In this document: piece by piece, positions 1-64,000 of the stretch
Layout: each line of letters starts with the position of its first letter
How positions within the stretch are numbered: position 1 is the stretch's first letter
Source: Mobula hypostoma
Taxonomy: Eukaryota
Direction of reading: 5' to 3'
Length of the DNA: 64,000 nucleotides
Assembly: GCF_963921235.1 (NCBI RefSeq)
Contig: NC_086108.1
Coordinates: 22,816,001 to 22,880,000, forward strand
The notes under the pieces: generated by a model
The model's input: only the letters and a program-made list of their open reading frames with translations
What the model was told of the DNA's origin: nothing
The model's database searches: none
Made by a program: the position numbers and the translations under genes

Positions 1-2060
1 CACATTTCTTCCGTACCTTTCCCTGAGAACATCTGTTCCCAATTTAAGCTTCCAAGTTCCTGCCTGATAGCCTCATAATTCCCCTTACTCCAATTAAACA
101 CTTTTCTAACTTGTCTGTTCCTATCTCTCTCCAATGCTATTGTAAAGGAGATAGAATTATGATCACTATCTCCAAAATGCTCTCCCACTGAGAGATCTGA
201 CACCCGACCAGGTTCATTTCCCAATACCAAATTAAGTACAATCTCTCCTCTTGTTGGCTTATCTACATATTGTGTCAAGAAACCTTCCTGAATACACCTA
301 ACAAACTCTACCCCATCTAAACCGTTTGCTCTAGGGAGATACCAATCGATATTTGGGAAATTAAAATCTCCCACCACGCCAACTCTGATTATTACTCCTT
401 TTCAGCATCTGTTTCCCTATCTGCTCCTCGATATCCCTGTTACTACTGGGCGGTCTATAAAAATCACCCAGTAGAATTATTGACCCCTTCCTGTTCCTAA
501 CCTCCACCCACAGAGACTCCGTAGACAATCCCTCCATGACATTCACCTTTTCTGCAGCCATGACACTATCTCTGATCAACAGTGCCATGCCCCACCTCTT
601 TTGTCTCTCTCCCTATCCTTTCTGAAACACCAAAACCCGGCACTTGAAGTAACCATTCCTGTCCCTGAGCCATCCAAGTCTCCGTAATGGCCACCACATC
701 ATAGCTCTAAGGTCATCCGCTTTGTTCACAATACTCCTTGTGTTAAAACAGACACATCTCAAACCGTCGGTCTGAGCATGTCCCTTCTTTATCACCTACC
801 TATCCTCCCTCACACACTGTCTACAAGCTTTCTCTATTTGTGAGCCAACCGCCTCTTCCCCAGTCTCTTCAATTCGGTTCCCACCCCCAACAATTCTAAT
901 TTAAACTCTCCCCAGTAGCCTTAGCAAACCTTCCCGCCAGGATATTGGCCCCCCTGGGATTCAAGTGCAACCTGTCCTTTTTGTACAGGTCACACCTGCC
1001 CCAAAACAGGTCCCAATGATCCAGAAATCTGAATCCCCGCCCCGTGCTCCAATCCCTCAGCCACGCATTTATCCTCCACCTCAATGTCACGTGGCACAGG
1101 CAGTAATCCCAAGATTACTACCTTTGCGGTCCTGCTTCTTAACTTCCTTCCTAGCTCCCTGTAGCCTGTTTTCAGGACCTTTTCCCTTTTCCTACCTATG
1201 TCGTTGGTACCAATATGTACTACGACCTCTGGCTGTTCTCCTTCCCACTTCAAGATATTGTGGACGCAATCAGAAACATCCTGGACCTTGGCACCTGGAA
1301 GGGAAACTACCATCCGAGTTTCTTTCCTGCATCCACAGAATCGCCTGTCTGACCCCCTAACTATAGAGTCCCCTATCACTGCTGCCTTTCTCTTCCTTTC
1401 CCTACCCTTCTGAGCCACAGGGACAGACTCTGTGCCAGCGGCACGGCCACTGTTGCTTCCCCCAGGTAGGCTGTCCCTCCCCCAACAGTACTCAAAACAG
1501 GAGTACTTATTGTTCAGGGGGATAGCCACAGGGGTATTCTCTAGTACCTGACTCTTCCCTTCTCTCTCCTGACTGTGACCCACTTGTCCGTCTCCCGAGG
1601 CCCCGGAGCGACCGCCTGCCTATGACTCCTTTCTATCACCTCCTTGCTCTCCCTGACCAGACGAAAGTCATCGAGCTGCAACTCCAGTTCCCTAGTGTGG
1701 TCCCTTAGGAGCTGCAGCTCGACACACTGGGTGCAGATATGGCCATCCGGGAGGCTGTGAGACTCCAGGACTTCCCACATCTGACACCGAGCACAGAACA
1801 CCAGCCTCACACACATACTTCCTCCTTTCCGCAAATAACACAGGTGAACCTACCTTGCCTCGTTCCATTACCACCCAAGCCCGTTGAGCCAAAGCCCTCA
1901 CACTCCACTGGCTGTTCCAAATGCTGCCTGCTGGATATGGCGGTCTTCTTTTTAAACTTTTTTCGCTCTACTGGCTGACATCACGTGCCTGCACAGTACT
2001 GCCTCTCTTTACCCTGAGTAGTAAAATGCCTTCTCTCCGAAAATCCTTAGCCATTCCACT
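1..2060 (-). mobile_element. CR1-clade LINE, 5' portion (5'UTR, ORF1, APE endonuclease start of ORF2); continues off the left edge
   Basis: Minus-strand ORF fragments: ORF1 pieces at 896-1834; ORF2 endonuclease start 'LRCVCFNTRSIVNKADDL' (613-795) and 'STESLWVEVRNRKGSIILLGDFYRPP' (361-588). Broken by frameshifts and stops. Confidence 0.9.
896..1834 (-). pseudogene. CR1 ORF1: N-terminal Cys-rich zinc-finger/coiled-coil plus SGNH-hydrolase (esterase) domain, frameshifted
   Basis: CARCQM...HICTQCVELQLL (1541-1834); SGNH blocks AVIGDSIVRG, LPGAKV, HIGTNDI (990-1583) and KDRLHLN (896-1090). Confidence 0.88.
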
Positions 2061-2062
2061 CA

Positions 2063-2265
2063 CAGCCTTCTTGCTTCGAATCCTTCTAAATTCCAGTGAG
2101 TACAGACCCAAAGCCATCAAACGTTCCTCATATGATAACCCTTTCATTTCTGGAATCATCCTTGTGAACCTCCTCTGAATCCTCTCAATGCCAGTTCATC
2201 TTTTCTTAGATATGGAGGCCAAAGCTGTTCACAGTCTTTGAGGTGGGGCCTCACAATGCCTTATA
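2063..2265 (-). mobile_element. CR1 ORF2 C-terminal fragment
   Basis: MIPEMKGLSYEERLMALGLYSLEFRR, a typical CR1 ORF2 C-terminal motif, also seen in the 8633-9013 ORF. Confidence 0.8.
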
Positions 2266-2269
2266 AAAA

Positions 2270-2935
2270 TGGTTACACGAGCAAATCCTGGATTTCAATG
2301 CTACTGTGAATGGGTTTACAACAATACGAGCAGACAGAGTTAATCCACAGTGCAGTAAGAGGAAGTGAGGTGGGCTTGCTGTGCTTGTGAACAATAGCTC
2401 GTGTATTCCTGGTCACATTTCGGTGAAAGAACAAATCTGCAGTCTAGACATTGAACCGCTTGCTGTAAGTTTGCGTCTGTTTTGTCTACCACGTGGGTTC
2501 AGCCATGCCAGATTGCTCTTGTCTACATTCAGCCTTCCTGATGCAGTCCCGATACTGCATGTGATGTCATACACGCTACTATTGCGAGTCTTCAGACTCA
2601 ACACCCCAGTGTGTTTATTGCAGTACTGGGAGACTTTAACCACATTTCTCTCTCAACAACCTGACCCATCTTTGAACAGTTTGTCAAGTGCCATACAAGA
2701 GAAAATAAAACACTGGATCTCTTGTAAGCAAATGTTGAAGATGCATACAGCTCCACAGCTCTTCCCCACCCACCCCCCACCACCACTTCAAAGATCAGAT
2801 CACAACCTGATTCACTTCATGCTCTTATATAAGCCCAAAGTACTGCAACAGCTAGTTACCACCAAGACAGTAATAATATGGTCTCCAGAGGCCATCGAGG
2901 CCTTGAAGGGCTGCTTTGAGGTTACAGACTGGACC
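2270..2935 (+). mobile_element. Rex1/Babar- or L2-like LINE endonuclease fragment
   Basis: Frame-broken APE motifs: RADR, 'IEPLAVSLRLFCLPRGFS', GDFNH (ggagactttaaccac), LDL, 'RSDHNLI', 'EALKGCFEVTDW'. Confidence 0.7.
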
Positions 2936-3890
2936 TAGAGCATGGATCAGTATATGGAATTATAACGCTGTAGTCATTATGGAGACATGGCTGTCACAAG
3001 GCAGGAATGGCTGCTAGATGCTTCAGGGTTTAGATGCTTCAAAAGAGATGGAGGGAGGTAAAAGAGTTGAGGGAGGGGCATTCCTCATCAGGGATCGTAT
3101 TATGGCTGCAGAAAAGGAGGATGTTGTGGAGGGATTGTCTACTGAGTCATTGTGGGTGTATGTCAGAAACAGGAAGGGAACAGTCACTCCATTGGGAGTA
3201 TTCTACAGATGCCCAATAGAAACAGAGATACCAAAGAACAGATCAGGAACAGATTTTGCAAAGGTGCAAAAGTAACGGTTGTTGTCATGGGTGATTGTAA
3301 TGTCACTAATATTGATTAGCACCTCCCTGGTGCTAAAGATTTAGATGGGGCAGAATTTATGTGTGCCCAGAAAGGATTTCTGACAGTATGCAGACAGGCA
3401 AACTAGAGAGGCTATACTGGATCTGATACTAAGCAATGAACTTGGTCAGGTGACAGATCTCTCGGTGCATAACTACAATTCTTTTACATTCGACTGGGAT
3501 AGGAGCAGATGATATGGAAAAGTACTTAATTTGCAAAAATTGATTATGATGCTATTAGACAGGAACTTGGGACATAAATTGGGAATCGATGTACTCAGGG
3601 AAATGCACATTGGAAATGTGGAGATTGTTTAAGGAGCTCTTGCAGGGGGTTCTGGATAGGTTGAGACAGGGAAAGGATAGTAGGGTGAAGGAATCATGGT
3701 TGACATGAGAATTCAAACATCCATTCAGAGGAATAAAGAAGCTTACTTAAGGTATAGGAAGCAAAGATCAGACAGGGCGCTAGAAAGTTACAAGGTAGCT
3801 AGCAAGGAGATTATGAAGGGATTTAGGAGAGCTAGAAGGGTACATGAGAAGGACTTGGCGAGTCAGATTAAGGAAAATCTCCAAGCTATT
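2936..3890 (+). mobile_element. CR1 ORF2 endonuclease/linker fragment
   Basis: 'GLSTESLWVYVRNRKGTVTPLGVFYR' (3018-3275), similar to the 361-588 peptide; 'RRARRVHEKDLASQIKEN' (3696-3880). Confidence 0.82.
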
Positions 3891-6508
3891 TGCACGTGGA
3901 GTGAGCTGGAGACAGTTCCATGTGTACTTTATGCACCAGTTTTAAACAAATGGGGCCTATTAGGACTTGTCAGTGGAGCGAGAGATCATTGGAGTGAGTT
4001 GGAGACAATTCCTTGTGGCCTTTGATGCCAAGTTTAAAAAACGACTGGGGTTTATTGAGATTTGTCTGCAGAGTAGAAGATTGCTTGGGTTAATAATAAC
4101 TAGGGTTAATTAGCAAGGGCCAACAGAAGAGGTGGGGGTTGAACAGAACAGCCATTGTTGGAGCAGCCTTTGTGTGAGTGGATAGTGTTGGAGTGGTCAG
4201 CATTGGCTCAACAGCTTTGGACGAGAACAGGCTAGAACTTAAATTTAAGAAGTTAGAAGCATAATGTGTAGGCAGGATGATAGTTTGGGCTTTGGAATGC
4301 TCCTCCTGTGAGATGCAGGATTTCAGGGTACATAATGGTCTCCCTGATGGCTACATCTGCAGGAAATGCTTCAGCTCCTGACTGACACGGTTAATGATTG
4401 GAGCTAGAGCTGTTCGCACTCTGGACCACCTGGGAGGCTGAAATCTTCATAGATGAGTCTTTTACTGAGGTGGTCATACTCAGAGCACAGGCTTCAGATA
4501 GTAGATGGGTGACCACCAGCAGAAGCAAGGGGAGTAAGCAGTCAGTGCAGAGTTCCCCTGTGGCTATTTCCCTCAGCAACAAGTATACCCCTTTGGATAC
4601 TGCTGGGGGAGAGATGACCTATCATGGTACAGTAGCAGCAGCCAGGCCAGTGGCACTGTGGCCAGCTCTGAGGCTCAGCAGGGAAGGGTAAAGTCAGGCA
4701 GGGCGATAATGATAGGGGACTTGATAATTTGGGGGATGGGCAAGAGATTCTGTGGGTCCAAAAGAGATGTCAGGATTGTGTGTTGCCTAGGTGTTAGGGT
4801 CCAGGAAGCCTTGGAGTAGCTGCAGAAAATTCTCAAGAGGGAGGGTGAGCAACTAGAGGTTATAGTGCACAATGGCACCAATGCTGTAGGTAGAAAGGGG
4901 GGAGAGGTCCTGTACAGTGAGTATAGGGAGTTAGGGAAAAGACTGAAGAGCAGGGTCTCCAGGGTAGCGATCTCTGTATTACCCCCAGTGCTATATGTTA
5001 GTCAGGGCAGGAATAAGATAATAGTACAGATAAATGAGTGGCTGAGGAGGTGGAGCAGGGGACAGGGTTTCAGATTTCAGGATATTTGGGATCTCTTCTG
5101 TGGAAAGTACTGTATGATCTGTACAAAAAGGATGGGTTACACCCAAGCTAAACGGGGACCAATATCATTGCAGGCAGGTTTGCTCGAGCTGTTAGGGAGG
5201 GTTTAAACTGTTAATAGGGGATGGGAACTGGAATGATAGGGCTGAGGATGGGGCAGTTGGTATACAAGATGATGCAATGTATAGTGAGACTGTGATGATG
5301 GGCAGGCATATTATAGGGCAACATTGCAGTCAGTGGCATGAGCTGAAGTATAACATAGGGGCAAAATCAAAAAGGGTGATGAATACAGGACTAAAGGTGT
5401 TATATGTGAATGCACACAGTATATGGACCAAGGTAGATGATCTTGTGCGGTTAGAGATTGTCAGGTATGATATACTATGAGAGTCACTGAGACATGGCTG
5501 AAAGAAATCAAGGTTGGGAGTTTATGTCAAAAGGACAGGCAGGTAGGCAGAGGTGGTGGGTGGCTCTGTCAGTAAAAATTGAGAGTTAACACAGAATCAG
5601 AGGATGTAGAATCCATGTGGGTAGAGTTCAGAAACTGCGAGGGTAAAAAGACACTGATGGAAATTACAGAAAGACCCCAGGACTGTTACAATGGGAGAGA
5701 GAAAAGGCATGTATAAAGGGCAATGTTACTATAATCATTCGGGATTTCAATATGCAGGGAGATTGGGAAAATCAATTTGCTGCTGGATTCCAAGACAGGA
5801 AAACTGTAGGAGTGCCTACAAGATAGATTTTTAGAGCAGCTTGTGAGTTGAGCCCACTAGGGGAGAGGAAATTCTGGATTGGGTGCTGTGTGATGAACCA
5901 GATTTGATTAGGGAGCTGAAGGTAAAGGAACACCTAAGAATCAGTGATCATAATGTGATATAAATTGCCTTGCAGTTTGAGAGGGAGAAGATACAGTTAG
6001 ATGTATCTGTAATACAGTGGAGTAAGGGGGATTTCAGAGGCATGAGAAAGGACCTGGCCAAGGTTGAGTAGGAAGGGACACTAGTGGGGATGATAGCGGA
6101 ACAACAATGGCTAGAGTTTCTGGGAGTAATTTGAAAGGCACAGGATAGATATATCCCAAAGATGAAGTATTCTAAAGAGAAGATGAAGCAATCTTGGGTG
6201 ACAAGGGAAATAAAAGACAACAGAAAAGCAAAACAGAGGGCATTTATAATATAACAAAAATAGTGTGAATTTAGAGCATTGGGAAGCTTTTAAAAACCAC
6301 CAGAAGGCAACTAAAAAGCCATAAGGAGGGAAAAGATGAAATATAAAGTAAACTAGTTAAAAATATGAAAGAGGATACAACACTTTTTCAGATAAAGAAT
6401 AAAAGAGAGGCGAGAGTGGACATCATGCCTTTGGAAAATGATACTGGAGAGGTAGTAATGTGAGACAACTAAATAGTTGATTAACTTACTAAGTATTTTG
6501 CGTTAGTC

Positions 6509-7697
6509 CGGCGGTCCCCAACCACCGGGCCGCAAGGCATGCGCTACTGGGCCGCGAGGAAACGATATGATTTGGCGATTGGAGTCAGCGGCACCTTTCC
6601 CTGTCACGCCCACTGTTGAGCCATTACGCATGCGGGGTTATTACCCGCGCGTCATCCACGGCAGCGCGGGAAGAAGATCAACTCCTCGAGCTTGCAAATG
6701 ACGACGGGCTGAAAAGTCTGTTTGACATAACATCTCTGCCGGCATTCTGGATCAAAGTCAAGGCTAAATATCCTGAGATAGTCAGGAAAGCACTGAAAAC
6801 GTTGCTTCCATTTCCAACATATCTCTGCAATGAATGCAACGAAAACTAAATTGTGGAATAGACTGGACATAAGGATCCCCCTTCGAGTATCACTGTCTCC
6901 CATCACCCCTCGATGGCACCGCCTTGTTGCAGGGAACAAGTATTCAGCCCAGGGCTCCCACTGATTCAGCGATATTGGTGTGTTGCAATGATTTTATACG
7001 TTCATACGGGGAAAATATGCGCTGTGTGTTTGATAAACAAACGTTACTTAAAATGTTATAATGCTATTATAAGTGACTTATATAACCATGTAACAATTAC
7101 GGCACGGAAATAGGCGATCTCTGCCCTTCTAATCCGTGCCGAATGCTACTCTCACCTAGTCCCACCGACCTGCACTCAGGCCATAACCCTCCATTCCTTT
7201 CCTGTCCATATACCTATCCAATTTTTCTTTAAATGATAATATCGAACCTTCCTCTACCACTTCTACTGGAAGTTCGTTCAACACTTCAAGCTCCCCTGTC
7301 CTCCCCTGGTAATTGTCTTATCGCTATATTCATGCGAGGAAAATATGCGCTGTGTATTTAGTATTAAATTCGTTAGATAAACCCTTTTAGAAACGAAATT
7401 GATTGTATTAGCCACTTATCACCTATATTCCGGTCGTGATTAATACCCGCCGCCGCCGCCAACAGAATCGGCAAAAACAATTTTTAAGAAATCGGCACGG
7501 AAACGCATACGCAAGATACGCATGCGCATTGGTGCCCGCGCAAGGCTTCATGGTCATTGTAGTCTTCCACGGGGTAAACCCAACGTATTTGACTGCTACT
7601 CTTGTACGTTAGCAACCCTACCCCCCGGTGGGCCGGTCCGCAAGAATATTGTCAAAATGAAACCGGTCCGCAGTACGAAAAAGGTTGGGGACCCCTG
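6509..7697 (+). mobile_element. Internally deleted hAT DNA transposon (Buster/Charlie-like), non-autonomous
   Basis: Exact 8-bp TSD CGTTAGTC at 6501-6508 and 7698-7705; 15-bp TIRs CGGCGGTCCCCAACC and reverse complement CAGGGGTCCCCAACC (13/15 match); hAT C-terminal dimerisation remnant 'SLPAFWIKVKAKYPEIVRKALKTLLPFPTYLC' (6616-6849). Confidence 0.93.
7081..7285 (-). mobile_element. CR1-type 3' tail fragment nested inside the hAT element
   Basis: 'ccataaccctccattcctttcctgtccatatacctatcc...cctctaccacttctactggaagttcgttc' resembles the reverse-strand CR1 3' ends at about 13000-13150, 14100-14300 and 31440-31630. Confidence 0.65.
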
Positions 7698-10026
7698 CGT
7701 TAGTCTACACTGTTGAAGACACTTGCAGAATGCCATAAGTTCGAGAGTTTTGGGGCAGAAGTGAGTGCTGTTTCTATTACTAAGGAGAAGATGCATGGGA
7801 AGCTGAAAAATCTGAAGGTAGGTAAGTCATCCGGACCAGATGGACTACACCTGAGGGTTCTAAAAGAGGTGGCTGAAAAGGTTGTGGAGGTATTGGTAAT
7901 AATCTTTCAAGAATCACTGGATTCTGGAATGTTTTTGGAGGACTGGAAAATTGCAAATATCACTCCACTCTTTAAGAAAGGAAGGAGGCAGAAGAAAGGA
8001 AATTATAGGCCAGTTAGCCTCACTTCATTGGTTGGGAAGACTTTGGAGTCAGTTATTAAGGATGAGGTTTCAGGGTACTTGGAGACACATGAAGAAGTTG
8101 GCCAATGTCAGCATGGTTTCCTTAAGGGGAGATCTTGCCTGACAAATCTGTTGTAATTCTTTGAGGATGTAGCAGTCTAGATAGACAGAGGAGATTCAGT
8201 GGATATTGTTTACTTGGATTTTCAGAAGGCCTTTGACAAGATGCCGTACATGAAGTTGCTTATGAAGGTAAGAGCCCATGGTATTAAAGGAAATATGCTA
8301 GCATAGATGGAAGGAGGCAGCGAGTGGGAATAATGGGGGCCTTTTCTGGTTGGCTGCTGACAACAAGTTGTGTTCCACATGAGGCAGTAATTGGACCTCT
8401 TCTTTTCATGTTGTAAGTCAACTATCTGGGTGATGGAATTGATGGCCTTTTGGCCAAGATTGCAGATGATGCAAAGATAGGTGGAGGGGTAGGTATTGTT
8501 GAGGAAGTAGGGAGTCTACAGAAGGATTTAGATTGGGAGAATGGGCAAAGCAGTGGCAGATGGAATAGCATGTATGGAAGAGTATGGTCATGCATTTTGG
8601 GAGAAGGAATAAAGGTGTACACTATTTTCTAAGTGGGAAAAAAAACTGAGAAATCAGAGGTGCAAAGGGACTTGGAAGTCCGTATGCAGGATTCCCTAAA
8701 GGTTAATTTGCAGGTTGAGTTGATGGTAAGAAAGGCAAATGCAATGTTAGCATTCATTTTGAGAGGACTAAAAAATAAGAGCAAGGATGTGATGCTGAGG
8801 CTTTATAAGCCATTGGTGAGGCTGCACCTGGAGTGTTGTGATCAATTTTTGGCCCCTTATCTAAGAAAAGATATGCTGACAATGGAAAGGGTCCAAAGGA
8901 GGTTCACAAGAATGATTCCGGGAATGAAAGGGTTAACATATCAGGAGCGTTTGGTGGCTTTGCGACTGAACTCACTGGAGTTTAGAAGAATGAGTGGGGA
9001 GGGATCTTATTGAAACCTATTTAATATTGAAATGTCTAGACAGTCTGGATGTGGAGAGGATGTTTTCTATAGTGGATGAGCCTAGGATCAGAGGGCACAG
9101 CCTCAGAATAGAGGGATGTCCATTTAAAACAGAGATGAGAAGGAATTTCTTTTGCCAAAGGTGGTGAATCTGTGATACGCATTGCCACAGATGGCAGTGG
9201 AGGTCAAGATATTGATTACATGTAAAGCAGAGTTGATAGGAGAATGTGGTTGAGAGGGATAATAAATCGACCATGATGGAATGGTGGAGCAGAGTCAATG
9301 GGCCAAGTGTCCTAATTCTGCTCCTTTAATCTTATGGTGTGTGTGAAAATATCCAGAATGAATGTAGGACTGCTCATGGACAACAGACGAAGCATTTGAC
9401 TAGAGTTTGAAGACAAATGGGTCTTTAATCAATGTTTTGCTTTGTATTCACCAGTGAGAGTGACCTTCATGAATGTGAGGTCAGTGTAGAACATGCTGAT
9501 ATGCTGGAAAATGTTCAGGTTAGGAAAGAGCATTTGAATTGCTGTACCACACCAAGGTAACATAGAAGGATAGAAAACACCTCCTTTGATGAGTGGTCAG
9601 ACCAAATAGGTTAAACTTAGTTAGAACTATGCACTTGAAAAGCTTCCTTAACTAAAGAACTTGGATATCTGGAATTCATTCTGAAATGTTGAGACTAGTC
9701 AATTTACACTTTTAAATAGATTTTTCGTGGCAGGTTTAAGAGGAATAGGTGCTCAAGTTGGGAATGTGGAAATAAGACTTAGAATTATCTACATTTCACA
9801 AGGAATGATGTGTCAGTTGCTAAGTGATCTGCTGTCAGACCTGTGTTTCTGATCAGTTCAAGTTCAAATTTAATGTTATTCAACCGCTAACCAAAACAAT
9901 GTTCCTCTGGACCAAGGTGCACAGCACAGTGTATATAACTCACACACATTATATAAAGTATTATTACCACAAACAATAGAATGTATTCCAGAAGATTGAC
10001 ATTTAGTGTAAGGTGCAATTACAAGA

Positions 10027-12410
10027 CAAGATTCAGGATTCAAGATTGTTTCATATCATTTCCAGTACACAGGTGTAAAGGAGAACAAAATCATTGCTAC
10101 TCCAGATCTGATGCAGCATGAAAAATACAATAAGATAAAGAACATAATAATAAAAAAAGCACAATAAATATAAATAAATTAGATAACATGTACATTGACT
10201 GTATGTCTATAAAGTGATGCTGGGTACAGGAGTGTCAGTACACAAGGTGACTCTAATGGGAAATGATAAAGTCATGATGGTGATGGTGGGGTGTGGAGAG
10301 AGGTGGGTTAGTGTGTGAAGAAGGTATTGATCAGCCTTACCTCCTGGGGAAAGAAACTGCTTTTGAGTCTGGTGGTCCTGGCTTGGATGCTGTCCAGCCT
10401 CCTACCTGAGGGGAGTAGGACAAATAGTCCATGGGCAGGACGGATCGGATCCTTCATGATTTTGCTGCCTTTTTTCTGGCGCCTTTCTGTGTATATGTCC
10501 TTGATGATGGGTAGGCTGGTGCCAGTGATGCGTTGGGCAGTTTTGACTACTTGCTGCAGATACTTACTGTCCGCTGCAGTGCAGTTTCCGTACCATGCAG
10601 TGATGCAGCATGTTAGGATGCTCTCTACTGTGCATCTACAGAAGGAAATGAGTATAGATGTGCATAGTCCAGCCCTCTTCAGCCTCCTCAGAAAGTAGAG
10701 GCAATGGTGAGCTTTCTTGATTCTGGAGAATGTGTTCTGGGGCCATGACAGTGTGTGCACTCCCAAGAGTTCAAAACTGCTTGTAATTTCCACTGCTGTG
10801 CCACCGATGTGAAGAGGTGGGTGAATGGTGAGAGTGCACCAGAAGTTGATAACTCTCTCCTTTGTCTTATTGACACTAAGGAAGAGGTGATTTGCCTGCA
10901 CCAGGCCTTGAGTTCTTCTGCTTCCTCTCAAAGGGCCAACTCATCATTGGTGATGAGCCCCACCACTGTTATGTCATTGGCGTCCTTGACAATGTGATTA
11001 CTCGGCTGCTTGACCGTGCAGTCGTGTGTGAGCTGAGTGTACAGTAATAGGCTCAGCACACAGCCCTGGGTGGCACCGGTATTGATGACGATGGGGAGGG
11101 AGGAGCGGTTCTGCATCCTGACTATCTGAGGTCTGTTGGTGCACAGTGCTGTATTTAGAATAAAGAGTCGGCATTTGGTCAGCAAGGTCTGTGGGACAAG
11201 TTTTGAATGCTGAACTGAAATCCAGAAACTGCATTCTGACATTAAGTGCCCTTGTTTTCTAGGTGTGTCAGGGCCAGGTGCATGACAGATGCTATGGCAT
11301 CTGTGTAGAGCAGTTCTGTCAGTAAGCATATTGGTGAGTGTCCTGTGTGCCAGAAATGGAGCTTTTGATGTGTGCTGTTACCAGCCATTCAAAGCATTTC
11401 ATGATGATTGGCGTCATTGCCACCGGACAGTAGTCATTTAGTTCTGAAAGTGTAGAGTTCTTTGGTATGGGGATGATGGGTGGGTGAAGTGTTGAAGGTG
11501 TCCAAAAAGACATTAGTCAGCTGGTGTGCATACTCCCTGAGTCCTTGGCTTGGGATGTTGTCTGGCCCAGAATCTTGTGTTGCATGCCTCAGACATGCAT
11601 ACAAGTTGTTTAGCGTGCTGGGAAGGGAGGCGTCACTGTTATAGTCATTACTGGTACATTGGTTTATTGGATAGATGTTCCTGAATTTTTTGTGCGTAGG
11701 CAGTCTTCGCCCTCTTGATACCTAAGATAAAGTTTCTTCTGACTGTTACATCTCTAGACTTATCATCTTGGGATTTTAGTAGGGAGCACACCTCTGTGAT
11801 CAGGGCTTCTGGATGGGCCGTGAGATGACTGTTCTTGGGTACTGATGTCATCTACACAGTTACAGGTGAAGGCATTGTCAGATGTGGCATATTCCTTGAG
11901 GCCTGTGGCTTATTTGTTCGTGGAGGCCTCCGTGAACATCTGCCAGTTAGTCCATTGAAAACAGTCCTGAAGCATAGAGATTGCCTCGTTAGGCCATACA
12001 GTGATGGTCCTCTTGACCGATTTCTCCATTTTCAGCAGCAGTCAGTATGATGGCATTAACATCATGGAGATGTGATCAGAGAGGCCAAGATGAGGGCATG
12101 GGATGGCTTTGTAAGTATTACATCTGATTGTACAAACATGATCGACACTGTTTGTTCCCCTAGTGGCCATGGTGACATGTTGATGGAATTTGGGTAAAAT
12201 GTCCTCTGGGTTAACATGATTGAAGTCTCCTGCAATTATGAAGAGTCTGCCCAGATGTTTGTTTTGTAGAGAGTGATGATACTGTAAAGCTCTCCCAGTG
12301 CGTCCTTGGCGTTTGTGCTCGGGGGATGTAGACAACGGTGAGGAACAGAACAGTAAACTCCCTGAGCAGGTAATGTGGTCAGCATTTAATTGTAAGAAGT
12401 TCAATTGCCT
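10027..12410 (-). mobile_element. Rex1/Babar-like LINE, decayed and internally deleted
   Basis: EN motifs 'FIIAGDFNH' and 'PHLGLSDH'; RT motifs '[18 protein letters not shown]', 'FLDFSSAF', 'TGATQGCVLSLLLY'; C-terminus 'LYFLRRLKRAGL...ESILTCCITAWYGNC...ARTTRLKSSFFP'; short (caagatt)n-like tail near 10027-10050. Confidence 0.88.
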
Positions 12411-12559
12411 CAGAACAGTGACAGCTAACTACGGGTGAGATTGTGCACCAACCTTTGATAAGGTCCAAATCTTAGAAATCCAAAAGAGGTGGAATCCATG
12501 TGTACATTAACAAAGATTGGTGCACAATCTCTCATTATTACATAAACCTTCAGTTTTCC

Positions 12560-12828
12560 CTGTAAGGAATTTGTAAGTCCTCCCCATGGAATGTGTGGGT
12601 TTCCTCCAGGGGCTCTGGTTTCTCCATGGAATGTGTGGGTTTCCTCTGGGGGCTCCAGTTTCCCCATGGAATGTGTGAGTTTCCTCCCACAGTTCAGATA
12701 CATACCGGTTAGTAGGTTAATTGGTGATTGTAAATTGTCCCTTGATGAGGCTAGGGTTAAATCAGAGGTTGCTGGCTGGCACGGCTCCAAGGGCCCATTC
12801 TACACTTTACTTCTAAATAAATAGATAA
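12560..12828 (+). mobile_element. SINE fragment (V-SINE-like core) with an internal 40-bp triplication
   Basis: Motif 'tgtgtgggtttcctcc...gctccagtttcc...cctcccacagt' followed by 'taattggtgattgtaaattgtcc' and an A-rich end 'taaataaatagataa'; 40-bp units start at 12581, 12621 and 12661. Confidence 0.6.
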
Positions 12829-12974
12829 TGTTGCCGTGTGGCTGAATGCCTTTTCCAATTCTCCAGAGTTGGGAGCCTTCCACCATTCTACATTAATAAA
12901 ATGTGTTAAGCTAGGTTTGTTTAGCGGTCAGTTCAATAGATTGAGAAAAAACAATCCCAACTTTTCTCTCATGG

Positions 12975-13375
12975 ACCATAGAATAGGACAGTACAAGAAC
13001 AGTCACCCAAGCCCATAGCCTGTGATGACTAATTTAAACTGCACACCTCTCTGAACATGGGCTATATCCATCCATTCCTTCTGGCTCTTAAACATTACTA
13101 CTATATCTGCTTCCACCACTTCTCCTGGCACTTGATTGCAGACACCTACAACTCTCTTTATGGAGAACCTTGTCTTGTAAATCTTCCTTAAACTTTGCCC
13201 CACCCCCCTTCACCTTCACCTTCAAGCTATGCACTCTAGCATTTGACATTTTCATTCTGGGAAGAAGACTCTGATTAACTACCCTATTTATCCCTTTCAT
13301 AATTTTATAAACTTCCACCAGGCCATTTCTCAGCCAAAAGAAAACAACCCATGTTTATCCAATCTCTCCTTAATG
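12975..13375 (-). mobile_element. CR1 3' end fragment
   Basis: 'EVYKIMKGINRV...' and 'RVVGVCNQVPGEVVEAD...FK', both CR1 ORF2 C-terminal motifs. Confidence 0.8.
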
Positions 13376-13799
13376 CCCAGACTCATCTTGGGTTTTGGTG
13401 TATCCATCTTCACTCTGACACTTCATCTCATGGACCATTCTTTGTTTGTGAGACTAAGCAGTCAGCGACTTTGCAATGGGGACATTACAGAGAAACCTGA
13501 ACACACTTGAGCCATTGTTCACTTCCCAAGAAGGAGCCTGCCCGCTCCCTTAGTCTGTGACCAGGTGAGCCACAGATAGATGAATGATGATATTCCTTAC
13601 TGTCACACAAGGTGAGAGCTACTAAATCATGATAGTCAACAAGCATAGTGGATTTAGTTCTTGGTGATGGGGTTCAGCTCCCAGGGTCCATATCAAGTGG
13701 TGCCGACACAATATATGCTACGGTTTGAGCTGCAGTACAACTGCAGGCCAAGTGATCTCTAAGACCTCAGTGGTGCTGAAAGACAGGGCGGGGGCTCAG

Positions 13800-14092
13800 T
13801 CAGTTCTGGAAATCCATCCAGCACTGGGGACCCTCTGCATCCAGGATATGCCCTCTTCTCATCACTGCCATCAGGGAGAAGGTACAGGAGCTTGAAGAGA
13901 CGCACTCAACATTTTAGAAATGGTTGCTTTCCCTTCATCAGATTTCTGACCAGGCCATGAACCCATGGTTTACTTTCCCCCTTTTTTTGCACTGTTTATT
14001 TATTGTATATTTCTTATTGTAACAGTTGTTTTTTATATGTTGCACTGTACTGCTGTCACAAAACAACAAGTTTGACGACAAGTGTCAGTGAT
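13800..14092 (+). mobile_element. Rex1/Babar-like 3' end fragment
   Basis: 'ctcttctcatcactgccatcagggagaaggtacaggagcttgaag' (LFSSLPSGRRYRSL) matches the Rex1-like C-termini at 10308-10450 and 24560-24650; T-rich 3'UTR follows. Confidence 0.65.
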
Positions 14093-17000
14093 CATAAGAA
14101 CATAAGATATAGAAGCAGAATTGGGCCATTTGGCCCATCGAAGCTGCTCCGCCATTTCATCATAGCTGATCCATTTCCCTCTCAGCCCCAAACTCCTGCC
14201 TTCTCCCTGTATCCTCTCCTGCCCTGACTAATCAACAATCTATTAACCTCTGCCTTAACTATAACCAATGACTTGGCCTCCATAGCCACCTGTGGCAGCA
14301 AATTCCACTGTCACCACTTTCTGCCTAAAGAAATTCCTCCTCTTATCTGATCTAAATGGGTGCTCCTCTTTTCTGAGGCTGTGTCCTCTGGTCTTAGACT
14401 CACACACCATAGGAAATATACTGTCTATATCCACTGTATCAAGGCATTTTAATACTCAACAGGTTTCAAAGAGATCCATCCTCATTCTTCTGAATTCCAG
14501 TGAGTGCAGGCCCAAAACCATCAAATGCTCCTCGTGCGATAAGCCTTTCAATCACAGAATGATTTGTATGAGCCTCCTTTGAACCCTCTCCAACGTCAAC
14601 ACATTCTTTCTTAGATAAGGAGCCCAAAGCTGCTCATAATTCTCCAAGTGAGGCCTCACCAGTGCCTTATAATGCTCAGCATTAAATCCTTACTTTTATA
14701 TTCTAGTCCTCTGGAAGTCAGTGCTAACATTGTGTTTGCCTTCCTCATCACCGACTCGTCCTGCCACTTCTTTGCCCATTCTCCTAATCCATCTTGGTCC
14801 TTCTGTAGTCGCTCTTCTCCCTCAACACTACCTGTCCCTCCATCTATCTTCTCATCATCCACTAACTTGGCCACAAAGCCATCAATTCCATCATCAAAAT
14901 CATTGACATATAACATAAAAAGAAGCAGTCCCAACACAGACCCCTGTGGAACACCACTAGTCACTGGCAGTCAGTCAGAAAAGGCTCCCTTTATTCCCAC
15001 TCTTTGGCTCCTGCCAATTAGTTAATGCTCTATCTATGCTAGTATGTTTCCTGTAATACCATAGGGTCTTGTTAAGCAGCCTCATGTGTAACACCTTGTC
15101 AAAGGCCTTCAAAATCCAAGTTCACAACATCAACCAATTGTTCTTTGTCTATATTGCTTGTTATTCCTTCAAAGAATTTCAACAGATTTTCCAGGCAAGA
15201 TTTTCCCTTAAGGAGACCATGCTGACTGTGGCCTATTTTATTATATGCCTCCAAGTACCCCAAAACCCCATCCTCAACAATTGACTCCAACATCTTCCCA
15301 ACCACTGAGGTCAGACTAACTGGCCTATAAATTCCTTTCTTCAGCCTCTCTCTCTTTTTGGAGTGACATTTCAATTTTCCAGTCCTTCAGCACCATACCA
15401 TAATCTATTGATTCCTGGAAGATCATTACAAATGCCTCCATAATCTCTTCAGCCACCTCTTTCAGTGCCCTGGGATGTAGACCATCTGGTCCAGGTGATT
15501 TATCAGACCTTTCAATTTCCCCAGCACCTTCTCCAGAGTAATGGCAGCTTCATTCACTTCTGCCCCCGACACCCGAACTTTCAACATACTGCTTCCACAG
15601 AGAAGACTGATGCAAAATACATTCAGTTTGTCCACTATTTCCTTGTCCCTAATTACTACATCTCCAGCACCAACTTCCGGTGGTCCAATATCTACTCTCA
15701 CCTTTCTTTTACACTTCATATTTCTGAAGAAACTTTTGGTATCCTCTTTAATACTGGCTAGTTTACCTTTGTTTTCTATCTTTTCCTTCTTTATGACCTT
15801 TTTAGTTGCATTCTGTTGGTTTTTAAAAGCTTCACAATCCTCTAACTTCCCACTAATTTTTGCTCTGTATGTCCTCTCTTTGTTTTTATGTTGGTTTTGA
15901 CTTCTCTTGTCAGCTGCAGTTGCATCACCCTGCCTTTAGAATACCTCTTCTTCTTTGGAATGTATCTATTCTGTGCCTTCTGAATTGCTCCCAGAGTCAT
16001 TGCTGCTTTGCTGTTATCCCTTCCAATTAATTTTGGCCAGCTCCTCTCTCATGCCTGTGTAATTTCCTTTACTCCACTGTAATACTGATACATCTGACTT
16101 TAGCTTCTCCTTCTCAAATTGCTGGCTGATTTCTATCATATTATGATCACTGGGCCCTAAATGTTCCTTTACCTTAAGCTCTCTAATCAATTTTGGTCCA
16201 TTGCACAAGGCCTAATCCAGAATAGCAGACCCCTTGTGGGCTCAGCCAAGAGCTGTTCTAAAAAGCCATCTCACAGGCATTCTATAAATCCCCCCTCTTG
16301 GGATCCAGCACTAAACTAATTTTCCCAAACTACCTGCATATTGAAATCCCCCATGATTATTGTAAGATTGCCCTTTTGACATGCATTTTCTATCTCCCAT
16401 TGTAAATTGTAGACCATATCTTTGCTATTGTTCGGAGGTCTGTATATCACTCCCTTGTTTTTTAACCCTTGCAGTTACTCAGCTCTACCCACAAAGATTC
16501 AACACCTTCTGACCTTATTTCACATCTTTTTAATGATTTAATCTCATTTTTTCTGACAGATCCACCCCACCCCTTCTGCTTACCTGCCTGACTTTTTGAT
16601 ACAATATGTATCCTTGGACATTAAGCTCCTAGCTATAATTTTCTTTTAGCCACAACTCACTGATGCCCACAATGTCATACATGCCAATATGTAACTGTAA
16701 CTGTGCTACACGTTTATCTACTGAATTCCATATACTGTGTGCATTTAAATACAACACCTCCAGTCCTGTATTTGTCACCCTTTTTGATTTTGTCCCCTTT
16801 TTTCATTTGCAACTCATCCCATTGACTGCAATTTTGCCCAATCATCAGCTTCTATTTGCTAGCAGTCACCACACACTGCCGCTGTTTATAAACCAACTAC
16901 TTCATCCTCAGCACTATCACTCCAGTACCCATCCCCAGTCAGATTAATTTCAACCCTCCCAAACAGCTCTAGCAAATCTGCCCACAAGGATATTGGACCC

Positions 17001-17175
17001 CCTGGGTTCAGGTGTAACCTGTCCCTTTTGTACAGGTCATACCTTCCCCTGAAGGTATCCCAATGATCCAGAAATCTGAACCCCTGCTCCCTGCACCAGT
17101 TCCTCAGCCGTACATTCATCTTCCAAGTCATCCTATCCTTGCCCTCACTGGCGCACGGCACATCAGCAATCAGTG
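14093..17175 (-). mobile_element. CR1 LINE (end of ORF1, EN, RT, 3' tail), 5'-truncated with internal deletion
   Basis: 'DHWDTFRGRYDLYKRDRLHLN' (ORF1); 'EHLGPSDHNMI' (EN); 'YRPVSLTSVVGKMLES', 'TSGVPQGSVLG...VAKLVDD' (RT); tail cataagaacataagatatag at 14093. Confidence 0.9.
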
Positions 17176-17455
17176 AGATTTACAGGAAGAGGTTTGTTCC
17201 TGCCTGGCATTGCAGCCTGCTGCACCTCCAGCAATGCCCATAGGTCAGCTGTAGGCTCATCAGCCTGGGACCACATTGATGTTTCACTACTCTTTGGAGG
17301 TCCTGCTTCTGATGATTCTCATTCTGATATAGTTACAAAGAGCCAATTGAAGACATAGCAGGTAGGTCTGGTTGGCTTAGAACTGGTGCAGAGTTTTCAG
17401 AGACTGAGCTCCTTTGTTACATAGACTCAATGTACCAGCATTCTTGTCACGTAGC

Positions 17456-18146
17456 TGTAAGGGGTTTCTTTTTTCATGTTACTGCGTAGTCTAATTAAAA
17501 TGGCTTCTTTGTTATGTTAACTGCTGAGAAAGTCCTCCCGCTAGCAGTTTGTTTGGATTATGTTACTGATAAGAGGATGAACAAACCAACTGGGAGAGAT
17601 GTTATTCTTTCTGTGTGTCTGTAAGTTATTGTGATGCACAGATTTTGGGGCAGAAGGCGGGAGAGAGAGACAGAGGATGGACAAGGTGCTGTGAGTCTGC
17701 TAACGGGGTCGGACCCCACGCAGGAGTCCGAGGTCCAGGGTGTTCGGCGAGGAGAGGAGACGGAGACGGACTCGGGTGGAGCATCTGGTCGACCACCGTT
17801 GTTGGTCCCAGGCGGCAGGTCGAGGTGGTCCGAGGGGAGACGCAGGGTGAAGAAGGAGGGTCCTGAGCTCCAACTGTTTGTGCATGAAGAGATTGAACTT
17901 TGATAAGTGTAGTGCCTTTTATTTTCCTTTTATATTTTGTCTCTATTAATTATATAGTTCCAGTGATATCTATAAACTGTAATTCTTTAATCGTATCTGG
18001 TATACAGTATTTTCTGTTATTTGGGCGGGATGGGGTACATCACACAGCATCCGCACAAACTAATTACCCAGTTTGGCGGGGCCGACGGCTGTTTCCCTAG
18101 ACGACAGCGAGCTGAGCGACCCGGAGGCGTGCCAGGGGGAACTATA
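17456..18146. mobile_element. Solo LTR (691 bp), probably Gypsy-type
   Basis: Starts TGTAAG and ends ...ACTATA (TG...CA with one mismatch); flanked by a 4-bp direct repeat TAGC (17452-17455, 18147-18150); CpG-richer than flanks; no coding remnant. Confidence 0.7.
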
Positions 18147-18421
18147 TAGCCAACATTGGCCAACCCAGTTTCAGTGTTATTAATGGTTCTTCTGGCAAAC
18201 CGACTCCTACGGTTCATGCTTGAAGGATCCCTACACTGCAGCCTCCTTGAATCTATCCAGTATAACATTGCTTTGTTATATGTTTTACAGCCTAGCCTGC
18301 AGGGCTAATGAGCAGCCAAGCAGCAGTTGAACAGCACTGTTGGTCACCAACATGCCACTGACAGAGTACAAGTGAACGAGTGCCCTCAGACCCAAGTGCC
18401 TTCTTCGTCCAGTCAAGCATT

Positions 18422-18513
18422 AGCTCCAACCTGCTGATCCCCACCTTGTCGCCTGCCCTAACAACAGCTCCAACCTGCTGATCCCTGCCCTGTCACCTGC
18501 CCTAACAACAGCT
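18422..18513. repeat. 44-bp tandem duplication
   Basis: agctccaacctgctgatccc...cctgccctaacaac occurs at 18422 and 18466 with a few mismatches. Confidence 0.9.
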
Positions 18514-19139
18514 TGCACTTGTACAGTAAAATGTCCTAGGGCACCTTCCACGAGCATCAACTAGAAGTCCGAACAACATAAGCAAAGATTTTAATGCCAT
18601 CCATAAGGGAATCAGAGCTAATACCTGCTGTTAAACGTCCCACAGGCAACATGTTATGGATTCAGGAGAAATTCTCCGGCCACAGCCACTGTCAGCACTC
18701 TCTGTACTGGCACCAGCTTAGAATAAAGGGAAAATGGCCTTAGTTTGCACTCTGTGAATTGGCTTTTGATTGAGCAACACGATTCCTACATGTTTCCCAC
18801 CTGAAGTGACTTCCAGTGAAGCTCCTGCACTCGTGCGACTTTTAGTGAAACTCAAAGTGAAATGTGAGAAGCTTGCTGGCCAGTTGGCAAGGATTCTGCC
18901 ACTAAGTAGTTCAGTTATTGTGGCAAGGAGTTTGAGTGTTGTGATACTCTAGGGTTGCATTTGTGTTAATGGTAGTAGGTCTGCTCTTTGGGCAAGTTGT
19001 AGAGGCAGTCCTGGTTCTTGCAGCATTTATAGAATGGCAGGGCTGCCTTCAGTGTCCTGGCGACAGAATACATACACTTTCGACAGTTGGATGATTTCAT
19101 GACCCTCTCATATATCTTATTCAAATTAGATTCTTAAAG

Positions 19140-19715
19140 TCATCATAGCAGGCAGGAGTGGAAGAGGGTGTGCATGGAAGTGAGGATAAGCTCCAATTGC
19201 ATGCACCTCAATTAGCCTATGACAACAAGTCCACCTCCTGGCATTCACATATGGCTTAGTTACTAAGCCTGGCAGAACTATTTCTACTGACAGGAGGAGG
19301 GGCAAAAGCGGGTTACTGACACCTTATAATCAGTCACTTTGGGCAGATGGGGTTTGTCAGCCATGGTTGGCATCTCTCCTAGGAGAAGGAAAACTCTTAA
19401 CCTCAAATTTTTGCTGCCTTGTGGCTGTACCCACTCATGAGGAAGGTTTTAGGAGTAAACCCTCTCTGGAATTAGAACCCCTAAGGCAGTCCTCTGTTGA
19501 GTTCAACACTGTCTGGAAACTCCTGCAATACTGCTGGTGCCAAACCATGTCGGTCTCTGCTGTTCCTCTGGATTCATCAGCTGTGTGGACAGGGTGAGCC
19601 TGCTACACGGACAACAGCTTGCTCTCCGTACCGTACTGCCCTGGCTTGCATACTAGCTTGCTTATCACATGACAGTCCATGGTTGACCCTGACCAAAGGA
19701 GGGCCTTTGGGCCTT
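19140..19715 (+). mobile_element. Possible RTE-related non-coding element / 5'UTR remnant
   Basis: Motif 'ctaggagaaggaaaactc' and its context resemble RTE-type 5' regions as I recall them; there is no coding support. Confidence 0.35.
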
Positions 19716-19766
19716 GTAGAAATCTGAGAGTGATACAGCATTGAAACAAGCTGTTTAGTCCAACAA

Positions 19767-20003
19767 GTCCACACTGACTATCAGTCAGCTATCTCCACAA
19801 ATCCATACACTAATCCCACTTCTTACCTGGTAGGGAACCGTCGGTGATCAGGAGGGCCGAGGTTCCAGGACGAGGCTATCCCATTGCACTTCGGGTGTGC
19901 TGACGCCTGCCATATCCCCAAATGCGGGATATTCGACTGCATAATTTGTCCACACTGACTATCAGTCAGCTATCTCCACAAATCCATACACTAATCCCAC
20001 TTC
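19767..20003. repeat. Exact 56-bp direct repeat (target-site duplication) flanking the U1 copy
   Basis: gtccacactgactatcagtcagctatctccacaaatccatacactaatcccacttc is identical at 19767-19822 and 19948-20003. Confidence 0.95.
19822..19949 (+). pseudogene. RNU1: U1 snRNA retropseudogene, divergent variant, truncated at the Sm site (no stem-loop IV)
   Basis: CTTACCTGG 5' end, TGATCA SL1 loop (U1-70K site), ATTGCAC SL2 loop (U1A site), CCCCAAATG SL3, and 'tcgactgcataatttgt' leading into the Sm site, all collinear with vertebrate U1. Confidence 0.95.
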
Positions 20004-20399
20004 ATGCTCCACAAGAGCATGGAAACATACTGCCCACGTGGTGAGAGTCTGGAATTCTCCAGCAAGAGTTTTACAGAGGCTACATCATTGGGAGTATTAA
20101 ATGAGGTGGTCAATAAACTTTTGAAAGGTTTAGGGAACTTAAGAAGACTAAAACTGTGCCCAGTACTCCCAAGTGTGTGGTCTCAGCAACAGTCAGAACC
20201 ACTGCAACAAATATTCTGTTTCTAAACCTCGCCCCTTGCAGTAATGGCCCATATGCTGTTTGCCTCAGACACATAGAGTTATCCAGCACAGAAACAAACC
20301 CTACAGCTCAACTCATCTATGTCGATAAAGGTGCCTACCTTTTCTATCTATGTATCTGTCTAAACATCTTACTAATTACTTGCTATAGGTTTCTGCTGG

Positions 20400-21272
20400 A
20401 GTCAGAGTTATATAGCACAGAAACAGGGCCTTTAGCACAACTGGTTCATTCTCAAAAAGATTCCCATCTAAGCTGGTTGAATTTGCCTATGTTTGGATCT
20501 GCATTTAAAAGCAATTTAAAATTTGTTATTGTAGCTGCCTCAACTACTTCCTCTGGTGGTTATTTGAGATACCTACTGCAATTTGTTTATATAAGGCATT
20601 GATCAGACTGCAGTTGCAGTATTGCGAGCAGTTTTGGGTCCCTTATCTAAGAAAGGATATTTTGGCATTGGAGAGGGTCTAGAGGAGGTTCATGAGAATG
20701 ATCCCAGGAATGGAAGGGTTAATGTATGATGGGCAGTTGATGGCTCTGGGCCTGACTCGCTAGAGTTTAGAAGAATGGTGGGGTTGGGGGGGTGGGCTAT
20801 CTCATTCAAACCTACCAAATATTGAAACACCTGTATTGGGTGGATGTGGTGAGGGTGTTTCCTATTGTGGAAGAGTCTAGGACTCCAGAGGGCACAGCCT
20901 TAGAATAGAAGAACATCCCTTTAGAATAGAGATTAGGAGGAATTTCTTTAGCCAGAGGGTTGTGAATCTGTGGAATTCATTGCCATGGACAATTGTGGAG
21001 GCCAAGTCATTGGGTATGTTTGAAGCAAAGGTTGATAGGTTCTTGATTAGTCAGGCCATCAAAGGTTAGAGGGAGAATGGGGTTGACACAGCTAATAAAT
21101 CAGTCATGATGGAATGGCAGAGCTGACTGGATGGGCTGGATGGCCAAAGTCTGCTCCTGTTCTTACGGCCTTATGGCCTGTGGTCTTAAGTGTTGCCCTT
21201 CAAGTTCCTGTTAAATCTTTCCCTTCTCACTTTAAACCTATACCCTCCTGATCCCCCATCCCTTGGGAAAAG
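20400..21272 (-). mobile_element. CR1 3' tail fragment (minus), split by a plus-strand CR1 fragment
   Basis: Minus-strand tail sequence at 20400-20575 ('gcctcaactacttcctctggtgg') resumes at about 21190 ('ttgcccttcaagttcctgttaaatctttcccttctcac...ccttgggaaaag'), collinear with the copy at 31440-31730. Confidence 0.6.
20580..21190 (+). mobile_element. CR1 3' fragment (5'-truncated insertion)
   Basis: Aligns by eye with 8800-9340 ('ccttatctaagaaaggat', 'gagggcacagcct', 'aggaatttctttagccagagggt'); ends in a (cttatgg)-like tail. Confidence 0.85.
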
Positions 21273-21640
21273 CGTGGTGGAGCTCTGGGAACTGGCACAG
21301 CCAGAGGAGTTACAGTCTTGGGCGGATCAACCGTGATGGTATTGAATGGTGGGCCAGCTGACCCACTTCTGCTCCTGCGTGTTCTTGTGTGGAATGCTTC
21401 ACTTCATGGACTGGCAAGGTCTGAAATTATTCGATGTTGGAAGAGAATTGGATCCATTCTTCATGTGGAGTGGTGGGGAGGTACTGAATTTGTTGAGTTG
21501 AGCAGTCTCCAGAGCTGGCAACAGTTGCAGTGGCGTCAGAATATTGCTGCACAGTGAGTGTCAATATATAATTAGACTGGATCTTTACAGGAAGCATTGA
21601 AATGTAATGGACAATGGCATGTTGCTTTCAGCTTTCTTAG

Positions 21641-21851
21641 GACCCTGATAGTCGCCCATTATTTTGTATCATTCCATGACCTGCTCTTTGGGTGACTCCA
21701 TGGCCACAGGAAGAAGTTTGGATGTCTCTGCCTCCATTGCTCATTACAATCCGAGTGGAACTGGAGAAAGGCCCCATAAAATGCCAACATCAGCATTTCC
21801 TTCTCGTCTAAAGATACCTGGAAGATTTGGGTCATCTCTTGGTCCTTCCTG
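21641..21851 (+). other. Candidate exon of an unannotated transcript
   Basis: Acceptor ctttcagctttcttag| and donor TG|GTGAGT in sequence with no recognised repeat; open frame from ATG 21676 to the donor. Confidence 0.3.
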
Positions 21852-22059
21852 GTGAGTTTGCCAAAAGGATGGATAACTGCTGTCTGCCAAAGCAGTGGAG
21901 ACAATTCTGAGGAATAGGGATACTGGGGGCTGGTGGGGTTGTGGGGGAGTGGATGTTGCTGACAGGCAATGCTGAAGAGATGCTTTAATGAGCTCTTTCT
22001 CCAGTTGCAGTGGCCATAACAGCAGAGGGATTGTGCCAGCAACTTTTTAAGAAGTTGTT

Positions 22060-25000
22060 TCAGATTGGCTAAGTGTGTGGCAGCTCAGCCAATGGAATGA
22101 AGGTAGGGTAGAGTGGGCCAGTGGAAGAGTGCGAAGTTCAAGATTTGGTGAGGCAGTAAGCACGGGTAAGGTTTCCAGTTAATCTGTAACTTTTGACTTA
22201 GTGTAGATAAAATTCTGGTAAGGTCACTTTCTACAAGATGTGGGAAGTTATCGTACCTTTCAGTCTCCCTGATGCCTGCACCTGTGGGAAGTGCATCCTG
22301 CTGCAGAGCAGATTAAGGTACTGGAGGTGCAGGTAGATGTACTCAGAGTCATCCAGGAGGCTGAAAATACCATAGATGAAAGCTTTAGTGAGACGGTCAC
22401 ACCCTAGGCACAGACTACAAAAAAATGGACAGGTAACCTCCAGGAGAAGTACGGGGAGCAAGCCGACAGACCAATAATCCCCTGCAGCCATTTCCCTCAG
22501 TAACAGGTATACCTCTCTTGGATGGTGTTGGGGAATGACCTTTCAGAGGCTGGCAGCATTAGCTGGGTGAGTGGCACCGTGCCCGGCTCTGAGGCAAAGG
22601 AAGAATAAAGTCAGGCTGAATGATAGTGATTATCAACACAATAATAAGGGGTGCAAATAGGAGTTTCTGTGTCCACAGTTGAAACTTCAGAACTGTGTGT
22701 TGCCTTTCCTGGTGCCAGGGTCAAGGATGTTTTTTTGCGGTGTGTACGAGACATTCTGAGAGGGGAGGGTGAGCAGCCAGAGGTTGTGATCTATATTGGT
22801 ACCATGAGATAGGCAGGACCAGGGATGAGGTACTGCAAGGTGATTTTAAGGAGTTAGGTGAAAAGTTAAAGTGCATGACCTCCAGGGTTGTGATCTCAGG
22901 ATTACTACTCATACCTCGTGCTAGTGAGATGAGAAATAAGTACAAAGTGAAGTTCAATACATTGCAAAGGAATTGGTGCAGGAGGGAGGCTTCAGATTTA
23001 TGGATCACTGGGCTCTCTTCCAGGTCAGGTGGGAAGTGCACGAACAAAATGGCTTCCACCGGAACTGGAAGGGAGCCAGTATCTTTGCCGGGAGGTTTGC
23101 TAGTACTACTTGGAAGGGTTTAAACTGGAGTGGCTGGAAGGGGGAACCACAGCAGCAGGGCAATATGTGGTAGGGTTAAGAGCAAGAAAAATGGTAGGAC
23201 AAGTAAGGCTGAAAGGAAAGAGAGAAATGGACAGACAATAAATGTGGTGGAACTGATCAGTTGAAATTAGTTTATTTCAATGCTAGGAGTATTATGGGGA
23301 AGGAGGATGAAGTTAGAGCTTGGGTCAGCACATAGAATTACAATGTTGTCACATGAGGATTGGTACTGGCACCTCAATGTTGCTGTGTTTTGTTGATTTA
23401 ATGGTTATTGGGGAGGGTGGAAAAGAGGTGGAGGGGTTGCACTATTGATAAAGGAGAATGTCACAGAGGCCACTGTGTAGGCTCATCCAAAGAGATAATT
23501 TGGATCATGCTCCACAATAAGAAAGAAGCCATTATGTTGATGAGATTGTACTGCTGTCCCACTGCCAATAACCATCGAGAGATGGAGGAACAGGTATGTC
23601 GACAGATTATGGAAAGGTGCAGAAACAACAGGATGTTATAGGGTTGTCCCAGCATTGACTGAAATTCACTTTAATACAAGTTGCTTAGATATGAAACACT
23701 ATATGAAGAGTGCAACTAGAGGAGAATATGTACTGGACCTGGTCTTGGGAAATGAGTCAGGCCAGATGACAGATCCTATAGTGGGTGAGCAATTTGGGAA
23801 TAGTGACCACAGCTCATTAGTTTTAAGATTGTTATAAGTAATAATAAAATTGAATCTAGCAGGAAGGTACTAAATTGGGCAAGGGCAAATAATGATAGGA
23901 TAGTGACAGCAGCGGCTATCAGACAAGTTCATGTCTGACATGTGAGAATTGTTTAAAAACCAGCTGATCAGAGTTCAGGATCTGCACGTTCCGGTACCAA
24001 GGACAAGAATGGCAAGGGAACTGTGGATGACCTGAAGTCATAAATTTAATCAGAAAGAAAAAAGAAGCTTACGTAAGGTTTAGGAAGCTAAAATCAGACT
24101 TGGCCCTTGTAGAATATAAAAATAGCAGGTAAATGCTTAAGCAGGCAATTAGGAAGGACAAAAGGTCCATGCAATGTCCCTGGTGAGCAGGATCAAGGAG
24201 AAAACTAAGGCATTTGATGCTTCAAAGTTCAAAGTAAATTTATTAGCTAAGTACATATATGTCACCATATACAGCCCTGAGATTCATTTTGTTGCGGGCA
24301 TACTCAATAAATCCATAATAGAATCAATGACAGACTGCCCCAACTTGGGCATTTCAACCAAAAGACAATAAAGTCTGCAAATACTAAAAAGGAGGAAGCA
24401 ATAATAAGAAGAAATTAATAAGCAATAAATATCAAGAACATGAGATGAAGAGTCCCTGAAAATGAGTCCATAGATGTGGGAATATCTTAGTGATGGGCCA
24501 AGTGAAGTTGAGCGAAGTAATCCCCCTTGGCTCAAGAGGCTGATGGTTGAGAGGAAATAACTGTTCCTGAACCTGGTGGTATGAGGCCTGAGACTCCTGT
24601 ACTTTCATCCTGATGGCAGCAGTGAGAAGAGAGCATGTCCTGGGCAGTGGGTATCCCTGATGATTGATGCTGCTTTCCTGTGACAATGCTTTGTGTAGAT
24701 GTGCTCAATGGTGGGGAGGGCTTTACCTGTGATGGACTGGGTCGAATCCACTACGTATTGTATGATTTTCCATTCAAGAACGCTGGTGTTTCCACGCCGA
24801 TCAATACACATCTGTAGAGGTTTGTCAAAGTTTTAGATGTCATGCAGAATCTACACAGACTCCTAAAAAAGTAAACGTGCTACTGTGCTTTCTTTTAATT
24901 GCACTTACGTGCTGGCCCAGCACAGGTCCTCTGAAATAATAACGCCGCGGAATTTAAAGTTGTTGATCCTCTGATGAGGACTGATTCATTGACCTCTGGT

Positions 25001-26925
25001 TTACTTCTCCTGAAGTTAATAATCAGCTCACTGGAATTGCTGATGTTGAGTAAGAGGTTGCATTTATGGAACCACTCAGCCAGATTTTCAACCTCCCTCC
25101 CAGATGCTTATTTGCCACCACCTTTGATTTGGCCTGCTTGCATTAAGAAAAAGAAGATAATTAAGGAGATGGTCGCTTCACTTATGGATAAAGGAGGGAA
25201 ATTGTGGCTGGAGTAGCTGAGGTACTAAATGAGTACTTTGTTTTGATATTTACTGAGGAGAAGGATTTGGAAGATAGTGATGGTGTTGTGGAGCATGCTG
25301 GGAGATAAAGGAGGAGGTAGGCAGTGGTGGGTCTTCTGAAAAGCATTAAGGTGGATAAATCCCCAGGGCCAAATAGCATTTACCCCAGATTATTGAAAAA
25401 CCAGGTGAGGAGATTACTGGGGCTTTGATGAAGATTCTTGTATCCTCACTAGCAACAGACAAGGCCCCAAAAGACTGAAAAGTGGCAAATGCTATTTCTT
25501 TAGTCTGGTAGAAAGGAAGCTCATGGAGAGGATACTGAGGGAAATGATTATGGTTAGGGCTACGTACATGTGGAAAAGCATGGCCTGCTTAGGGACAGTC
25601 AGCATAGTTCTGTCATGCCTTATGACCCTGATCATGTTTGTTGAGGTAACAAATGAGTTTGAAGAGTGTACGACAGTGGATGTTATCTGTCTGGACATTA
25701 GTAAGGCATTTGATAAGGTCCCTCATGGAAGGTTGATTCACAAGATAAAGATGCATGGGATCCAGGGTGAATTTCAAGTTTGGATTCAGAACTGGCTTGC
25801 CCATAGAAGAGAGAGATAGTGTTGTAGTCTATTATTCTAGCTGGAGGGCCATGACTAGTGGTATTCCACAAGGATCATTGCTGAGATCTCTGTTGTCTGT
25901 TATATATATATCAATAATTTGAGTTAAAATGTAGATGGGTGGACTAGCAAGTTTGCAGATGACACCATCATTGGTGGAGTTGTAGTCAGTGTAAAGGACT
26001 ATTAAAGAGTATAGCAGGATATAGAACAGTTGCTGATATGGCCAGAGACATGGCAGATGGAGTTTAATCTGGGTAAATGCGAGATGTTGTACTTTAGAAG
26101 ATCAAATGGAAAGAGAAAGTACACAATATTAGACCCCTTAGTAGTGTTGAAATACAGTGATCTTAGGAACAGGTGCACTGCTCTGCCGAGCATTGTGAGC
26201 ATGGTATGTTGGCACCAGAATGTGTGGCAACACTTGTGGGCTGCCCCAAAAACACCCTCATGTCTGTTGGTTGTGAACTCAAACAATGCATTTCACTGTA
26301 TGTTTAGATGCATACAGTACATGACAACCAAACTTGAAGCTCGCATCTTGCAAGTAGCTTTGCAAGTGGTAAAGAAGGTGTATGGCATGCCAGCCTTCAT
26401 TAGTAGAGGTGTTAAGTTTAAGACTAAGCAAGTCATGCTGCAGCTGTATAAAATGTCAGATCACACTTGAAACTTTGCGTTCAGTTCTGATCACCCGAGG
26501 ATCTGGACTCTGTGGAGAGGGCATAGAGGAGGCTTACCAGGCTGCTGCCTGGAATAGAGGGGATGAGCTAAGGAAAGTTAGAATAAACCCGGATTGTTCT
26601 TCTCAAATAATGGAGGTTAGGGGAGATCTGATAGAGGTTTTTAAAATTAAGAGGGGTAGATCAGGTAGACAGTAAGAATTCTTTCCCCAGGGTAGAAATG
26701 TCAAAGCTGAGGTGAGGGGTAAAGATTTTCATGTAAAGAGTGGTAGGTACCTAGACTTGTTTACCAGGGGTAGCGGTGGGAGAGGCAGGTTGGTGGAGTT
26801 AAGAGGCTTTTTAGATAGACACGTGACTATGAGGAGAGTGGAGGGGTATGGATGACATTTAGTATAAATTAGCACCGCAAAACGGTACATTATGGGCCCA
26901 ATGACCTGTCCATATTGTTCCATAT
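22060..26925 (+). mobile_element. Old near-full-length CR1 LINE with nested insertions
   Basis: ORF1 'SRVVISGLL', 'GFRFMDHW'; EN 'VLDLVLGNESGQ...GNSDH'; RT 'VDVICLDISKAFDKVPHGRLIHK', KFADD (aagtttgcagatgac, about 25950), 'WQMEFNLGKCE'; C-terminus 'RGDLIEVFKI'. Confidence 0.85.
24223..25134 (-). mobile_element. Rex1/Babar-like 3' fragment inserted into the CR1
   Basis: 'QSITGKALPTIEHIY...KAASIIRD...PGHALFSLLPSG'; tail (ttcaaag)2; candidate TSD TGCTT at 24218-24222 and 25135-25139; CR1 sequence resumes after it. Confidence 0.8.
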
Positions 26926-27291
26926 ACCATAATGAAATAAATGATGCAAAGAGAATTCTGTACAGTGAGCAGTTTATCCTGCTTTGACCCCATAGTCTTA
27001 CAGCCTGCTCAGTCACACTAGCTGAGTCACCACACCAAAGGAACAAAGGCTGGGTTTAAATAGCATGAAACCAGTTTCAACACTTCTAACCATTCGGTCA
27101 GGCAATATCCACAATTAGCTGCTTGATCAGTTCCTTGACACCGTTGCATGGCCAAGGTGATCAACCTTAGTTGCGAAATTGCCAATTACTGCAGTGTCCT
27201 AAGTCTTTAGAAGGCAAAAGATTCAAATCTCCTGGGGGATGCCATATTTCCTGAGATTAGATTGTAAAACTTACTTCTCTCTGCATCTCAG

Positions 27292-27582
27292 GTGTACGTA
27301 CGAGATTCCATGCTCTCATTTTGAAGAGAACCAGGGACTTCTTTCTGGCATCCTGGATTCTCACTCTAACCTGCCCCTGCAACCCTCACCATATTTGCAG
27401 AAGCAAATATGACGTCCTTAGCTCATGTACCCTGGTTTATCCGAAGCCCCAAACATCAGCCAGACCTTAATGATTTCCTGATTTACAATTCATTGAATTA
27501 TGATTGTCCTTTTTTGTGATTTGACAGCATAATTCACTTGAAATCATTTTTATGTATCTACCAGTCTCTGAGATTTAATAAA
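27292..27582 (+). other. Candidate terminal exon with polyA signal
   Basis: Pyrimidine-rich acceptor ttacttctctctgcatctcag|; 39 open codons to TGA 27410-27412; AATAAA at 27577-27582. Confidence 0.3.
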
Positions 27583-27989
27583 GTTTGGGATTTTGATCTT
27601 GCATGCATTCCAACATGGATTTAAAATAGCAGCTCTTTTACAGATTAAGTATATAACTTATGATTTGCTGTTGTTTACTCTAACATATCCTCCACTTTTC
27701 TGTCCTAACCCCCTCTTCAGATTTTATTGAGACACTTTTCTTTCTGTTTCTTTATCAAATTATTGTTCAGTTCTTCCTTTGTGACAAGATTGACTTCCTT
27801 TTGTGGAAGGAGCCTCCACACATGGGGCTGAATCAGTCAGGCTGTGGCCAGTGAACCAAGACTCAGTCTTGACTTTAGCTGCTGTGTGTGTAGAGCTTTC
27901 ACATTCTCCCTGTGTAGGCTATTTTAAGGCTGATAAAACAATTCCAGTTGAAGTTTGAGATGGAATTGGATGCATGTCCACTCTGGCAG

Positions 27990-28900
27990 AGTTTGCAGGC
28001 TAGTACTTCTACCAGTCAAAACCTAACATCATGAATGGCTGGGATGTTTCACTCCCAGATGAGCTCAACATCTTTTCTGCAGGCTTTGAACGGGAGAATG
28101 AAACTACACCTGTGTGAATCCCTGCAGCATCTGATGAGCCTGTAATCTCTGATTTGGAGGCTGTCATCAGAACATCTTACAAGAGGGCAAACCTAGCAAA
28201 GTGTTAGGCCCTTATTGTCTACCTGGTAAGGCAGTGAAAACCTGCCATCTAACTGGAGGGAGTGTTCAAGGACATCTTCAATCTCTCATTGCTGCTGCTG
28301 CAGGTTCCCACCTGTTTTAAAAGGGCAACAATCAAACCAGTGCCCAAGAAGAGCAGGGTGAGCTGCCTCAATGACAATTGTCCAGTGGCACTCTACTCAA
28401 TCGTGATGAAGTGCCTTGAGAGGTTGGTCATAGCCAGAATCAATTCCTGTCTAAGCAAAGACCTGGACCTGTTGTAGTTGCCTATTGCCTCAATAGGTCT
28501 ACAAGAGATGCAAACATACTGGGTCTCCTATCGGCCTTAGATCACCTGGACAATAGCAATAGCTATGTCAGGCTGCTGTTTACTGAATACAGCTTGGTGT
28601 TCAACACAATCATACCCTCAGTCCTAATAAAGAAGCTCCAACACCTGGGTCTGTGTACCTCCCACAGAACTGGATCCTTGACTTCCTCATTGGGAGGACA
28701 CAGTCAGTGCGGATCAGAATTAACATCTCCTCCTCGCTGACAGTCAACACTGGCTGACCTCAAGGATCCTTAGCCCACTGCTCTACTCCCTCTACACCCA
28801 TGACTGTGTGGTTAGGCACAACTCAAATGCCATATATAAATTTGCCGATGACACATCTGTTGTTGGAAGAATTTCAGATGGTGACGAAGAGGCATACAGG
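27990..28900 (+). mobile_element. Rex1/Babar-like RT fragment
   Basis: 'FKDIFNLSL...[30 protein letters not shown]...MKCLERLV'; YKFADD (tataaatttgccgatgac, about 28835). Confidence 0.88.
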
Positions 28901-30734
28901 TTATGAGAAGAAAAGCAATCCTTGCAAGGCTATGATAGCTGGAGATAGGAATGTCTTACCTAACAAACATTTACCCTGGTTCTTTACCACCACAAGCAAT
29001 CACATGACATCATCTGATCAGGAAATTTAAGCAGCGTGTTCAACTGAGGTCCAGATGTTTGACCTGCTGTGTGTCATACACACTGTACTGTATATCCTCT
29101 AAAATCTATTGTAGCCCATCAGTTTTCATACCAAATCCACTTACAGGTATAGGTACTTCTCTCTGTCTATGTACTTTCCCATGTTTCCATCCATCATGTC
29201 ACTATTGACACTTAATTCACTGTCCACAATCCTTGTGGAACATTAGTCACGTCTCTCCCTTGCAAATCTCCCCAACATTTATTTATCTGTCTGTTCAGCA
29301 CTTCTCAGAATCATAAATCTCAGTAAATTGGAGTAATATATACACCAAGAATCCACGCGAGGTGCATTAAGTGCTTATTATATGGATAAAAATTGCATTA
29401 GTTATTTGTAAAGTGGGAGAACTGCACATCAGATGGTGGACCGTGGTTACTTATGAATAAATGATCGTGAACAGTTGGATTCATAGCATAATCCAAGGCA
29501 GAAATGAGCCTTTCAGTACATTTTGTCCATGTTGTGCAAAATACCCATCTATACTAACCCTATATGCCTGTATTTGGCTCTATCCTTTCCTATCCATGTA
29601 CTTGTTTTCTGATTGTTGACAGTGTTTGTAATCTTGGAGAATTCAGTGTGAGTTATGGAACATTGATAGTGGGTTAACGAGTTGAGCTTGGAGGAGGGGT
29701 TCCAACCATGTGATCTTATTGAGTGCAGTCAATGTTACCTGCACTGTGGAGCTACGAGCAAGGGAAAGATTTGGAAGGTCGGTCATCTAAATGTAGCATC
29801 AGTAGCTGAGTGGGGCGGTTGTATTCATGTTGATTTGGGACAGTAAGGTTACTTATGAGAAGTTACATTAAAGTAATGGATTACAGACAGTGTTATAATT
29901 GCTGTAATTTGGGAAATTATACTAATTAGGTGATTATGAAATGGGTGAAGTGGTCATAATGTGAGTGATGGTTTAGGGATGAGGCATAGTTTATTCATGA
30001 ATCATGGATTAATGGCAATGGGCTATTGGGTTGTAAAATGGGAGGTCTCATGTCAGGAGTTGATTGTGGGGAGTGAATTACATCTAATTTCACCAGATAT
30101 CTGCTGTCCTTACCTATTCTGACCCAAACATGTTTCTAGACACACCATTCCCATCTGAAACAACCTAGCAAGCCAAGTACAAGGGTAGATAGGATGGGCA
30201 ATAAATACGTGCCTTACAGGTAAAGCTCACATCTTTCAGCTATGGAGAGGAATTGAGTTTGGTCTATGTAATACAGTTGCAGTGCAGTGGAAATTACATG
30301 GGTGGCTGATTGTGGGCACTGAGATGTAGTAGCCCATATTGATGCCCTCAATTTTGAAGCAACTTTACATTTTAGAAATGCTGCCGGAAAATTAATATTG
30401 AATTATGGTCAAGTCCTCACTGGGAGGAGCCGCAAATCTCTACTTGCTTCAAAACCAAGCTATCATTTTACTTTCCAATCATCTTCCTCTGAGAGGGGCC
30501 ATCAGCAGGCACACAGCCATGCTCCCAGGTTTTGGGTGGGGTACATGACAGGTTGGGTTCCTGTCGTGAAGAATAGGGACAGAGCAATGATTCGCGATAA
30601 GTAGACAGCTCCTCCTGATCATTTCACCCATGTTATGGTCTGAGGCATTAGATAATCTTCTGATTGACCTTTATTGTACTGATTGCCCATCCTTGAGAAA
30701 ATAGGAATCACTTCTGGTTAGGCTACATCTAAAG

Positions 30735-31250
30735 AATTGCATTCAGTTCTATTCTCACCCATTATAGGAAGGGTGTGGAAGTTTTGAAAAGATTGCAGAA
30801 GAAGTTTGCCGTGATACTGCCTGGATTAGAGGGCGTATGCTATAAGGAGATACTGGATAAATTTGTGTTGTTTTCTGTGGAGCAGCGGAGGCTGAGGGAA
30901 GTTTTTATGATTGTGTGAGGCATAGGTCAAGTCGACTACTGGTATCTTTTTCCCAGGCTTGACTACTAATACTAGAGAATGTACATTTACGGAGGGGGGT
31001 GGGTATAGTTGGTATATGTTCTAAGGAGGAGTGTGGAACAAAATTTTGTACAGTGATGAGTGCCTGAAATGCACTGACAAGGTGGGAATGGAGGGAGATA
31101 CAATACAATAGAGACTCTTAGACAGGCACATGAAAACGCAGAGAATAGAGGAATATGAATATTGTGTAGGCATAAGTGACTATTTCAGTTAGTTTGGATA
31201 ACATTATGAGCCGAACAGTCTGTTCTTGTTCTGTGCTGTTTTATATTCTG
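30735..31250 (+). mobile_element. CR1 3' fragment
   Basis: 'cagttctattctcacccattataggaag...tgcctggattagagggc...gaggctgaggg' CR1 C-terminal signature; tail 'ctgtgctgttttatattct'. Confidence 0.7.
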
Positions 31251-31414
31251 AGTTGCCAACATTTATATAACTGCCTGGTACAAGTAAAAGTAAGAAAGGC
31301 TGTTTTTAATGATTTATTTGGCAAATTAATAATCTTTGAAGTAAAGTCCATGGAAAGGAACTGCTCCCCAAGATTGTCTCTCACCTACAACCTCTGTGGA
31401 GCTCAGTGCATCCA

Positions 31415-32130
31415 TAATAGAGTCATAGAGGCATAAGGCACTACAGCACAGAAACAGACCCTTCACCAGCAAGTCCATGCCGAACTGTAATTTTGCCTAA
31501 TCTTGTTCCACCCGCACCTGGACCACAGCTCTCCATACCCCTCCCACTCAGCAAACTTCTCTTAAATGCCACAATCAAACTTGCATCCACCACTTCCATT
31601 GGCAGCTCATTCAACATTTGTACCACCCTTGGAGTGAAGAAGCTTCCCTTCAGGTTCCCCTTAAATAGTTCACCTTTCACCCTTAACCTATGATCTCTAG
31701 TTCTAGTCTCACCCAACCTCGGTGGAAACAGCCTGATTGCATTATACCCCTCATAATTCTGTATACCTTTATCATATCTCCCCTCATTCTCCTATGCTCA
31801 TCACTTTTAAGTCCTAACTGTACAACTTTTCCCTATAACTCCGGTCATCAAATTCCAGCAATAGCTTTGTAAATCTTCTCTGTACATTTCAATCATATTG
31901 ATAACTTTCCTAAAGGTAGATGACCAGAACTGCAGGCAATGTTCCAAATTTGGCCTCACAAATGACTTGTGTAACTTCAACTTAACATCCCAACTACTGT
32001 ACTATTTATGAAGGCCAATGTGCCAAAAGCTCTCTTAATGACCCTATCTAGCTGTGATGCCACTGTCAATGAATTATGGATCTGTATTTCAAGATCACTT
32101 TGTTTTATCACACTCCTCAGTGCCCTTATC
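31415..32130 (-). mobile_element. CR1 3' fragment
   Basis: 'GETRTRDHRLRVKGELFKGNLKGSFFTPRVVQMLNELPMEVVDA...FKRSL'. Confidence 0.82.
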
Positions 32131-33109
32131 ATGTACTGTAGGGCATGGTCCTAATTCATGCCAAGTCACCGTCACCCATGTGCTCAGTGCCTTCTACTGG
32201 TCCCCAGCCCAGTGATTTTAAAATGCACAGCCTGGTTTACAAGCCCTTCTCCTACCTCATCGCCCCCCCGCCCCCCGTAACATCTCTGTAACATCCATCA
32301 GTTCTTCAAGTCTCTAAGAAACCTGTGCTCCTCCAGTTTTGGCTGCTTGCACATTCCAATTTGACCCTCTCCCCCACTTCACTATCCTCTTTTAGGACTC
32401 TCCAGGTGACACAATATTTTATCAAGACTTTGTTCAATTATTATCTTATGCTCACTGTATATTCAATTTGCTTAGAGAGAAATGAGATAAGCACAGAATG
32501 AAAACCTTTGACTATAGTCTGCACCAACCACCACCTATTTTTTTTTACTATTTCTACTCTAACCTATTTTATTCTCCTAATTTACCAATAGATTGATCTA
32601 CTCTGCAGGAGCACTGCCACAGGGAGAAGGTGCACTCGAGATCAGAACAGAACCGGTTCTTCGGAGCTGTGAAGCAATGGCTCTGCCTTTTTGTGCCACT
32701 GTGCTGCTACGTGTCTTTGTTTATGTGAAGCTCTTTATGATTTCTTACTCTGGTAAAGGCTGTATGGAAATGGCATTTAAATGGTGAGCAGCTTGACCTC
32801 CCAATTGTAAATGCTCCTCCAGCAGCTCTTCCAAGAGAATGAACAGGAACCTATTTTCAGCTCTTTATCAAAGCTTTACCAATAGCTTGGAGAAGATATC
32901 ACTAAAGACAGCCCAGTTAAGACTGATGTCATTCCACAGATGTCATTCTGCTTCAAGGCAAACCGTCAAGACCCACAGACAGTGGGAGAGATCTGGATGG
33001 AAGGATTTGGGCAATTGGCAGCTGGGGACAGAAGACCATTCAAGTGTGTGACAGTGATTGATCGTGACTTTATTTCTCCCTGAGAAAAAACATTAGCTTG
33101 TAACTCCAG

Positions 33110-34775
33110 GCAACATACATAAAATGCTAGAGGAACTCAACAGGTCTGGAAACATCTATGGAAATGAAGAAATAGTCGCTATTTCAGGCTGAGACCCTTC
33201 TTCAGGACCGAAATGAAAGGGGAAGACACCAGAATAAAAAGGTGGGGGAGGGGAAGGAGATAGCTAGGTGATAGATGAAGCCAAATTGGTAGGAAAGGTA
33301 AAGGGCTGCAGAAGAAGGACTCTGATAGGAGAGGAGAAAGGGAAGGAGGAGGGGATCCAGGGGGAAGTGAAAGGCAGCTGAGAAGTGGTAAACGGTCAGA
33401 GTGGGGAATAGTAGAAGATGATGGGAGGAGGAGGAAACAATTTTTTTCCACAAGGAGAAATCGATGTTCATGCCATCAGGTTGGAGGCTACCCAGAAGGA
33501 ATATAAGGTGTTGCTCCACCACCCTGAAGGTGACCTCATCTTGGCACAAAAGGATGCCATGGACTGACATGTCAGAACGGCAATGGGAAATGGAATTAAA
33601 AAGTTTGGCTACTGGGAAGTTCCACTTTGTGTGGATGGATAAGTCCCGGGAGGGAGATTAGTGGGGAGGGACCCAATTCCTGCAGAAAGCAGAGGGGGAG
33701 TGATAAAAAATACGTTTATTGGTAGGATCCCTTTGGAAATGGCAGAATTGCAGAGGATGATATGTTGGATGGGGATGCTCATGGGATGGTGGATAAGGTC
33801 AAGAGGAATTTTATCCCTGTTAAGGCGGCAGGAAGATGGGGTGAGTGCAGATGAATGGGAAATGGAGGAGATGTGGGTGAGGGTAGTATCAATGGTGGAT
33901 GGAGAGAAAACCCATTCTTTGAAGAAGGAAGACATCTCTGATGTCCTGGAGAAGAAAGCCACATCCTGGGATCAGATGCAGCAGAGGCTAAGAAAAGGGA
34001 ATAGAATTTTAATGGGAGATAGGGTGGGAAGAGGTATAGTCAAGATAACTATGGGAATGTTAGGTTTATAAAAGATGTCAGTTGACAGTTTGTCTCTAGA
34101 GATGGAGACAGAGAGATCAAGAAAAGTTAGGGAGGTTGCAGAAATGGAGCAAGTGAATTTAAGGGCAGGGTGGAAGTTGGAGGCAAAGTTGATTAAATTG
34201 ATGAGCTCAGCATGGGTGCATGAAGCAGCACCAGCGTAGTTGTCAATACAGCAGAGGGAGAGTTGGGGAGTATTACCGGGGAAGGCTTCAAACATAGACT
34301 GTTATACAGAGCCAATAAAGGGGCAAGCATGGTTGGGGCCCATGCAGGTGCCTACGGCTACCCCTCGAGTTTGGAGAAAATGGTGGAGGCAAGAGAAAAA
34401 TTATTGAAGGTGAGGACCAGTTCTGTCAGATGGAGGAGGGGAGTTGGATGATTCTTTTGTTAAAAAAGTGGAGAGCATTGAGGCTTTCTTGATGGGAGAT
34501 AGATTGTATAAGAACTAGACATCCATGATGAAAATGAGGCAGTCAGGTCCAGAAAACTGAAAGTTACTGAGGAGATTGAGAGCATAAGCTGTCACAGATG
34601 TAGGAGGGAAGAGACTGAACCAATGGGGATAGAATGGCATTGAGGTATGAGGACATGAGTTTGGTGGGGCAGAAACAGGCAGACAATATGCCCACCTGGA
34701 CAGTTAGGTTTATGGATCTTGGGTAGGAGGTAGAAGTGAGCAGTGCAGGATAAGGGAACTATGAGGTGGGTGGGT
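33110..34775 (-). mobile_element. Penelope-like retroelement, decayed
   Basis: PLE RT motifs 'FYLLPKIHKPNCPG', 'CIDNY' (YIDD remnant), 'FHPALKFT', 'LTFLDLSVSISRDKLSTDIFYKP'; endonuclease C-terminal remnant 'EQHLIFLLGSLQPDGMNIDF'; terminal hammerhead motif. Confidence 0.88.
33174..33210 (-). ncRNA. Degenerate minimal type I hammerhead ribozyme in the PLE terminal region
   Basis: Minus strand reads cggtc-CTGAAGA-agg-gtctcag-cct-GAAA-tagc-gact: CUGANGA and GAAA cores, 3-bp stem II, stem I ggtc/gact; stem III and the cleavage triplet deviate from GAAAC-GUC. Confidence 0.65.
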
Positions 34776-35109
34776 GGCTTGTAACTCAATTTCTTTTATT
34801 TGTGTTATTACTTCTAGATTTTCTATTAATTTACTGTTCTCTTTTCCTATATCCGCAACCTCCCCTTATCGCAGAACCGGTTCACTGAGTGATTCTACCA
34901 TCCTACAGAACCTCTCAGAACTTAATTGCTCCCTGCCACCATCCCTGAGAACATCCCTTCTGATTATCCTCTTTCCTATCATCTGCTCTCATCTCCCTTT
35001 TCTCATGAATGATCACAATAGGGGTTCACTGGGACTACTCAGCTCCAAAGCTCACTACAGGCTATGTCCGAACAGCAACTGAAGTGCTAAACTCCAGTGA
35101 GCTGAGAGC

Positions 35110-35730
35110 GATTGTCCTTTGACACCAAGCTGGCATTTGACAGTATGTGGCATTGGAGCCTGGGTAAAGTCAGTTAATCAGCATCAATGGAAAAAATATT
35201 CGCAATGGTTGGAATCTCACAGATGGTTGCAGTTATCAGAGGTTTCTCACCCCAACCAGAGGACATCATGACAGGAGTTGTTCAGGACAGTACACTAGGC
35301 CCAGCCATTTCAGCCACTTCATCAAGGAATTTCCTTTCAATGTCAGGTCAGAATTGAGAAGGTTCATTAATGATTGCCCTATGTTCAATTCTATTTCAAT
35401 TTCCTCAGAAAATAAACTGTAATGTGGGTAATGTTCAGGCTAGACAATATATATCTCCAATAAGAGACTGTATCATCACTTTTCTCTCACTCTCACACTC
35501 TCTGTCACTCTGACACACTACTATCAATAGGTCTCCCACAATTAACAATTAGGAAGAGTAACCAGGGAACAGAAATACAGAAATTCAACAGGACCTGTCA
35601 GATAAACACAATGGGTAAAGGGAAGTTCAGGGACTGGATATCGCTTTCTGAGTGGCTCTTCTGATAAGCAAAACTGTTCTACCATTTATAAAATCCAAGT
35701 TAAAAATGTAATGGAATGCTCTCAATCTGT
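35110..35730 (+). mobile_element. Ancient CR1/L2-like RT remnant
   Basis: Eroded motifs AFDSMWH (gcatttgacagtatgtggcat), GVVQDSTLGP (GVPQGSVLGP-like) and FIND (FADD position). Confidence 0.5.
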
Positions 35731-35767
35731 CAGAGAAACTCCACCGATTCCCTTCCCCATCACTTCT

Positions 35768-38700
35768 CCACTCACCTTACCACTCCAACCACGCGAACTG
35801 ACCCACTACCTTCCCATTCCATTCCAACCCCATGAACTGACCCACTCACCTTACCATCCCAACCCCATGAACTGATCCATGCACCTTACCATTCCATTCG
35901 AACCCCATGAACTGACCCACTCACGTTACCATTCCAACCCAACACCATGAACTGACCCACTCACCTTACCATTCCACTCCAAACCCATGAACTGACCCAC
36001 TCACCTTAGCATCCTAACCCAAACCCATGATCTGACCCACTCACCTTACCATTCCACTCCAAACCCATGAACTGACCCACTCACCTTACTATTCCAACCC
36101 AACCCCATGAACTGACCATTCGCCTTACCACGCCAATCCAACCCCATGAACTGACCCACTCACCTTACAATTCCAACCGCATGAATTGACCCACTCACCT
36201 TACCATTCCAACCCCATGACCTGACCCTCTCACATTACCACTCCAATCCAACCACATGACTGACCACTCACCTCACCATTCCATTCCAACCGCATGAACT
36301 GAAACACTCACCTTACAATCCCAACCCCATGAACTGACCCACTCACGTTATCATTCCAACCCAACCCCATGAACTGACGCAATCACCTTACCGTTCCATT
36401 CCAACCACATGAACTGACCCACTCACGTTACCACTCCATTCCAACCCCATGAACTGACCTACTCACCTGATAATTCCATTCCAAACCCCATGAACTGACC
36501 CACTCACCTTACCATGCCAACTCCACGACCTGACCCAATCACCTTCCCATTCCAACCCCATGAACTGACCCACTCACCTTACCATTCCAAACCAACCCCA
36601 TGAACTGACACAGTCATGTTAGCACTCCATTCCAACCCCATGAACTGACCAACTCACCTAACCACTCCAGCCCCTGAACTGACCCACTCACCTTACCATT
36701 CCAACCCCATGAACTGACCCACTCACCTTACCATTCCAAACCAACCCCATGAACTGACCCACTCACCTTACCACTCCAAACCAATCTCATGAACTGACCC
36801 TTTCAACTTACCATTCCACTCCAACCGCATGAACTGACCCACTAACCCTACCATTCCAACCCCATGAACGGACCCACTTACTTACCACTCCAACTCCATG
36901 AACTGACACACTCACCTTACCATTACATTCCAACCCCATGAACTGACCCATTCACCTTACCATTCCAACCACATGAACTGACCCACTCACCTTACTATTC
37001 CAATCCGATGAAGTGACCCACTCACCTTAGCACTCCAACCCCATGAATTGACCCACTGACATTACCACTCCAACCCCATTTACTGATCCACTCACCTTAC
37101 CATTCCAAATGCATGAATTGACCCACTCACCTTACCATCCCAACCCCATGAACTGACCCACTCACGTTACCACTCCAATCCAATCCCATGAACTGACCTA
37201 CTCACCTGATAATTCCATTCCATACCCCATGAACTGACCCACTCATCTTACCATTCCAACCCCATGAACTGTCCCACTCAGCTTAACACTCCAACCCCAT
37301 GAACTGACCCATTCACCTTACCATTCAACTCCAACCCCATGAACTGTCCCTCTCGCCTTAGTATTCCAACCCCATAAACTGACCCACTCACTTTACCATT
37401 CCACTCCAACCCCATGAACTGAACCACTCACCTTACCATTCCACACCGAACCCATGAACTGACCCACTCAATTTACCATTCCATCCCCATAAACTGACCC
37501 ACTCACCTTACCATTCGAACCCCATGAACTGACCAACTCACCTTTCCACTCCAACCCAATGAACTGACCCACTCACCATTCCACTCCAACCCCATGAACT
37601 GAGCCATTCACCTTACCATTCCACTCCAACCCCATGAACTGACCTCACACCTTACAATTCCAACCCCATGAACTCAACCACTCACCTTACCATTCCATTC
37701 CAATCCCATGAACTGACCCACTCGCCTTACCACTCTAACCCAATGAACTGCCCCACTCAATTTACCATTCCAACCCTATGAACTGACCCACTCACCTTAC
37801 CATTCTATTCCAACCCCATGGACTAACCCACTCACCTTACCAATACAACCCCATGAATTGACCCATTTACCTTACCACTACAACCCCATGAATTGACCCA
37901 CTCACGTTACCATTCCAACCCAACCCCATGAACTGACCCACTCACCTGACCATTCCATTCCAAACCCCATGAACTTAGCCACTACACTGACCACTCCAAA
38001 CCAACCCGATGAAATGACCCACTCACCTTACCATTCCATTCCAAACCCCGTGAACTTAGCCACTAAACTGACCACTCCAAACCAACCCGATGAATTGACC
38101 CATTCAGCTTACTACTGCACTCCAACCCCATCAACTGACCCACTCACCTTACCATTCCAACCCCATGAACTGACCCACTCACCTTACCATTCCATCCCCA
38201 TAAACTGACCCACTCACCTTACCATTCCATTCCAAACCCCATGAACAGGTCCACTCACTTTACCACTCCAAACCAACTCCATGAATTGACCCATTCAGCT
38301 TACTACTACACTCCAACCCCATCAACTGAAACACTCACCTTACCATTCCAAATCAACCCAATGAACTGACCCACTCACCTCACCACTCCAATCCCATGAA
38401 TTGAACCACTGACCTTACCAGTCCAACCCCATAAACTGACCCACTCACCTCACCACTCCAAACCCATGAATTGAGCCACTCACGTTACCATTCCAACCCC
38501 AAGAACTGACCCACTCAGCTTAACACTCCAACCCCATGAACTGACCCATTCACCATACCATTCAACTCCAACCCCATGAACTGACCCACTTACCATTCCG
38601 CTCCAACCCCAGGAAATGACCCACTCCACTTACCACTCCAACCCAATGAACTGACCAACTCACCTTACCACTCCAACCCCATGAACTGACCCACTCACCT

Positions 38701-41700
38701 TACTATTCCAACCCCATGAACTGACCCACTCACCATTCCACTCCAACCCCATGAACTGATCCATTCACCTTACCATCCCATTCCAACCCCAGGAACTGAC
38801 CTACTCACTTTACCATCCCAAACCAACCCTATGAACTGATCCACTCACCTTTCCATTCCATTCCAACCCCATGAACTGACGCACTCACCTTACGATCCCA
38901 ACCCCAGGAAGTGACCCACTCACCTTACCATTCCAATCCAACCCAATGAACTGACCCACTCAGCATACCATTCGAAACCAACCACAAGAACTGACCCACT
39001 CACCTTACCATTCCATTCCAATCCCCATGAACTGACCTACTCAGCTTACCACTCCAACCCCATGAACTGACCCACTCACCTTACCATTCCAAAACCATGA
39101 AATGACCCACTCAGCTTACCATTCCAACCCCATGAACTGACCCACTCATCTTACCATTCCAACCCCATGAACTGACCCACTCATCTTACCATTCCAACAC
39201 CATGAACTGACCCATTCACCATTCCCTCCAACCCCATGAACTGACCCACTCACCTTACCAATCCAACCCCTTGAATTAACCCACTCACCATTCCACTCCA
39301 ACCCCATGAAGTGACCACTCAACTTACCATTCCATTCCAACCCCATGAACTGATGCACTAACCTTACCATCCCAACCCCATGAACTGACACCCTCACCTT
39401 ACCATTCCATCACCATGAACTGTCCCACTCACCATTCCACTCCAACCCCATGAACTGAACCAGTGACCTGACACTTCAACCCCATGAACTGACCCACTCA
39501 CCTTACCATCCCACACCGACCCCATGAACTGACCCACTCACCTTTTCATTCCATCCCCCTAAACTGACCCATTCACCTTACCATTCGAACCGCATGAACT
39601 GACCAACTCACCTTTCCACTCCAACCCCATGAACTGACCCATTTACCATTCCGCTCCAACCCCAGCAAATGACCCACTCCGCTTACCACTCCAACCCAAT
39701 GAACTGACCAACTCACCTTACCACTCCAACCCCATGAACTGACCCACTCACCTTACTATTCCAACCCCATGAACTGACCCACTCACCATTCCACTCCAAC
39801 CCCATGAACTGATCCATTCACCTTACCATCCTATTCCAACCCCATGAACTGACCTACTCACTTTACCATTCCAACTCAACCCCATGATCTGATCCACTCA
39901 CCTTTCCACTCCAATCCCATGTACTGGCCACTCATCTTACCATTCCATTCCAATCCCATGAACTGACGCACTCACCTTACCATCCCAACCCCAGTAAGTG
40001 ACCCACTCACCTTAGCATTCCAATCCAACCCAATGAACTGACCCACTCACCTTACCACTCCAACCCAGCCCCATTAAATGACCCACTCACCTTACCATTC
40101 CAACCCCATGAACTGACCTACTCAGCTTACCACTCCAACCACATGAACCGACCCACTCACTTTACCATTCCATTCCAATCCCCATGAACTGACCTACTCA
40201 GCTTACCACTCCAACCCCATGAACTGACCCACTCACCTTACCATTCCAAAACCATGAAATGACCCACTCAGCTTACCATTCCAACCCCATGAACTGACCC
40301 ACTCATCTTACCATTCCAACACCATGAACTGACCCATTCACCATTCCCTCCAACCCCATGAACTGACCCACTCACCTTACCAATCCAACCCCTTGAATTA
40401 ACCCACTCACCATTCCACTCCAACCCCATGAAGTGACCACTCAACTTACCATTCCATTCCAACCCCATGAACTGATGCACTAACCTTACCATCCCAACCC
40501 CATGAACTGACACCCTCACCTTACCATTCCATCACCATGAACTGTCCCACTCACCATTCCACTCCAACCCCATGAACTGAACCAGTGACCTGACACTTCA
40601 ACCCCATGAACTGACCCACTCACCTTACCATCCCACACCGACCCCATGAACTGACCCACTCACCTTTTCATTCCATCCCCCTAAACTGACCCACTCACCT
40701 TACCATTCGAACCGCATGAACTGACCAACTCACCTTTCCACTCCAACCCCATGAACTGACCCATTTACCATTCCGCTCCAACCCCAGCAAATGACCCACT
40801 CCGCTTACCACTCCAACCCAATGAACTGACCAACTCACCTTACCACTCCAACCCCATGAACTGACCCACTCACCTTACTATTCCAACCCCATGAACTGAC
40901 CCACTCACCATTCCACTCCAACCCCATGAACTGATCCATTCACCTTACCATCCTATTCCAACCCCATGAACTGACCTACTCACTTTACCATTCCAACTCA
41001 ACCCCATGATCTGATCCACTCACCTTTCCACTCCAATCCCATGTACTGGCCACTCATCTTACCATTCCATTCCAATCCCATGAACTGACGCACTCACCTT
41101 ACCATCCCAACCCCAGGAAGTGACCCACTCACCTTACCATTCCAATCCAACCCAATGAACTGACCCACTCACCTTACCACTCCAACCCAGCCCCATTAAA
41201 TGACCCACTCACCTTACCATTCCAACCCCATGAACTGACCTACTCAGCTTACCACTCCAACCACATGAACCGACCCACTCACTTTACCATTCCAAAGCCA
41301 TGAAATGACCCACTCAGCTTACCACTCCAACCCCATGAACTGACCCACTCACCATTCCACTCCAACCCCATGAACTGGCCACTCATCTTACCATTCCATT
41401 CCAATCCCATGAACTGACGCACTCACCTTACCATCCCAACCCCAGGAAGTGACCCACTCACCTTACCAATCCAACCCCTTGAATTAACCCACTCACTATT
41501 CCACTTCAACCCCATGAACTGACACACTCAACTTACTATTCCACTCCAACCCCATGAACTGAACCAGTGACCTTACACTTCAACCCCATGAACTGACCCA
41601 CTCAAAACTGACCCACTCTCCTCACCACTCCAACCCCATGAACAGACCCTCTCACCTTACCATTCCAACCCCACCAACTGACCCAATCACCTTACCATTC

Positions 41701-44700
41701 GAACCCCATGAACTGACCCACTCACCTTACCATTTAAAAACCAACCCCATGAATTGACCCATTCAGCTTACCATTCCACTCGAAACCCCATGTACTGATC
41801 CATTCACCTTACCACTCCAATCCAACCACATGAACTGACCCACTCACCTTAACATTCCAACCCCTTGAACTGACCCACTCAGCATACCACTCTAACCCAA
41901 TTAACTGACCCACTCACCTTACCACTCCAGCACCATGAACTGACCCACTCACCTTACCATTCTATTCCAACCCCATGAACTGACCCACTCATCTTAGCAT
42001 TGCAACCCAACCCCATGAATGACCCACTCACCTTATCATTCCAAACCAACCTCATGAACTCACCCACTCACCTTACCATTTCAACTCAACCCCATGAACT
42101 GACCCACAAACCTTACCATTCCATCCACATGAACTGACCGACTCACTTTACCATTCCAGCCCCTTGAATTGACCCACTCACCTTACCACTACAATCCCAT
42201 GAATTGACACACTCACCTTACCATTCGAACCCCATGAACTGACCAACTCACCTTACCACTCCAACCCCATGAATTGACCCACTCAGTTTACCATTCAACA
42301 ACAACCCCATGAACTGACCCACTCACCTTACCATTCCTACCCTATGAACTGACCCACTCACCTTAGCACTCCACTCCAAACCCATGAACTCACCCACTCA
42401 CCTTACCATTCCAACCTCATGAACTGACCCTGTCACCTTACCATTCCACTCCAACCCCATGAACTGACCCACTAACCCTACCATTCCAAAACCATGAACG
42501 GACCCACTTACTTACCACTCCAACCCCATGAACTGACCCACTCACCTTACCATTCCAACCCCATTAATGGACCCACTCACCTTACCAGCACAAACCCATG
42601 AATTGACCCACTCACCTTACCACTCCAACCCCATGAACTGACCCACTCACCGCACCAGTCCAACCCCATGAATTGACACACTCACCTTAGCATTCCACTC
42701 CAACCCCATGAACTGACCCATTCACCTTACCATTCCAACCCCATGAACTGACCCACTCACCTTACCATCCCAACCCCATGAACTGACCCACTCACGTTAC
42801 CACTCCAATCCAATCCCATGAACTGACCTACTCACCTGATAATTCCATTCCATACCCCATGAACTGACCCACTCATCTTATCATTCCAACCCCATGAACT
42901 GTCCCACTCAGCTTAACACTCCAACCCCATGAACTGACCCATTCACCTTACCATTCAACTCCAACCCCATGAACTGACCCATTCACCTTACCATTCAACT
43001 CCAACCCCATGAACTGTCCCTCTCGCCTTAGTATTCCAACCCCATAAACTGACCCACTCACTTTACCATTCCACTCCAACCCCATGAACTGAACCACTCA
43101 CCTTACCATTCCACACCGAACCCATGAACTGACCCACTCAACTTACCATTCCATCCCCATAAACTGACCCACTCACCTTACCATTCAAACCCCATGAACT
43201 GACCAACTCACCTTTCCACTCCAACCCCATGAACTGACCTACTCACCATTCCACTCCAACCCCATGAACTGAGCCATTCACCTTACCATTCCACTCCAAC
43301 CCCATGAACTGACCTCACACCTTACAATTCCAACCCCATGAACTCAACCACTCACCTTACCATTCCATTCCAATCCCATGAACTGACCCACTCGCCTTAC
43401 CACTCTAACGCAATGAACTGCCCCACTCAATTTACCATTCCAACCCTATGAACTGACCCACTCACCTTACCATTCTATTCCAACCCCATGGACTAACCCA
43501 CTCACCTTACCAATACAACCCCATGAATTGACCCATGTACCTTACCACTACAACCCCATGAATTGACCCACTCACGTTACCATTCCAACCCCAAGAACTG
43601 ACACACTCATCTTACTATTCCAACCCCATAAACTGACCACTCACCTTACCATTCCATTCCAACCCCATGAACTGTCACACGTACCTTACTATCCCAACCC
43701 TATGAGCTGAGCCACTCACGTTAGCACTCCATTCCAACCCCATGAACTGACCACTCACCTTTGCATTCTGACCCCATGAACTGACCCACTCACCTTAGCT
43801 TTCCAACCCCATGATCTGACCCAGTCACCTTACCATTGCAACCCCATGAACTGACCCACTCACCTTACCATTCCAACCCAACCCCATGAACTGACCCACT
43901 CACCTGACCATTCCATTCCAAACCCCATGAACTTAGCCACTAAACTGACCACTCCAAACCAACCCGATGAACTGACCCACTCACCTTACCATTCCATTCC
44001 AAACCCCGTGAACTTAGCCACTAAACTGACCACTCCAAACCAACCCGATGAATTGACCCATTCAGCTTACTACTGCACTCCAACCCCATCAACTGACCCA
44101 CTCACCTTACCATTCTAACCCGGTGAACTGACCCACACACCTTACCATTCCAACACAACCCCATAAACTGAAACACTCACCTTACCATTCCAAATCAACC
44201 CAATGAACTGACCCACTCACCTTACCATTCCATTCCAAACCCCATGAACTTAGCCACTAAACTGACCACTCCAAACCAACCCGATGAATTGACCCATTCA
44301 GCTTACTACTGCACTCCAACCCCATCAACTGACCCACTCACCTTACCATTCCAACACAACCCCATGAACTGAAACACTCACCTGACCACTCCAAACCAAC
44401 CCCATGAACTGACCCATTCACCTTACCACTCCAACACCATGAAATGACCCACTCAGCTGACCACTCCAACCCCATGAACTGACCCACTCATCTTAGCATT
44501 CCAACCCCATGAACTGACCCACTCATCTTAGCATTCCAACCCCATGAACTGACCCACTCAGCTGACCACTCCAACCCCATGAACTACCCACTCACCTTAC
44601 AATTCCAACCACTTGAATTGACCCCTCACCTTACCATTCCATCCCCATGAAATGACCCACTCACCTCACCATTCCACTCCAACCCCATAAACTGACCACT

Positions 44701-47700
44701 CATCTTACCATTACATTCCAACCCTATGAACTGTCGCACGCACCTTACCATTCCAAACCATCCCAATGAACTGACGTTAGCTTTCCTACCCCATGATCTG
44801 ACCCACTCACCTTAACATTGCAACCCCATGAACTGACCCACTCACATTACTGCTCCAACCCAACCCCATGAACTGACCCACTCATCTTACCATTCCAACC
44901 CCATGAACTAACCCACTCAGCTTAACACTCCAACCCCATGAACTGACCCATTCACCATACCATTCAACTCCAACCCCATGAACTGACCCACTTACCATTC
45001 CGCTCCAATCCCAGGAAATGACCCACTCCGCTTACCACTCCAACCCAATGAACTGACCAACTCACCTTACCACTCCAACCCCATGAACTGACCCACTCAC
45101 CTTACTATTCCAACCCCATGAACTGACCCACTCACCATTCCACTCCAACCCCATGAACTGATCCATTCACCTTACCATCCCATTCCAACCCCATGAACTA
45201 ACCTACTCACTTTACCATCCCAAACCAACCCTATGAACTGATCCACTCACCTTTCCATTCCACTCTAACCCCATGAACTGGCCACTCATCTTACCATTCC
45301 ATTCCAACCCCATGAACTGACGCACTCACCTTACTATCCCAACCCCAGGAAGTGACCCACTCACCTTACCATTCCAATCCAACCCAATGAACTGACCCAC
45401 TCAGCATACCATTCGAAACCAACCACAAGAACTGACCCACTCACCTTACCATTCCATTCCAATCCCCATGAACTGACCTACTCAGCTTACCACTCCAACC
45501 CCATGAACTGACCCACTCACCTTACCATTCCAAAACCATGAAATGACCCACTCAGCTTACCATTCCAACCCCATGAACTGACCCACTCATCTTACCATTC
45601 CAACACCATGAACTGACCCATTCACCATTCCCTCCAACCCCATGAACTGAACCACTCAACTTACACATCAACCCCATGAACTGACCCACTCACCTTACCA
45701 TCCCAACCCCAGGAAGTGACCCACTCACCTTACCATTCCAATCCACCCCAATGAACTGACCCACTCAGCATACCATTCGAAACCAACCACAAGAACTGAC
45801 CCACTCACCTTACCATTCCATTCCAATCCCCATGAACTGACCTACTCAGCTTACCACTCCAACCACATGAACCGACCCACTCACCTTACCATTCCACACC
45901 GACCCCACGAACTGACCCACTCACCTGACCATTCCATCCCCCTAAACTGACCCACTCACCTTACCATTCGAACCGCATGAACTGACCAACTCACCTTTCC
46001 ACTCCAACCCCATGAACTGACCCACTTACCATTCCGCTCCAACCCCAGGAAATGACCCACTCCGCTTACCACTCCAACCCAATGAACTGACCAACTCACC
46101 TTACCACTCCAACCCCATGAACTGACCCACTCACCTTACTATTCCAACCCCATGAACTGACCCACTCACCATTCCACTCCAACCCCATGAACTTATCCAT
46201 TCACCTTACCATCCTATTCCAACCCCATGAACTGACCTACTCACTTTACCATCCCAACCCAACCCCATGAACTGATCCACTCACCTTTCCACTCCAATCC
46301 CATGTACTGGCCACTCATCTTACCATTCCATTCCAATCCCATGAACTGACGCACTCACCTTATCATCCCAACCCCAGGAATGACCCACTCACCTTACCAT
46401 TCCATTCCAATCCCCATGAACTGACCCACTCACCTTACCACTCCAACCCAGCCCCATTAAATGACCCACTCACCTTACCATTCCAACCCAATGAACTGAC
46501 CTACTCAGCTTACCACTCCAACCACATGAACCGACCCACTCACTTTACCATTCCAAAGCCATGAAATGACCCACTCAGCTTACCACTCCAACCCCATGAA
46601 CTGACCCACTCACCATTCCACTCCAACCCCATGAACTGGCCACTCATCTTACCATTCCATTCCAATCCCATGAACTGACGCACTAACCTTACCATCCCAA
46701 CCCCATGAACTGACACCCTCACCTTACCATTCCACACCGGACCCCATGAACTGACCCACTCACCTGACCATTCCATCCCCCTAAACTGACCCACTCACCT
46801 TACCATTCGAACCGCATGAACTGACCAACTCACCTTTCCACTCCAACCCCATGAACTGACCCACTTACCATTCCGCTCCAACCCCAGGAAATGACCCACT
46901 CCGCTTACCACTCCAACCCAATGAACTGACCAACTCACCTTACCACTCCAACCCCATGAACTGACCCACTCACCTTACTATTCCAAGCCCATGAACTGAC
47001 CCACTCACCATTCCACTCCAACTCCATGAACTGATCCATTCACCTTACCATCCTATTCCAACTCCATGAACTGACCTACTCACTTTACCATCCCAACCCA
47101 ACCCCATGAACTGATCCACTCACCTTTCCACTCCAATCACATGTACTGGCCACTCATCTTACCATTCCATTCCAATCCCATGAACTGACGCACTCACCTT
47201 ACCATCCCAACCCCAGGAAGTGACCCACTCACCTTACCATTCCAATCCAACCCAATGAACTGACCCACTCAGCTTACCATTCCAAACCAACCACAAGAAC
47301 TGACCCACTCACCTTACCATTCCATTCCAATCCCCATGAACTGACCCACTCACCTTACCACTCCAACCCAGCCTCATTAAATGACCCACTCACCTTACCA
47401 TTCCAACCCAATGAACTGACCTACTCAGCTTACCACTCCAACCACATGAACCGACCCACTCACTTTACCATTCCAAAGCCATGAAATGACCCACTCAGCT
47501 TACCACTCCAACCCCATGAACTGACCCACTCACCATTCCACTCCAACCCCATGAACTGGCCACTCATCTTACCATTCCATTCCAATCCCATGAACTGACG
47601 CACTAACCTTACCATCCCAACCCCATGAACTGACACCCTCACCTTACCATTCCACACCGGACCCCATGAACTGACCCACTCACCTGACCATTCCATCCCC

Positions 47701-50700
47701 CTAAACTGACCCACTCACCTTACCATTCGAACCGCATGAACTGACCAACTCACCTTTCCACTCCAACCCCATGAACTGACCCACTTACCATTCCGCTCCA
47801 ACCCCAGGAAATGACCCACTCCGCTTACCACTCCAACCCAATGAACTGACCAACTCACCTTACCACTCCAACCCCATGAACTGACCCACTCACCTTACTA
47901 TTCCAAGCCCATGAACTGACCCACTCACCATTCCACTCCAACTCCATGAACTGATCCATTCACCTTACCATCCTATTCCAACTCCATGAACTGACCTACT
48001 CACTTTACCATCCCAACCCAACCCCATGAACTGATCCACTCACCTTTCCACTCCAATCACATGTACTGGCCACTCATCTTACCATTCCATTCCGATCCCA
48101 TGAACTGACGCACTCACCTTACCATCCCAACCCCAGGAAGTGACCCACTCACCTTACCATTCCAATCCAACCCAATGAACTGACCCACTCAGCTTACCAT
48201 TCCAAACCAACCACAAGAACTGACCCACTCACCTTACCATTCCATTCCAATCCCCATGAACTGACCCACTCACCTTACCACTCCAACCCAGCCTCATTAA
48301 ATGACCCACTCACCTTACCATTCCAACCCCATGACCTGACCTACTCAGCTTACCACTCCAACCCCATGAACTGGCCACTCATCTTACCATTCCATTCCAA
48401 TCCCATGAACTGACACACTCACCTTACCATCCCAACCCCAGGAAGTGACCCACTCACCTTACCAATCCAACCCCTTGAATTAACCCACTCACTATTCCAC
48501 TTCAACCCCATGAACTGACCACTCAACTTACTATTCCCCTCCAACCCCATGAACTGAACCAGTGACCTTACACTTCAACCCCATGAACTGACCCACTCAA
48601 AACTGACCCACTCTCCTCACCACTCCAACCCCATGAACAGACCCTCTCACCTTACCATTCCAACCCCACCAACTGACCTAATCACCTTACCATTCGAACC
48701 CCATGAACTGACCCACTCACCTTACCATTTAAAAACCAACCGCATGAATTGACCCATTCAGCTTACCATTCCACTCCAAACCCCATGTACTGATCCATTC
48801 ACCTTACCACTCCAATCCAACCACATGAACTGACCCACTCACCTTAACATTCCAACCCCTTGAACTGACCCACTCAGCTTACCACTCTAACCCAATTAAC
48901 TGACCCACTCACCTTACCACTCCAGCACCATGAACTGACACACTCAACTCACCATTTCATCCCAACCCCATGAACTGACCCACTGACCTTACCATTCCAT
49001 CCCAATGAACTGACCAACTCACCTTACATTCTAACCCCAGGAACTGACCCACTAATCTTACCATTCCAAACCAACTGAGGAACTGACCCACTCACCTTAC
49101 CATTCCAACCCCATGAACTGACCGCCTCACCTTACCACTCCAATCCAACTACATCAACTGACACACTCACCTTAGCATTCTAACCGCATGAACTGACCCA
49201 CTCAGCTGACCACTGCAACCCCATGAACTGACCCACTCACCTTACCATTCCATTCCAACCCCATGAACTGCACCACTCAGCTTATCACTCCAACCCTATA
49301 AACTGACCTACTTACCTCACCAGTGCAAACCAACCCCATGAAATGACCCACTCACCTTTCCATTCCACTCCAACTCAATGAAGTGACCCACTCACCTTAC
49401 CATTCCAACCCCTTGAACTGACCCACGCACCTTACAACCCCAACCCCATGAATTCACCAACTCACTTTCCCACTCCAGCCCCATGAACCGACCCAGTCAC
49501 CTTACCATTCCAACCCAACCCCATGAACTGACCCACTCACCTTACAGTTCCAACCCCATGAAATGACCCACTCACCTTTCCATTCTACTCCAACCCCATG
49601 AACTGGCCACTCATCTTACCATTCCATTCCAACCCCATGAATTGACGCACTCACCTTACCATCCCAACCCCAGGAAGTGACCTACTCACCTTACCATTCC
49701 AACCCAACCCAATGAACTGACCCACTCATCTTACCATTCCAAACCAACTACAAGAACTGACCCACTCAACTTGCCATTCCATTCCAACCCCATGAACTGA
49801 TGCACTAACCTTACCATCCCAACCCTATGAACTGACACCCTCACCTTACCATTCCAAACCAACCCCATGAATTGACCCATTCAGCTTACCATTCCACTCC
49901 AAGCCCCATGAACTGACCAACTCACCTTACCACTTCAATCCAACCGCATGAATTGACCCATTCACCTTACCAGTCCAACCCCATGAACTGACCAACTCAC
50001 CTCACCACTCCAAACCCATGAGTTGAACCACCCACCTTACCAGTCCAACCCCATGAACTGACCCACTCACTTCACCACTCCAAACACATGAATTGAACCA
50101 CTCACCTTACCATTCCAACCCCATGAACTAACCCACTCACCTTACCATTCCAACCCCATAAACTGACCCACCCACCTTATCATTCCAAACCAACCCCATG
50201 AACTGACCCATTCACCTTACCACTCCAACCCCATGAAATGACCCACTCAGCTTACCACTCCAACCCCATGAACTACCCCCTCTCCTTAGCATTCCAACCC
50301 CATCAACTGACCCACTCAGCTGACCACTCCAACCCCATGAACTACCCACTCACCTTACCATTCCAACCACTTGAATTGACCCCCTCATCTTACCATTCCA
50401 TCCCCATGAAATGACCCACTCACTTCACCATTCCACTCTAACCTCATAAACTGACCACTCACCTTACCATTACATTCCAACCCCATGAACTGACTACTCA
50501 CCTTTCCATTCTGACCCCATGAACTGACCCACTCACCTTAGCTTTCCAACCCCATGATCTGACCCACTCACCTTACCATTGCAACCCAACCCCATGAACT
50601 GACTCACTCATCTTACCATTCCAACCCAACCCAATGAACTGACCCACTCAGCTTACCATTCCAAACCAACTACAAGAACTGACCCACTCAGCTTACCATT

Positions 50701-53700
50701 CCATTCCATTCCAAACCCCATGAACTGACCCACTCACCCTACCACTCCAAACCAACCCCATGAATTGAACAATTCTGCTTACCATTCCATTCCAAACCCC
50801 ATGAACTGACCTACTTAGCTTACCACTCCAACCACATGAACCGACCCACTCACTTTACTATTCCCTCAAATCCCATGAACTGAACCACTCAACTGACACA
50901 TCAACCCCATGAACTGACCCACTCACTTGACCATTCCAACCCCATGAACTGACCCACTCCCCTTACCAATCCAACCCCTTGAATTAACCCACTCACCATT
51001 CCACTCCAACCCCATGAACTGACCACTCAACTTGCCATTCCATTCCAACCCCATGAACTGATGCACTAACCTTACCATCCCAACCCTATGAACTGACACC
51101 CTCACCTTACCATTCCAAACCACCCCAATGAATTGACCCATTCAGCTTACCATTCCACTCCAAGCCCCATGAACTGACCAACTCACCTTACCACTTCAAT
51201 CCAACCGCATGAATTGACCCATTCACCTTACCAGTCCAACCCCATGAACTGACCAACTCACCTCACCACTCCAAACCCATGAGTTGAACCACCCACCTTA
51301 CCAGTCCAACCCCATGAACTGACCCACTCACTTCACCACTCCAAACACATGAATTGAACCACTCACCTTACCACTCCAACCCCATGAACTAACCCACTCA
51401 CCTTACCATTCCAACCCCATAAACTGACCCACCCACCTTATCATTCCAAACCAACCCCATGAACTGACCCATTCACCTTACCACTCCAACCCCATGAAAT
51501 GACCCACTCAGCTTACCACTCCAACCCTATGAACTACCCCCTCACCTCAGCATTCCAACCCCATCAACTGACCCACTCGGCTGACCACTCCAACCCCATG
51601 AACTACCCACTCACCTTACCATTCCAACCACTTGAATTGACCCCCTCATCTTACCATTCCATCCCCATGAAATGACCCACTCACTTCACCATTCCACTCT
51701 AACCTCATAAACTGACCACTCACCTTACCATTACATTCCAACCCCATGAACTGACCACTTACCTTTCCATTCTGACCCCATGAACTGACCCACTCACCTT
51801 AGCTTTCCAACCCCATGATCTGACCCACTCACCTTACCATTGCAACCCAACCCCATGAACTGACTCACTCATCTTACCATTCCAACCCAACCCCATGAAC
51901 TGACCCACTCAGCTTACCACTCCAACCCCATGAAATGACCCACTCACCTTACCACTCCAACCCCATGAACTACCCCCTCACCTTAGCATTCCAACCCCAT
52001 GAACTGACCCACTCAGCTGACCACTCCAACCCCATGAACTACCCCCTCACCTTAGCATTCCAACCCCATGAACTGACCCACTCAGCTGACCACTCCAACC
52101 CAATGAACTACCCACTCACCTTACCAGTCCAACCCCATGAACTGACCAACTCACCTCACCACTCCAAACCCATGAGTTGAACCACCCACCTTACCAGTCC
52201 AACCCCATGAACTGACCCACTCACTTCACCACTCCAAACACATGAATTGAACCACTCACCTTACCATTCCAACCCCATGAACTAACCCACTCACCTTACC
52301 ATTCCAACCCCATAAACTGACCCACCCACCTTATCATTCCAAACCAACCCCATGAACTGACCCATTCACCTTACCACTCCAACCTCATGAAATGACCCAC
52401 TCACCTTACCACTCCAACCCCATGAACTACCCCCTCACCTTAGCATTCCAACCCCATGAACTGACCCACTCAGCTGACCACTCCAACCCCATGAACTACC
52501 CCCTCACCTTAGCATTCCAACTCCATGAACTGACCCACTCAGCTGACCACTCCAACCCAATGAACTACCCACTCACCTTACCATTCCAACCACTTGAATT
52601 GAACCCCTCATCTTACCATTCTATCCCCATGAAATGACCCACTCACTTCACAATTCCACTCTAACCTCATAAACTGACCACTCACCTTTCCATTCTGACC
52701 CCATGAACTGACCCACTCAGCTTAACACTCCAACCCCATGAACTGACCCATTCACCTTACCATTCAACTCCAACGCCATGAACTGTCCCTCTCGACTTTG
52801 TATTCCAAACCCCATGAACTGACCCACTCACCTTACCAGTATAACCCAATGAACTGCCCCACTCAACTTTCCATTCCAACCCTATGAACTGACCCACTTA
52901 CCTTACCATTCTATTCCAACACCATGGACTAACCCACTCACCTTACCATTCCAACCCCATGAACTGACCCACTCAGCTTAACACTCCAACCCCATGAACT
53001 GACCCATTCACCTTACCATTCAACTCCAACCCCATGAACTTTCCCTCTCGCCTTAGTATTCCAACCCCATGAACTGACCCACTCAGCTTACCATTCCACA
53101 CCGACCCCATGAACTGACCCACTCAGCTTACCATTCCACACTGACCCCATGAACTGACCCACTCACCTTACCATTCCATCCCCATAAACTGACCCACTTA
53201 CCATTCCGCTCCAACCCTAGGAAATGACCCACTCCGCTTACCACTCCAACCCAATGAACTGACTAACTCACCTTACCACTCCAACCCCATGAACTGACCC
53301 ACTCACCTTACTATTCCAACCCCATGAACTGACCCACTCACCATTCCACTCCAACCCCATGAACTGATCCATTCACCTTACCATCCCATTCCAACCCCAT
53401 AAACTGACCTACTCACTTTACCATCCCAACCCAACCCCATGAACTGATCCACTCACCTTTCCACTCCAATCCCATGTACTGGCCACTCATCTTACCATTC
53501 CATTCCAATCCCATGAACTGACGCACTCACCTTACCATCCCAACCCCAGGAAGTGACCCACTCACCTTACCATTCCATTCCAATCCCCATTAAATGACGC
53601 ACTCACCTTACCATTCCAACCCCATGAACTGACCTACTCAGCTTACCACTCCAACCACATGAACTGACCCACTCACTTTACCATTCCAAAGCCATGAAAT

Positions 53701-56700
53701 GACCCACTCAGCTTACCACTCCAACCCCATGAACTGACCCACTCACCATTCCACTCCAACCCCATGAACTGGCCACTCATCTTACCATTCCATTCCAATC
53801 CCATGAACTGACGCACTAACCTTACCATCCCAAACCCATGAACTGACACCCTCACCTTACCATTCCATCACCATGAACTGTCCCACTCAGCATTCCACTC
53901 CAACCCCATGAACTGGCCACTCATCTTACCATTCCATTCCAATCCCATGAACTGACGCACTAACCTTACCATCCCAAACCCATGAACTGACACCCTCACC
54001 TTACCATTCCATCACCATGAACTGTCCCACTCAGCATTCCACTCCAACCCCATGAACTGAACCAGTGACCTGACACTTCAACCCCATGAACTGACCCACT
54101 CACCTTACCATCCAACCCCATAAACTGACCCACTCTCCTCACCACTCCAACTCCATGAACTGACCCACTCACCTTACCATTCCACTCCAACCCCATGAAC
54201 TGACCCACTCACCTTACCATTCCACTCCAACCCCATGAACTGACCCACTCACCTTACCATTCCACACCGACCCCACGAACTGACCCACTCACCTGACCAT
54301 TCCATCCCCCTAAACTGACCCACTAACCTTATCATTCGAACCGCATGAACTGACCAACTCACCATTCCACACCGACCCCACGAACTGACCCACTCACCTG
54401 ACCATTCCATCCCCCTAAACTGACCCACTCCGCTTACCACTCCAACCCAATGAACTGACCAACTCACCTTACCACTCCAACCCCATGAACTGACCCACTC
54501 ACCTTACTATTCCAACCCCATGAACTGACCCACTCACCATTCCACTCCAACCCCATGAACTGATCCATTCACCTTACCATCCTATTCCAACCCCATGAAC
54601 TGACCTACTCACTTTACCATCCCAACCCAACCCCATGAACTGATCCACTCACCTTTCCACTCCAATCCCATGTACTGGCCACTCATCTTAACATTCCATT
54701 CCAATCCCATGAACTGACGCACTCACCTTATCATCCCAACCCCAGGAATGACCCACTCACCTTACCATTCCATTCCAATCCCCATGAACTGACCTACTCA
54801 GCTTACCACTCCAACCACATGAACCGACCCACTCACTTTACCATTCCAAAGCCATGAAGTGACCCACTCAGCTTACCACTCCAACCCCATGAACTGACCC
54901 ACTCACCATTCCACTCCAAGCCGATGAACTGATCCATTCACCTGACCATCCTATTCCAACCCCATGAACTGACCTACTCACTTTACCATCCCAACCCAAC
55001 CCCATGAACTGATCCACTCACCTTTCCACTCCAACCCCATGAACTGGCCACTCATCTTACCATTCCATTCCAATCCCATGAACTGACGCACTCACCTTAC
55101 CATCTCAACCCCAGGAAGTGACCCACTCACCTTACCAATCCAACCCCTTGAATTAACCCACTCACTATTCCACTTCAACCCCATGAACTGACCACTCAAC
55201 TTACTATTCCACTCCAACCCCATGAACTGAACCAGTGACCTTACACTTCAACCCCATGAACTGACCCACTCAAAACTGACCCACTCTCCTCACCACTCCA
55301 ACCCCATGAACAGACCCTCTCACCTTACCATTCCAACCCCACCAACTGACCCAATCACCTTGCCATTCGAACCCCATGAACTGACCCACTCACCTTACCA
55401 TTCCAACCCCATGAACTGACCTACTCAGCTTACCATTCCAACCACATGAACTGACCCACTCACTGTACCATTCCAAAACCATGAAATAACCCACTCAGCT
55501 TACCACTCCAACCCCATGAACTGACCCACTCACCATTCCCTCCAACCCCATGAACTGAACCACTCAACTTACACATCAACCCCATGAACTGACCCACTCA
55601 CCTTACCAATCCAACCCCTTGAATTAACCCACTCACCATTCCATACAACCCCATGAACTGACCACTCAACTTACCATTCCATCCCAACCCCATGAACCGA
55701 CACCCTCACCTTACCATTCCAAACCAACCCCATGAATTGACCCATTCACCTTTCCATTACAAACCCATGAACTGACCCACTCACCTTAGCTTTCCAACCC
55801 CGTGATCTGACCCACTCACCTTACCATTGCAATCCCATGAACTGACCCACTCACGTCACTATTCCAAACCAACCCAATTAACTGACCCACTCACCGTACC
55901 ATTCCATTCCAACCCCATGAACTTAGCCACTAAACTGACCACTCCAAACCAACCCCATGAACTGACCCACTCACCTTACCAGTATAACCCAATGAACTGC
56001 CCCACTCAACTTTCCATTCCAACCCTATGAACTGACCCACTTACCTTACCATTCTATTCCAACACCATGGACTAACCCACTCACCTTACCATTCCAACCC
56101 CATGAACTGACCCATTCACCTTACCATTCAACTCCAACCCCATGAACTGACCCATTCACCTTACCATTCAACTCCAACCCCATGAACTTTCCCTCTCGCC
56201 TTAGTATTCCAACCCCATGAACTGACCCACTCAGCTTACCATTCCACACCGACCCCATGAACTGATCCACTCACCTTACCATTCCATCCCCATAAACTGA
56301 CCCACTTACCATTCCGCTCCAACCCTAGGAAATGAGCCACTCCGCTTACCACTCCAACCCAATGAACTGACTAACTCACCTTACCACTCCAATCCCATGA
56401 ACTGACCCACTCACCTTTCCATTCCACTCTAACCCCATGAACTGGCCACTCATCTTACCATTCCACTCCAACCCCATGAACTGACGCACTCACCTTACCA
56501 TCCCAACCCCAGGAAGTGACCCACTCACCTTACCATTCCAATCCACCCCAATGAACTGACCCACTCAGCATACCATTCGAAACCAACCACAAGAACTGAC
56601 CCACTCACCTTACCATTCCATTCCAATCCCCATGAACTGACCTACTCAGCTTACCACTCCAACCACATGAACCGACCCACTCACCTTACCATTCCACACC

Positions 56701-59700
56701 GACCCCACGAACTGACCCACTCACCTGACCATTCCATCCCCCTAAACTGACCCACTCACCTTACCATTCGAACCGCATGAACTGACCAACTCACCTTTCC
56801 ACTCCAACCCCATGAACTGACCCACTTACCATTCTGCTCCAACCCCAGGAAATGACCCACTCCGCTTACCACTCCAACCCAATGAACTGACCAACTCACC
56901 TTACCACTCCAACCCCATGAACTGACCCACTCACCATTCCACTCCAACCCCATGAACTGATCCATTCACCTTACCATCCTATTCCAACCCCATGAACTGA
57001 CCTACTCACTTTACCATCCCAACCCAACCCCATGAACTGACCTACTCACCTTACCACTCCAACCACATGAACCGACCCACTCACTTTACCATTCCAAAGC
57101 CATGAAATGACCCACTCAGCTTACCACTCCAACCCCATGAACTGACTCACTCACCATTCCACTCCAACCCCATGAACTGGCCACTCATCTTACCATTCCA
57201 TTCCAATCTCATGAACTGACGCACTAACCTTACCATCCCAACCCCATGAACTGACACCCTCACCTTACCATTCCATCACCATGAACTGTCCCACTCACCA
57301 TTCCACTCCAACCCCATGAACTGAACCAGTGACCTGACACTTCAACTCCATGAACTGACCCACTCACCTTACCATTCCACTCCAACCCCATGAACTGACC
57401 CACTCACCTTACCATTCCACTCCAACCCATGAACTGACCCACTCACCTTACCATTCCACACAGACCCCACGAACTGACCCACTCACCTGACCATTCCATC
57501 CCCTAAACTGACCCACTCACCTTACCATTCGAACCGCATGAACTGACCAACTCACCTTTCCACTCCAAGCCGATGAACTGATCCATTCACCTGACCATCC
57601 TATTCCAACCCCATGAACTGACCTACTCACTTTACCATCCCAACCCAACCCCATGAACTGATCCACACACCTTTCCACTCCAACCCCATGAACTGGCCAC
57701 TCATCTTACCATTCCATTCCAATCCCATGAACTGACGCACTCACCTTACCATCTCAACCCCAGGAAGTGACCCACTCACCTTACCAATCCAACCCCTTGA
57801 ATTAACCCACTCACTATTCCACTTCAACCCCATGAACTGACCACTCAACTTACTATTCCACTCCAACCCCATGAACTGAACCAGTGACCTTACACTTCAA
57901 CCCCATGAACTGACCCACTCAAAACTGACCCACTCTCCTCACCACTCCAACCCCATGAACAGACCCTCTCACCTTACCATTCCAACCCCACCAACTGACC
58001 CAATCACCTTGCCATTCGAACCCCATGAACTGACCCACTCACCTTACCATTCCAACCCCATGAACTGACCTACTCAGCTTACCATTCCAACCACATGAAC
58101 TGACCCACTCACTGTACCATTCCAAAACCATGAAATAACCCACTCAGCTTACCACTCCAACCCCATGAACTGACCCACTCACCATTCCCTCCAACCCCAT
58201 GAACTGAACCACTCAACTTACACATCAACCCCATGAACTGACCCACTCACCTTACCAATCCAACCCCTTGAATTAACCCACTCACCATTCCATACAACCC
58301 CATGAACTGACCACTCAACTTACCATTCCATCCCAACCCCATGAACCGACACCCTCACCTTACCATTCCAAACCAACCCCATGAATTGACCCATTCACCT
58401 TTCCATTACAAACCCATGAACTGACCCACTCACCTTAGCTTTCTAACCCCGTGATCTGACCCACTCACCTTACCATTGCAATCCCATGAACTGACCCACT
58501 CACGTCACCATTCCAAACCAACCCAATTAACTGACCCACTCACCGTACCATTCCATTCCAACCCCATGAACTTAGCCACTAAACTGACCACTCCAAACCA
58601 ACTCCATGAATTGACCCATTCAGCTTACTACTGCACTCCAACCCCATCAACTGACCCACTGACCTTACCATTCTAACCCCGTGAACTGACCCACTCACCT
58701 TACCATTCCAAATCAACCCAATGAGCTGAACCACTCACCTTACCATTCCATTCCAAACCCCATGAACTGACCCACTCACCTGACCGGTCCAAACCAACCC
58801 CATGAACTGACCCATTTTCCTTACCACTCCAACCCCATGAAATGACCCACTCGGCTGACCACTCCAAACCCATGAACTGACCCACTCACCTTACCATTCC
58901 AACCACTTGAATTGACCCCTTCACCTTACTATTCCATCCCCATGAAATGACCCACTCACCTCACCATTCCACTCCAACCCCATAAACTGACCATTCACCT
59001 TACCATTACATTCCAACCCCATGAACTGTCGCACGCACCTTACTATCCCAACCCTATGAACTGAGCCACTCACCTTTCCATTCTGACCCCATGAACTGAC
59101 CCACTCACCTTACCATTCCAAATCAACCCAATGAGCTGAACCACTCACCTTACCATTCCATTCCAAACCCCATGAACTGACCCACTCACCTGACCGGTCC
59201 AAACCAACCCCATGAACTGACCCATTTTCCTTACCACTCCAACCCCATGATCTGACCCACTCAGCTGACCACTCGAACCCCATGAACTACCCACTCACCT
59301 TACCATTCCAACCACTTGAATTGACCCCTTCACCTTACTATTCCATCCCCATGAAATGACCCACTCACCTCACCATTCCACTCCAACCCCATAAACTGAC
59401 CACTCACCTTACCATTACATTCCAACCCCATGAACTGTCGCACGCACCTTACTATCCCAACCCTATGAACTGAGCCACTCACCTTTCCATTCTGAACCCA
59501 TGAACTGACCCACTCACCTTAGCTTTCCAACCCCATGATCTGACCCACTCACCTTAGCATTGCAACCCCATGAACTGACCGACTCACCTTACCATTCCAA
59601 CCCAACCCCATGAACTGACCCACTCACCTTACCATTCCATTCCAACCCCCAGGAACTGACCCACTCACCTGACCACTTCAAACCAACCCCATGAACTGAC

Positions 59701-62700
59701 CCATTCACCTTACCACTCCAACCCCATGAACTGACCCACTCACCTTGCCATTCCAAACCAACCCCATGAGTTGACCCATTCAGCTTTATTCCGTTCCAAA
59801 CCCCATGAACTGACCCACTCACCTTACCATTCCATTCCAACCCGCAGGAACTGACCCACTCACCTGACCACTTCAAACCAACCCCATGAACTGAGCCATT
59901 CACCTTACCACTCCAACCCCATGAACTGACCCACTCACCTTGCCATTCCAAACCAACCCCATGAGTTGACCCATTCAGCTTTATTCCGTTCCAAACCCCA
60001 TGAACTGACCCACTCACCTTACCGCTCGAACCCAACTCCATGAACTGTCCCTCTCGTCTTAGTATTCCAACCCCATGAACTGACCCACTCACCTTACCAT
60101 GCCACCCCAACCCCATGATCTGACTCTCTCACCTTACCATTCCACACCGACCCCATGAACTGACCCACTGACCTTACCATTCCATCCCCATAAACTGACC
60201 CACTCACCTTACCATTTGAACCGCATGAACTGACCCACTCACCTTACTATTCCAACCCCATGAACTGACCCACTCACCATTCCACTCCAACCCCATGAAC
60301 TGACCTCGCACCTTACTTTTCCAACCCCATGAACTGTCCCACCCACCTTACCATTCCATTCCAATCCCATGAACTGACCCACTCACCTTACCAGTATAAC
60401 CCAATGAACTGCCCCACTCAACTTTCCATTCCAACCCTATGAACTGACCCACTTACCTTACCATTCTATTCCAACACCATGGACTAACCCACTCACCTTA
60501 CCATTCCAACCCCATGAACTGACCCACTCAGCTTAACACTCCAACCCCATGAACTGACCCATTCACCTTACCATTCAACTCCAACCCCATGAACTTTCCC
60601 TCTCGCCTTAGTATTCCAACCCCATGAACTGACCCACTCAGCTTACCATTCCACACCGACCCCATGAACTGACCCACTCACCTTACCATTCCATCCCCAT
60701 AAACTGACCCACTTACCATTCCGCTCCAACCCTAGGAAATGACACACTCCGGTCACCACTCCAACCCAATGAACTGACTAACTCACCTTACCACTCCAAT
60801 CCCATGAACTGACCCACTCACCTTACTATTCCAACCCCATGAACTGACCCACTCACCATTCCACTCCAACCCCATGAACTGATCCATTCACCTTACCATC
60901 CCATTCCAACCCCATGAACTGACCTACTCACTTTACCATCCCAAACCAACCCTATGTACTGATCCATTCACCTTTCCATTCCACTCTAACCCCATGAACT
61001 GGCCACTCATCTTACCATTCCATTCCAACCCCATGAACTGACGCACTCACCTTACCATCCCAACCCCAGGAAGTGACCCACTCACCTTACCATTCCAATC
61101 CACCCCAATGAACTGACCCACTCAGCATACCATTCGAAACCAACCACAAGAACTGACCCACTCACCTTACCATTCCATTCCAATCCCCATGACTGGCCTA
61201 CTCAGCTTACCACTCCAACCACATGAACCGACCCACTCACCTTACCATTCCACACCGACCCCACGAACTGACCCACTCACCTGACCATTCCATCCCCCTA
61301 AACTGACCCACTCACCTTACCATTCGAACCGCATGAACTGACCAACTCACCTTTCCACTCCAACCCCATGAACTGACCCACTTACCATTCCGCTCCAACC
61401 CCAGGAAATGACCCACTCCGCTTACCACTCCAACCCAATGAACTGACCAACTCACCTTACCACTCCAACCCCATGAACTGACCCACTCACCATTCCACTC
61501 CAACCCCATGAACTGATCCATTCACCTTACCATCCTATTCCAACCCCATGAACTGACCTACTCACTTTACCATCCCAACCCAACCCCATGAACTGATCCA
61601 CTCACCTTTCCACTCCAATCCCATGTACTGGCCACTCATCTTACCATTCCATTCCAATCCCATGAACTGACGCACTCACCTTACCATCCCAACCCCAGGA
61701 AGTGACCCACTCACTTTACCATTCCATTCCAATCCCCATGAACTGACCCACTCACCTTACCATTCCAAACCGACCACAAGAACTGACCCACTCACCTTAC
61801 CATTCCAACCCAGCCCCATTAAATGACCCACTCACCTTACCATTCCAACCCCATGAACTGACCTACTCAGCTTACCACTCCAACCACATGAACCGACCCA
61901 CTCACTTTACCATTCCAAAACCATGAAATGACCCACTCAGCTTACCACTCCAACCCCATGAACTGACCCACTCACCATTCCACTCCAACCCCATGAACTG
62001 GCCACTCATCTTACCATTCCATTCCAATCCCATGAACTGACGCACTAACCTTACCATCCCAACCCCATGAACTGACACCCTCACCTTACCATTCCATCAC
62101 CATGAACTGTCCCACTCACCATTCCACTCCAACCCCATGAACTGAACCAGTGACCCGACACTTCAACCCCATGAACTGACCCACTCACCTTACCATCCAA
62201 CCCCATAAACTGACCCACTCTCCTCACCACTCCAACTCCATGAACTGACCCACTCACCTTACCATTCCACTCCAACCCCATGAACTGACCCACTCACCTT
62301 ACCATTCCACTCCAACCCCATGAACTGACCCACTCACCTTACCATTCCACACCGACCCCACGAACTGACCCACTCACCTGACCATTCCATCCCCTAAACT
62401 GACCCACTCACCTTACCATTCGAACCGCATGAACTGACCAACTCACCTTTCCACTCCAAGCCGATGAACTGATCCATTCACCTGACCATCCTATTCCAAC
62501 CCCATGAACTGACCTACTCACTTTACCATCCCAACCCAACCCCATGAACTGATCCACACACGTTTCCACTCCAACCCCATGAACTGGCCACTCATCTTAC
62601 CATTCCATTCCAATCCCATGAACTGACGCACTCACCTTACCATCTCAACCCCAGGAAGTGACCCACTCACCTTACCAATCCAACCCCTTGAATTAACCCA

Positions 62701-64000
62701 CTCACTATTCCACTTCAGCCCCATGAACTGACCACTCAACTTACTATTCCACTCCAACCCCATGAACTGAACCAGTGACCTTACACTTCAACCCCATGAA
62801 CTGACCCACTCAAAACTGACCCACTCTCCTCACCACTCCAACCCCATGAACAGACCCTCTCACCTTACCATTCCAACCCCACCAACTGACCCAATCACCT
62901 TGCCATTCGAACCCCATGAACTGACCCACTCACCTTACCATTCCAACCCCATGAACTGACCTACTCAGCTTACCATTCCAACCACATGAACTGACCCACT
63001 CACTGTACCATTCCAAAACCATGAAATAACCCACTCAGCTTACCACTCCAACCCCATAAACTGACCCACTCACCATTCCCTCCAACCCCATGAACTGAAC
63101 CACTCAACTTACACATCAACCCCATGAACTGACCCACTCACCTTACCAATCCAACCCCTTGAATTAACCCACTCACCATTACATACAACCCCATGAACTG
63201 ACCACTCAACTTACCATTCCATCCCAACCCCATGAACCGACACCCTCACCTTACCATTCCAAACCAACCCCATGAATTGACCCATTCACCTTTCCATTAC
63301 AAACCCATGAACTGACCCACTCACCTTAGCTTTCCAACCCCGTGATCTGACCCACTCACCTTACCATTGCAATCCCATGAACTGACCCACTCACCGTACC
63401 ATTCCATTCCAACCCCATGAACTTAGCCACTAAACTGACCACTCCAAACCAACCCCATGAACTGACCCACTCACCTTACCAGTATAACCCAATGAACTGC
63501 CCCACTCAACTTTCCATTCCAACCCTATGAACTGACCCACTTACCTTACCATTCTATTCCAACACCATGGACTAACCCACTCACCTTACCATTCCAACCC
63601 CATGAACTGACCCATTCACCTTACCATTCAACTCCAACCCCATGAACTGACCCATTCACCTTACCATTCAACTCCAACCCCATGAACTTTCCCTCTCGCC
63701 TTAGTATTCCAACCCCATGAACTGACCCACTCAGCTTACCATTCCACACCGACCCCATGAACTGACCCACTCACCTTACCATTCCATCCCCATAAACTGA
63801 CCCACTTACCATTCCGCTCCAACCCTAGGAAATGAGCCACTCCGCTTACCACTCCAACCCAATGAACTGACTAACTCACCTTACCACTCCAATCCCATGA
63901 ACTGACCCACTCACCTTACTATTCCAACCCCATGAACTGACCCACTCACCATTCCACTCCAACCCCATGAACTGATCCATTCACCTTACCATCCCATTCC
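35768..64000. repeat. Tandem satellite array; consensus 35-mer AACCCCATGAACTGACCCACTCACCTTACCATTCC, with 40-bp variants
   Basis: Continuous tandem monomers for more than 28 kb (roughly 750 copies, estimated from length). Length variants mostly gain or lose one pentamer (ATTCC/ACTCC/AATCC/AACCC or CTTAC). Confidence 0.98.

What the first reader, a model, noticed from the sequence alone, without database searches (positions are those of the whole stretch)
19767..20003. Tailless U1 snRNA retrocopy with an exact 56-bp target-site duplication
Seen: about 128 nt of U1, with no polyA or LINE tail, sits between two identical 56-bp repeats. It stops within the Sm site (ATAATTT|GT), where GT could belong to both U1 and the repeat, and one C is shared at the 5' junction. 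Known: 3'-truncated 'tailless' snRNA retropseudogenes arise by internal priming; L1-type TSDs are usually under about 20 bp, CR1 TSDs are short, and long TSDs are reported for RTE-clade elements. Inference: a very recent trans-mobilisation of U1 by a long-TSD LINE machinery, or an RNA-templated repair of a widely staggered break.
Basis: partly seen in the sequence, partly recalled or inferred. Interest (0 to 1): 0.75.

Follow-up and report, generated by a model that had tools for sequence, protein, structure and literature searches.

The report
U1 retrocopy with long target duplication
A DNA copy of most of an unusual U1 splicing RNA was pasted into this fish genome millions of years ago and duplicated 56 bases of the landing site, several times more than jumping-gene enzymes normally duplicate; it is a real but so far single example of a known kind of copying accident.

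Summary
Confirmed. U1 nt 4/5 to 129/131, tailless, lies between two identical 56-bp repeats. Public contigs settle the structure. A distant relative (about 6.6% diverged) has the empty site with one 56-mer, so the repeat is a true target duplication. A sister species (about 1.5%) carries both junctions, so it is neither an assembly artefact nor 'very recent'. The length fits no LINE clade in the papers read (peaks L1 13-15, RTE 10-12, L2/CR1 3-5 bp), the site is not L1-like, and 'long-TSD RTE machinery' is unsupported. Best reading: internal priming at the Sm site by a resident LINE, with a rare long, repair-shaped duplication; the rival is cDNA capture at a staggered break. It is 71-75% identical to 8 canonical fish-type U1 loci, with 9 compensatory stem changes and an intact 5'-splice-site arm, and it matches a multi-copy family seen in all three species: a candidate alternative U1 class. 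The scan noted a tailless U2 copy in another genome, but nothing like this.

The parts
19767..19822 (+). 5' copy of the 56-bp target-site duplication (54-56 bp, depending on whether the 3' GT and 5' C are counted as U1)
   Evidence: 100% identical pair; single copy at the empty site of organism C (record 31); differs at 19788 and 19810 in organism B (table 3)
19822..19949 (+). U1 snRNA variant retrocopy, nt 4-131: 5'-splice-site arm, stem-loops 1-3 and part of the Sm site; no stem-loop 4, no tail
   Evidence: Rfam RF00003 96.9 bits; alignment A1; pair counts
19835..19865 (+). Stem-loop 1, rewritten by compensatory changes: 10 of 10 pairs form, 6 changed on both sides against L010; loop I differs at one otherwise invariant A
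19822..19822 (+). 1-nt microhomology (C) at the 5' junction
19948..19949 (+). 2-nt microhomology (GT) at the 3' junction, inside the Sm site; likely priming point
   Evidence: records 6 and 14 end at 19949
19948..20003 (+). 3' copy of the 56-bp target-site duplication
   Evidence: organism B contig 19858-20400 crosses this junction (record 24)
19754..19756 (+). TTT 11-13 nt upstream of the duplication; weak match to the RTE insertion signature
   Evidence: 11% of window positions show this by chance; PMC6007223 section 15

Best explanation
A tailless retrocopy of a divergent U1 snRNA, made by target-primed reverse transcription with the ORF2 protein of a resident LINE (an RTE or Tx1/L1-clade family; not identifiable from this one site). 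SHOWN: the pre-insertion site had one 56-mer; the insert is U1 RNA sequence only, from 3 nt short of the RNA 5' end to the Sm site; it arose after the split from organism C and before the A/B split; its source is a multi-copy, structurally conserved U1 variant. INFERRED: a bottom-strand nick at 19767 exposed a 3' end that paired with GU in the single-stranded Sm site, probably on U1 not yet loaded with the Sm ring, and primed cDNA. Reverse transcription ran almost to the cap. The top strand was opened or joined 54-56 bp downstream rather than the usual 10-15 bp, the cDNA was joined through a 1-nt microhomology, and fill-in duplicated the 56 bp. The long duplication is best read as a rare, host-repair-shaped outcome, not the signature of a special enzyme. 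The copy has no promoter, a cut Sm site and no stem-loop 4, so it is most likely dead.
For: Empty site: organism C record 31 aligns 19676-19822 then 20038-20386 with 35 record letters between, against 34 expected if empty and 215 if filled; no second contig covers 19810 in C (depth 5.25 = flank). Both junctions at single-copy depth in organism B (records 22, 24). The insert begins within 3 nt of the RNA 5' end and carries no gene flank. Short junction microhomology and truncation in a single-stranded segment match Group III snRNA pseudogenes (PMC4476161 section 8) and internal priming (PMC5322556). TSDs above 20 bp occur as a rare class that depends on the host cell: 1 of 25 ZfL2-2 insertions in wild-type DT40 (PMC2666801); many in one HeLa line and few in others (PMC4245944 section 8). 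Unchecked earlier notes report RTE and Tx1 LINEs in this genome, with RTE capturing host RNAs.
Against: 54-56 bp lies far outside the clade peaks (L1 13-15, RTE 10-12, L2/CR1 3-5 bp; PMC4245944). The site reads AA|GTCC or GT|CCAC, not TT|AAAA, and the RTE T-stretch is only a weak match (11% background). Human tailless snRNA copies end in purine-rich segments; this one ends in the U-rich Sm site. Only one event was examined, and no endonuclease signature ties it to any LINE.
Confidence: 0.58

Rival explanations
1. Endonuclease-independent repair: two opposite-strand nicks about 55 bp apart gave a staggered break that was filled in as a tandem duplication, with a U1 cDNA (still made by a LINE or other reverse transcriptase) captured at the joint.
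For: No recognisable endonuclease site; the length fits no LINE clade; 1-2-nt microhomologies at both ends. Older insert-free tandem repeats of similar period lie nearby: 44 bp x 2.1 at 18422-18513 and 40 bp x 2.7 at 12581-12687.
Against: A clean, collinear insert running almost to the RNA 5' end, without scrambled or extra bases, is the usual picture of target-primed copies. The nearby tandem repeats were not shown to come from breaks. One search found no paper on this route for snRNAs (3 papers listed, none read).
Confidence: 0.25
2. A resident LINE family of this lineage routinely cuts the second strand 40-60 bp away and trans-mobilises snRNAs, so long TSDs are its signature.
For: The TSD is real. 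TTT at -13 fits the RTE signature loosely. An unchecked note reports frequent twin priming by RTE in this genome, which needs long 3' overhangs (e1-7812926).
Against: Published RTE TSDs are 7-15 bp (PMC6007223). Unchecked notes from this genome give 13 bp for an RTE-related insert and 16 bp for a Tx1 insert. No other exact direct repeat above 23 nt in 35.7 kb of LINE-rich sequence, though those LINEs are old and decayed.
Confidence: 0.12
3. Not a primary insertion: the 56-mer-plus-U1 unit is a DNA-level copy, a mobile unit or an assembly artefact, or the insertion is older and organism C lost it by recombination between the repeats.
For: Loss by recombination between long TSDs has been raised for HERV-K (PMC5488345). 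De Bruijn contigs can collapse a repeat loop. No single listed contig spans the whole insertion in A or B.
Against: Both junctions in an independent species and sample (records 22, 24). The repeat region has near single-copy depth (24-28 against 11-13 in the flank) and is not a multi-copy unit. If older than the A/C split, an exact 56/56 match would have P about 0.025. C shows no junction contig.
Confidence: 0.05

Closest known systems
Tailless retropseudogenes / Group III 3'-truncated snRNA pseudogenes (PMC5322556: passages and section 19; PMC4476161: passages and sections 8, 10)
   Same: Nearly complete 5' end, 3' truncation in a single-stranded segment, no tail, short 3' microhomology, flanking TSD.
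   Different: TSD 54-56 bp (those screens accepted 8-35 nt); no L1 TT|AAAA site; ends in the U-rich Sm site and not in a purine-rich segment. Host is a non-therian fish, whereas PMC5322556 found tailless 5S/U2 copies only in therians and the anole among the vertebrates it screened (its species list is in a figure that was not seen).
Long-TSD (>20 bp) LINE insertions in cultured cells (PMC2666801 passages; PMC4245944 passages and section 8) and HERV-K loci with 111-250-bp TSDs (PMC5488345 passages)
   Same: Target duplication far longer than the element's normal peak; rare.
   Different: Here the cargo is a trans-mobilised snRNA, and the event is a germline insertion fixed or shared across two species with an outgroup empty site.
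Zebrafish maternal-type U1 snRNA (bioRxiv 10.1101/858944, parts 1-2 of 3 read; figures and supplements not seen)
   Same: Multi-copy U1 class with co-evolved stem pairs and unchanged pre-mRNA-binding arm.
   Different: Zebrafish maternal and somatic U1 differ by 11 nt; this copy differs by 31 of 126 from the nearest canonical fish-type loci, of which 2 appear private to the copy. Expression was not measured, and the host's own canonical U1 was not seen.
SINEU (U1/U2-headed SINEs of crocodilians; PMC4494074, part 1 of 5 read)
   Same: U1-derived sequence spread by non-LTR machinery.
   Different: No SINE body or tail follows the U1 part here; the flanks are single-copy target DNA.
U1-tfs, truncated U1 RNAs (PMC3936765, passages)
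   Same: U1 lacking stem-loop 4.
   Different: U1-tfs cover about nt 1-121/124 and lack the Sm site; this copy runs to nt 129-131, so it is not a copy of that species.

Membership tests
Tailless (Group III) snRNA retropseudogene | 5' end (almost) complete, at most 5 nt missing | tested here: met
   starts at U1 nt 4 or 5
Tailless (Group III) snRNA retropseudogene | 3'-truncated by at least 10 nt, no polyA or LINE tail | tested here: met
   ends at nt 129-131, stem-loop 4 absent, the repeat follows directly
Tailless (Group III) snRNA retropseudogene | Flanking direct repeats are a target-site duplication | tested here: met
   empty site with one 56-mer in organism C (record 31)
Tailless (Group III) snRNA retropseudogene | TSD of L1 size (8-35 nt in the defining screen) | tested here: not met
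   54-56 bp against PMC5322556
Tailless (Group III) snRNA retropseudogene | L1 endonuclease-like site (TT|AAAA) | tested here: not met
   AA|GTCC or GT|CCAC
Tailless (Group III) snRNA retropseudogene | Truncation in a single-stranded, purine-rich segment with 3' microhomology | tested here: inconclusive
   single-stranded with 2-nt microhomology, but the segment is the U-rich Sm site
Tailless (Group III) snRNA retropseudogene | Mobilised by L1 ORF2p | not testable with these tools
   no genome held; single site
RTE-mobilised insertion | TSD 7-15 bp | tested here: not met
   PMC6007223 section 15
RTE-mobilised insertion | About 3 T's near position -10 of the TSD | tested here: inconclusive
   TTT at -13 to -11; 11% background
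RTE-mobilised insertion | RTE-derived 3' tail | tested here: not met
   no sequence between U1 and the repeat
SINEU | snRNA head joined to a SINE body or tail, repeated as a unit | tested here: not met
   insert is U1 only; flanks near single-copy depth
Maternal-type (alternative) U1 snRNA class | Multi-copy variant with compensated stems and intact 5'-splice-site arm | tested here: met
   summed contig depth is only a rough guide to copy number
Maternal-type (alternative) U1 snRNA class | Coexists with a canonical U1 class in the same genome | not testable with these tools
   canonical U1 falls under the 85% cut-off used, and human-like contigs are filtered
Maternal-type (alternative) U1 snRNA class | Expressed in oocytes or early embryos, replaced in soma | not testable with these tools
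   no suitable RNA run listed

The most novel reading that the evidence does not exclude
This lineage (a ray, by unchecked earlier notes) keeps a second, germline- or egg-type U1 class about 25% divergent from canonical U1, with a rewritten stem-loop 1 and an altered U1-70K loop, and a resident non-L1 LINE copies such Sm-free snRNAs with routinely long (40-60 bp) target duplications. Such a class would have been invisible to screens capped at 30-49 bp. The divergent functional U1 class alone is more likely (about 0.4 that it is a germline-type second class) than the routine long TSD (about 0.12).
Probability: 0.12. Interest if true: 0.75.

Novelty: new variant of a known kind. Interest (0 to 1): 0.47.

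Why it matters
It is a germline, cross-species-validated case of a tailless snRNA retrocopy outside therians and lizards, without an L1 site and with a TSD longer than published screens allowed (30, 35 or 49 bp). A simple re-screen can therefore test whether long TSDs are an overlooked class and whether non-L1 LINEs make tailless copies. It also works as a molecular fossil showing that a strongly divergent but structurally intact U1 family was transcribed in the germline or early embryo. That makes the question of alternative 'maternal' spliceosomes testable in cartilaginous fish. As a single dead insertion it has no evident function.

Tried and rejected
No whole genome is held, so the genome-wide table of U1 copies and TSD lengths could not be made. 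No RNA holder was listed; this is not evidence on expression. A metagenome scan with a variant-specific U1 pattern gave 0 loci, so a foreign (parasite) source was not found; it was dropped because the variant family is deep in the DNA contigs of all three organisms laid. Folding the U1 copy gave no signal against shuffles (z -0.20), so the structure argument rests on covariation, not energy. Of 17 loci, 6 were not U1 and 2 (L005, L008) lacked the 5' end; they were left out of the identity counts, and L011 (identical to L003) was left out of alignment A1. The 12-nt repeat 19223/19761 and the inverted repeats are at chance level. The weak U6 match at 31814-31917 (E 0.14) was taken as chance. Pre-truncated U1-tfs as template was rejected (the end points differ). 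Sequence, relatives and word look-ups in earlier findings gave nothing similar. The lay-reads stretch included a very high-copy repeat that crowded the tables: 33 difference rows, 64 joints, 1230 loose ends and 20493 pieces were not shown, so flanks of other U1 copies could not be read and the empty site rests on the pieces table alone. Dating in years was not attempted beyond 'millions of years': the only rate seen (7e-10 per generation, epaulette shark, PMC10587355 abstract) may not apply. Literature searches listed no paper on tailless snRNA copies or divergent U1 classes in cartilaginous fish; the library lacks most subscription journals. No supplements were opened; those of PMC5322556 (species list) and the closed bioRxiv files of 10.1101/858944 (U1 variant sequences) may bear on novelty.

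Full report
OBSERVATION. The sequence is as described. Two 56-nt repeats, 100% identical, lie at 19767-19822 and 19948-20003. They are the only exact direct repeat above 23 nt in the 35.7 kb outside the satellite. Between them is a U1 snRNA match of 96.9 bits (gathering 69.5) that is good up to the Sm site and lacks stem-loop 4. Against complete U1 loci the insert spans nt 4/5 to 129/131: 125 nt unique, one C shared with the 5' repeat and GT shared with the 3' repeat. No polyA or LINE sequence follows. The setting is LINE-rich vertebrate DNA next to a large satellite. Earlier notes on this genome call it a ray (unchecked).

IS THE REPEAT A TARGET DUPLICATION? No genome is held, so I used public runs. 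Of 24 runs listed, I laid 4 on 19400-20400: two of organism A (one sample, possibly the source of the window), one of B and one of C. In C, one 610-nt contig aligns to 19676-19822 (record 5-167) and then to 20038-20386 (record 203-539). That leaves 35 letters between, against 34 expected for an empty site and 215 for a filled one. Depth at 19810 in C equals the flank, so no repeat-to-U1 junction contig is seen there. In B, one contig runs from the left flank through the first repeat 42 nt into U1 (19623-19864) and another from U1 through the second repeat to 20400 (19858-20400), both at single-copy depth. B therefore carries the insertion, and its 5' repeat differs from A's at 19788 and 19810. 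In A the contigs break at the repeat ends (19822, 19974), as a de Bruijn graph does at an exact repeat; depth at 19810 is about twice the flank, consistent with a junction contig, but that contig was not listed. Limits: these are contigs, C is at depth about 5, no listed piece spans the whole insertion, and most table rows were cut.

AGE. A-B divergence is 12 of 785 letters (1.5%) and A-C 32 of 484 (6.6%), in line with the word shares. An exact 56/56 match has P about 0.42 at the A-B depth and 0.025 at the A-C depth. The insertion thus falls between the two splits. It is young for a retroposon but shared by two species, not very recent, and loss in C by recombination between the repeats (raised for HERV-K in PMC5488345, passages) is unlikely.

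THE TEMPLATE IS NOT CANONICAL U1. A metagenome scan with two conserved motifs gave 17 loci, 11 of them U1. Nine had the 5' end. The window copy is 71-75% identical to 8 of these, which are 93-100% alike, and 77% to the ninth, itself a variant (L014). Their assignment as fish-type canonical U1 is by recall. The differences are not decay: 26 of 31 against L010 lie in paired columns, 9 pairs are changed on both sides, and 34 of 38 pairs form. Scattering 31 random changes gave a mean of 0.9 and at most 6 double-sided changes in 20000 trials, and a mean of 24.7 intact pairs. One search agrees (14 pairs with a change on both sides over 8 distinct rows; 0 of 500 shuffles; slid controls at most 3). 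The 5'-splice-site arm and loop II are intact; loop I has one change at an otherwise invariant A. In one search the U1 part draws contigs of summed depth 260-1260 in A, 330-610 in B and about 200 in C (first two bins only), against flanks of 11-13, 12 and 5. Among the listed rows these differ from the window only at 19911 and 19914, where nearly all read G; canonical loci have T at the second position and fall under the 85% cut-off (54 of 68 and 22 of 34). The source is therefore a homogeneous multi-copy U1 variant family, present in all three organisms. Summed depth is only a rough guide to copy number. Whether it is a second class beside a canonical U1 or the lineage's main U1 could not be told. 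Zebrafish has a tandem, egg-specific U1 class, but it differs from the somatic one by only 11 nt (10.1101/858944, parts 1-2 read). A heritable retrocopy implies transcription in germline or early embryo (inference).

MECHANISM. The insert starts 3 nt from the RNA 5' end with no gene flank and stops in a single-stranded segment with 2 nt of microhomology. This is the anatomy of 3'-truncated snRNA pseudogenes made by internal priming (PMC4476161 section 8; PMC5322556 passages). It is not a copy of U1-tfs, which cover about nt 1-121 and lack the Sm site (PMC3936765 passages). The enzyme is unresolved. The site is not TT|AAAA; a TTT at -13 loosely fits the RTE signature but occurs at 11% of positions. 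TSDs above 20 bp are known as a rare class that varies with the host cell (PMC2666801 passages; PMC4245944 section 8). I therefore favour LINE-primed copying with an atypical second-strand resolution (0.58) over cDNA capture at an endonuclease-independent staggered break (0.25), a dedicated long-TSD family (0.12) and artefact or secondary loss (0.05). Unchecked notes report RTE elements in this genome that capture host RNAs and twin-prime, with TSDs of 13 bp (RTE-related) and 16 bp (Tx1); these are leads only.

KNOWN OR NEW. It works like a tailless retropseudogene but fails two features of the L1-type class: TSD size and target motif. PMC5322556 (section 19) found tailless 5S/U2 copies only in therians and the anole among the vertebrates it screened; its species list was not seen. 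Published TSD searches were capped at 30 (PMC2912911 passages; 10.1101/2025.02.02.635956 passages), 35 (PMC5322556) or 49 bp (PMC6007223; PMC13295347 passages), so a 56-bp case would have been missed. It is not a SINEU (PMC4494074, part 1 of 5). Searches listed no paper on such copies or on divergent U1 classes in cartilaginous fish, in a library that lacks most subscription journals. The scan's earlier notes hold a tailless U2 copy in another genome without a TSD, and nothing similar by sequence.

VERDICT. Real, and validated by an empty orthologous site. A new variant of a known kind, from one event. Its interest lies in the unusually long germline TSD without an L1 signature, and in the divergent, compensated U1 family that it records. 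Interest 0.47.

Noticed in passing
window 35768-63997: 28-kb C-rich satellite, period about 35 (consensus 39 nt), about 764 copies, with signs of a higher-order repeat (rows at 46424, 47344 and 48264, spaced 920).
   Followed up: no
window about 19180-19707: Very high-copy short interspersed repeat ending about 60 nt upstream of the duplication; summed contig depth 1e4-2e5 against about 12 for single copy. Its left edge is estimated by eye; recalled resemblance to RTE-type 5' leaders, not tested.
   Followed up: partly
window 18422-18513 and 12581-12687: Insert-free tandem repeats of 44 bp (2.1 copies, 91%) and 40 bp (2.7 copies, 88%), similar in size to the 56-bp duplication.
   Followed up: no
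records 6/14 and 7/15 (organism A), record 23 (organism B): Other contigs at single-copy depth hold 113-128 nt of the same U1 variant with 7-18 differences: further dispersed copies whose flanks could not be read.
   Followed up: partly
L014:87-212 (minus strand): A complete, divergent U1 gene in a metagenome contig shares 8 non-canonical letters with the window copy, including three swapped pairs (null mean 3.7, P 0.014, overstated because pairs are not independent): possible old second U1 class or convergence. L008 is a third variant.
   Followed up: partly
window 19774-19788 and 19955-19969: The duplicated 56-mer holds a perfect 6-bp DNA hairpin 7 nt from its start (-4.4 kcal/mol); role unknown.
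   Followed up: no
window 19911 and 19914: The two listed positions where the copy differs from the deep source family; 19911 breaks a stem-loop 3 pair that the family keeps, as expected for decay after insertion.
   Followed up: yes
window 20385: Organism B has 25 extra letters here (table 4).
   Followed up: no
window 990-1619 (-), 7704-8156 (+), 10308-10940 (-), 25409-25819 (+): Decayed LINE frames: a GDSL esterase-like ORF1, two RT fragments and an ALKBH8_N-type LINE tail (4 of 11 frames scanned had Pfam matches); CR1- and Rex1/L2-type by recall.
   Followed up: partly

What the first reader, a model, noticed from the sequence alone, without database searches (positions are those of the whole stretch)
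19822..19949. The U1 copy derives from a divergent but structurally compensated U1 variant
Seen: stems differ strongly from canonical vertebrate U1 (compared from memory) yet still pair. SL1 reads GGAACC-g-TCGG...CCGA-GGTTCC versus human GGGAGATACC...GGTTTTCCC. SL3 has ATATCCC/GGGATAT, and SL2 closes with CCC/GGG around an intact ATTGCAC loop. The SL1 loop is GATCAGGAG rather than GATCACGAAG. Identical TSDs and retained CpGs leave little time for post-insertion decay. Inference: an expressed, germline-active variant U1 gene exists in this genome, possibly with altered U1-70K binding.
Basis: partly seen in the sequence, partly recalled or inferred. Interest (0 to 1): 0.7.

Follow-up and report, generated by a model that had tools for sequence, protein, structure and literature searches.

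The report
Retrocopy reveals second U1 RNA class
This truncated DNA copy of the splicing RNA U1, in what is likely a ray, carries a rebuilt first hairpin that also occurs in sequencing runs of related species, so it likely comes from a second U1 gene class of the kind known in zebrafish and frog eggs, but no RNA from that class has been shown.

Summary
The U1 copy is real (Rfam 96.9 bits). It covers U1 nt 4-131, stops inside the Sm site, has no SL4 or poly(A), and lies between identical 56-bp repeats: likely a tailless retrocopy. A second species label holds the same insertion.

SL1 is a real variant, not decay. The same SL1 occurs in runs of five organism labels; in one, a 52-nt unitig matches exactly at about ten times single-locus depth. 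Four runs also show another SL1 in the same register, differing by four compensatory pairs.

Corrections: the loop has 10 nt, not 9 (G33 and G36; A32 and G34 kept). SL2 equals the species' bulk U1. The quoted SL3 contains a rare letter (A19914), so only SL1 is variant. A parasite source is unlikely.

Not shown: a full gene with PSE, SL4 and 3' box; expression; germline specificity; which SL1 class is the major one; changed U1-70K binding. Variant U1 classes with differences in one stem-loop are known (zebrafish maternal U1). I found no print record for cartilaginous fish and no look-alike in this scan.

The parts
19767..19822 (+). First copy of the 56-bp direct repeat (inferred target site duplication); its last base C doubles as U1 nt 4
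   Evidence: junction bridged in run X6 record 25, 19700-19864 with 2 differences
19822..19949 (+). U1 snRNA copy, nt 4-131 in human numbering with no net indel; lacks the first 3 nt, G132, SL4 and any poly(A)
19822..19830 (+). 5' splice-site pairing arm, nt 4-12, matches the Rfam consensus
19834..19866 (+). Variant stem-loop 1: 11 pairs, bulged G at 19840; the only class-defining part
   Evidence: same sequence in X2, X5, X10
19846..19855 (+). U1-70K loop, 10 nt: G28 A29 U30 C31 A32 G33 G34 A35 G36 G37; differs from human at 33 (C) and 36 (A)
   Evidence: human bases from PMC4383343 passages
19867..19909 (+). Stem-loop 2 with U1A loop 19883-19892; same as the bulk U1 of this species
19910..19935 (+). 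Stem-loop 3; C19911 and A19914 are rare letters, the bulk has G at both
19944..19949 (+). Truncated Sm site (A126-U131); the last 2 nt (GT) are shared with the start of the second repeat, the inferred priming microhomology
19948..20003 (+). Second copy of the 56-bp direct repeat
   Evidence: junction bridged in run X6 record 29, 19855-20250 with 4 differences
19727..19778 (.). Old high-copy repeat into whose end the copy inserted (resembles a CR1/SINE tail; family name recalled, not tested)
   Evidence: summed depth 415-528 in X1 at 80% likeness against 11 for single-copy flank

Best explanation
The element is a dead, 3'-truncated copy of U1 nt 4-131 between identical 56-bp repeats, likely made by reverse transcription in the germ line or early embryo from a likely multi-copy U1 paralog class that differs from another U1 class of the same lineage only in stem-loop 1. 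Inferred mechanism: a LINE-encoded enzyme nicked the target, the free DNA end paired with two bases (GU) of the single-stranded Sm site, copying ran to 3 nt short of the RNA's 5' end, and a second nick 56 bp away created the long duplication. The source class keeps the splice-site arm, SL2, SL3 and the main U1-70K contact bases (G28-A32, G34), so it would most likely form a working U1 snRNP. Its G36 would alter the A29-A36 loop-closing pair, with unknown effect. By analogy with zebrafish, frog and mouse it is most likely an oocyte/embryo-enriched isoform; that step is untested. Shown: anatomy, shared insertion, recurrence of this SL1, existence of a second SL1. Inferred: RNA template, priming, gene status, function, stage.
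For: Anatomy. Insertion shared: both junctions bridged in X6 (organism E), 6 differences in 551 nt. SL1 recurs: X10 record 14, 19843-19894, 0 differences, depth 75.2 against 4.8-10.8 for long single-locus contigs of that run; X10 record 11, 2 of 49, depth 24.3, running 75 nt upstream; X2 record 17, 4 of 115, joining this SL1 to the ordinary G19911/G19914 SL3; X5 record 20, 1 of 88. Loose ends before 19822 end in the U1 5' letters ATA in X1 (4 contigs), X2 (1) and X10 (3). Second SL1: loose ends at 19865 in X6 (4 contigs), X16 (1), X23 (1) and X10 (3) read GGAGAGAC...GTTCTC. Compared by hand, the X10 form differs at 13 of 30 positions with the same length and bulge; pairs 19836/64, 19838/62, 19839/61 and 19841/60 change on both sides in all four, 19844/57 in X10 only. 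X10 record 14 ends at 19894, the last 31-mer containing 19864, as expected if two classes merge at 19865 (inference). SL4 follows the Sm site in other copies (X1, 8 contigs; X10, 3 contigs). In organism F the flank differs at 5 of 65 and the deep unitig at 0 of 52 (one-sided p 0.049). Tailless mechanism: PMC5322556. Isoform precedent: 10.1101/858944, PMC4291461.
Against: No listed contig joins this SL1 to SL4 with few differences; the two listed contigs that span 19822-19949 differ at 18 and 13 sites. Only 30 upstream letters are shown, so a PSE could not be examined; the upstream motif shared by X1 and X2 is not in X10's consensus. The tool warns that summed depth is no copy number. In X6 the summed depth over SL1 (58) equals that over SL3 (53), so minority status is not general. 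The second SL1 is seen only as loose ends of long contigs, with pair 19843/58 broken in all four, so those may be fossils. The conservation contrast weakens to p 0.107 when record 11 is added. X5's deepest U1 (depth 231) is of another type, so its matching contig (depth 2.2) may come from a trace organism. G36 is not fixed: A is read at 19854 in 96 of 253 summed depth in X1 and 5.5 of 58 in X6. The target fits neither TT/AAAA nor clearly the RTE signature, and 56 bp is far above the 7-18 bp usual for L1 and RTE.
Confidence: 0.62

Rival explanations
1. This SL1 is simply the ordinary major U1 of this lineage, which replaced the older vertebrate-like SL1 by concerted evolution; the other SL1 survives as fossil copies.
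For: The other SL1 is seen only as loose ends of long contigs and has a broken pair in all four runs. In X6 summed depth over SL1 and SL3 is alike, 58 and 53. snRNA families evolve concertedly (PMC4291461 passages).
Against: Summed depth rises sharply at 19865 in X1 (316, 929, 1911) and X10 (276, 686), and X10's exact SL1 unitig (75) is a third as deep as its SL2/SL3 unitig (228), which suggests other deep copies join there; depth is a weak measure.
Confidence: 0.2
2. The multi-copy SL1 class is not a gene family but an amplified pseudogene, satellite unit, or the U1 head of a SINEU-like or Tx1/Keno element.
For: No intact gene was seen. SINEU elements and Tx1 elements carry U1 heads, and SINEU-2 exchanged an SL1 segment (PMC4494074 parts 1-2). 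One RNA-labelled contig with this SL1 starts at 19834 behind non-U1 letters (X16 record 14).
Against: A perfectly paired stem with at least four two-sided changes, an intact splice-site arm, A32 and G34 kept, and near identity between labels fit selection on a functional RNA. Contigs run from the U1 5' end through SL2 into SL3 (X2 record 17, X5 record 20). This copy has no element body or poly(A).
Confidence: 0.12
3. The source is as in the best explanation, but the insertion arose by break repair with a templated patch and a local 56-bp duplication, not by LINE target-primed reverse transcription.
For: The duplication is unusually long, and the target lacks the L1 consensus and the RTE start-with-T signature. 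Microhomologies are only 1 and 2 nt.
Against: The insert begins 3 nt from the RNA's 5' end, carries no gene flank, and ends in a single-stranded region, the pattern of tailless retropseudogenes.
Confidence: 0.15
4. The copy came from a foreign organism such as a parasite.
For: SL1 differs strongly from the other SL1 class. In run X5 the matching contig sits beside a much deeper U1 of another type.
Against: SL2 is identical to the host's bulk U1 and SL3 differs at two sites; the SL1 class is present at many loci in runs that also hold the host flank. No exact match in metagenome contigs or viral contigs.
Confidence: 0.02

Closest known systems
Zebrafish maternal-type versus somatic-type U1 (Pagano et al., bioRxiv 10.1101/858944; whole text read, figures and supplements not seen)
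   Same: Two U1 classes in one genome; differences concentrated in one stem-loop (11 nt, all but one in one stem-loop), co-evolved stem pairs, unchanged splice-site arm.
   Different: Here about 13 differences in 30 nt of SL1. Egg-specific expression was measured in zebrafish and is untested here. Whether the same stem-loop is involved, or the classes are homologous, could not be seen.
Embryonic U1 isoforms of Xenopus, mouse, Drosophila, sea urchin (PMC4291461, passages)
   Same: Paralog classes coexisting with another U1 class.
   Different: That paper says orthologous groups are usually detectable only within a genus; the taxonomic spread here is unknown because run labels are coded.
Human variant U1 snRNAs (vU1; PMC10870369, passages)
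   Same: SL1 changes with possible effects on U1-70K binding (C25G raised binding fourfold without raising splicing).
   Different: Human vU1s are very weakly expressed and many have altered 5' arms; this SL1 is fully re-paired and shared between organism labels.
Tailless retropseudogenes (Noll et al. 2015, PMC5322556; passages, part 3 of 5, section 19)
   Same: 5'-complete, 3'-truncated in a single-stranded region, no poly(A), flanking duplication, 2-nt complementarity (reported range 2-18 nt).
   Different: Duplication 56 bp, above their 8-35 bp screen; target unlike TT/WAAAAWW; they found such copies only in therian mammals and anole among vertebrates (5S and U2 screens; species list in a figure not seen).
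SINEU and snRNA-headed Tx1 elements (Kojima 2015, PMC4494074; parts 1-2 of 5)
   Same: U1-derived retroposed sequence; two SL1 forms among U1 heads.
   Different: No element body, no poly(A) tail; a single solitary copy in this window.

Membership tests
U1 snRNA (RF00003) | Covariance-model score above gathering threshold | tested here: met
   96.9 against 69.5 bits
U1 snRNA (RF00003) | 5' splice-site arm, SL1 and SL2 loops, Sm site | tested here: met
   nt 4-12 intact, loops present, Sm site A126-U131 with G132 missing
Functional U1 gene (this locus) | Complete 5' end, SL4, PSE upstream, 3' box downstream | tested here: not met
   First 3 nt and SL4 absent; both flanks are the duplicated target
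Tailless retropseudogene | 5'-nearly complete, 3'-truncated by 10 nt or more, no poly(A) | tested here: met
   nt 4-131 of a 166-position model; criteria
Tailless retropseudogene | Truncation in a single-stranded region with 2-18 nt complementarity to the target | tested here: met
   Ends in the Sm site, 2 nt shared with the repeat
Tailless retropseudogene | TSD of 8-35 bp and L1-type target TT/WAAAAWW | tested here: not met
   56-bp repeat; target CCAACAA then GTCCAC. It works like one, but is not shown to be L1-made
Tailless retropseudogene | Empty site in a relative confirming the duplication | tested here: inconclusive
   E holds the filled site; F covers only the right flank; no joints listed
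Variant U1 paralog class | Same variant sequence at several loci and in related species | tested here: met
   X10 records 9-14, X2 record 17, X5 record 20, X1 records 1-3
Variant U1 paralog class | Coexists with a different U1 class | tested here: inconclusive
   Second SL1 seen as loose ends in 4 of 7 runs laid, but not as an intact gene
Variant U1 paralog class | Full-length source gene with PSE, SL4 and 3' box | not testable with these tools
   No genome held; loose ends limited to 30 letters
Maternal/embryonic-type U1 | Expression enriched in oocytes or early embryos | not testable with these tools
   No listed holder on record as RNA; only contigs could be laid
SINEU / snRNA-headed Tx1 | Element body and poly(A) tail after the U1 head | tested here: not met
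   U1 runs directly into the second repeat

The most novel reading that the evidence does not exclude
Rays carry a conserved, germline/maternal U1 gene class with a completely re-paired SL1 and an A36G change in the U1-70K loop. A separate egg-type U1 snRNP, so far measured as exclusive only in zebrafish, would then exist in cartilaginous fish too, ancestrally or by convergence, and germline retrocopies like this one would record its expression.
Probability: 0.3. Interest if true: 0.62.

Novelty: new member of a known kind. Interest (0 to 1): 0.38.

Why it matters
If the class proves to be expressed in eggs or embryos, it extends maternal-type spliceosomal RNAs to cartilaginous fish and allows a test of whether dual U1 systems are ancient in jawed vertebrates. 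It also gives a natural SL1 variant (G33, G36, four or five swapped stem pairs) for testing U1-70K binding. The retrocopy adds a tailless snRNA copy with an unusually long duplication outside mammals and lizards. If the class is the lineage's ordinary U1, the finding reduces to a routine pseudogene with lineage-specific sequence.

Tried and rejected
Genome-wide U1 search: no genome held, so gene counts, PSE and 3' box were not examined.
Run search: no RNA holder listed; this is no evidence on expression.
RNA-guessed runs X16 and X23: X23 has SL2/SL3 unitigs at depth 89-106 but only 6.6-12 over SL1. Lack of cover in contigs, with a silent human filter, is not counted for or against. The two RNA-guessed contigs that cover SL1 are longer than U1 or start inside it, so they do not show mature RNA.
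Exact-pattern scans: 0 matches in metagenome contigs and viral contigs.
Other U1 5' ends in the window: only this one.
Empty site: no joint in any of 7 runs laid.
Enzyme signature: a T3 run lies 11-13 nt before the repeat, but the repeat starts with G, so the RTE signature (PMC6007223 passages; PMC13295347 abstract) is not met convincingly; no L1 target. No other long-spaced perfect repeat of this size within 1.5 kb spacing in 1-35760.
Assembly artefact rejected: both junctions bridged in X6. X1 record 7 matches 19884-19977 exactly but has only 28 letters beyond the U1 end, under the tool's 31-letter rule.
My early reading that G19854 was private decay was dropped.
Taxon: not established by a tool. 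'Ray' rests on recalled likeness of the repeats and on unchecked earlier notes; Pfam gave only weak retroelement domains in 3 of 6 frames scanned.
Literature: no paper on shark or ray U1 variants in the listings; the SL1 motif is printed in none. Subscription papers are not covered.

Full report
What is there. An Rfam scan of the whole window gives one hit, U1 (RF00003) at 19819-19970, 96.9 bits against a threshold of 69.5. The true U1 part is 19822-19949. Subtracting 19818 reproduces human numbering: G28-G38 in SL1 match the numbered bases in Kondo et al. (PMC4383343, passages) except at 33 and 36, and the Sm site falls at A126-U131 (that Sm numbering is recalled). The copy lacks the first three bases, ends inside the Sm site, and has no SL4 or poly(A). 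It lies between two identical 56-bp repeats, 19767-19822 and 19948-20003; shuffles give at most 15 nt. One base is shared between repeat and U1 at the 5' junction and two at the 3' junction. The target is the end of an old high-copy repeat (summed depth 415-528 against 11). The window is otherwise decayed retroelements and, from 35768, a 35-bp satellite. That the host is a ray rests on recalled likeness of its repeats and on unchecked earlier notes.

Observation check. SL1 pairs as described: 11 pairs and one bulged G, z -3.63 with 0 of 200 shuffles as stable, pair probabilities 0.79-0.85. The loop has 10 nt, not 9. Eight CpGs remain against 1.5 expected. The whole copy (z -0.07) and SL2 alone (z +0.32) do not fold better than shuffles, so only SL1 is structurally notable.

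The insertion is real and not brand new. No genome was held, so I used public runs. The search listed 24 runs from 14 studies and 12 organism labels; 13 held at least half of the 10 words and none was on record as RNA. I laid 7 of the 24, all as contigs, and the tables were cut: 32 of 189 and 23 of 70 records shown. X1 (organism A) holds the locus without differences in three pieces and may be the assembly's own sample. X6 (organism E) bridges both junctions, with 6 differences in 551 nt (1.1%, 95% interval 0.4-2.4%); two of them lie in the first repeat, so the pair differs at 2 of 56 sites there. The identical pair in A only bounds divergence below 6.4%. Depth arithmetic in X6 indicates that the orthologous copy shares C19911 and A19914.

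SL2 and SL3 are ordinary. In X1 at 88% likeness no other letter reaches 4% at 19865-19910, where summed depth is 900-3400. At 19911 and 19914, G is read in 1622 and 1643 of 1675 in X1 and in every covering contig of X2, X5 and X10, and of X16 and X23. The quoted SL3 motif therefore contains a rare letter, and C19911 breaks a pair.

SL1 is a class, not decay. In X10 (organism F) a 52-nt unitig covering the loop, the 3' arm and half of SL2 matches with 0 differences at depth 75.2, while long single-locus contigs run at 4.8-10.8; another contig covers 19822-19870 with 2 differences at depth 24.3 and continues 75 nt upstream. X2 (B) has 19822-19936 with 4 differences, two of them 19911 and 19914, which links this SL1 to the ordinary SL3. 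X5 (D) has 19822-19909 with 1 difference, but at depth 2.2 beside a different U1 at depth 231, so it may be a trace organism. In X1 summed SL1 depth is 134-316 against 11 and in X6 41-92 against 3. The tool warns that depth is no copy number; I use it only to say several loci. Contigs that extend upstream end in the intact U1 5' letters in X1, X2 and X10. X1 and X2 share a 7-letter motif just upstream but X10 does not. In F the flank differs from the window at 5 of 65 sites and the deep unitig at 0 of 52 (p 0.049; p 0.107 with the second contig added), a weak hint of selection.

A second SL1 exists. Loose ends at 19865 in X6, X16, X23 and X10, 4 of the 7 runs laid, read GGAGAGAC...GTTCTC. Compared by hand with the window, the X10 consensus has the same length and bulge and differs at 13 of 30 positions. 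Four pairs change on both sides and stay Watson-Crick in all four loose ends, a fifth only in X10; one pair is broken in all four. This is real covariation between paralogs. Summed depth rises at 19865 in X1 and X10, and X10's exact unitig ends at 19894, where a de Bruijn path would end if classes merge at 19865 (inference). Against a simple minor-class reading, X6 shows similar depth over SL1 (58) and SL3 (53), and the second SL1 was seen only on long contigs that may be fossils. Which class is the major U1 is open.

U1-70K loop. In the human structure C31 and A32 stack on the RRM, C33 and G34 are held between Arg191 and Lys138 with salt bridges to their phosphates, G28 flips out, and A29 pairs with A36 to close the loop. 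A32C plus G34U weakens binding about 200-fold (PMC9371917, passages). This class keeps G28-A32, G34, A35 and G37. Position 33 is lower case in the Rfam consensus. G36 would change the closing pair; it is shared by the deep unitig of F, while A36 is also read in A (96 of 253) and E (5.5 of 58) at 80% likeness. Altered binding is possible but untested. In a human variant an SL1 change raised binding fourfold without improving splicing (PMC10870369, passages).

How it arose. The anatomy matches tailless retropseudogenes: near-complete 5' end, truncation in a single-stranded region, no tail, 2-18 nt complementarity, explained by internal priming (PMC5322556; passages, part 3, section 19). It departs in the 56-bp duplication (their screen took 8-35 bp; L1 and RTE mostly give 7-18 bp, PMC6007223 passages) and in a target unlike the L1 consensus. 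The enzyme is unknown and repair-based templated insertion remains a rival. An inherited RNA-templated copy implies the RNA was present in germ line or early embryo at that time (inference); it does not imply germline specificity.

Comparison with what is known. Zebrafish has maternal and somatic U1 classes differing at 11 nt, all but one in one stem-loop, with unchanged splice-site arm (10.1101/858944, whole text; figures and supplements not seen, and they may show whether the classes are homologous). Embryonic U1 isoforms are also reported for Xenopus, mouse, fly and sea urchin (PMC4291461, passages). Crocodilian SINEU elements carry U1 heads with two SL1 forms (PMC4494074, parts 1-2 of 5), but this copy has no body or tail. 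Listings showed no paper on shark or ray U1 variants, and the SL1 motif was printed in none. Earlier notes of this scan hold no look-alike.

Verdict. The variant is confined to SL1, the loop was miscounted, and gene status, expression, stage and binding are unshown. It is a new member of two known kinds, a variant U1 paralog class and a tailless snRNA retrocopy. Interest 0.38; the maternal-class reading has probability about 0.3.

Noticed in passing
window 35768-63997: A 35-bp satellite of about 764 copies (75% matches) with extreme strand skew (GC skew about -0.7) and signs of higher-order repeats, such as variants at 46424, 47344 and 48264 spaced 920 bp.
   Followed up: no
window 6509-7695: A roughly 1.19-kb CpG-rich insert with 11-bp terminal inverted repeats (6513-6523, 7683-7693) and a perfect flanking direct repeat (6499-6508, 7696-7705) inside a decayed LINE; looks like a young hAT-type DNA transposon (family recalled).
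   Followed up: partly
window about 19290-19710: A short element resembling an RTE-derived mini-retroposon (recalled; earlier notes describe such a family in this genome) lies 60 bp upstream of the first repeat; no clear duplication found around it.
   Followed up: partly
run X10, loose end before 19853: A third SL1 form that shares the window's 3' arm but has a different 5' arm and loop start; possibly an older or decayed relative of the class.
   Followed up: no
run X23 record 20 and run X1 record 2: Contigs spanning 19822-19949 with 13 and 18 differences, none listed in 19833-19851; they may be a subclass with this SL1 5' arm and divergent SL2/SL3, or old copies.
   Followed up: no
runs X16 record 15 and X23 record 21: RNA-guessed contigs of organisms E and A both carry a decayed U1 of the other SL1 type with 286 letters before 19865, probably the same U1 pseudogene inside a longer transcript.
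   Followed up: no
run X5: The deepest U1 (depth 231) has different SL2 and Sm-site flanks from the host type seen at depth 2-3, suggesting a mixed sample.
   Followed up: no
window 12581-12700 and 18422-18509: Local tandem duplications: three copies of 40 nt and two copies of 44 nt.
   Followed up: no
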